A model generated the notes under the pieces. The model searched no databases. It was not told the origin of the DNA and worked only from the letters and a program-made list of their open reading frames with translations. Positions 1 through 36,759 of a DNA stretch of 36,759 nucleotides are shown piece after piece. The DNA comes from a virus (Duplodnaviria; Caudoviricetes), in IMG/VR virus record IMGVR_UViG_3300010366_000028, positions 1 to 36,759 of that record. One strand, given 5' to 3'. The number at the start of each line of letters is the position of its first letter. The first letter of the stretch is position 1. Position numbers and translations under genes: made by a program.

Positions 1-123
1 GGCCGAGGGCGCGCTGGCGGCGATCGGGCTTGAGCCCTGGTTGCGCGCCACGCCCAAGTTCGGCGTCCAGCAGCGCGCGCGCTCGTCGGGCATGGGCAAG
101 CGCATCGGCTCGGACATCCTGAA
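1..123. repeat. Terminal direct repeat, identical to 36637-36759 (circular assembly overlap or terminal redundancy)
   Basis: GGCCGAGGGCGCGCTGGCGG...GGACATCCTGAA matches base for base at both ends, and a reading frame continues across the join. Confidence 0.95.
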
Positions 124-793
124 GTTCCTGAGCGGCGACCAGATCGCGGTAGGGCCGGTCCACCCGATCACCTGGAAGGACGCCAACGCGCTCCTCTATC
201 CCGAGGACCAGGCCATGGAGCAGCGGCGGGCCGAGGGGCTGACGCGGGCCGTGCGCGATCCGCGCCTGGCCATGGCGATCCAGAACGTCGCCACCCGCGC
301 GCTCACCTATCTGCAGGGGAAGCTGCCACGGATCGTGATCCAGTCGCTCGCCGGCGACCGGACCGTGAAGCCATCGGCGCTCGACTGGGCTCGGTTTCGG
401 GACGTCTGGGAGGTGGCCAGCAATCCGGAGGTGGTGCTGCGCGCGCTCGCCGAGGGCTCACTTACGCCTGACCAGGTGGAGACCGTGCAGGCGCTCTACC
501 CCTCCCTGTACTCGGCCATCACGCAAGAGGCGGTCAACCAGGTGATCACCATGCGCGCCAAGCGGGCGCGATGGACGCTGAGCCCGGTCAAGGAGCGCCT
601 ACTGGCCACGCTCCGCCAGATGGAGGCGGGGAAGCTGGAGCTGGGCGCGGATATCCAGGCGCTCTACGCGGGCAAGGGAGTCTCTGGCCAGCCCGCTCCG
701 GGCCCGGCACCTCCGCCGAGCTCGAAGAGCCTCAAGACCAACACGGCGTCGCGCGAAACGCCTGGTCAGCGCGCCGAGGAGCCAGTGATGTAA
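1..793 (+). CDS. 3' part of a hypothetical, probably virion-associated protein that starts at GTG 36590 across the circular junction (279 aa in total)
   Basis: The frame of ORF 41..793 is open back through the repeat to GTG at 36590 ([37 protein letters not shown]...). It is preceded by the CGTAAC-N4-GGCAC motif. Confidence 0.75.
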
Positions 794-939
794 TGCCGCT
801 GATCGACTCCGCCACTAAGAAGGCGCTGCACGAGAACATCCGCCGCGAAATAGACGCAGGCCGGGATCCCAAGCAGGCAGCCGCGATCGGCTACTCGATG
901 CAGCGGCGGGCGAAGAAAAAGAAGCGCAGCGGCTACTAG
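793..939 (+). CDS. Small basic conserved phage protein (48 aa)
   Basis: TAATG overlap with the upstream stop. [35 protein letters not shown] resembles a widespread small phage family (MPL...ENI..E...G....QA.AIA.S). Confidence 0.7.
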
Positions 940-2588
940 AGCCCGAACAGGGCGCGGGCCGTGTTCACACCGTGCGCCGCCCCGCCCACTACGTCGGCAG
1001 CGCGCTCCTTCAGGTTCCCCTCGCGAATCGTGTCGGCCATCTTGACGGCGGAGATCAGAGGGACCCCCTTCTCGACCAGGCCCAGCACCAGCTTGGCGAC
1101 CTCAGAGTCGCCCTCGTTGCGGAGGGCACTCAGCGCGGCTCGGTTGGCAGCGCCGCCGATGATCTGCTTGGCGGGCTTGGCGATGAGTCCACCAGCCACC
1201 GAGGCGGCGGCCGTGACCGGGCTGTGCGCCAGTAGCGCGAGCGTAGCGGCAGCGCTACCGGCACCGTGGCCCAGGTTGAAGTGGAAGCCCTTGCTGCCCT
1301 CGGCCTTCGCGGCCAGGCGGTCACGGAGGGAGTTGGCGGTCGCGATATCCTGATCGATGGTCGTCAACGCGGTCGCCGCCCTGCGCGCCTCGGCCCCACC
1401 CTCGCTGCCGACCGCCTCGATGTGCTTGGCCAGGTAGTCCGCCAGGAACTGCCGCACCTCGGGGTCCTTCTCGCGCGACACGAGCTCGCGGAGATCCTTG
1501 GTCGGCGTAACAGCGTGCTGAAGGTCATCCACGCGGCGGCCCAGCTGGCCATCCGCCTCCACGAGGCGGCTCGTCTTCCAGCGGTCGCCAATGTCGCGGG
1601 CAGCATCGCGGAACTTCTTAACCTCGGGCCCCATGCGAGGCTGCTTATCCAGCTGATTGGCATGCGCCTCCATGGCGTCCACCAGCTCGTTAGTCTTGAA
1701 GCCTCCGCTGCCGTTCTCGGCGCGGTAGTCGCCCAGCGCCCCGACGCCCTCCCGGTCGATCGTGTCGAGGTGCGGGCGCGCGGACTCGTCCATGGCCTTG
1801 ACCCGCTTCTCGAGAATCTGGGCTCCCTTTTTCGGTCCCCTCGTGAGCGCGTCGGCGACATCGTTGTCCCGCCTCACCAGCTCTTCGGCCGCCGCCGCCT
1901 CGTCCTCGCTCAGGTTCTTGATCGCCCCGACGACTCGCTTGGGAGCCCCGCGGGTCAGGAGGCGCGCGCCGCCGGTCAGGGCGGTCCCAGTAACCGCGCC
2001 AGCCACTCCCTGCTTGGCCGCCTCCTCCGCAGCCTCTCCGGCGCTCTTGCCGTGGGAGAACGCCTCGCCAGCGCCGGTCGCGGCCCCATAACCGAATCCC
2101 GATGTCGCCGCCTTGGCCAGCGGCGCGGCTCCCCGCATGAACCCCACCTCGGGGATCGCGGCAGCCTCGCCTACGCCGCGGACCAGGGCCGTGGAGGTAG
2201 TCGCCAGGGGATGCTGCTCGCGGGCCTGGTCCAGAGCGGCCGCTCGTCCCGCGCGGCGCTGCTCGAACGTGAGAGCGCGCTCCTCGGGGGTGTAGAGGCC
2301 ACGAATGCCTGGAATCTTGGTGGCCAGCGTGTCGGTCGCGGCCCCGAAGATCGGACCGAGCCCGAAGACGTTGGAGCCCTCGCGCGCGATGGCGTCGATG
2401 ACGCCGCGGTCCTCAGGAGGCTTGGGGGCCTCGGGCCCGAGCAGACCCAGCTTGCGCGCCTGGTCTGGCGTCAGGGTCTCAGGCAGATCACCCGCGGCAG
2501 GGGTCGGCGTAGGCGCAGCCGCCGGGATCAACCCCAGCTTTTGAGCCTGCTCGGGGGTTAGCGTTTCGGGCAAATCGTCGGCCGCCAT
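936..2588 (-). CDS. Putative internal virion (ejection) protein, 550 aa
   Basis: Last gene of the virion operon, Ala/Gly-rich and helical, with an N-terminal repeat DLPETLTP(E/D)QA.KLGL x2. Podovirus synteny. Confidence 0.65.
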
Positions 2589-2591
2589 CGG

Positions 2592-4376
2592 CTAGCCCTT
2601 CACAAGATGGTAGTTCCCGTCGGCCCCCAGCTCATAGTGGCCCTTGCCATGGCCGCTGATTGGGATCGTCTGGGGCGTCGCAGGGGCGGCTGCCTTCGGT
2701 GCGGCGGGCGCGGCAGGCGCTGGGACCTCGGCCTTCGTCTTGCCGCGCGCAGGGATCCCCTCCTCGTTGCCGCCATAGCCGCTCATGCCCGCGAAGTGCC
2801 GCTTCTCCAGGTCCGCGTAGTAGGGCGAGTCGCTGAACCCCTCTTTAAACTCCTCGTACTTCTCGCTGCCCAGGCGCTGCAGCTCCGCGTAGGTCGCTTT
2901 GAGCGCCTCCTTGACGTTGGCTTTGGTGGTGTCGCCCCAGCCGCCGGTGTCGCCGCTCTCCAGGCGATCCTGAAACTTCCCTTTGAGCCCACCGAGGTGG
3001 CTCCCAAATTGGGCATAGGCTCCCTGGGTCACGGTGCCGCCGCCGCGCGCGGCGATGATCATCTTGTCGAGGACCTGCTGCTGGATCGCCGGATCCGTGG
3101 GGTGCTCATCCAGGAGCCGCATGGAGGCGCGCAGCTCCTCTTGGCCCTTCTTGATCTTGTAGAGCCCTTCTTTGTCGGCCCAGGTCTTGGCCTCGTTGGT
3201 GGCCAGCCGGCGATCCTGCAGGGCGAGACGCCTCTCGGCGAGGTCGGCACCCTTGCCGTGGGCCGCGAGCTGCTTGTTTAGCATCGCGCGCTGGTTGGCC
3301 TCGCGCGCCTTCGCCTCGCGCTCGCGCTCCGCCATCTCCTCCTGGCGCGAGTGGATCTTCTCGTCGTACTCGGACTCCTTCTGCAGGGCGTGCAGGTAGG
3401 TCTCGTTGCTCTGGATCTCGGCGGCGGACATCCCGCGCCGCTCCAGCTCCGCCTTGGTCTCCTGAGCGATCGTCTTCCAGCGAGCCGCAAACAGGGCGTC
3501 GTTGTCGTTCTGGGCCGCGCGGTGGTTCGCCTCCATGTCCTGCATCCCGTAGCGGGCCTCCAGGACGTCCTCTTTCGCGGCGGCGACCTTGGCCTGCTTG
3601 CGCCGGTAGTCGTCCTCCATCATCTGGTCGAGCGCGATCAGCCCCTGGTTCCGGGCCTGGCCCACCTGCCCGATCTTCGCCGCCCCAGCGTTCTGCAGCC
3701 CCTGCCCGATTGAGCCCAGGGCGATCATCAGCGCGGCCCAGACCCTGTCGCCGGTCCCTTTCCCCTCGAAATAGCCCTTGGTGAGGTCCTTCTCCGCCTC
3801 CTGATGCGCGAGCTTGCGTGCCTCCATGGCGGAGGTCCGCTCAGCGCGGTCCTTGGCGCGGCTCTCAGCCGCGACCTGGGCGGCAGCGGTCTCCTGGTCC
3901 TGAAGGGCCTTCTCCTTATCGGCCTGCTTGATCTTCGCCTGGGCCGCGATCTTGGCCAGGTCCGTCTTGTGCTGGTCGACCTCCCCCTCGTAGGCGGTCA
4001 GCTTGCGGTGGTAGTCGATGTCGTTCTGGACATCGACCTTGGGGTCGCCGGTCTGCTTGGGCGGGGTGGGCGGGGGCCCTAGCGGCTTGAGGACAATTTC
4101 CTGCTCCTCGGGCTTCCCGCCGCCAGGGGGGACTTCGCCGGTCGGCCCGGGAGCCGTAGGCGTGGGGGCCAGCTCGGGGCCTGGCGGCGCGAGCTCGTCC
4201 CCCTGGGGGGTAGGGGCCAGGCTGGGCGTCGGTACGCCTACGGGCGGCTCAGCGGCCTGGGCGGGGGTCACGAACTGGGGCGTCTGGAGGGCGTCCGCGT
4301 TCTCCTCGTCCTCCGGCCGGATCAAGTCGGGCAGGGGCCCCGCGACGTCGCTAGGGTCCATCCCGTAGGTCGCCAT
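2592..4376 (-). CDS. Putative internal virion (ejection) protein, coiled-coil, 594 aa
   Basis: Pro-rich N-terminus, long coiled-coil and a hydrophobic helix (WAALMIALGSIGQGL). Lies after the pilot protein. Confidence 0.65.
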   Translation of the reverse strand: MATYGMDPSDVAGPLPDLIRPEDEENADALQTPQFVTPAQAAEPPVGVPTPSLAPTPQGDELAPPGPELAPTPTAPGPTGEVPPGGGKPEEQEIVLKPLGPPPTPPKQTGDPKVDVQNDIDYHRKLTAYEGEVDQHKTDLAKIAAQAKIKQADKEKALQDQETAAAQVAAESRAKDRAERTSAMEARKLAHQEAEKDLTKGYFEGKGTGDRVWAALMIALGSIGQGLQNAGAAKIGQVGQARNQGLIALDQMMEDDYRRKQAKVAAAKEDVLEARYGMQDMEANHRAAQNDNDALFAARWKTIAQETKAELERRGMSAAEIQSNETYLHALQKESEYDEKIHSRQEEMAEREREAKAREANQRAMLNKQLAAHGKGADLAERRLALQDRRLATNEAKTWADKEGLYKIKKGQEELRASMRLLDEHPTDPAIQQQVLDKMIIAARGGGTVTQGAYAQFGSHLGGLKGKFQDRLESGDTGGWGDTTKANVKEALKATYAELQRLGSEKYEEFKEGFSDSPYYADLEKRHFAGMSGYGGNEEGIPARGKTKAEVPAPAAPAAPKAAAPATPQTIPISGHGKGHYELGADGNYHLVKG

Positions 4377-5806
4377 CAGGCTGCCTTCCGGCTGCGACGG
4401 AGGGCTTGGGCCGACATGGCCAGCGCCGCGCCCAGGGCATTGCCGACGTCGAGCCGCAGCCGCCCGTCGCCGCCCCGGTCAACCATGGCGCGCCCAGCGG
4501 GCCCGCCGCGGAGGGCGTCCTGCGCCATGATCCCCACCCGCGGCCCCGGGGCCGCCCCAGGTACGGAGGTGTCCCGATACCGGAACGTGAACCCCTCCAG
4601 GGCGTCCGCCAGGCGGTCCAGGTTGGCGGGCGCGATGTCCGTCTTCTCGCGGACATCCGAGAGGGCCTTAATGACCCCAGGGGCCGCGCCGACGATCCCC
4701 CCGGCAAACTGCAGCTTGGCCGCCTCGTCCTTGGCCTGGGCGTCGGCAATCGCCTTGGCCGCGTCCAGCGAATACCCCTGGGCCTGCAGCTGCGCCATCA
4801 GCAGGTCGTGGCGGTCTTGCTGGTTCAGCTGGGCCTGGGCGGTCGACAGGTCCTGCTCGTTGCCGCGGATCCCGGCCAGCGCCCCGGTCAGCTGCTGGCG
4901 GGCGGTCGCCTGCTCCTGGGCGCGGAGAGCGCCCGCGTCCTCCCGGGCCTTGGCCGCGACATCCTGGGCCCCCATCTGGGCCCGCCGCAGGACCGAGCCC
5001 GGCGAGTGCCCGCCCTGCAGAGCCGCCGCCAGGCCGAACTGCTGCGCGCCCGCGCGCGCGGCCATGTTGCGTCCCTGGATCTCGGCGGCTGAGGGGACGT
5101 TGCCGGTCGCCGCGTCCTGGAGCCCGGTTAGGTTCTGGAACTGCAGCCGCCGAGCGGCGTCGATGAAGTCGGGGCCAGTCGGCTGCCCGGACCCGCCAGG
5201 CCCAGCCCCAGGCGGCGCAGCGGCCCCGGTAGGAGTACCACGAAACGCGGACTGGCCGGTCGGGCCCGGGGCCACATCACCCTGCGCGGGCTGCACGTTG
5301 GGGCCTCCAGGCGCAGGGTTAGTGCCCGCCGGAAACGGCGTCCCACGCTGCTGGGTCATCGTGGTCGCGCCCGCTGGGGGATGAGCGGGCGGCGGTGCCA
5401 TCGGGCCCATGGCCATGGGCGGGGCCGCCGCAGGCGGAGGCGCGGTGGACGGAGGGACAGCGGTCGACGCGGGCCCATACCCAGCGCCTACGGCACCGCC
5501 CCGCTCGATCTGGTTGGTGATGCGCCCGCGCTCCTGGCCATAATTGCTGGATAGCTGGCCCAGCTGCCTTTGCTGATCGGAAAGCCCGGCCGTATCAGGA
5601 CCGCCGAACAGCCCGCCGATCGCGCCGCCTACCTTCTTGGCGTCCTCGGCATACGAGCCGAGGGTCGACTGGCCGGTGATGTCCTTGACCGCCTGGCCCG
5701 GGTCGTACGAGAGGAGGCTCTTGCCGGCCCGGAGCGTGGGCGACCAGAGCGGCATCGCGTAGTCGAAGGCCTTGCCAAGATCGAAATCGAAGGGGATCCC
5801 AGCCAT
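4376..5806 (-). CDS. Pilot/ejection protein with C-terminal peptidase S74 (intramolecular chaperone)-like domain
   Basis: Gln/Ala/Gly-rich body, then SDVREKTDI...FTFRYRD...VGIMAQD, the S74 autocleavage signature (SD.R.K..I). Confidence 0.7.
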   Translation of the reverse strand: MAGIPFDFDLGKAFDYAMPLWSPTLRAGKSLLSYDPGQAVKDITGQSTLGSYAEDAKKVGGAIGGLFGGPDTAGLSDQQRQLGQLSSNYGQERGRITNQIERGGAVGAGYGPASTAVPPSTAPPPAAAPPMAMGPMAPPPAHPPAGATTMTQQRGTPFPAGTNPAPGGPNVQPAQGDVAPGPTGQSAFRGTPTGAAAPPGAGPGGSGQPTGPDFIDAARRLQFQNLTGLQDAATGNVPSAAEIQGRNMAARAGAQQFGLAAALQGGHSPGSVLRRAQMGAQDVAAKAREDAGALRAQEQATARQQLTGALAGIRGNEQDLSTAQAQLNQQDRHDLLMAQLQAQGYSLDAAKAIADAQAKDEAAKLQFAGGIVGAAPGVIKALSDVREKTDIAPANLDRLADALEGFTFRYRDTSVPGAAPGPRVGIMAQDALRGGPAGRAMVDRGGDGRLRLDVGNALGAALAMSAQALRRSRKAA

Positions 5807-5812
5807 ACCCCC

Positions 5813-5827
5813 GTGCCGCGAGTTACG
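5813..5827 (-). promoter_or_regulatory. Late-gene motif CGTAAC-TCGC-GGCAC
   Basis: Exact consensus match 6 nt upstream of ATG 5806, overlapping the TAA stop of the upstream gene. Confidence 0.7.
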
Positions 5828-8792
5828 TAAGGCGCGCCGTCGGGGCGTACAGCTTACGCAGGCCCTGCTTGATCCCTACGATCAGCGAGATGCCAGTGAC
5901 GGCCATGGCGGAACTGTCCCCAGTTGCCACCTCAAACATCACCAGCTGGAAGCTGGAGACCTTCTCGATGCGGGGCCGGAGCTCCCAGGCCCACACCACC
6001 TCGGTGGCTTGCATGAGCCGCGATTTATTGATCCCGACATCGGTGTCGGCGTCTCCGTTAATGAACATCGAGACGTGGATCGTGTGGTCCTGGCGGGTGA
6101 GCCCCACGCCCTGGATCCGGTACAGGCGCTCGTATCCGCCTACCTGAGCCATCGAGACCCAGGGGGTCGAAAGCCCCATCGTGTAGATGGCAGCGCCCTC
6201 CAGATACGAGCTGTTCGACTCGGCGTAGACTGCGCCGTTCCAGTACGCGCCCAGGTCCCGCCAGACGGTGGCGGTGTTGGCAGGCTGCAGCTCGTAGACC
6301 GACCAGGCCCAGGAGACATAGTCGAGGACCAGCGTGAAGCCCGCGATGCTGTAGAGGCGGACCTGGTTCTGTTGGGCGATGTTGACCGCCGCCGAGATCT
6401 GGAGCGCGTTGTAGAGGTCGCGCAGCGGCTGCCCGATCTGGGTGGTGCCAGGGATCGGCGAGCTGACCGACAGGCCGCGGTCGAGCATCTGGTAGCTGCT
6501 GCCCCCCTTGAAGATCACGCCGTGCATGAACGTGACGACCGACTGGGGGTTCTCGGTCCCGATGCCGATGGCGACGGTGGCAATGTTGAACCCACCGTTA
6601 CCAGCAGCGTCCGGACCATCGCCGCTAATGACATAGATCCGGCCCTTCTTGAAGACGACCACGCGGTCGTCGAGCGCGGCCAGGGCCGTGATGGGCGTGG
6701 CGTCGACCTCGCGCAGGTTGATAACAGTGTCCTCCGAGAAGCGCGGCCCCTGTCCATCTACGAACAGCGTGGAGGGCCACAGCCGGGTTGGGTCGCCAGC
6801 ATCGACGATCCACAGGCGGTTCAGGGCGTTCAGGACCAGCGAGGTCGGCGGCAGGGCGTCTGCCTGCAGGATCCCGCCCTCGGTGTAGAGGGGCAGTGCG
6901 CTCGCGATGTCGGAGTCTGCCCGGCTGTCAGTGATGGTCCCGCTGGTGGCGTTGATCGAGTTGGCCTGCTGGGTAATGAGCGTCAGCTCCTCCGATTCGT
7001 TGGCCGCGGATCGGTAGATCTCGATCGAGAGCGTCGACGGATCCCAGCCGGACAGGTTCAGGTACTTAAAGACGATGTCGACATGGCCGTCGCCGCCGCC
7101 GAGAGTCACATCGAAGGGGAGCGATGGGGCCGAGCGCCAGACGTTGCCGTTGTTATCCCGCCGCACGAACACGGTCTGGTAGCGATAGGTCGCCCCAGCA
7201 GTCATGCTGCCGAGCGCCCCGGGCGTGATCGAGATGATCTCCGGCGCGTAGGGGAAACCGACCTCTCCGTAGTTTTTCCCGTCGAACTGGCAGAGCTGGC
7301 CGCCGGTGGCCACGAACAGCGAGTCGATCGCCTCGACGGGCCGCCCGACCGGTGCAACGGTGCCTGAGACCGGATAGCTGAGGGTCAGCGTGCTGGCCCC
7401 GCGAATGAGGTCGACGGAGCTGGCCACCGCCTCGACCTCGGTCACGTCCGTCAGCGCGATCATGAAGCTGTTCGAGCTGGATGCTGCCTGCGACTGATAG
7501 CCTCGGCCCGGCGGATAGGCCGATTCACGGTAGGCCGTGGCGAGCGGCGCGGGATAGGTGCCGGTCGGCCAATCGGGCCGGACCGCAAACAGGCTGTCGC
7601 CTGCCCAGATGAGAATGTTGACCGAGCCCTGCTTCCACGCCTTGCTGGCGAGCTTGGCCCACTTGTAGATCATGGTCCCGGTGCCGCTGATGCCTTTCCA
7701 GATTTGAGGGACCGTGCCGACGGCGTCGATGTACTCCCAGACCGCCTCGATGGTCGCGGCACCCGTGGACGTGTTGTAGGCGGTCGCGCCGTTGTTAGTG
7801 GCGGTCTTGGCCTCCGCGCCCGCGTACAGCACCGTCGTCGTTACGGCCTGTTGGTTGCCGCCCGAGGTGGTCAGGTTGAAGTGGGAGCGAGCGCCGTTGG
7901 TGGTGTCGAACGAGACGATGCTGCGGGCGGTGCCACCGCCGAAGTTCAGGACGTACGTGAACATCAGGTTAGGCACGACCGTCGCGGCGGCAGCGTCCTT
8001 GACCGTGTAGGTCGTGAAGGCCAGGCCGCTCGTGACCAGCGTTTCCAGCAGGTTGCCGCCAGCGTCCTTGAACGCGACCGCAAACCCGCCGCCGGTCGTG
8101 GTCGTGGCGTCAAACACCGGATCGACAGCCAGGGCGGACAGGATCGTCTCCGTCGGCGTGGTGCCGATGGTCGACAGGTTGAAGTCGACCATCGTGAGCC
8201 CGGTCGCCCCGATCGTGAGTCCGATGGCGTGGCCCGAGATGAACACGCAGTGCGGGTGGGTGGTGCCAGCTTTCTCGTAGGTCTGCACCTTCTGGCCGCT
8301 GACCTGGTCGATCAGATCAAAGACGGAGTTTCCCGGGCCCCGCTCATAGCCGACCAGGATGTAGCCAGAGCCGATGGCCACGTCCGAGCCGACGTAGACC
8401 GAGCTGACCAGGGAGCCGCTGCGGTTGATCGGCGTCTCGGTCGTTGCCACGGGTCCATCGAGCCCCGACCGCACGGTGCCGCCGGTCCCAGACGCGGCCC
8501 ACTTCTGGGCGTCCGGCGAGTACACCGCGATGGGGGTCCCGCCGCTATAGCCGATCGAGGTGAGCGCCTCCTTGTAGGTGGCCAGCTGCCAGGACGTGGA
8601 GATGGTCCCGCCAGCGGTGGTCGTGTTGACCAGGGCGGTCGCGCCCTTGCGCTTGACGATCTGCCCCGTCCGGTCGATGTAGGCGTTGAGCAGGCCCAGC
8701 GTCCCCTCGCCGATGGGCAGCACCAGATCGGCGTAGTCGCGCCGCAGCCCTTTGCCGAGGGGGACGAAGACGGTCGACTTGCCGAGGGGCAT
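5823..8792 (-). CDS. Tail nozzle/stabilisation protein (P22 gp10 / T7 gp12-like), ~990 aa
   Basis: Large beta-rich protein with N-terminal N....TGQIVKRKG and C-terminal beta-propeller-like repeats (ITALAALDDRVVVFK...IYVISG). Follows the adaptor. Confidence 0.75.
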   Translation of the reverse strand: MPLGKSTVFVPLGKGLRRDYADLVLPIGEGTLGLLNAYIDRTGQIVKRKGATALVNTTTAGGTISTSWQLATYKEALTSIGYSGGTPIAVYSPDAQKWAASGTGGTVRSGLDGPVATTETPINRSGSLVSSVYVGSDVAIGSGYILVGYERGPGNSVFDLIDQVSGQKVQTYEKAGTTHPHCVFISGHAIGLTIGATGLTMVDFNLSTIGTTPTETILSALAVDPVFDATTTTGGGFAVAFKDAGGNLLETLVTSGLAFTTYTVKDAAAATVVPNLMFTYVLNFGGGTARSIVSFDTTNGARSHFNLTTSGGNQQAVTTTVLYAGAEAKTATNNGATAYNTSTGAATIEAVWEYIDAVGTVPQIWKGISGTGTMIYKWAKLASKAWKQGSVNILIWAGDSLFAVRPDWPTGTYPAPLATAYRESAYPPGRGYQSQAASSSNSFMIALTDVTEVEAVASSVDLIRGASTLTLSYPVSGTVAPVGRPVEAIDSLFVATGGQLCQFDGKNYGEVGFPYAPEIISITPGALGSMTAGATYRYQTVFVRRDNNGNVWRSAPSLPFDVTLGGGDGHVDIVFKYLNLSGWDPSTLSIEIYRSAANESEELTLITQQANSINATSGTITDSRADSDIASALPLYTEGGILQADALPPTSLVLNALNRLWIVDAGDPTRLWPSTLFVDGQGPRFSEDTVINLREVDATPITALAALDDRVVVFKKGRIYVISGDGPDAAGNGGFNIATVAIGIGTENPQSVVTFMHGVIFKGGSSYQMLDRGLSVSSPIPGTTQIGQPLRDLYNALQISAAVNIAQQNQVRLYSIAGFTLVLDYVSWAWSVYELQPANTATVWRDLGAYWNGAVYAESNSSYLEGAAIYTMGLSTPWVSMAQVGGYERLYRIQGVGLTRQDHTIHVSMFINGDADTDVGINKSRLMQATEVVWAWELRPRIEKVSSFQLVMFEVATGDSSAMAVTGISLIVGIKQGLRKLYAPTARLT

Positions 8793-8819
8793 CACCCCGT
8801 GCCGCGCGTACGATTGGGC

Positions 8820-9557
8820 TCAGACGTATCCGTACTTTGCGCCGGTCGTTCGGTTGTAGTCGCAGACGATGTCGGCGTCGGCGCGCGCGAAGTCGAGGAT
8901 CCGGACGCTGGCCACCATGGCGTTGTTATTGGCCCCGCCCGAGAACCCGCCAACGCGGGTGCGGCCCCCTCCCGTTGCAGCGCTGGTCGTGGGCAGCGTC
9001 GCCACCTTGACGCCGTTGATCCAGAGGTCGATGTTGAAGTTGCCACCACCGCTGGATTGCCGCCGCACCGCCAGGTGGTTGAGGCGGAGGCGCGGGCCGA
9101 TGTCGACGGGCCCCGGGAAAGCTGTGTTGATGGCGAAGTCGGCCCAGGACCACCCGGTGTTGCCGTAGTAGATGGCGTATCCGAGCGTGTCGTACTGGAC
9201 GAAGGTCTGAACCGTGGTGGCGAAGATGTCGTTTCGGGTCCGGTACAAAAACTCGATGGTCATCTCGCCAGGCAGATCAAACGCCGACACGTTGGGCGCG
9301 ATCAGGTCGTTGCCAGCGGCATGGAAGTCATAGCCCATGATCGACGTCCCGAACGTGTCGAGCGTGGCGTAGACCGCACTGCCCGAGACGAGCGCCAGAT
9401 CGCGCGCGTTGCCGGAGGTGTCCGCGAGTGTGCCGTTCAGCTGCCACAGGGCGACGGTGCCGCTGATGTTCGGGTGGTAGCCGATGTCGCCCAGGCGGCA
9501 GGGGTCCTGGGTGCCGCCCCACGCTGGCCCCTGGATCGCCATCCCGCCGCCGAGCAT
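8820..9557 (-). CDS. Concanavalin A/LamG-like virion protein, 245 aa
   Basis: ALWQLNGTLADTSGN, MTIEF, LWINGV, VRILDFARADADI: the typical LamG-fold pattern. Confidence 0.7.
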   Translation of the reverse strand: MLGGGMAIQGPAWGGTQDPCRLGDIGYHPNISGTVALWQLNGTLADTSGNARDLALVSGSAVYATLDTFGTSIMGYDFHAAGNDLIAPNVSAFDLPGEMTIEFLYRTRNDIFATTVQTFVQYDTLGYAIYYGNTGWSWADFAINTAFPGPVDIGPRLRLNHLAVRRQSSGGGNFNIDLWINGVKVATLPTTSAATGGGRTRVGGFSGGANNNAMVASVRILDFARADADIVCDYNRTTGAKYGYV

Positions 9558-10147
9558 CAGGAGAATCTCGCGCGAGCCGTGCTGAACGAGGCGATCACCT
9601 GAATGGCATAGGTGGTCCCGCTGGCGTTGCTGAAGTTCAACGAGATGTCGCCGCCTGAGGTAGCAGCCGCCAGCGTGAAGCCAGCCCCGTAGGTGTGGCA
9701 GACCGTGTCTGGGATCAGGTGCGTGGCCAGGGCCGCCGCGTTCACGGACACGCGAATGAACTGCGTCTCCGAGAAGATCACCGTCCCATCAACAGCCCAG
9801 GCGGTGGCGGTGGCGGTCACCCAGTAGTGGTGGCCTGCATCGAGCGCGACCGTGGTGATGTGCGTGGTCCCGTTGGCCAGCAGATCCGACTCCTGGACCG
9901 ATGGCACCAGCTCCTGGACCACGCCCTCGCCGCTGCCCGCGAAGCCCGCCGAGCCCGACCACACGGTCTCGCCATCGGGGCCCAGCACCAGCACCTGCCC
10001 GCCGTCGCCGGTCTCGGGGCGGCCCACGAAGGCCTGGGTGAGCGAGTCGAAGCTGCGGCGGACCGCCAGGATGATCCGGTCCAAGATCGTGCTGCCCCCC
10101 GGGCTCCCCGCCGAGACCGGAGGTCGGAACGGGACCATCTGGTTCAT
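9557..10147 (-). CDS. Hypothetical structural protein, 196 aa
   Basis: Coupled by overlaps to both neighbours in the virion operon; beta-rich. Confidence 0.65.
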   Translation of the reverse strand: MNQMVPFRPPVSAGSPGGSTILDRIILAVRRSFDSLTQAFVGRPETGDGGQVLVLGPDGETVWSGSAGFAGSGEGVVQELVPSVQESDLLANGTTHITTVALDAGHHYWVTATATAWAVDGTVIFSETQFIRVSVNAAALATHLIPDTVCHTYGAGFTLAAATSGGDISLNFSNASGTTYAIQVIASFSTARARFS

Positions 10148-10836
10148 CCGCCCCAGCCTACGTCGGTGATCGTGTGCGGGTTTTCGTCCTGGACGGCATC
10201 ATCGAGCATGTCCGCCCGCATCTCCTGCAGGCGCACGTCGAGCGTAGCGCGCGTGTCGCTCTCCTCGCGCCAGAGCCCGCGGCGGCCCGCCTGCAGCTCC
10301 AGGTACTCGACCCACCGCTCCAGGTTGGTGTCCAGGTGCCAGGCGGCGTCCGTGGGTCCCGTGGGGAGGGTGGGCGCAGGGACGTAATAAACGCGATAGT
10401 TCGCCGCCGCGATTTCCTGGGGCTGGATCTGGAGGTTGGAGCCCAGTACGTGATAGCGGCGGTTCGGGCACCAGGGGATGGCCTTGATTGGGAGACCCCA
10501 CCACGCGAACGAGTAACCCATATACGCGGCCCGCTCTTGGAAGTTGAACGGGCGGAGGGCCAGGCGGTTGAACGTGTCGGGGTCGGAGTCCACGCCCTTT
10601 ACGCGCCGGAAGGTGGGCGTCAGCGTGGTGAGGTCGAAGCTCGACGAGCTCCCGGTCAGCGTGAAGTCATGGGTGGCGTAGAACGTGTCCCGATAGGCGT
10701 TGGCCACCCAGCCGTGCAGCTCGACGATCGCGTTCTTGATGTGCCGATACCACTCGGCGTCGTCGATCTGGTCATCGTCGATCTTGTCCGCCGTCTGTTT
10801 CGCGGCGAGGATCAGGTCAGCAATTGCAACCGCCAC
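10144..10836 (-). CDS. Head-tail adaptor (tail tubular protein A-like), 230 aa
   Basis: IADLI..AKQTAD...IDDAEW..HIKNA..EL N-terminus and LQIQP...YRVYYVP motif. Position between capsid and nozzle. Confidence 0.7.
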   Translation of the reverse strand: MAVAIADLILAAKQTADKIDDDQIDDAEWYRHIKNAIVELHGWVANAYRDTFYATHDFTLTGSSSSFDLTTLTPTFRRVKGVDSDPDTFNRLALRPFNFQERAAYMGYSFAWWGLPIKAIPWCPNRRYHVLGSNLQIQPQEIAAANYRVYYVPAPTLPTGPTDAAWHLDTNLERWVEYLELQAGRRGLWREESDTRATLDVRLQEMRADMLDDAVQDENPHTITDVGWGG

Positions 10837-10857
10837 AGCGCCACCCGGGCACCGCGG

Positions 10858-11094
10858 TCAGCAGTGCTCCATCAGGTCTTTGAACGCGTCATAGGCTTTG
10901 TCGGAGTCGACCCCCTTGACGCCGATGGCCCGGAGAAAGTCGGACATGGCGGAGACTCCCGCCGCCTTGTCGGCGTCCTCGTCCTCCGACTCGGCGTCCG
11001 ACTCGGGCTCGTCGCCCGCATAGTCCTCGCTCCCCTTCCCTTTCATCTTGTCAGGGGAGGGGAGCCCGATCGCGATGAAGCCCTTCTTAGCCAT
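10858..11094 (-). CDS. Small acidic hypothetical protein, 78 aa
   Basis: Clean ORF in the virion operon. Confidence 0.65.
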   Translation of the reverse strand: MAKKGFIAIGLPSPDKMKGKGSEDYAGDEPESDAESEDEDADKAAGVSAMSDFLRAIGVKGVDSDKAYDAFKDLMEHC

Positions 11095-11097
11095 GGT

Positions 11098-11493
11098 TCA
11101 CGCGTCGAATCCAATCAGGGTGAGGTGCACCTTGGAGCCGTCGGCAAACGCGGCGTCCGCGCCGGAGCTGGCGAGGATCCCCTGGACGTACAGGGTCTGC
11201 GTGCCGACGTTGCGCGCGTTGCAGGTGTTCGCGTTGGTGTTGCCGAAGGCCGTGTCGTCCGGCCCCTGCAGCACGCACCCCACCACCACGACCCGCTTAA
11301 AGGCGCGGTGGAGGGTGACGGTGAAGCGACCGGTCTTCGCGGCGGTGGCTGCCACCGTGAAGCCACTCAACGACGTGCCGTCGGAGGCGGACACGGCGTT
11401 GGTGGTGATGGTGAACCGCCCCGACATGATGACCGGCAACGTCGCCGCTGCCCCCTGGCAAACCTGAATCCCGGTCGTGACTTGGTAGGACAT
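11098..11493 (-). CDS. Putative minor capsid/decoration protein, 131 aa
   Basis: Directly downstream of the capsid gene with a GAGGGG RBS; small and beta-rich. Confidence 0.6.
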   Translation of the reverse strand: MSYQVTTGIQVCQGAAATLPVIMSGRFTITTNAVSASDGTSLSGFTVAATAAKTGRFTVTLHRAFKRVVVVGCVLQGPDDTAFGNTNANTCNARNVGTQTLYVQGILASSGADAAFADGSKVHLTLIGFDA

Positions 11494-11503
11494 CGTCCCC
11501 CTC

Positions 11504-12769
11504 TTAGGTGCGGGTCGGCAGGATCAGCCGGCCATTCCAGCCCGGGGCGTGGCACTTCAGGTTGGCGTAGTAGCCGCAACGACCCGCGTACGCGTCCGCC
11601 CCGGACATACGCAGGAACTGGTTGCCGTCCAGGTTGAGGATCTTGGGAACCATCCCCAGCGAGATGACCTCCCAGGTATCCCGCTGCAGCGCCCAGACGT
11701 CGTTGATGTCGCAGAAGCGATCCTCGACGACCTCGGCCCCCTCGAACTTGAACGACTCAAACGCGATGTAACCCGTCGCGCTCTTGATCTCCGACCCGCT
11801 GTAGCGCCCCTGGCTCTGCAGGATCTTGCGCAGGTCCGCCGCGCGGTTCGGGTTCATGATGATCAGATCGACCGCTCCGCCGAGGCGGTTCACCTCCGCG
11901 GTGATGTCGATCGTGCCGTTCAGGATGTCGCCGCCGGTCGTCGACTGGTCGATGCACACCCCGTAAAAGGCGCTCGACTTGCGGCGGTCCCAGCCCGGGA
12001 ACAGGTCATTGGCCGAGCTCGGCGCGGTGGATGGGATCCACGCGGGCAGGCCCGACATCTTGTAGCGCGTGGAGACCGAGGAGACTTGGCGGTCGCCCTC
12101 GCCGATCACAACGTCGCCAACCGCCAGCAGCGCGATCGTGGACATGGCGGCCGTCCAGGTGACCGTGCCAGCCGTCAGGTTCACGCTGTCGACGGTGAGC
12201 GTGGCACCAGCGGCTCGTGCGTCGCCGGTCTCACTGGGCGCGAAGAAGTAGGTCTGGCCGCGGTTGAAATTGACCGCCGATTCGCGCTTGGCCAGCGTCA
12301 TCACCGTGGAGGTGACCGAGCTGGTCGAGGCGATCGTGCCGACCGTGCCGTAGCCCGACCGGAACAGGTCCACCGAGGCCTGGCGTCCGACCTTGCGTAG
12401 CGCGGAGTCGATCGAGAACTGCAGGGTCGGCATGAAGGCGTTGAGGTCACCCTTGGCAGCCTCGATCGCCATCCCCTTGATCGTGAAGCTCGCGAAGTCC
12501 TCGATCAGAGGCTCCGCGACCTGCACGCCCTGGATGCCGACGGTTCCGGCTTGGGTCTCAGCGACGAACATGTCGTGCGAGCGCCCGCCGACGTCGTCCG
12601 AGATCACCGGATAGTTGACCGTTGATCCGCCAGCGTTGGTGTCCTTCCCCAGGAGCGCAAACGTTGGGCTCTTTTTGAACGCGAGGGTCTCAACGAACTT
12701 GGGCGAGTAATGGATCTTGAGCAACGGGGCCGCGTTGCTCATATCGATAGCGACGTTGGGCGCAGCCAT
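11504..12769 (-). CDS. Major capsid protein (HK97-fold expected), 421 aa
   Basis: Size and position after the scaffold. Motifs LLK.HY...V, LFRSGYG, DLIIMNP, VVEDRFC and YYANLKCHAPGWNGRL. Confidence 0.85.
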   Translation of the reverse strand: MAAPNVAIDMSNAAPLLKIHYSPKFVETLAFKKSPTFALLGKDTNAGGSTVNYPVISDDVGGRSHDMFVAETQAGTVGIQGVQVAEPLIEDFASFTIKGMAIEAAKGDLNAFMPTLQFSIDSALRKVGRQASVDLFRSGYGTVGTIASTSSVTSTVMTLAKRESAVNFNRGQTYFFAPSETGDARAAGATLTVDSVNLTAGTVTWTAAMSTIALLAVGDVVIGEGDRQVSSVSTRYKMSGLPAWIPSTAPSSANDLFPGWDRRKSSAFYGVCIDQSTTGGDILNGTIDITAEVNRLGGAVDLIIMNPNRAADLRKILQSQGRYSGSEIKSATGYIAFESFKFEGAEVVEDRFCDINDVWALQRDTWEVISLGMVPKILNLDGNQFLRMSGADAYAGRCGYYANLKCHAPGWNGRLILPTRT

Positions 12770-12867
12770 CTCCCGGCTTCCTTGCCGCCCACCTCGGGCA
12801 GCTGTTTCGTGTTAGCCCCTGTCGCTATCGGGGAGCGGCGCTTACGCTGGTGCGCCGTTTCGCCAAC

Positions 12868-12882
12868 GTGCCGACTGTTACG
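12868..12882 (-). promoter_or_regulatory. Late-gene motif CGTAAC-AGTC-GGCAC upstream of the capsid gene
   Basis: Exact match overlapping the scaffold TAA. Followed by a ~98-nt leader with a CGGCGC/GCGCCG hairpin and an AAGGAAG RBS. Confidence 0.7.
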
Positions 12883-13711
12883 AAACCGGAGCGGAAGGCT
12901 TGCCGTACCGGGCGAGAATCGCGGCCATGCGGGCTTTGCCGTCCATCGGCAGCCCGTCGTCGCCATCGGGCTGTGGCGCGGAGGTGCGGGTCATGCCGTT
13001 GGTGAGCGCCGAGGGTGGCTTGGCGGGCTCGGGCTTCTTACGCGGCCCCATCCCCTCGTCGGACAGGTACTTCTCGACCTTGTCCGCGATCATCCAGACG
13101 ATCTGATCGGGAACGTCTCCGTGGAGCTTGTAGTAGGCCTCGATCTCGCCCCAGATCATCTGGTGCCCGAGCGCGCCGGTCGCGCGATCGTGTTTGGGCG
13201 AGGCGTCGATCGCCTCGAACACCTTTTTCTGGGCGGACTCGATCCGTTCGGCGCGGGCATCGGCCGCCGCCGCCTCATCCTCCTGCTTGAAACGAGCCTC
13301 GATGGCGTCCAGCCGCTTGGCCTCGGTGGGGGCCGCGTCGTCCCCCGGCGAGTCCACCAGGGCCTTGAGGTACGTCTTGACGTCCGGGTAGCCGCCCAGG
13401 CGCAGCAGGGCCGCCGGGTTGCGCTGCACCTCACTCCGAAGGTCGTCGTACTCCTTGGCGCGCGCCTCCAGCGCCTTGGCGCGGTTCTCGCGCTCCAGGG
13501 CGCGCTCAGCGCGCTTGGACGCGGCGGCCAGGATCTTCCGGGCCTTGGCTATCTCGGGCGTTTCAGCGGCGGCTGCGGGTGGCTCCTCGCCCTCGGCGGG
13601 CTTGGCGGGCTCTGCTGGCTCCGTTGGCGCTGCTGGCGCGGGTTCGGTAGGGGCAGGCGCTGCAGGGTCCGCGGCAGGCGTTGGATCGGCAGGGGTAGTT
13701 TCATCGCTCAT
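12878..13711 (-). CDS. Capsid scaffolding protein, 277 aa
   Basis: Pro/Ala/Glu-rich N-terminus and coiled-coil, immediately upstream of the capsid gene. Confidence 0.75.
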   Translation of the reverse strand: MSDETTPADPTPAADPAAPAPTEPAPAAPTEPAEPAKPAEGEEPPAAAAETPEIAKARKILAAASKRAERALERENRAKALEARAKEYDDLRSEVQRNPAALLRLGGYPDVKTYLKALVDSPGDDAAPTEAKRLDAIEARFKQEDEAAAADARAERIESAQKKVFEAIDASPKHDRATGALGHQMIWGEIEAYYKLHGDVPDQIVWMIADKVEKYLSDEGMGPRKKPEPAKPPSALTNGMTRTSAPQPDGDDGLPMDGKARMAAILARYGKPSAPVS

Positions 13712-13943
13712 TGTTTAACTTCCCGAACGAGGTTTGGATGGCGCGCGCCGCGATCCGCCATTCGAGGCAAAGGCGGCGAGTAAGCGGGCGATCGTCGGTG
13801 GACATGGCAGCCACGAGGTCGCCGCATTCCTGCAAGTAGTGATAGAAGCCCAGCGATAGACGAACCGTCGGCCGCGTGGCCTCAACGGGAGGGGCGCACG
13901 GTTGCGTGGGCTCCTCAACGTCGTCCTCGATTCCCGGGATCAT
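13701..13943 (-). CDS. Hypothetical protein, 80 aa
   Basis: ATGA overlap with the portal stop; fills the portal-scaffold gap. Confidence 0.5.
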   Translation of the reverse strand: MIPGIEDDVEEPTQPCAPPVEATRPTVRLSLGFYHYLQECGDLVAAMSTDDRPLTRRLCLEWRIAARAIQTSFGKLNNER

Positions 13944-15829
13944 GCCGCCGCCAGTTGGACCGGCGGGATCGCGCCAGCCTCGGGGGCCGGAGGAGCGCCG
14001 CCGCCAGCGCCAGGAGGAGGCGCTGCCTGCGCCTCAGGGCCACCCGCAGCCGCCGCTCCCACCACGCCATTGATCTTGCCTTGCAGCCGCTTGACCTCGT
14101 CGAGATACACGCGGAGGAGGTCGAGGTTCTTCTCGGGAACGTCTTCGAGCTCGCCGAGCTTCAGGTAGCGGACGCCGTTCTTGAGAGCCAGGGCCAGGTT
14201 GTCGTACTCGGTCGGCAGCTCCGCCTTCCCGTCGATCAGGATGTTCTCGATCTGCTGCGAGATGCGCATCTCGGCGGCGCGCTCGAACGAGAACTCCGCC
14301 TCCGGATCCAGGTCGTCGAGCGCCGCCTGGGCGCGGTCCTGATCCCACACCCCGCCGCGCACCAGGTTGGTGACGGTGTCGATGCGGTCGGCCGGAGTCT
14401 GCGACAGCAGGTTCTCGGGCCAGGTGTCGACCACGAAGTCCGTCTCCGTGAGGTCCGCGACCTCGGACCAGTCGATGGTCTGCAGGAACCTGTAGCCCGG
14501 GACCTTGGCGACGACCGAGTACGACTTGTTAGAGCCGTAAACGAGCTTGGCCATGTTGACCGCGATCTTGGCCAGCTCGACAAAGAACGCCTCGTAGCGG
14601 GCCTGCCGGACCGCCAGGCGGTTCTGCTGGATCTCCATCGAGGAGCGGACCGCCTCGCCGGACTCGAGACCGGCTTCGCGCTGCCCAGCCGCCGCGTTCT
14701 GGTTGATCCCGCACAGCTCGTAGGCCTGCTGGACGTGCTGGTTGAGCATGTCGTAGGGCTCGCGCGACAGCGCCTGCACGGTGAGCGCCTGGGGCGCGCC
14801 GCCGGTCCCCTCGATGAACGAGCCGATGTCGTTGCTGATGCCGCTGCGGTTGATCTTGGCCCCCTTGGGGAGCCACCACCGCGGCACGCACGCCAGCTTG
14901 ATCGAGCGGTGGATGCGGGTGAGGAGGTTGTCGATCATCAGCTGGATGGGCGCGACGCCCTCAGCCAGCGAGCGACCCCACACGCCCGTGATCGCCGGAT
15001 CGCTGACCAGCAGTACGAAGGGGACCCACTTAAACTTCCACTTCTCCTTGCGCAGCAGACAGCCGGGCTCATTGCCTGGGATCACGATGGCGTGGAAGCC
15101 GTCTTTGCTGGGCAGGGAGCGGCGATACAGCTCATAAACAGGGACCATCCGCGTGTTGAGACCGTTGCCGCTGGGGTCCTCGGAGCGGGCGTGGATGATC
15201 GCCATCTGCTTTTCCGGCGAGTCGCCAAACTCGTCGAGCAGGACCGTCTTGTCGATCAGCCGCTTGCGCCCGATGACCTGGGCATTGTTGAAACCGTTAA
15301 ACCCTGCCGAGGCGTCGATCAGGATCTCGGTTGGGAGGATCCGCTCGATCTTCACGCGGCCGTCGTAGTGGCAGACCTGCAGGACCCCGCCTCCCATGAG
15401 CGCGTCATCCACGCAGACCATGCGGCCCAACTCATAGACGTCGTTCTCGGAGAAGATGCCGTCGTTGAGGTACTGCATCTTCTTGACCGCGCGGTGGGTC
15501 CGGCCGGTGCCGCCGGAGGCCAGGAAGCGAGGACGCGGGCGCGAGCGCGAGATGGTCGCCGCGTACGCCGAGATGACCGACCGCAGGACGTTCCAGACCT
15601 TGCGGTCGTAGAGCGTCCACAGGGGGACCATCGTGGACGTGGCCCCGACGGGCATCAGGGGGACCGCGGCGTTCTCGTACATCGCCACGTGGGTCGCGGC
15701 GGTGGCGCGGCGCATGATCTCGGACGCTGAGTCCTCGACCGCGCGCGAGTACTCGAAGGCATAGCGAGCGCGCAGCTCGTCCGGCACCTCCTCGGCCCAG
15801 AAGTCGATGTCAGGCTGGGCGGGCACCAT
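13940..15829 (-). CDS. Portal protein, 629 aa
   Basis: WNVLRSVIS...RPRPRF, DDALMGGG, WGRSLAE.V.PIQ, CGINQ.AAAG.R..GLESG.A and a low-complexity tail: a podovirus portal pattern. Confidence 0.85.
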   Translation of the reverse strand: MVPAQPDIDFWAEEVPDELRARYAFEYSRAVEDSASEIMRRATAATHVAMYENAAVPLMPVGATSTMVPLWTLYDRKVWNVLRSVISAYAATISRSRPRPRFLASGGTGRTHRAVKKMQYLNDGIFSENDVYELGRMVCVDDALMGGGVLQVCHYDGRVKIERILPTEILIDASAGFNGFNNAQVIGRKRLIDKTVLLDEFGDSPEKQMAIIHARSEDPSGNGLNTRMVPVYELYRRSLPSKDGFHAIVIPGNEPGCLLRKEKWKFKWVPFVLLVSDPAITGVWGRSLAEGVAPIQLMIDNLLTRIHRSIKLACVPRWWLPKGAKINRSGISNDIGSFIEGTGGAPQALTVQALSREPYDMLNQHVQQAYELCGINQNAAAGQREAGLESGEAVRSSMEIQQNRLAVRQARYEAFFVELAKIAVNMAKLVYGSNKSYSVVAKVPGYRFLQTIDWSEVADLTETDFVVDTWPENLLSQTPADRIDTVTNLVRGGVWDQDRAQAALDDLDPEAEFSFERAAEMRISQQIENILIDGKAELPTEYDNLALALKNGVRYLKLGELEDVPEKNLDLLRVYLDEVKRLQGKINGVVGAAAAGGPEAQAAPPPGAGGGAPPAPEAGAIPPVQLAAA

Positions 15830-15832
15830 GGG

Positions 15833-16075
15833 CTAGGACCGTTTGCCGTTGGCCTCGACGATGGCCGCCGCTGCTTTGTCGATCGCCTCCTGGTAGGCCT
15901 TCCCAGGATCGAAGTCCTCCTCCTCGGGGCCGCCCGCCGCCATCTCGGCGGACCTGGGCTGCGGCCAGGCGGGCTGCAGCTCTAGGCACATCTCGGGCGT
16001 CTCATACTTGGTCACGCCGTGCGCGCGGAGAGCGCCGAGGAGCCCGAGCAGCGCCTCCAGGTCGTCGTTGGACAT
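15833..16075 (-). CDS. Hypothetical protein, 80 aa, first gene of the virion operon
   Basis: L..LR.HGV.KYE pattern; starts 8 nt after the late motif. Confidence 0.7.
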   Translation of the reverse strand: MSNDDLEALLGLLGALRAHGVTKYETPEMCLELQPAWPQPRSAEMAAGGPEEEDFDPGKAYQEAIDKAAAAIVEANGKRS

Positions 16076-16083
16076 CAGTCCGG

Positions 16084-16111
16084 GTGCCGCCTGTTACGGA
16101 TCGGGCGGCAC
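16084..16111. promoter_or_regulatory. Back-to-back late motif (bidirectional promoter candidate)
   Basis: GTGCC-GCCT-GTTACG (exact copy on minus) overlaps CGGATC-GGGC-GGCAC (degenerate copy on plus), between divergent ATGs at 16075 and 16119. Confidence 0.7.
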
Positions 16112-16118
16112 GCTGGCG

Positions 16119-17612
16119 ATGCAGCCGCGTCTCACGAAGGCCGAGGCAGCCAAGCGAGAGCTGGACCGGCGTGCGCGACGGGCCCGCTTTGATCCTATCG
16201 CCATCTGTCACCCCAAACAGGCGGCGGTGGTGGCGGACCCGTCGCGCAACCTGGTCGTGGTCGCCGGTCGGCAATCGGGCAAGTCGTTCGTGGCGGTGCT
16301 TTGCGCGCTCCTGTGGGCTCGTTCAACCGAGCGCTGCAACGTTGTCTACGTCTCCGCGACGTACGCCTCGGTCAAGAAGATGGCTTGGCAGCCGTTGCTG
16401 GCCATAAACCGCGAGTACGCCCTCGGCGGCCACCCCAACTACACCGAGCTGTCGATGTCGTTCCCCAACGGCTCGACGATCTACCTGCTGGGCGTCGACT
16501 CCGAGAAGTCAGCCGACAAAGCCCGCGGCATCCCGCGCCTGGTGGGCGCGATCGTCGACGAGTGTGCCCGCTACGACCCCGATGTCCTCCGATACCTGCT
16601 GCGTGACGTGATCCGGCCGGGTCTCAGGCCCATGGCGGGGCGGATCATGTTGGCCGGGACCCCGAGCCCGCTCGGGAAAGTGGGCCCGCTGTGGGAGGCC
16701 CGCGAAAATCCCGCGTTTTCGCACCACACCTGGGACGCCTACGACAACACCAAGGTCGGGACCCGCGAGCAGATCGAGAAGATCATCGAGGACGACCTCA
16801 AGACCGAGCTCCAGGGGCGCGAAGGGGCGTGGTTCCGACGCGAATATCTCGCGGAATGGGTCGTGGACGAGGAGTCGCGCGTCTATCACTTCGACGAGGA
16901 CCGCAACACCTACGACCAGCTGCCCAACGACCTCAACATGTTCGCGTGCGCCGGCGACATCGGCGTGCGGGACGCCGACGCCATGGCCATCGTGGGCTGG
17001 AACGACGACCGGCCCGACCTGTATCTGGTCGAGGAGGTGATCCGACGCGGCCAAGACGCGCTCGATATGGGCGTCGAGGTCGAACGGGTGTGGAACACAT
17101 TCAATCCGATCGTGCTGGCCTTCGACGGAGGCGGCGGTGGGCTCAAGACGATCCTCACCATCCAGCACCTCTACCCCAACGCGCCGATCAAGGCGGTCGA
17201 CAAACCCAACGTGAACATGCAGGTCAAGGCCTTGAACCAGCTCCTGCGCCGCCTCAAGGTCCGGCGCGGGTCTCGCTTCTACGAGGAGGTCCGCAACAGC
17301 GAGTGGCTGCACGGGATCGTCAACGGACGGATCCGCGAGTACGGCCACAGCGACATCGTTCCCGCCATGCGCTACCTGGCGGTCGAGGTGCTCCAATACC
17401 TGCCCGGCGAGCTGGAGGTCTTCCGGGCCCCGCCGCCGAGCCTCCAGGACCGATACCGCGAGCAGGCGGTGCGGGAGGCCCGCCGCGTGCGACAGAACGG
17501 TGGCATCCAGGGCCTGCCGCCCGTGGACGACGAGGGGCGCGACTACCTGGAAACCACCGAGGAGCTCCCCGAGCCCGGCTGGAATCCGTGGGGCGGCGGC
17601 CAGGCCTGGTAG
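16119..17612 (+). CDS. terL: Terminase large subunit
   Basis: HPKQ Q-motif, Walker A VAGRQSGKS, Walker B AIVDE, coupling motif AGTP, RNase H-like AGDIG.RD and HSD...AMRY. ATG 16119 is preferred over the ORF-track start 16008. Confidence 0.93.
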   Translation: MQPRLTKAEAAKRELDRRARRARFDPIAICHPKQAAVVADPSRNLVVVAGRQSGKSFVAVLCALLWARSTERCNVVYVSATYASVKKMAWQPLLAINREYALGGHPNYTELSMSFPNGSTIYLLGVDSEKSADKARGIPRLVGAIVDECARYDPDVLRYLLRDVIRPGLRPMAGRIMLAGTPSPLGKVGPLWEARENPAFSHHTWDAYDNTKVGTREQIEKIIEDDLKTELQGREGAWFRREYLAEWVVDEESRVYHFDEDRNTYDQLPNDLNMFACAGDIGVRDADAMAIVGWNDDRPDLYLVEEVIRRGQDALDMGVEVERVWNTFNPIVLAFDGGGGGLKTILTIQHLYPNAPIKAVDKPNVNMQVKALNQLLRRLKVRRGSRFYEEVRNSEWLHGIVNGRIREYGHSDIVPAMRYLAVEVLQYLPGELEVFRAPPPSLQDRYREQAVREARRVRQNGGIQGLPPVDDEGRDYLETTEELPEPGWNPWGGGQAW

Positions 17613-17662
17613 GGGGGGGCATAAATAACTCGGCGCGGCCCGATTTACGTCCACCCCCCATC

Positions 17663-17698
17663 CACCGTGTTGCACACGGTGAGTAACACGATTACTGT
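17663..17698 (+). promoter_or_regulatory. Sigma70-type promoter TTGCAC-N17-TACTGT with overlapping operator-like palindromes
   Basis: -35 at 17670-17675, -10 at 17693-17698, ATG 7 nt later (leaderless). Palindromes CACCGTGT-TGC-ACACGGTG and AGTAA-CACGA-TTACT overlap it. Confidence 0.6.
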
Positions 17699-17705
17699 AT
17701 GAGAC

Positions 17706-18062
17706 ATGAAAAACACCACCGACCCCCTGGTTACCGCGACCCTAACCCGCAACGAGTTTGGAAGTGTCCGGATCCGATTCACGGCCCTGCGCGCTCCCGG
17801 CCAGAAGATGCCGACCGGCGCGGAGGAGCGCCTCTTCAGCGCCCGCATCTACGAGCTGGCCGCCGCGATGGAGCGCGCCCTGGCGACCCTGGGCGAGACC
17901 TGGGCGGTCAGCGCAAGCACCTGGGACCGCAAGATCGACATCGAGGGCGGCGACAATGACCTCCCCGCCACCATCGAGAAGTTCGCGCGCCGGATCCTGG
18001 CGGAGTGTTCGATCCCGGTCGCCACCGAGGGCCTGGCCAAGCTGAACCGGAGGGCCCGCTAA
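17706..18062 (+). CDS. Hypothetical early protein, 118 aa
   Basis: ORF with typical GC3 bias directly after the promoter. Confidence 0.7.
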   Translation: MKNTTDPLVTATLTRNEFGSVRIRFTALRAPGQKMPTGAEERLFSARIYELAAAMERALATLGETWAVSASTWDRKIDIEGGDNDLPATIEKFARRILAECSIPVATEGLAKLNRRAR

Positions 18063-18063
18063 C

Positions 18064-18444
18064 ATGGCCCCCAAGGTGCGCGAGGCCTCCTGCACCGAGG
18101 AGGTCAAGGCGCTGGTGGACTTCGGGATCACGGACCGCAAGGGGCGCGCGATCGGGGCCCAGATCGCAACCTGGGAGGCGGAGTACGTACCGGTCGCCGC
18201 GGATCAGGCCGACAAGGACTACGGTCCCGAGGGCTGGTACATCAACCGCCAGCCGGGCCGCTACTACGGGTTCCGGCCCTGGGCGACGCGCAACGGGAAG
18301 CACTACGGGGCCATGCAGCCCAGCTACCTGTACGCGACCACCGAGGAGCGCGAGGCGGCCATCGCCAAGTACCTGGACAGCGCCCGCAAGCGCAACGCCA
18401 AGCTGTTCGCGCCGGAGGAGGTGACAGTTGCCCGCCCCCGCTAA
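18064..18444 (+). CDS. Hypothetical protein, 126 aa
   Basis: Tandem ORF (ATRNGKHYGAMQ...TEEREAAIAKY). Confidence 0.7.
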   Translation: MAPKVREASCTEEVKALVDFGITDRKGRAIGAQIATWEAEYVPVAADQADKDYGPEGWYINRQPGRYYGFRPWATRNGKHYGAMQPSYLYATTEEREAAIAKYLDSARKRNAKLFAPEEVTVARPR

Positions 18445-18592
18445 CCACGCTGGCCGCACCCGTGAGGACCGCAAGTTCCTGACGGCCCCGGTCACCAAGG
18501 ACGAGAAGCGCCGCGCGGTCGACAAGGCCAGGCGGCTCAAGATCTCGGTCTCCGACCTGGTTCGCCTCGCGGTGGAGGCGTACGAGCCATGA
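18428..18592 (+). CDS. Ribbon-helix-helix (CopG/Arc-like) DNA-binding protein, 54 aa, not in the ORF track
   Basis: TTG start after GGAGGAGG. KFLTAPVTKDEKRRAVDKARRLKISVSDLVRLAVEAY fits the RHH pattern; ATGA overlap with the next gene. Confidence 0.7.
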   Translation: MPAPANHAGRTREDRKFLTAPVTKDEKRRAVDKARRLKISVSDLVRLAVEAYEP

Positions 18593-18789
18593 GGACCTGC
18601 CACCACGGAGAGCCCAGCGACATGATCTGCTCCAACTGCGTCGAGGAGGAGAAGCTGTCCCGGGAACAGATCGCGCACGCCCGAGCGATCCGCCTCCTGC
18701 GCGACTGGCTGCACGTGTCGGGGGCCGACGCCAGCTTGCGCCGCCGGACGCGGGCCCTGATCCGCACCTGGGATAGCCGCCGCCTCTAA
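18589..18789 (+). CDS. Hypothetical protein with Cys/His N-terminus, 66 aa
   Basis: CHHG...CSNC, GGAGG RBS, ATGA coupling. Confidence 0.6.
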   Translation: MRTCHHGEPSDMICSNCVEEEKLSREQIAHARAIRLLRDWLHVSGADASLRRRTRALIRTWDSRRL

Positions 18790-18815
18790 GACCGCCAACG
18801 GCAACACCGCCAAGG

Positions 18816-18843
18816 GGGCCCCGACCGAGGGGCCCTTCTCATT
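18816..18843 (+). terminator. Possible intrinsic terminator
   Basis: GGGCCCC-GACCGA-GGGGCCC hairpin followed by TTCTCATT (weak U-tract). Confidence 0.4.
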
Positions 18844-18864
18844 GGGACCGCTGGGCACAGGGCC

Positions 18865-19140
18865 ATGGCGAAGCGCAAGGACAAGCACCTGGCCGCAGCC
18901 GCGCCCCTCACTCTAGGAGCCCCCATGGTTGACGCCGACCGAGACCCAGCCGATCCCGATAGCGCGGCCCACGACGCGCTCGTGACCCTGCTCCAGCAGA
19001 CCAGCGAGAACACCTTCCCCTCGGGGGGCGTGTTCGACGGGATCCTGACCAGCGAGAACCGCGCCGTCGTCGTGGCCCTGGCGGCGATCGGGCTCATCCT
19101 GGATAAGCGACTCGCGATGAGCGAGCGGCAACGCGGCTAA
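18865..19140 (+). CDS. Hypothetical protein, 91 aa
   Basis: ORF with a hydrophobic C-terminal helix. Confidence 0.5.
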   Translation: MAKRKDKHLAAAAPLTLGAPMVDADRDPADPDSAAHDALVTLLQQTSENTFPSGGVFDGILTSENRAVVVALAAIGLILDKRLAMSERQRG

Positions 19141-19277
19141 TTTCCCTCGCGTCCACTAGTCTCGTTTGGCATGCGCCACCCCCTGGGCGACCACGATCGC
19201 ATATAGCAGCGAGCGGGCTTGATCCCCCGTCAACACTTCGATGTCCTCAATCGTGGCGTGGTGTAGCTTCCCGTCCG

Positions 19278-19463
19278 TTAAGCCTCGGGGTCCCCACCGA
19301 TCGGGTAGTGGAGCTGCCGATAGTCGTCGACCACGAAGGTCAGCTCGCTAATCAGGTCCAGGGCATCGGGCGGGAGCGGCTGCGAACCCTCTGCCAGCTC
19401 CATCCATCTCAGGAGCGCCTTGGCCTGCAGGTAGTCGCTGGCGGTCTCGATCTCGATCTTCAT
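19278..19463 (-). CDS. HigA antitoxin N-terminal-domain-like protein lacking the HTH, 61 aa
   Basis: IETASDYLQA...LDLISELTFVVDDYRQLHYPI resembles the HigA/YgjM-type I.T..DY..AL...L..LVE.YE..HYPI. Confidence 0.55.
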   Translation of the reverse strand: MKIEIETASDYLQAKALLRWMELAEGSQPLPPDALDLISELTFVVDDYRQLHYPIGGDPEA

Positions 19464-19544
19464 GCCCGCAGCCTATCGCGTCCCCTGGGTAAGGTGACCA
19501 CCCTATTCCAGTGTCACGTGAAACACGCTACCCATGCTGGTGCG

Positions 19545-19716
19545 TGCGGCCTGACTAACGTCGGTGCTAGCAATCGGAGTCAGGGGGGTCCCGGGCCTTG
19601 TAAACCCGGGGCCCTTCGGGCTTCTTAGGGTCCGCCGCCTCGGACCGCTCGGGTTTGGTTACCTCATCTCGAAAATGAGGCCCTCCGCAAGGGGGGCCAT
19701 ACCAAGCCCACTTTTT
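19545..19716 (+). ncRNA. Structured non-coding RNA candidate (multi-hairpin)
   Basis: Stems CCTGACT/AGTCAGG, CCCGGG/CCCGGG, GCCC-TTCG-GGC and GGTCCG/CGGACC. GGGTTTGGT/ACCAAGCCC encloses CCTCAT/ATGAGG and CCCTCC-GCAA-GGGGGG. Ends in CTTTTT. Confidence 0.55.
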
Positions 19717-19743
19717 GCCCGGGGCGGCGGTTAGTCTTCTGGC

Positions 19744-19856
19744 GGTCAGGCGTGCCCGGAGTGGCCACAACGGGATCGTCCTGCAGGGCGATGGGGGTGC
19801 GGGCGTGGGTAACCACGTCCCGACTCCCACGCGGGTTCAAATCCCGCCCCTGACCA
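19744..19856 (+). tRNA. Non-canonical tRNA-like RNA (GCA-containing 6-nt loop, ~39-nt variable arm, 8-bp bulged acceptor)
   Basis: Acceptor GGTCAGG(C)G/CCCTGACC, D-arm CCCG-GAGTGGCCACAA-CGGG, anticodon arm TCGTC-CTGCAG-GGCGA, long V-arm with GTAA loop, T-arm GCGGG-TTCAAAT-CCCGC. Confidence 0.65.
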
Positions 19857-19857
19857 C

Positions 19858-20076
19858 TTACTCGCCAGGCCCGTAGACCACCAGCGTGTGCGCGATCTGG
19901 CACCAGGGCACGCGCACGATCCCAGCATGCGTGCGGATGTCGATCCCGAACAGTCCCTCCGTCCCGTCCACGTCCCACAGCACATCGATCGGCCGCGCGA
20001 TGTGGGGCAGCTGCTGCACCGAGGCCAGGGCGATCTTCCGGTACCGCGTCACCTTCCCCAGATTCGGCGGCTCCAC
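19858..20076 (-). CDS. Hypothetical protein, ~72 aa
   Basis: GTG start overlapping the TAG of the GNAT gene; ends IVRVPW.QI. Confidence 0.55.
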   Translation of the reverse strand: MEPPNLGKVTRYRKIALASVQQLPHIARPIDVLWDVDGTEGLFGIDIRTHAGIVRVPWCQIAHTLVVYGPGE

Positions 20077-20519
20077 TAGAACACCGGCCGGAGGCGGATC
20101 CCGTGCTGGCGCGCGATCATGGTGGCGACGGGACTCGTGCGCGTGGTCGTTTCCAGGCATGTCAGATCAAACCCTCCCTCCTGCAGAAGCCGCATGGCCA
20201 CCTTCGCCTGCCGGTACTCGGCCCGCACATACACGTAGTCCACGTGCTTGGGCGGCTCGCCCACCAGCCAGCCCACGATCACCCTGGGCGTCTCCGGCGG
20301 GTGCGCCACGATCGCCAGCCGCCTCCGCCCTTGCATCGTCAGCAGCACCTGCAGGTGCGCGCGCAGCCCGTCCAGGTAATCCTTCCCCTCGATCACCCGA
20401 TACTGCTCGCGCGCCGAGCGCGCCCACGTCTCGAACACGTACCCCACGTCGTCGCTATCGAGCGGCCGCACCGCGATCGGGATCAGCTCCCCGGAGTGGC
20501 GTCCAGCATGCGATCCCAA
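20076..20519 (-). CDS. GNAT-family acetyltransferase-like protein
   Basis: VRPLDSDD, IVGWLV, VDYVYVRAEYRQAKVAMRLL (motif A). Exact start uncertain. Confidence 0.75.
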   Translation of the reverse strand: MGSHAGRHSGELIPIAVRPLDSDDVGYVFETWARSAREQYRVIEGKDYLDGLRAHLQVLLTMQGRRRLAIVAHPPETPRVIVGWLVGEPPKHVDYVYVRAEYRQAKVAMRLLQEGGFDLTCLETTTRTSPVATMIARQHGIRLRPVF

Positions 20520-21079
20520 GTCCCTCGCCGATCCTCACGCATCAAATCCGCCACGACCGGATCCGCCTCCAGCCGTCGCAGCGCCCCAGGTCCTGACGGT
20601 ATCCCCTGACGGTATGACACCCCCGCCCTGCGGAGCCGCCGCAGGAGCCCAGGGTCACACGCCTTGACCAGCTCCCGGAGCGTCAGTGGCCGCTTTGCCT
20701 CCGCCTGCACGTAGGCCACGATCTCCTGCACTACCCGTCGTACCGTTCCATACGAGACGCCCAGCCGGAGCTGTCGGCAGATCTCCCGATACCCGACGCC
20801 CTGGGCGTGTAGGTCCAGGATCGCCCTCCGTACCCCGGGCCGGAGCTCCACAGGCGCGCGCCCACCGCGCCGCTTGAACCTCCGCATCCTGCGCCGCCGG
20901 AGGTCGAACTTGGCCCTGGCCCTCCGTACATCCGCCGCCTCACCTCGACCGCCCAGCAGGCCCAACCTGGCCTCCGGGCGGCTGGCCCGGCCCCCACGCC
21001 CACCATCGTACGCAAACCGCCTCACGCGCAGCCTAGGGCCGTCTGACGTCCGTATTACGACCCGATCCGGGTCGGGCAT
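20483..21079 (-). CDS. Arg-rich protein with sigma region-4-like HTH; candidate late transcription activator
   Basis: RRAILDLHAQGVGYREICRQLRLGVSYGTVRRVV. ATG 21079 has a GAGGGG RBS. Confidence 0.55.
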   Translation of the reverse strand: MPDPDRVVIRTSDGPRLRVRRFAYDGGRGGRASRPEARLGLLGGRGEAADVRRARAKFDLRRRRMRRFKRRGGRAPVELRPGVRRAILDLHAQGVGYREICRQLRLGVSYGTVRRVVQEIVAYVQAEAKRPLTLRELVKACDPGLLRRLRRAGVSYRQGIPSGPGALRRLEADPVVADLMREDRRGTWDRMLDATPGS

Positions 21080-21232
21080 CCCCTCGGCCGATAGACGCCG
21101 CTCCCATCGGCAAAAAAGTGGCAGTGGGCCAGGCCTCCGCCGCGTCGCCCCCCGATCGGGGGTCAGCGACCCCCCGGGGTACCCCCCCCGCCCTGTTGAT
21201 TTCATTTGACACCCCCCCGGGGGTTTCGCGGG

Positions 21233-21634
21233 TTACTCACCCTGAGCCTCGACCAGGGAGCCCAGCTCCTCGTCCGAGGCGCGGGCCGGATCCCATCCCA
21301 CGGCAGCCGCGCGGGCTTCTGCCGACAGGGACCGCACCACAAACGCTAGAGACTGCAAGGCCTTGAAGTGTTTCTGGTCCAGCAGCCCGCCCGTCTTCTC
21401 GACCGCCTCCAGCATGCTGATCTGGCGGGAGGTCAGCTTGCGGAGCGCCTCGATCTGGTCGGTGAACGAGCGGTCAGGCTGGCCCTCGATCTGCTGCCGC
21501 AGCTCCGCCTCGCGCGCGGCCTGGGCGTCTAGGATCTTCCGGCGCGTCTCCGCCTTGCGCTTCAGGAAGACCGACCGGTCGAAGTCGTCCCCTTGTTTTC
21601 CCCCAGGTACAGAGAGGCGCGGCCAATCCGGCAC
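21233..21634 (-). CDS. Helical protein, possible terminase small subunit
   Basis: Helical, with C-terminal ...ASDEEL as in many TerS proteins. No other TerS candidate lies near terL. Confidence 0.4.
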   Translation of the reverse strand: MPDWPRLSVPGGKQGDDFDRSVFLKRKAETRRKILDAQAAREAELRQQIEGQPDRSFTDQIEALRKLTSRQISMLEAVEKTGGLLDQKHFKALQSLAFVVRSLSAEARAAAVGWDPARASDEELGSLVEAQGE

Positions 21635-21776
21635 GCGTCCAACCTTGCGACTTTCTTAGGCCCAAGTCGAGCGCGGAACCTTACGTGGGTTCCGAGGTCA
21701 AGGGGCAAAAACGAGAAACGCCACCCCTTGCGCGGGGGCCGCCGCACGAAAATTGGGTCCGGCCCACAACATCCCG

Positions 21777-21974
21777 TCAAGTCCCTTCACGCCTGACCAG
21801 CCGCAGGGCTCCCGGATACATCGGCCTCATCGTGCCGTAAAGCACCAGGATCTTAGGACCTTGGCTGGGCTCCAGATGTGGGCAGGGTTCAGGAATCTGC
21901 TCGCACGAAGGCAACACCGCCAGCGCTGACACGGCTGTGGCGGTCTTGAGGGCCTGACGCCTGGTGATCCGCAT
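21777..21974 (-). CDS. Small twin-arginine (Tat) lipoprotein-like protein, 65 aa
   Basis: MRITRRQALKTATAVSALAVLPSC: RR motif, h-region and lipobox-like LPSC. Starts 2 nt after the tRNA-Met discriminator. Confidence 0.5.
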   Translation of the reverse strand: MRITRRQALKTATAVSALAVLPSCEQIPEPCPHLEPSQGPKILVLYGTMRPMYPGALRLVRREGT

Positions 21975-21976
21975 CG

Positions 21977-22047
21977 TTGCAGGGGTGGGAATCGAACCCA
22001 CTTGGTGGGGTTATGAGCCCCATGACGCTCCGGTCGTCCACCCTGCA
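21977..22047 (-). tRNA. tRNA-Met(CAT), initiator (fMet)-like
   Basis: TGCAGGG/CCCTGCA acceptor, GACG/CGTC D-stem, TGGGG-CTCATAA-CCCCA anticodon arm with consecutive G-C pairs, GTGGG-TTCGATT-CCCAC T-arm, A73. No encoded CCA. Confidence 0.85.
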
Positions 22048-22106
22048 GGCCCACATTGCGTCGGCCTGCCCGGTCAGGGCAAGCTCGTGAACGGAGGTTC
22101 GGCGAG

Positions 22107-22250
22107 ATGCGTGAGATCCTGACTTGGTTCGGCTGGTTCGGAGCCATCGGTCTCGGGCTGTCGTTCGTGATGGGCGTGATCCGCACGGTCGTGCAGCGCG
22201 AGCTGGACAGAGAGCGCCGTCGCTCGGGTCCGCCTCCGTCCTCTGGGTAA
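22107..22250 (+). CDS. Small single-pass membrane protein, 47 aa
   Basis: GGAGG RBS; ILTWFGWFGAIGLGLSFVMGVI followed by a basic tail. Confidence 0.55.
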   Translation: MREILTWFGWFGAIGLGLSFVMGVIRTVVQRELDRERRRSGPPPSSG

Positions 22251-22590
22251 ACCGCTAGACCACCCGTGCCATCCTGGCCGGGGCCGACGGGCTTTCGCCC
22301 AACGGCACTACGCCCTACCTGTTGAGCGACCGCAGGCTGCTAGCGCGGGGGTGGTCCTGGTGGTGGCACTCACCCGCGCCTCTGACCTGTTGGGTATCTC
22401 GCTCCGACCGGGCCCGCTGGCCTGCCAGCTTCGCCAACCTTCCCAGGCTACCGGGAGTCCTGGGCCGCGTGCGACCGTGAGGGTTGGCTTCCCGCCACAC
22501 GATACGGGCGTGCGGGCCCGCGGGGCCATTTGGGTTCTCGACCTTGCGGTCTCCCCTCCGTCCCCCTCGACGGGAAAACTGAAACTGTTG

Positions 22591-22614
22591 ACTGCCGACC
22601 CCGGGGTCGGCAGT
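22591..22614. repeat. Perfect 24-bp palindrome ACTGCCGACCCCGGGGTCGGCAGT
   Basis: Seen directly. Flanks extend imperfectly (GTTG/CAAC; GAAACTG/CAGTTTC). Confidence 0.85.
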
Positions 22615-22662
22615 TTCAACCAGCTGGGCTCGTGCTTCACGCCATGGGACCGGCACCTCCGC

Positions 22663-22700
22663 CGCCCCTGCTGGTTTCGCCGCTGGCAGGGGCGTTTTTC
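22663..22700 (+). terminator. Intrinsic terminator-like hairpin
   Basis: CGCCCCTGC...GCAGGGGCG followed by TTTTTC. Confidence 0.5.
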
Positions 22701-22709
22701 GTCCGCCCG

Positions 22710-22895
22710 TCACGCCACGCCCCACGGCCCGAGCAGGTCTGCCCACTGCTCGAAGGCTGCTTGGAGTTTCGGCGGCAAGTGACCCCACGGCAGGCGCTCC
22801 TCGACGATCCTGCCTAGCTCTCCTCGCAGAGCCGCGTCCAGATCTTTCAACTCGCTAAGGACTACCAGGTACAGATCCTCGCCTGGCGATTTCAC
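22710..22895 (-). CDS. Hypothetical protein, ~61 aa
   Basis: GTG start after GAAGGGGGG; KSPGEDLY...LPW..LP...Q.AFE.WA. Confidence 0.45.
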   Translation of the reverse strand: MKSPGEDLYLVVLSELKDLDAALRGELGRIVEERLPWGHLPPKLQAAFEQWADLLGPWGVA

Positions 22896-23213
22896 GATCC
22901 CCCCTTCGCGAGCAACCGCATCGCTCGTCGTTGCAGCCCCACGCTGGCGCGCACGAGCAGACGCGCTAACCGCATCAGGACCGTTGCCGTTAGGTGCCGG
23001 ATCGATGCGCGCACGACCTACACGCTGGCAGCGCGATCGTTGCTTGACCAGCACGAAAAAACAGCCCGGCGCGTCCTCAACAGCTGCCGCTAGTTAGTTC
23101 GAGTTCGCGATCTGCGGCTCGTTTTCCCGTTGCCCACGATCGGGTCGTAATGCTTGGTTGCGATCTGTGGGGTTGCTGCTCGTTGTGGAGCGGTCCCAAC
23201 GGAGGTGAACCTA

Positions 23214-23423
23214 ATGACTGCGACGTCGTTGGACGATGTATTGGTCGCGTTTGCACACGCACGCGAGGATCTGGCCAAGGCCGCGGGCACATGCCAACGC
23301 CTGCAGAACGAGCTCGACTTCGCCCACCGTCACGAGCGCGAGAAGCGGGCGCTGGTGGACCGCCTGCGCTCCGAGGCCATGTCGCTCATGCCGCGCGGCT
23401 GGGCCCAGGAGGTCGAGACATGA
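23214..23423 (+). CDS. Hypothetical coiled-coil protein, 69 aa
   Basis: GGAGGTG RBS; first gene of the rightward early arm. Confidence 0.65.
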   Translation: MTATSLDDVLVAFAHAREDLAKAAGTCQRLQNELDFAHRHEREKRALVDRLRSEAMSLMPRGWAQEVET

Positions 23424-24382
23424 GCGGCGAGCTGATCAAGCAGGAATCCGTGGCTGCAGTGCGCGTCGAGGAGAGCGAGTTTACCGTCGACGACCTGGTC
23501 CGCCAGGTGGAGAAGATCCGCGAGGCCATGCGGCGCGTGATGCGGGCTGGCGTCCACTACGGGACCATCGAGGGGATGGAGAAGCCCTCGCTGTGGAAGC
23601 CCGGGGCTGAGGTGCTTTGTATGCTGTTTCGGCTTGCGCCGGAAATGACTATTGTCCGCGCCGTCGAAACCAGCGACGAGATCACGTTCGTGATCCGTTG
23701 CGACCTGACCCAAATGTCGACGGGCGTCCGTTACGGGTCCGGAATTGGTTCCTGCTCGTCGCGCGAGAAGAAGTACGGCACGCGCCAGGCCCAGCGGACG
23801 TGCCCCTACTGCAAGCGGGCCTCGATCTTCGTGTCCAAGAAGGAGCCAGGCTTCTACTGCTACGGCAAGGTCGGCGGCTGCGGGCGCAACTTCCAGCCCA
23901 ACGACCAGCGCATCACCAATCAACCCGTCGGGACCATCCCTAACCCGGACATTTGGGAACAGCACAACACGCTGCTCAAGATGGCCCAGAAGCGGGCGCT
24001 CGTTGCGGCGGTGCTGGCCTGCACGGCAGCCTCGGACTCGTTTACGCAGGACCTCGAAGACAAAACCGGCGAGCCCGAGCCCGAGGGACCCCCTGCGCCG
24101 GTGCGCGGCCCGCACCCCGAGGGCCAGACGGTGGGCAAGCCCGAGGCCCAGCCGACGGTGACCGCCACCGATACGGGGCCGGGCCCGACCATGAAGCAGC
24201 TGCGGTTCTACTACCGAATGCTGGAGCAGCTGAACGTGACCGAGACCGAGGCCCTGGGACGCGTCGGTGAAATCGTCGGGCACAAGGTCGAGGCCCCGGA
24301 GGACCTGACCGGGCCGGAGATGTCGCGGGTGCTGGACCACATGCAGAAGGCCGTCGAGGCCAACACCGGAGGTGCTGAATGA
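23420..24382 (+). CDS. Single-strand annealing protein (RecT/Redbeta/ERF-like superfamily) with Zn-finger insert, 320 aa
   Basis: HYGTI...KPSLWKPGAE.L, GIGSCSSREKKY, NTLLKMAQKRALVAAVL...SDSFTQDLED; CPYC...C.....GC insert. Confidence 0.7.
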   Translation: MSGELIKQESVAAVRVEESEFTVDDLVRQVEKIREAMRRVMRAGVHYGTIEGMEKPSLWKPGAEVLCMLFRLAPEMTIVRAVETSDEITFVIRCDLTQMSTGVRYGSGIGSCSSREKKYGTRQAQRTCPYCKRASIFVSKKEPGFYCYGKVGGCGRNFQPNDQRITNQPVGTIPNPDIWEQHNTLLKMAQKRALVAAVLACTAASDSFTQDLEDKTGEPEPEGPPAPVRGPHPEGQTVGKPEAQPTVTATDTGPGPTMKQLRFYYRMLEQLNVTETEALGRVGEIVGHKVEAPEDLTGPEMSRVLDHMQKAVEANTGGAE

Positions 24383-24780
24383 GACTGAAGAAGAAGATCA
24401 AGGTGGAGCTGAAACGCGCGCCCATGCCGAGCTGGATGCGATTCCAGCAGGACGTGCTGCAGCTCCTGCGCGATGCCCTGCGACCGCCGACGGCCGAGGG
24501 GATCCACGTCACCATCGACACCGTCGCTGGCGCGCGCGTCTCGGGCAAGGTCACGCGGGCGTCGGTGTTCGGGATCCACGTGACCAGCAACGATCACTCG
24601 CGGGCGCTGGCTGCGTACGTGCCCCTGCAGGCCATCGACGTGATGGACATCGAGCCCACCTGGCAGGCCGAGCAGCTGCACCAGGATCCCAACGAGCCAG
24701 GCGAGGATCAGCCGGAGCCCGATCCGGATCTGCCGCCGCAAGATGACGAGGCTGCGCCCGATGCCGCAGTCGTGCCCTAA
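24379..24780 (+). CDS. Hypothetical protein, 133 aa
   Basis: ATGA-coupled, GGAGG RBS. Confidence 0.65.
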   Translation: MRLKKKIKVELKRAPMPSWMRFQQDVLQLLRDALRPPTAEGIHVTIDTVAGARVSGKVTRASVFGIHVTSNDHSRALAAYVPLQAIDVMDIEPTWQAEQLHQDPNEPGEDQPEPDPDLPPQDDEAAPDAAVVP

Positions 24781-24994
24781 CTGCCGGCAGCCCGTCCGCT
24801 GGTTGTTGACCACATTCGGGGAGCGTATGCCCGTCGACGCCGATCCAGTCCCGGGGGGGACCATCGCGATCGATGAGGCTGGGCGAGCCGTCAAGGTCGC
24901 GGGATCGCCGGACCGACGGGCATACGTTCCCCACTACCTCACCTGCGCGCGGTCGTATCTCGCGCCGAAACGAAAGCGAAAGGCCAAACGATGA
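24761..24994 (+). CDS. Small Zn-binding phage protein
   Basis: CPNC..VRW..T..G..MPVD...H..TC pattern, common in phage early regions. Confidence 0.65.
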   Translation: MPQSCPNCRQPVRWLLTTFGERMPVDADPVPGGTIAIDEAGRAVKVAGSPDRRAYVPHYLTCARSYLAPKRKRKAKR

Positions 24995-25971
24995 TTGACG
25001 CGCGTCACCTGGGTCCTGGGGGATATTGCGGGGAGGCTCGACACCTCCTGGCGGAGAACCTGATCTGGACGGTCGACGACCTCCGGCGCGACGCCTTCGT
25101 CGCCATGGTGGACCTGGGTGGCGCGCGGTTTGACGCGAGGACGACAGCCAAGGAGATCCTCGACGCGGCCATGCGAGCGCTGTCGCTGTCGGACCGCCTG
25201 GCGGTGGATGGCTGGTATGCCGATTACGTCGAGGACGTGCGGCGCGGGACCATCCCAGCCACGCATGTGTTCAACCGAGTGCTGGCGATGGAGCTGTCGG
25301 GGCGTGTGCTGCCGAAGACCGAGGGGGCCGGGCCCTCGACGATCTGGGGCAACGTCGACTGTGCGTGGTGCACCTCGGAGTCGACCGGCAAAGATCCCGA
25401 GACCATCGCGGTGGTGCTGCAGCACTACCTGGACAGCCCAGGCGATCGGCCGCCGCCCCAGGAGGACCTGCACCTCGCTTACCTGGGCCTGGCCTGGGCG
25501 GAGACCAACGAGGTCGAGCGCGCTCGCGTGGGTCGCTGCTTCCACCGCCCCGCCGGCGAGCCGCGCTACGAGTGGTCGCCGGTGCTGGGCGATCACGAGC
25601 TGGCGGCGATTTGGCGACGGGTCCGGCAGACGGTGGCTGCACCACGCACCGCCTCGGTGTCGGCCTATTGCGAGGTCTGCCCGGCCCGGCGGCACTGCCA
25701 GGCCTGGCTCCTGCCAGCGGTGATGGGCGCGCACGAGGCGCTGCGTCCGTTCCAGCGCAAGGGCGGCCCACCGCTCAATAAGCAGACCGCGGGCAAGGCG
25801 CTGCGGATCGTGGGCGCGATGAAGGACGCCGCGGCGCTGGTCGAGGGGCAGCTGCGCGCCTACGCGCGCGCCGAGGGGGGGATCCCCGACGGCCGCGGCA
25901 ACGTGTGGGGGCCCGTGCAGGGCAAGGGAAAGCAAACCGGTGAGGTGTTCCAATGGCGCGAGGACAAGTAG
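24991..25971 (+). CDS. PD-(D/E)XK / Cas4-AddB-like exonuclease homolog, possibly catalytically degenerate, 326 aa
   Basis: IWGNVD, LHLAY and C-terminal YCEVCPARRHC; close to the SSAP gene. Confidence 0.55.
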   Translation: MIDARHLGPGGYCGEARHLLAENLIWTVDDLRRDAFVAMVDLGGARFDARTTAKEILDAAMRALSLSDRLAVDGWYADYVEDVRRGTIPATHVFNRVLAMELSGRVLPKTEGAGPSTIWGNVDCAWCTSESTGKDPETIAVVLQHYLDSPGDRPPPQEDLHLAYLGLAWAETNEVERARVGRCFHRPAGEPRYEWSPVLGDHELAAIWRRVRQTVAAPRTASVSAYCEVCPARRHCQAWLLPAVMGAHEALRPFQRKGGPPLNKQTAGKALRIVGAMKDAAALVEGQLRAYARAEGGIPDGRGNVWGPVQGKGKQTGEVFQWREDK

Positions 25972-26183
25972 TCAGCTACGTCGAGGACCTCGACGACGAG
26001 GTGCGGGAGCAGGCCTGCGGGCCTGGCGAGAACATCTTCCTGCGACCCAGTTGCCATCCCACGTACGGGCTGTTTCCGGTGTATCGGCCCGAGATGAGCT
26101 GCCTCGCGTTCCTGTGCGCGCACTGCGGGAGCGAGTGGGGCCCGCGCGTGGTGATCGCCCACGATCCGCGGCGAGCCAACTAG
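25953..26183 (+). CDS. Hypothetical Cys/His protein
   Basis: SCHP...CAHCG; fills the gap between the nuclease and methylase. Confidence 0.45.
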   Translation: MARGQVVSYVEDLDDEVREQACGPGENIFLRPSCHPTYGLFPVYRPEMSCLAFLCAHCGSEWGPRVVIAHDPRRAN

Positions 26184-26926
26184 TGGCCTACCTGATCCAC
26201 ATGGGCGATTGTCTCGATCCCGAGACGGGCCTGGCCACATTGGGCGATGGCGCGATCGATCACGTGATCACCGATCCGCCCTACGAGGCGGAGGCCCACA
26301 CCTCGGCCCGACTGGTGGCGCGCGGCGGAGGCGTCCTGTGCGAGGAGCCGCTGGATTTTGCGCCGATCACCGAGGAGGTGCGCCGCGAGGCGGCTCTGCA
26401 CTTCGCGCGGGTGGCGCGGCGGTGGTCGCTGATGTTTTGCCAGGCGGAGGCCATCGCGCTGTGGCGCGACGCCATGCAGATGGGCGGGGCCAGCTACCGG
26501 CGCTCGTGCGTGTGGATCAAGCCCGGGGCCAAACCGCAGTACTCGGGCGATCGGCCCGGTATCGGCTACGAGTCGATCGTCGTCTGCCACGCCCCGGGGC
26601 GCAGCACCTGGAACGGCGGAGGCCAGCTGGGCGTGTTCACGTTCACGGTGCCGCAGCACGGTCGCCTGCACATGACCGAGAAGCCGCTGGCCCTGATGGA
26701 GACGCTGGTGCGCCTGTTCACCGATCCCGGCGACACCATCGTCGATCCGTTCATGGGCTCCGGCACGACGGGCGTGGCTGCCGTCCACCTGGGCCGCAAC
26801 TTCATCGGCTGGGAAAAGGACCCGCGCTACTTCCGGGTGGCGCAGCGACGGCTGGCGCGCGTGCGCGAGCAGCTGGAGATTCGAGCGGAGCGGCCCGAGC
26901 CGATCCAGGAGGAGCTCCCGCTATGA
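26183..26926 (+). CDS. DNA N6-adenine/N4-cytosine methyltransferase (beta class), 247 aa
   Basis: GDCL, ITDPPY, HMTEKP, DPFMGSGTTG, FIGWE. Confidence 0.92.
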   Translation: MAYLIHMGDCLDPETGLATLGDGAIDHVITDPPYEAEAHTSARLVARGGGVLCEEPLDFAPITEEVRREAALHFARVARRWSLMFCQAEAIALWRDAMQMGGASYRRSCVWIKPGAKPQYSGDRPGIGYESIVVCHAPGRSTWNGGGQLGVFTFTVPQHGRLHMTEKPLALMETLVRLFTDPGDTIVDPFMGSGTTGVAAVHLGRNFIGWEKDPRYFRVAQRRLARVREQLEIRAERPEPIQEELPL

Positions 26927-27213
26927 AGCTGCCTAACCTGCCGCCGATCTACCTGCGCCCGCCCGATGTGCGGCGAGCCGTGATCATGTGCCAGGCCGAG
27001 GGCCAGTTCCGATCACATGATTATGTGGGTAAGGACGCGGTGTGGGACCAGGCCCAGCGGCTGCGGGACGTGTTCCTGCAGTTCCAGTGTGAACGTTGCG
27101 GCAACGTTCGGCGGTGGGGCAACGAGACCATCGGGCTCCAGCATTCCCGGACTGACGCTGACGCCGAGGCTGCCGTTGCCGCCGAGCTGGCGGAGGCGGA
27201 GGGCGACGGATGA
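26923..27213 (+). CDS. Hypothetical protein, 96 aa
   Basis: ATGA-coupled, GGAGGAG RBS, CERCG motif. Confidence 0.6.
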   Translation: MKLPNLPPIYLRPPDVRRAVIMCQAEGQFRSHDYVGKDAVWDQAQRLRDVFLQFQCERCGNVRRWGNETIGLQHSRTDADAEAAVAAELAEAEGDG

Positions 27214-27476
27214 GCTGCTACCCAACGATCCTGGTCGCCAGCAAGTTCGTGACCTGGGTGGCGTGGAAGCGTCTCCCACCCGAGCTGCGCGCCCAGGTCA
27301 AGGCGAAACGCCATCCCCAGGGAACGTTTCTAACGGCGCTGGGCCCAGCTGGTTGGCCCTGGGTGCAGGAACAGGCCCAACGTTGGGGCGTCCGGGAATG
27401 GCGCAGGGGGGCATGGCGGGTGGTGAAAGGTAATAGTCTTATTTTGACTATCGGTGTCCCGGGGGGGCGACGGTAG
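27210..27476 (+). CDS. Hypothetical protein, 88 aa
   Basis: ATGA-coupled ORF. Confidence 0.5.
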
Positions 27477-27907
27477 TGTCTTCTACTGATGGGCGTTACC
27501 TACTTCGTGGCGGGGGGATCCAATCCCCCTACCTCACCACGACCGAGGCGGCGGCCTATCTCCGATACCAATCAGGGGCGGCGATCCGCCAGGCGAAGGC
27601 TCGCGGGCTTCTCAGGCCCGTCGGGCGACGCGGTCACACGGACCTCTACCTGGTGTCGGACTTGGATCTGTACGCAACCAACGGAGGACACCATGGCGAA
27701 GCGTCAGCGCAACAAGAGCAACAAGGTCGGCAAGAACATCTGGAAGGTCCACGGAGGCTTCATCGTTCGGGCGACGGTCAAGAACCCAAACCGTCGCTGG
27801 CCGCTCGATACGGAACGGTTCGTGGCCACCACCTCGAAGAAGGAGGCGATCGCGGCGCAACGAAACCTGCGGGACGAATTAAGCCATACCGTCCGCGGCG
27901 ACGTTGA
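27476..27907 (+). CDS. Excisionase/MerR-like HTH protein (Xis-like)
   Basis: [14 protein letters not shown]...AIRQ...RGLL.P.GRRG...LY...DLD. Its 3' end overlaps the integrase. Confidence 0.75.
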
Positions 27908-28991
27908 TCAGGGACTCAATATCCTGTTTAGGACTTTTTGCGCAACGAGGATCGAGCGACGCGTTGCCACTGGTGACATCAGCTCCAACGCCACCCTGAA
28001 AAAGGTTAACGCCCAGCTGAAACACGTTTTGTCAATATGGGGAGATTTTTATTTGGACAGGGTCTCGCGCGACGCGGTAGAGAGTTGGTATGCCGAGCTG
28101 TGCCGGATCGCCCGCGGCGAGCAGTACAAGGGGCGCAAGTACAGCCCCTGGACGGTGCGCGGGTGGTGGGCCGCGTTTCGGGCGGTCATGACCCAGTACG
28201 CGCAGACCTACGGGCGGATCGATCCGGCGCAGGGGATGGACAACATCTCGCTCGACGGACACGTGACCTACACGCTGGCGGAGTCCTGCAGCCTGACGCT
28301 CGACGAGATCCCCTCGTTCATGAGGGCGACCAGGAAGATCGCGCCTGACCACCTGGCGCGCTTCTCGTTCGGCATGTTGACCAGCCGCCGATCTGCCGAG
28401 CTGCGGCCCCTGCGCCGCCGCGGGCCGGACGCCGACATCAACTGGGAGACGGGCGTCATCTTGATCCGGCGCTCGCACACCATCGGCGAGCCCAAGCGCG
28501 GCACCAAGACTGGCGAGACCTTCTCGATCGGCCTGCCGCGGTGCCTGCTGGACGTCCTGCGCGAGCATGCCGACAGGCTGGACCGGGAAGGGGACACCAG
28601 CGATCTGCTGTTCCCAGGGCGAGGGGGCCGCTATGAGAGCGACAAGGCCCTCGACCAGGTCCTGCCGGAGATCTGCAAGGAGGCTGGCATTTCCAAGAAG
28701 CTGACCAGCAAGTTCATGCGGCGCACGTTCCACGACCTCATGCGCGCCGCCGGGATCTCGGACCTGCTGGTCAAGTCCATGGGCGGTCACTCGATCGTCC
28801 ACATCCCTGGTGCCACCCGCAAGACGCTGGCGGCGCTGTACAGCACGATCAAGCCCGCCGAGCAGGCGGCGGCCATCGAGAAGATGGCGCGCCTGTGCGG
28901 CGTGTTCGATGGCGACGGACCCACGCTGGTCCGGGGCGTTTCCGCCCAGCCCGAGGTCGCGTTTGATTGCGACCTCAAAGAGGCGGCATAG
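27693..28991 (+). CDS. int: Tyrosine recombinase/integrase, 432 aa
   Basis: GGAGG RBS; [12 protein letters not shown] (R), TKTG (K), KFMRRTF (H-x-x-R variant), MGGHS (H) and the catalytic Y in ALYS. Confidence 0.88.
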
Positions 28992-29024
28992 AGGGGCCCC
29001 ATGGGGGCCTAGGAGGATAGCGGC

Positions 29025-30089
29025 ATGGCTGCACCGGCGTTGCAGAACGGAGCGAATCAAGGCGGGCTTGCCAGCAAAGGCCTGGCGACGCTGGGCGCGA
29101 AGACCTGGGGCGACGCCCTGCGGTTCATTCGCGTCGAGCGCGGTTTCAGCTACAAGGACGTGGCCAACAGCGTCTGCCGGGATCGTCCCAACGATCCTCG
29201 CAACTGGGAGATGGGCGTCAAGGTGCCGGACAAGTACGACCTGCGCCGCCTCTACAACGCGTTGCCGAAGCTCCGACACGCGGTCCATCTGCTCCCCTCC
29301 CACCTCCGCGAGGACATCCCCCCTCCGACGGCGGACGCACCACAAGCAGCTCCCTCGGTGTCTCCGTCGCCGGAGGGGCCTCCGGGCTCTCCGGCGGAGG
29401 TTGCCACGGCCATGCCCGCGTCCGCGCCCGCCCCGACCACCGTGGCCCCGGAACCTACGATGGTGATCTCCACGGTCCCGGACCCGCTGCCGCCGCAGTG
29501 GAAGACGTTCGGGGAGGCGCTGGAGGCGCTGATCCGGCGCGAGAAGATGACCCAGAGCGACTTCGCCACGACCTCGGGCCTCGGGCAGAGCACCATCTCG
29601 GCGTACGTGCGCGGCTACCGCATCCTCAACGACAAGAAGCACCCCGTGGGGATGAGCCATCTTGTATACGAGCGGCTGCTGGCGCTGTTGCCGGACCTCA
29701 AGTACGCCCCGCGCCCGCGGGTCTCCTCGAAGGCGTTCCAGCAGATCCCGGGCCGCCAGACCGAGGGGAACAAGATCCCTGCCAAGCCGCTGGTCCCGGC
29801 GGCCCCGAAGGGCGCTGTGGCGCGCCCGCCGGAGGACGACGTCGCTGTCCGAGAGCGACGCCCCCTCCCTCCCATGCCCGAGACGCTGCGTAAGCCCGCC
29901 CCGGTCGTCGCGCCTGCGACCATGGTGGATAAGGCCAAGGCGATCGGTGAAGCCGCTGCCGCATGGGGCGTGGCCATCGTCAACGTGGAGCGGCTGCGCG
30001 CCGAGCTGGCGTCGGCCGAGGCGGAGGTCGTAACGACCTATGAGCGAGTCCAACGACTCGTCAAACCAGGGCCGGGTTCGGGCAGCTAA
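29025..30089 (+). CDS. Protein with two XRE-family HTH domains, 354 aa
   Basis: WGDALRFIRVERGFSYKDVA...RNWEMG and FGEALEALIRREKMTQSDFA...GQSTISAYVRG. Confidence 0.75.
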   Translation: MAAPALQNGANQGGLASKGLATLGAKTWGDALRFIRVERGFSYKDVANSVCRDRPNDPRNWEMGVKVPDKYDLRRLYNALPKLRHAVHLLPSHLREDIPPPTADAPQAAPSVSPSPEGPPGSPAEVATAMPASAPAPTTVAPEPTMVISTVPDPLPPQWKTFGEALEALIRREKMTQSDFATTSGLGQSTISAYVRGYRILNDKKHPVGMSHLVYERLLALLPDLKYAPRPRVSSKAFQQIPGRQTEGNKIPAKPLVPAAPKGAVARPPEDDVAVRERRPLPPMPETLRKPAPVVAPATMVDKAKAIGEAAAAWGVAIVNVERLRAELASAEAEVVTTYERVQRLVKPGPGSGS

Positions 30090-30291
30090 GATCCGAGAGC
30101 TCGTCTCGCAGCAGCTCCGATTCGCGCGGCACCAGATCGGATTGACACAAGCACAGCTCGCGGCGATCGCGGGCATCAAGCAGACACTGGTCTCCAAAAT
30201 GGAGCGAGGGCAGTGCCTTACGATCCTCAACCTGACGATCGTGGCTCAGGCGCTAGACGTCCCGATGGCGCGGTTGTTCACGGACCTGTAA
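30040..30291 (+). CDS. XRE-family (Cro/C-protein-like) HTH regulator, 83 aa
   Basis: LRFARHQIGLTQAQLAAIAGIKQTLVSKMERG...L..VAQALDV. Confidence 0.88.
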   Translation: MSESNDSSNQGRVRAAKIRELVSQQLRFARHQIGLTQAQLAAIAGIKQTLVSKMERGQCLTILNLTIVAQALDVPMARLFTDL

Positions 30292-30357
30292 ACGCCGAAG
30301 CACATTAGTTGGTAACCCGGGCGGAGGGAACCTTCGGCAGAAAGTGACTATTTCGAA

Positions 30358-30708
30358 ATGAGGTGGGCGCTGGTTGGCTCACGCGAGTATCGGGATCTGC
30401 AGGCGGTGCGCGAAGTGGTGCGGCTATTCCCCGCGCGTGGGACGGTGATCGTCTCCGGGGGAGCGCGGGGGGTAGATCAGGCGGCGGCGGAGGAGGCCAA
30501 GAAGTTAGGACTGCCGGTCGTCGAGTACCTGCCGGATTGGCATCGCCATGGGCGGGCGGCAGGGATGATCCGCAACAGGCAGATCGTCGCCAACGCCGAC
30601 GCCGTGATCGCGTTCTGGGATGGGCAAAGCAGAGGCACGCGGCACACCGTTGAGTTGGCTAACAAGGTTGGGATCCCGGTGTACCTGTTCAAGGGGAGGC
30701 GGAAATGA
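30358..30708 (+). CDS. SLOG-superfamily (DUF2493/YspA-like) protein, 116 aa
   Basis: VGSR, IVSGGARGVD, DW..HGRAAG.IRN..IV, IAFWDGQSRGT. Confidence 0.85.
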   Translation: MRWALVGSREYRDLQAVREVVRLFPARGTVIVSGGARGVDQAAAEEAKKLGLPVVEYLPDWHRHGRAAGMIRNRQIVANADAVIAFWDGQSRGTRHTVELANKVGIPVYLFKGRRK

Positions 30709-30992
30709 AGTTGGAGTCGCGAACCGAACACGCAGCGGCGCTCGATTGGATGCAGTGGGTGATGAAGGAGCATGGGCCCCGCATGCCGGAGCCCGTGGGC
30801 GCGTGGTTCAACCATGTGGCGCGGATGGTCGACCAGTATGAGCGGGTCCATTACCCGATCGCCGCGCCCGAGGCTGGCGATCCGTGCTTCGACTGTGGCC
30901 ACGTCCACGAGGGGCCGGAGACCGCCTCGCCCTACGAGGAGATGCCGCCGGGCAAGGCGTGCATCAAGTGCGCGTGCAAGGTGCGGACGTGA
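30705..30992 (+). CDS. HigA N-terminal-domain-like protein with C-terminal Cys/His cluster, 95 aa
   Basis: LESRTEHAAALDWM...VARMVDQYERVHYPI, then CFDCGH.H...C..C.C. Confidence 0.55.
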   Translation: MKLESRTEHAAALDWMQWVMKEHGPRMPEPVGAWFNHVARMVDQYERVHYPIAAPEAGDPCFDCGHVHEGPETASPYEEMPPGKACIKCACKVRT

Positions 30993-31195
30993 CCTTCACC
31001 TTCCACGTCTGGGAGCCCGTCCTGTGGTGCTGGGCTGCGTTTGCGGCTGGGTATCACCTTCGCGGGCGTCTCGATGTGTGGCGCATCGAGCGGTGGTTGA
31101 AGGAGCTGCCGCCCGAGAAGCGTGGGCTCGTATCGCAATTTTTGGAGGAGGTAGTGAATGCCAAGAAGCAGCGTGACCGGCCGCGACCCAACTAG
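30989..31195 (+). CDS. Hypothetical protein with hydrophobic N-terminus, 68 aa
   Basis: GTGA-coupled ORF. Confidence 0.5.
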   Translation: MTFTFHVWEPVLWCWAAFAAGYHLRGRLDVWRIERWLKELPPEKRGLVSQFLEEVVNAKKQRDRPRPN

Positions 31196-31327
31196 GGAGC
31201 GGCCGTGTCCGCGGTGCGGGAAGCCCGTGCCGTATTGGAAGGTGGGCGGGTTCACCGTCCAGAGTCGCCACAAGAACCCCGAAACGAAACGCTGGTGCGT
31301 GCGGAAAGATCCGCGGAAGGATCCGCC

Positions 31328-31648
31328 ATGAGTGACCACGAGAGACACGCGGTGCTGTTGCCGACGGCCTGGGGCGAGGACACGCCCCGGATCGTGCGGA
31401 CGTCCTGGCGCGTGCCCTGCGCCAGCTGCGGGCAGCCCTGCTTCATGTCGACGGGCGGCGCGCGGTACGCCAACGGTTACCAGCCCCAGTGTATCCCCTG
31501 CTTCGAGAAGGCCATCGGCCCGGACCGCGCGCGGTTCGCGATCCGGCAGGCCATGCAGACTTACTACCAGGCCCACGACGCGGGCTGCTGCCCGGCCGGG
31601 ATCTGCCCGGTGATCGGCTGCCACAATGGCCCGGCGGAGATCAATTAG
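31328..31648 (+). CDS. Hypothetical Zn-binding protein, 106 aa
   Basis: CASCG...CIPC; GAAGGA RBS. Confidence 0.55.
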   Translation: MSDHERHAVLLPTAWGEDTPRIVRTSWRVPCASCGQPCFMSTGGARYANGYQPQCIPCFEKAIGPDRARFAIRQAMQTYYQAHDAGCCPAGICPVIGCHNGPAEIN

Positions 31649-31649
31649 C

Positions 31650-31991
31650 GTGTGGCGCTACCAGCTAGTGCGACGGGTGTACAAGAAGGGGACGCCACAG
31701 GAGGAGGCGATCGTCTCGGTCCATGAGGTCTTCTTCCCGTCGCCGGACACCGAGATCCCGGACTCGATCACCGAGACGCCCATCAGTGCCAGCGGCGACA
31801 GCGTGGTCGAGGTGGCTGGCATCCTGCGGATGATGGCCAAGGCGCCTGACTATCCTCTGCTCAACTGGGATGGGTTCGGGATCGGCTCGCGGGAGCCGAA
31901 GTTCGCCTTTTACTGCGATCGGTGCCCTGGCGAGTACCTCGCGGAGCTCCCGATCCTGAAATGCCCGGTGGGCCATGGCGATGACGTGTAA
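31650..31991 (+). CDS. Conserved phage hypothetical protein
   Basis: WRYQ...VHEVFF...TE.P...GDSV.E....L.MM.KA pattern. Confidence 0.6.
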   Translation: MWRYQLVRRVYKKGTPQEEAIVSVHEVFFPSPDTEIPDSITETPISASGDSVVEVAGILRMMAKAPDYPLLNWDGFGIGSREPKFAFYCDRCPGEYLAELPILKCPVGHGDDV

Positions 31992-32202
31992 GGCAGAGGG
32001 CTGCAGCGCCGCCAGGCGGCCCGAGAACATCCTGTGCAGGCGCCACTGGTTCATGTTGCCGTACGGGCTGCGGCGGCGGATCTCGCAGCGCGAGTCGCTG
32101 TCGGACGTGAAGAGGCTGGAGACGATGGCGATCAAGATGATCTGGGACCTCGAAAACTCGGTGGTGCTGAGGTGGTCAGGGACGATCGGAGGCGGTTCAT
32201 GA
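31981..32202 (+). CDS. Conserved phage hypothetical protein
   Basis: C....C.......LC..HW..LP..LR..I pattern. Confidence 0.6.
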   Translation: MTCKAEGCSAARRPENILCRRHWFMLPYGLRRRISQRESLSDVKRLETMAIKMIWDLENSVVLRWSGTIGGGS

Positions 32203-32435
32203 ACGCGCCTGAAAACGAGCTGCCCATCTGGGTCATCTTCCACAACCCCACCGACTACCCCGGCAAGTACGTGGTGCGCGTCCAGCGGGCTGGGCCTGGG
32301 ACCCTGACCAACGACCCCATGCCCAGGGCGGTGGTCAACACGCTGGAGGCGGCGCGCGCGGCGATCCCCTCCTGGTGCGTGTGCCTGGGCCGCAAGCTGG
32401 ACGATGTGCCGCAGATCGTGGAGGTATGGTTGTGA
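32199..32435 (+). CDS. Conserved phage hypothetical protein, 78 aa
   Basis: WVIF..PTDYPGKYVVR...TLEAAR.AIP...R...D...IVEVW; GGAGG RBS. Confidence 0.7.
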   Translation: MNAPENELPIWVIFHNPTDYPGKYVVRVQRAGPGTLTNDPMPRAVVNTLEAARAAIPSWCVCLGRKLDDVPQIVEVWL

Positions 32436-32438
32436 CCG

Positions 32439-32522
32439 ATGAAACGCCTCGGCCCCTGGATCCTGGCCCTCGCGGCCGTCCTGTTCCTGTTGGGCTCGGT
32501 CTACTTCTGGAGCCAGCGGTGA
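32439..32522 (+). CDS. Tiny membrane peptide, 27 aa
   Basis: MKRLGPWILALAAVLFLLGSVYFWSQR; its stop overlaps the next GTG. Confidence 0.45.
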   Translation: MKRLGPWILALAAVLFLLGSVYFWSQR

Positions 32523-32725
32523 CCACCCCGAAGTGGTTCAGCTGGGCCCAGACGATCGGCTCATCGACCAGCGCCTACGCGTACGCCAGCTGGTACGCCC
32601 CCCAGCCATGGCCGCCGCCCGTGCGCGCCACAGCTAACCCCTACGCGGCGGACCCCGACGCCAGGCACCTTGCCCGCATGAAGCGAGACCTCGCGGCACC
32701 GTGGCCCCCACGGAGGCCCACGTGA
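32519..32725 (+). CDS. Hypothetical protein, 68 aa
   Basis: GTGA-coupled on both sides. Confidence 0.45.
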   Translation: MTTPKWFSWAQTIGSSTSAYAYASWYAPQPWPPPVRATANPYAADPDARHLARMKRDLAAPWPPRRPT

Positions 32726-32799
32726 GGCCTGTGCTGGCCATCGTCCTGGCCCTGGTGCGCGTTCTGGGTGCGGCGTTTACCTACATGATCCGGAGGTGA
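32722..32799 (+). CDS. Tiny hydrophobic peptide, 25 aa
   Basis: GGAGG RBS; MRPVLAIVLALVRVLGAAFTYMIRR. Confidence 0.45.
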   Translation: MRPVLAIVLALVRVLGAAFTYMIRR

Positions 32800-32802
32800 T
32801 GC

Positions 32803-33051
32803 GTGCGATACAGATTCCAAAAGAGCTGGTGCTCTGCCTGCAAGCTGATGCAGTACCCCGGCGAATGCGGCCACCCGTACCTGGTCGCGCCCGACGTGAG
32901 CCCGCGGCGCGTCCGGTTTGGCCTGACCCCGAGCGACGGGGCCGGGATCAAGGCGGCGGCGCTCGCCGAGCTGGTAAAACAGATCGATGGGGGAAGACCT
33001 GGGGACGCGGGCTCGCAGAAACCGCTATTCAAGCCACTTCCGCGGCGTTAG
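32803..33051 (+). CDS. Hypothetical protein, 82 aa
   Basis: GGAGG RBS 6 nt upstream; WCSAC...CGH. Confidence 0.5.
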   Translation: MRYRFQKSWCSACKLMQYPGECGHPYLVAPDVSPRRVRFGLTPSDGAGIKAAALAELVKQIDGGRPGDAGSQKPLFKPLPRR

Positions 33052-33196
33052 AGGATGCGCGGCGGAACCCTCACAGGGTTCCCTAACTCCGCGCACCCCG
33101 CCCTAAGTCCGCGGCGCGTGCGGAGATGCGCGTCACCCGCCACCACCGACCGTATGGGGTCGTAACAACGTTTGTGGGGTTTTTCGTGGGGGCAAC

Positions 33197-33415
33197 ATGG
33201 GCGACATCGAGGACCTGACCAAGTACCGGGCCGCGCAGGTGGCTGCCGTTAGGCGCCTGGTTGAGGAGCTGCGGCAAATAGTCAGCAACGGGATAGTCAT
33301 TTCCTGCGTTTGCCACCATGGGCAAGAATACCATTCTCGGGTCGGGTGCTTAATTGTTGGTTGCGGTTGCCCTGCCGAAACTTCCCACTTGATCGCCCCA
33401 TGTCCTCCGGGGTAA
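33197..33415 (+). CDS. Hypothetical Cys/His-rich protein, 72 aa
   Basis: GDIEDLTKYR; CVCHH...H...C...C.C. Confidence 0.55.
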   Translation: MGDIEDLTKYRAAQVAAVRRLVEELRQIVSNGIVISCVCHHGQEYHSRVGCLIVGCGCPAETSHLIAPCPPG

Positions 33416-33496
33416 GCCCGATCGCAAGGGGAGCGGTGGCCCCGGGCGACTTGGCGGGGCCAGCTTCCCGAACTTCAAACCGGAGGCTGGAATAGC

Positions 33497-33793
33497 GTGA
33501 TCGACAACGACGACCTACGAGTGGCCGAGCTTGAGGTGCTAGCCGAGCTTGGGACGGCTGACGCCAATAGGATACTGGAACAGCTGCCGGTCCGGCTTAA
33601 GGCGGACCGTGCGCGCGTAGGCGCGGATCTGCAGCGCCTGGAAAAGAAGGGCCTGGTCGCCCGCGTCGCGGGCTTCACCCTCACGCAGACGGGCCGCGAA
33701 CTTCTGACCGCCATCGCGACCATCAAATCGTCATTCCCGGGCCAGGGCCGCGTGGCACAGCCCCACGCCAACGGCGTCGCCAAAGAAGAGTAG
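33497..33793 (+). CDS. Winged-helix DNA-binding protein, 98 aa
   Basis: ELEVLAEL...LQRLEKKGLV......FTLTQTGRELL; GGAGG RBS. Confidence 0.7.
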   Translation: MIDNDDLRVAELEVLAELGTADANRILEQLPVRLKADRARVGADLQRLEKKGLVARVAGFTLTQTGRELLTAIATIKSSFPGQGRVAQPHANGVAKEE

Positions 33794-33803
33794 CCTCTAG
33801 TCC

Positions 33804-33876
33804 GCCGCCATGGCCCAACGGTAGGGCGACGGTTTTTCTAGCCCGGAGTGTGCCGGTTCGAGTCCGGCTGGCGGCT
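33804..33876 (+). tRNA. tRNA-like gene 1 (aberrant anticodon arm, inner segment TTTTTCTAGC)
   Basis: GCCGCCA/TGGCGGC acceptor, GCCC/GGGC D-stem, GCCGG-TTCGAGT-CCGGC T-arm, U73. Confidence 0.8.
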
Positions 33877-33883
33877 CCTTGCC

Positions 33884-33959
33884 CCCCCCGTGGCCTAATG
33901 GCAAAGGCGACGGTGTTTAGATCCGGAGTATGGGGGTTCGAATCCCCTCGGGGGGACCA
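33884..33959 (+). tRNA. tRNA-like gene 2, anticodon TTA in canonical register (ochre-suppressor-like), encoded CCA
   Basis: CCCCCCG/CGGGGGG acceptor, GCCT/AGGC D-stem, ACGGT-GTTTAGA-TCCGG anticodon arm, GGGGG-TTCGAAT-CCCCT T-arm, ACCA end. Confidence 0.8.
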
Positions 33960-33979
33960 GTAGTCTAGAAATGACTTAG

Positions 33980-34055
33980 GCCACCATGGCTCAGGGGTTA
34001 GAGCGACGGCACGTCAAGCAGCCGGAGTGGATGGGTTCGAGTCCCATTGGTGGCT
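33980..34055 (+). tRNA. tRNA-like gene 3 (10-nt loop ACGTCAAGCA)
   Basis: GCCACCA/TGGTGGC acceptor, GCTC/GAGC D-stem, ATGGG-TTCGAGT-CCCAT T-arm, U73. Confidence 0.8.
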
Positions 34056-34061
34056 CCGTTT

Positions 34062-34133
34062 CCCTCCGTGGCTTAACGGCAAAGCGACGGCAACCTAGGC
34101 CGGAGTATGGGGGTTCGATTCCTCCCGGAGGGA
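34062..34133 (+). tRNA. tRNA-like gene 4 (loop AACCTAG, no U33)
   Basis: CCCTCCG/CGGAGGG acceptor, GCTT/AAGC D-stem, GGGGG-TTCGATT-CCTCC T-arm, A73. Confidence 0.8.
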
Positions 34134-34139
34134 CAGGCT

Positions 34140-35555
34140 TTAGGCGCTCAGCGTGCAGCGGGCGAAGGCGTTGGCGGAGAGCTGCGTGCAGCCGGTGGCG
34201 TTGGGGTGGGTCCCATCCGAGGTCAGGATCCCGGTCGTCACGTTCGAGCCGTTGTTGGCGATTTCGTAAGCCTGTTGCATCGCTCGCTGGTTGATGAAGC
34301 AGGCCCCGGTCTCCATGGCCACCCAGTTGACCGCGTTGGCCACGGCCTGGATCAGGCGCCCGACGGCATCGGGCATGTTCTCCTTCACACACGTGGGGCC
34401 GACGAAGGCCAGCTTGTTCGCGGCGCGTCCGCTGCCGGTCCATTTGGTCACCATCGAGCGGCAGGCGGCGACGGTGTCCGGGATCTCGGTGTGGAGGGTG
34501 GTGTCGTTGATCCCCCCCTCGATGAAACAGGCTTGCGGGTTCAGCGCCAGCACGTCCGCGTTGAAGCGCGCGTCCATCTGGGGGAGCGTGTTTCCCGAGA
34601 CGCCCTTGTTGCTGGTCGTGATCGCGCTGCCACCCAGGCCCGAAAGGCCCGAGTTGATCGAGGTGATCAGCGGGTTCATCCATGGCGTGGGGCCCGGGAT
34701 GCCTGCCGTGATCGAGTCCCCGATAAACACGACCAGATCGGCGCCCTTGATCAGGATGTTGACCGTGGGCTGGGGGCCCCAGTACGGGTTACGGAGGAGG
34801 TTCGTGCACGGAAACTGGCATTGCCAGATCTCGGTTAGGAAGTCGTAAACCTGCTGATTGGTCGGATAGGGCGAGGCCCATTCGAATCCGCCCACCACCT
34901 GGCCGTTGAGGAATTCGCCGGGGCTGAAATTCCCGCCGAGCAAGAGCCCCGTGTACGAGCTGGCCCCCGCGTTGCCGGTGACCACGTAGCCGCCGCTAGT
35001 CGAATAGGGCTGGGTTACGTTCATGTCCACGCGGGACGTGGCGCCGTTGAATTCGGCGTAGAGCGTGTTCCACTTGCCCGCCGTGGGGCCGATGCCGTTG
35101 GCTCCGCCCGAGCTGATGAACGTGCTGCCCGCCATCCCGAGCCACGGCGGAACCGAGCTATTTAGATTGAGGAGGGTCCGATTCGTTCCGGGCGTGCCAT
35201 CGGTAAACGTGTGGTTCGCGCCGTCGGCGGTGTTCTGCTTGACGATCATCAGCCGCATGTATGGCTGCGACAGGCTGCCCTTCGTGAACAGCAGCCGGCG
35301 GTCGCCGCCAGCGCTGAAGTCGATGCTGTAGCCGCCCGAGGCGGCCTGGGCGAGCGTGGGGCCGGTGCCGCTCGGAAGCGTGGCAGCCTCTCCTGCGCCA
35401 GCTTTGTTGCGGACCACGCCCGTGGGGATGGCGCCGCTGACAGTGAGCGTGGAGTTGCGCTGGCGATCGTAATCGAACGGATCCAGCCACCAGGTCAGCG
35501 ACGCCTGGTTGGGGATCCGGAGGTGAAACGTGTTCGGGCGGCCGAAAGCTGGCAT
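34140..35555 (-). CDS. Lectin-like (LamG) + SGNH/GDSL hydrolase, putative receptor-binding esterase, 471 aa
   Basis: SGNH blocks VFIGDSIT, NKGVSG, GGIND and DGTHP; N-terminal WWLD...NKAG beta-sandwich. Confidence 0.85.
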   Translation of the reverse strand: MPAFGRPNTFHLRIPNQASLTWWLDPFDYDRQRNSTLTVSGAIPTGVVRNKAGAGEAATLPSGTGPTLAQAASGGYSIDFSAGGDRRLLFTKGSLSQPYMRLMIVKQNTADGANHTFTDGTPGTNRTLLNLNSSVPPWLGMAGSTFISSGGANGIGPTAGKWNTLYAEFNGATSRVDMNVTQPYSTSGGYVVTGNAGASSYTGLLLGGNFSPGEFLNGQVVGGFEWASPYPTNQQVYDFLTEIWQCQFPCTNLLRNPYWGPQPTVNILIKGADLVVFIGDSITAGIPGPTPWMNPLITSINSGLSGLGGSAITTSNKGVSGNTLPQMDARFNADVLALNPQACFIEGGINDTTLHTEIPDTVAACRSMVTKWTGSGRAANKLAFVGPTCVKENMPDAVGRLIQAVANAVNWVAMETGACFINQRAMQQAYEIANNGSNVTTGILTSDGTHPNATGCTQLSANAFARCTLSA

Positions 35556-35558
35556 GGC

Positions 35559-36146
35559 TTACACCGCGTAGATCTGGTTGATGTAGAGCCAGTTCACGCC
35601 GTCGAATTGGAAGTAATAGGCGATGACCGAGGTGGGCGTCGCGCCGGAGACGACCAGGTTGCCACCCGCCAGACCGCCGTTGGCAATCGTCATCGAGAAC
35701 GCCGTGGCATCGCGACGCACGATTTCGACCACGGTTCCCGCGGGAGGCGATCCCGTCGTGCCGAGGGTGATGACGTGGTTGCCCGTGTATGTGGTGGCGG
35801 GCAGCGTGTAGCGGCTGGCCTTGTCGGTGCCCGGGTTGATGGTGACGTCGGCGTTGGTGATGGCGGTGCCAGAGACCGGCGTGGTCGCGTTGCTGGAGCC
35901 GCCTCCTCCGCCTCCTCCGCCCAGGACCCAGCGGAGGCTCGGGCAGCCGAGCACCGTCTCGACGTTGGTGTGGTCGATGGTGGCCGTCGAGACCTGGAGG
36001 CCCCAGGAATTGGCCGCGGTGTCGACTACCGTGATGCCGACCGGGAAACCCGTGGGGTCCAGCGTGGCGAGGTCGATGACCTGCACCTTGAGGACCTGAG
36101 GGACTTGGGCGTTGGCGTTGCCCGCAACGACAGGGATCAGGGCCAC
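35559..36146 (-). CDS. Putative structural (tail-associated) protein, 195 aa
   Basis: GTG 36146 after AAGGAG; poly-Gly linker; ...YFQFDGVNW ending typical of small tail-fibre/spike modules. Confidence 0.65.
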   Translation of the reverse strand: MALIPVVAGNANAQVPQVLKVQVIDLATLDPTGFPVGITVVDTAANSWGLQVSTATIDHTNVETVLGCPSLRWVLGGGGGGGGSSNATTPVSGTAITNADVTINPGTDKASRYTLPATTYTGNHVITLGTTGSPPAGTVVEIVRRDATAFSMTIANGGLAGGNLVVSGATPTSVIAYYFQFDGVNWLYINQIYAV

Positions 36147-36147
36147 G

Positions 36148-36513
36148 TTAGATCTCCTTCCCGACGGCAATGACCGTCAGGGTCCCGGTCCCCGACGTGA
36201 AGGTGTAACCGACGCGCAACCAGTCATAGGGGTACTGATTGAAGTTCACGCCGAACGTCGCGCCCGCGGAGCCCGCCGGGTTGGTTGGCGCGGTGCCAGT
36301 GGGCGTGACCGTGAACCAGTTGCCGGAGCTGGCGGTGCCGTCGGCTGAGTCGTTGGAGCCGAAGAACGTCCAGCTCCCGGTCGCCGCGGTCCCGGTGAAC
36401 GTGTATTCGAGACCGATGTTGTCGACCGCGCGGGTGTAAAACCCATTCGAGCTGATGTTGGCGGTCATCGCGACCGCATCAACCATCCGAAATCGAAGTC
36501 GTACGCTGGCCAT
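36148..36513 (-). CDS. Putative structural protein, 121 aa
   Basis: ATG 36513 with GAGGAGG RBS; GSND....NWF...WLRV.YT..SGTGTL beta-sandwich pattern. Confidence 0.7.
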   Translation of the reverse strand: MASVRLRFRMVDAVAMTANISSNGFYTRAVDNIGLEYTFTGTAATGSWTFFGSNDSADGTASSGNWFTVTPTGTAPTNPAGSAGATFGVNFNQYPYDWLRVGYTFTSGTGTLTVIAVGKEI

Positions 36514-36556
36514 CGCCCCTCCTCGGGTTTGCCGTTTCTGAGCGGCTGCTGGCCAC

Positions 36557-36584
36557 GTGCCCGGTGTTACGTAACGGGCGGCAC
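36557..36584. promoter_or_regulatory. Back-to-back late motif with two exact copies (bidirectional promoter candidate)
   Basis: GTGCC-CGGT-GTTACGTAAC-GGGC-GGCAC contains an exact CGTAAC-N4-GGCAC on each strand, between divergent genes. Confidence 0.75.
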
Positions 36585-36589
36585 TCGGT

Positions 36590-36759
36590 GTGTTTCCACC
36601 GACGTCTCCAGCTGGCGATAGCGGCCAGGACCTGGAGGCCGAGGGCGCGCTGGCGGCGATCGGGCTTGAGCCCTGGTTGCGCGCCACGCCCAAGTTCGGC
36701 GTCCAGCAGCGCGCGCGCTCGTCGGGCATGGGCAAGCGCATCGGCTCGGACATCCTGAA
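36590..36759 (+). CDS. 5' part of the gene continuing into 1..793
   Basis: GTG 5 nt after the motif; in-frame TAA upstream at 36572; frame continuous through the terminal repeat. Confidence 0.7.
   Translation, partial: MFPPTSPAGDSGQDLEAEGALAAIGLEPWLRATPKFGVQQRARSSGMGKRIGSDIL
36637..36759. repeat. Terminal direct repeat (copy of 1-123)
   Basis: Identical sequence. Confidence 0.95.

Follow-up and report, generated by a model that had tools for sequence, protein, structure and literature searches.

The window analyzed here, the whole of the IMG/VR record IMGVR_UViG_3300010366_000028, is a single contig of 36,759 nt with a GC content of 67%. Because the ends of the window overlap by 123 nt, it was taken to represent a complete circular phage genome of ~36.6 kb. 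The gene content includes a podovirus-type portal, terminase, major capsid protein, and internal virion protein, along with a tyrosine integrase, repressors, and a DNA methylase; the phage is temperate and podovirus-like. Terminase relatives in viral contigs are distant (35-46% in the best six loci). The terminase gene (16008-17612, plus strand) opposes the portal gene (13940-15829, minus strand) and the other structural genes, and terminase and portal are co-directional in the relatives G001, G002, and G004. The stretch was present in four runs, all soil metagenomes, of which one may be the source of the record and one carries a small share of the stretch, and no RNA run was found among the listed runs holding the array described below. 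For the host, two groups were compared: the integrase matched 31 of 301 genomes in the phylum of a Polyangiaceae MAG (best E value 1e-59, 35% identity) and 0 of 151 genomes in the class of a Solirubrobacterales MAG, which makes a Myxococcota host likely at the level of the phylum.

An array of four tRNA-like units is situated between the last rightward gene and a convergent structural gene. The features of this region are as follows.

33197..33415, plus strand: 72-aa Cys/His-rich ORF upstream of the winged-helix gene; no family match; 3' part present in the relative from run X4 (see below)
33497..33793, plus strand: gene for a 98-aa winged-helix protein with its own ribosome-binding site; MarR_2 match at E 0.0014, below the cut-off
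33804..33876, plus strand: unit 1, A type; Thr(CGU)-like acceptor (G1-C72, C2-G71, U73); A27·G43 and U31·C39 unpaired; 8-nt loop; tail CCU
33884..33959, plus strand: unit 2, B type; Arg(CCU)-like acceptor except for C1-G72/A73; C20; 7-nt loop; U31·U39 unpaired; encoded CCA
33980..34055, plus strand: unit 3, A type; Thr-like acceptor with U73; G15·G48; 10-nt loop that still holds a CGU triplet; tail CCG
34062..34133, plus strand: unit 4, B type; C1-G72/A73; C20; 7-nt loop with A32, A33, anticodon CCU, A37, and G38; tail CAG
34140..35555, minus strand: GDSL-hydrolase gene (likely tail), the last gene of the structural operon

The letters and coordinates of the array agree with the preliminary description, which had recognized four well-paired cloverleaves; the unit bodies span 33804-33876, 33884-33956, 33980-34055, and 34062-34133, and only the body of unit 2 is followed by an encoded CCA. 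All four units were called by ARAGORN, and all four matched the Rfam tRNA family RF00005 well above its cut-off of 29 bits (52.0, 55.1, 46.3, and 47.0 bits for units 1 to 4), in line with the check that had been proposed. Every stem pair outside the anticodon arm was formed (acceptor, 28/28; D, 16/16; T, 20/20; overall, 64/64), with 62 Watson-Crick and 2 G·U pairs. Six pairs were altered on both sides across the units, and their covariation score was reached by 0 of 500 shuffles, a figure that derives from four related sequences and is hence not a probability. The tertiary bases U8-A14, G18G19, and U54/U55/C56/A58 were present in all four units, and A15-U48 was present in three, being replaced by G15·G48 in unit 3. 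The sequence is repeated without substitution in contigs of runs X2 and X3 (33478-34083 and 34017-34239; the runs are possibly from one sampling campaign), so the array is not an assembly slip.

The alternating A-B-A-B acceptors, with U73 and A73, and the shared 7 + 7 nt that flank inner segments of 10, 9, 12, and 9 nt were likewise as first described. Within the anticodon arm, A27·G43 is open in all four units, and units 1 and 2 also lack a 31·39 pair, such that none of the four possesses a canonical 5-bp anticodon stem. An alternative drawing places the shared 14 nt in a single helix with tandem G·A pairs, which appears in the predicted folds of units 2 to 4. The loops measure 8, 7, 10, and 7 nt. 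A canonical 7-nt loop with U33 was found in unit 2 only, and this loop (G32, U33, anticodon UUA, G37) carries the sole in-register stop anticodon within the window, as had been noted; unit 4 has A33. In canonical register unit 4 reads CCU, and unit 1 reads UUC if its loop is anchored on the 5' side and UCU if it is anchored on the 3' side. The identity elements are mixed in both types. A-type units have Thr acceptor pairs 1 and 2 but no in-register G35-U36, the CGU of unit 3 being off register. B-type units combine the Pro-type G72/A73 seen in 21 of 23 Pro tRNAs with the absence of G35-G36, have lost the Arg base A20, and, in the case of unit 2, hold three of four Lys elements. tRNA-Sec has a long acceptor and variable arm, and tRNA-Pyl has a 6-bp anticodon stem, CUA, and short loops. 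Neither identity was assigned to the units, whose acceptor is 7 bp, whose variable loop is 5 nt, whose anticodon stem is weak, and whose best Rfam match is plain tRNA.

The winged-helix gene stops 10 nt ahead of unit 1, and its linkage to the array is kept in the relative from run X4; the protein, for which the AlphaFold model is poor (pLDDT 51), is a putative regulator of the array module. On the other side, the stop codon of the GDSL-hydrolase gene lies 6 nt past unit 4 on the opposite strand, and late read-through transcripts from this convergent gene would therefore run antisense to the array. No intrinsic terminator and no promoter consensus were predicted in 32500-34500. The ORF at 33197-33415 is in the same frame as the winged-helix gene, separated from it by one TAA. 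A read-through fusion of the two was rejected, since the winged-helix gene has its own ribosome-binding site and a manual reading of the differences listed for the X4 contig places a second in-frame stop four codons on. The array is also unlikely to be the attachment site, because it lies ~4.8 kb from the integrase and because tRNA-Gly adjoins most loci of integrase homologues. At 8 of 10 such loci in Myxococcota (L569-L578), the adjoining gene was tRNA-Gly(GCC/CCC), which is the likely attachment site for the integrase family.

It had been argued that unrelated tRNA isotypes would not normally share one anticodon arm. The scaffold is indeed common to the four units, but its oddity is weakened by the Myxococcota Thr(CGU) and Arg(CCU) genes, which already share a CGG..CCG stem. 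The 5' half of the scaffold is commonplace: a loose pattern returned GCGACGG..CCG tRNAs of 16 named isotypes at 90 of 119 viral loci among the matches listed, 87 of them with a normal 9-nt inner segment; base 43 was G in only 2 of those 90, again among the matches listed. Ordinary tRNA(CAU) genes with 7-nt loops at L137, L333, and L353 (two Actinomycetota MAGs and one metagenome contig) carry all 14 nt of the scaffold, which is therefore compatible with a normal tRNA. With a model derived from the array, for which 40 sources were rescanned, these three genes were the top non-self scorers at 71-74 bits. As a further observation, their match to the array scaffold is exact, including A27·G43 and U46 (~2978-3053 in L137).

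Among Myxococcota, the top scorers with the array model were tRNA-Thr(CGU) genes, at up to 67 bits. All 10 Thr(CGU) genes recovered had a GCC start and U73, 6 had a GCCRCC start, and 6 had an ACGG..CCG stem with a paired 27:43; the acceptors of the four Arg(CCU) genes recovered were identical to unit 2 or unit 4 save for 1:72. Because these Thr and Arg genes were selected for their similarity to the units, the comparison is biased. With the same selection, the host genes match the array in six of seven acceptor pairs, in U73 (Thr), and in the CGG..CCG anticodon stem, whereas they differ from the units in pairing 27:43 and in having a canonical loop; in addition, the Thr genes carry G46 and the Arg genes A20 and G73. 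Arg tRNAs at the Myxococcota loci had A after the D-loop GG in 12 of 13 cases and G73 in 13 of 13, whereas units 2 and 4 both carry C20 and A73. According to excerpts of PMC9976931, the chief determinant of Arg identity is A20, and bacterial Lys identity lies in A73, U34, U35, and U36. The bases at these positions show a loss of predicted Arg identity in units 2 and 4. In ordinary tRNAs, a set enriched by the search patterns, U33 was present in 347 of 365, positions 31-39 were paired in 347 and open in 18, and G32 was found in only 9.

A plain duplicated pair descending from one ancestor, as first proposed, was not borne out by alignment. A-to-B scores were 16-23, not above the scores of 24-32.5 between the units and their closest ordinary tRNAs. 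We infer that the A and B units may represent two host-derived bodies that converged, or were homogenized, on one arm. The alternative is that all four units descend from a single ancestor, which these alignments did not show.

The loops of all four units contain a triplet complementary to a stop codon, and the preliminary description had suggested a suppressor set covering all three stops. The triplets are present, but they are weak evidence: CTA, TTA, or TCA occurred somewhere in positions 31-39 of 365 of 798 ordinary tRNAs (37% with equal anticodon weights), none of them in register. When the inner segments were shuffled, a triplet appeared in all four in 1.8% of trials; this test was made post hoc, and the sequences are related. 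In units 1 and 4 the CTA corresponds to C35-U36-A37 of Arg-type UCU/CCU loops, one base off, and the TCA of unit 3 is preceded by G inside a 10-nt loop whose U33-based reading is CAA. The phage itself is not recoded. No in-frame stop was found in the 24 phage genes checked (7,899 codons; genes ending in TGA, 11; TAA, 8; TAG, 5), and where ORF alignments of related loci to the window held a stop (8 of 64), all were antisense to real genes and none was on the sense strand. With units 1, 3, and 4 out of register and the genome not recoded, the three-stop set is not supported, leaving one ochre-type anticodon in unit 2 and probably a second in the X4 relative. A gene lay in frame after the stop for 4 of 24 phage genes, approximately the chance level. 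Such in-frame neighbors were observed for the structural genes 2592-4376, 8820-9557, and 35559-36170 (minus strand), two of them with one codon between. The loops were also considered as antisense guides and set aside: their best genome matches of 7-10 nt were indistinguishable from chance.

The one relative of the module that was seen is a partial, 1,065-nt contig of run X4 with a depth of 4.3. Its two upstream ORFs differ from the window at 67 of 345 letters, with a further 8 gap letters, whereas unit 1 differs at 3 of 74 with no gaps (Fisher P value versus upstream, 0.0005). Past unit 1 the contig has 117 letters, which is room for one more unit, followed by a B-type unit and then the start of an A-type unit. 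The B-type piece differs at 8 of 48 letters and is no better kept than the upstream DNA (P value, 0.84); it has a new acceptor 3' strand with the G72-A73 end retained. The final A-type start differs at 1 of 29 (P value, 0.04). The final 11 letters of this last unit, placed in the family register, give C30, C31, a 7-nt loop UUUUAAA (U33, UUA, A37), C39, and G40, and the contig ends 2 nt past the loop. The last unit thus placed probably carries an in-register UUA, although the alternative is a Lys(UUU) loop closed by a shortened stem. The unit 1 loop is probably unchanged, as no differences were listed away from the ends of the matching piece and those within ~30 letters of the ends were apparently omitted; the chance of 8 unchanged nt in this loop is ~0.18. 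The kept body of unit 1, together with the altered B acceptor and last loop, indicates that relatives differ in unit order and in loops but retain the bodies.

A search of phage metagenomes with the scaffold had been proposed; searches of viral contigs, metagenomes, and genomes yielded no further array beyond the X4 relative. The strict scaffold with the T arm had no match in viral contigs. Looser patterns matched viral contigs at no fewer than 119 loci (in 16 of 64 parts), at least 119 loci (22 of 64 parts), and 99 loci; these were ordinary tRNAs or chance matches, with no array among the matches listed. Metagenomes gave at least 120 loci (16 of 64 parts), including nine tRNAs, none in a similar array among the matches listed. 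Two metagenome tRNAs with G32 (L175 and L182) were set aside as AT-rich, repeat-like, and probably eukaryotic DNA. Genomes gave at least 121 loci (28 of 64 parts), with two ordinary tRNA(CAU) genes among the matches listed. In 401 genomes of the likely host phylum, the pattern had one chance match, as did the reversed control, and GenBank phages gave generic tRNA-arm matches only. The winged-helix protein had no match at viral loci and none in the 401 genomes, and six weak, unrelated matches were found in 301 genomes. Among the titles and abstract openings listed in searches of an open-access library, none described such an array. We regard the array as genuine and under selection, and as a variant of the tRNA-like arrays of phages that appears not to have been described before.

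Other tRNA-like RNAs are found in this phage and its relatives. A fifth, remodeled tRNA-like RNA lies at 19744-19858 (plus strand; z score, -4.3) and is absent from the ARAGORN and Rfam calls. It has an acceptor-type stem, a possible His-like G-1:C73, a proper T arm, and three inner hairpins. The sole normal-looking tRNA of the phage is an initiator-type tRNA-Met(CAU) at 21976-22047 (minus strand), with three G-C anticodon-stem pairs and U1-A72. None of five terminase-relative records held an Rfam tRNA over the cut-off. In one of the relatives, G002 (L443), a non-coding region at ~14660-15060 (minus strand) contains a cloverleaf whose anticodon loop has 4 nt, a mini RNA of acceptor and T arm, and further hairpins; the cloverleaf and the mini RNA have z scores of -2.3 each and no Rfam tRNA match. 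The RNAs at 19744-19858 and in G002 show that this phage group keeps tRNA shapes unable to decode, with no homology to the array implied. A tRNA-Met(CAU)-like cloverleaf in G004 (L445; 3030-3101, minus strand) has an acceptor like that of the window's initiator tRNA and lies inside the apparent start of a scaffold gene after the portal. In L451, L453, L461, L468, and other viral loci, a recurring 3' half of tRNA-Met(CAU), from the anticodon onward, is joined to non-tRNA DNA, probably marking attachment sites of gut phages.

The array most resembles the anti-defense tRNAs of phages: T5 tRNA-Lys/Thr/Asn against PARIS AriB, T5 tRNA-Tyr against retron Eco7, and those in the hypothesis of van den Berg et al. 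(2023). Like these it is phage encoded, its anticodon arm is changed, and its isotypes (Thr and Arg) are hit by tRNA-targeting defenses. By analogy it would be placed with them, yet it departs from their defining working anticodon and identity. The known examples keep canonical loops and identity and restore translation, whereas in the array three of four loops break the rule of U33 and 7 nt, Arg identity is lost, and one weakened stem is common to all. Unit 2 is comparable to the orphan Sup-UUA tRNAs of standard-code phages and bacteria and to 4-bp-stem tRNAs, as excerpted from PMC13092985, with an in-register UUA, U33, an unpinned 27:43, and a non-recoded genome. It differs from them in its neighbors, an array of paralogue-like units whose loops are non-canonical, and in its G32, G37, and open 31·39. 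The array does not belong with the suppressor tRNAs of recoded phages, as it has an in-register stop anticodon in unit 2 only and the phage has no in-frame stops. Finally, unit 1 resembles +1 frameshift suppressors (the sufJ type and the quadruplet decoders covered in part of PMC4764823) in its 8-nt loop, where the additional U lies on the 5' side. Those examples are mutants or engineered, whereas unit 1 places this loop on a Thr-type acceptor without a Thr anticodon, and frameshifting by it is putative.

Judging from the anatomy of the units, we tentatively favor the possibility that they are poorly decoding tRNA mimics acting as anti-defense decoys. The winged-helix gene and the array would share a transcript, from which RNase P and 3' nucleases of the host would release the units, and the host would add CCA. 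The resulting RNAs would be poorly charged and poorly used by ribosomes and would occupy nucleases, or toxins that modify CCA or the acceptor, aimed at Thr, Arg, or Lys tRNAs, with loop turnover serving as escape from cleavage; unit 2 may besides read UAA weakly. This reading is favored because the body is conserved and the loop is not (64/64 pairs, covariation, and X4 unit 1), because decoding features are lost (U33 or loop size in three of four units and A20 in both B units), because the phage group holds the other non-decoding RNAs (19744-19858 and G002), and because Thr and Arg tRNAs are known targets. Colicin D is specific for Arg tRNAs. It is named among the tRNA-targeting enzymes in an excerpt of PMC10264068. 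AriB cuts Lys, Thr(UGU), Asn, and Thr(CGU) tRNAs, and the authors suggest that some viral tRNAs may inhibit AriB by competition (PMC12409363, in part). FaRel2 picks Gly/Thr tRNAs by acceptor pairs, according to excerpts of 10.1101/2024.07.05.602228; three of its four determinants are present in unit 1 and two of four in unit 3. Against a decoy role, the known anti-defense phage tRNAs replace the cut tRNA, and a decoy function is a suggestion made in PMC12409363. The seemingly unchanged X4 unit 1 loop would mean that loop sequence matters, UUA is in register in two of the five loops seen, and the X4 B-type piece is no better conserved than the upstream DNA in a relative that is single, partial, and of low depth.

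The same conservation bears on a very improbable reading, that the units are decaying host-derived tRNA copies without function. Non-canonical loops, an encoded CCA in only one of four units, and the absence of a homologue from the collections searched would fit it, but decay should have left random stem breaks where all 64 pairs and their compensatory changes are found, and conservation of unit 1 clearly exceeds that of the neighboring DNA (P value, 0.0005); the conservation pattern largely refutes it. Processing enzymes read the acceptor, T arm, and elbow of tRNAs. These are the conserved parts of the units, and the folds could be punctuation for RNase P and 3' trimming that terminates and stabilizes rightward transcripts and shields them from the late operon converging on them, leaving the loop nearly free. 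The array sits exactly between the last rightward and last leftward genes (10 nt and 6 nt away), where no intrinsic terminator was predicted. One unit would be enough for this, however, and four units of two acceptor types, an invariant anticodon stem, and the G72-A73 retained in X4 are left unexplained, so that we consider it improbable. We hold in the same low regard the proposal that the units are nuclease-resistant replacements when host tRNAs are cut, with unit 4 as Arg(CCU), unit 1 as Arg(UCU), and unit 3 as Thr(CGU). Units 3 and 4 do retain triplets of the isotypes that their bodies resemble, evasion of nucleases by loop-changed phage tRNAs has been proposed (PMC10264068, in excerpt), and it has been shown for T5 (PMC11555353 and PMC12409363, each in part). 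Nevertheless, several features speak against normal charging and decoding (A33 in unit 4, loops of 8 and 10 nt, the missing A20, and the flipped 1:72 pair), the codons are barely used by the phage (AGA, 3; AGG, 24; of 7,899), and the functional anticodon and identity of the T5 type are lacking.

A rather unlikely but more substantial rival to the decoy reading is that the units are error-prone decoders. The unpinned 27:43 would provide a flexible chassis, and together the units would make termination or frame keeping less strict in the host or in rival phages. Under this proposal unit 2 would read UAA, likely charged with Lys via U34, U35, and A73, which are among the Lys elements A73, U34, U35, and U36 (PMC9976931, in excerpt), and unit 1 would shift +1 at AGA-N, 8-nt loops being described as a cause of +1 shifts in part of PMC4764823. 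In its favor, A27·G43 is retained in four of four units while all acceptor, D, and T pairs are intact. Excerpts of PMC13092985 report that an unpinned 27:43 pair aids read-through in E. coli and that its A·G form, C27A in tRNA-Trp, gave UGA read-through. They further report 4-bp anticodon stems in 5.6% of all bacterial tRNAs, with the highest shares in Met(CAU) (27.3%), Sup(UUA) (20.5%), and Thr(CGU) (18.5%). The last X4 unit in the family register (C30-G40, 7-nt loop, U33, UUA, A37) is consistent with such a role, as is the stop-complementary triplet followed by a purine in five of five loops (shuffle chance for the triplets of the window's four, 1.8%). On the other hand, no phage gene needs such decoders, given the 24 genes free of in-frame stops and the antisense position of all stop-holding alignments (8/64), and in-frame neighbors after a stop are at about chance (4/24). 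In unit 2, position 32 is the uncommon G (9/365), position 37 is also G, and 31·39 is unpaired; units 3 and 4 are without a usable stop register, and the X4 contig stops 2 nt after a loop also readable as Lys(UUU) on a shorter stem. Decoy action and error-prone decoding may both hold, for different units. The fullest version of the latter, in which a natural modular tRNA chassis combines the flexible stem (tandem G26·A44/A27·G43) with two host-derived acceptor types and swappable loops into an ochre suppressor, a +1 frameshifter, and other misreaders, and in which a temperate phage would loosen termination and frame keeping on purpose against host defense or rival phages, we regard as doubtful.

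Why phages carry tRNA genes is a long-standing question, and the current answer, replacement of tRNAs cut by defense systems, requires working tRNAs. In this array, known from the sequence of one genome and one partial relative, the tRNA body and a stem of the read-through type are maintained by selection, whereas the loop departs from the rules of decoding, which suggests that replacement is not the whole story. Four short genes on one scaffold form a matched set for decoy versus miscoding roles, and a natural flexible-stem chassis, if true, would be relevant to the engineering of suppressor and quadruplet tRNAs.

Some minor observations concern the array and the tRNA genes of Myxococcota. 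The word CTAG, which is avoided in the phage (28 occurrences in the whole genome), occurs four times within 300 nt, at 33797, 33838, 33965, and 34095. In the spacer between units 2 and 3, 7 nt are complementary to the unit 1 loop and could form a small hairpin, which may be due to chance. Large tRNA arrays in Myxococcota genomes (L579, L581, L583, L586, L587, L596, and L598) contain several Leu tRNAs with short variable arms and unusual acceptors.
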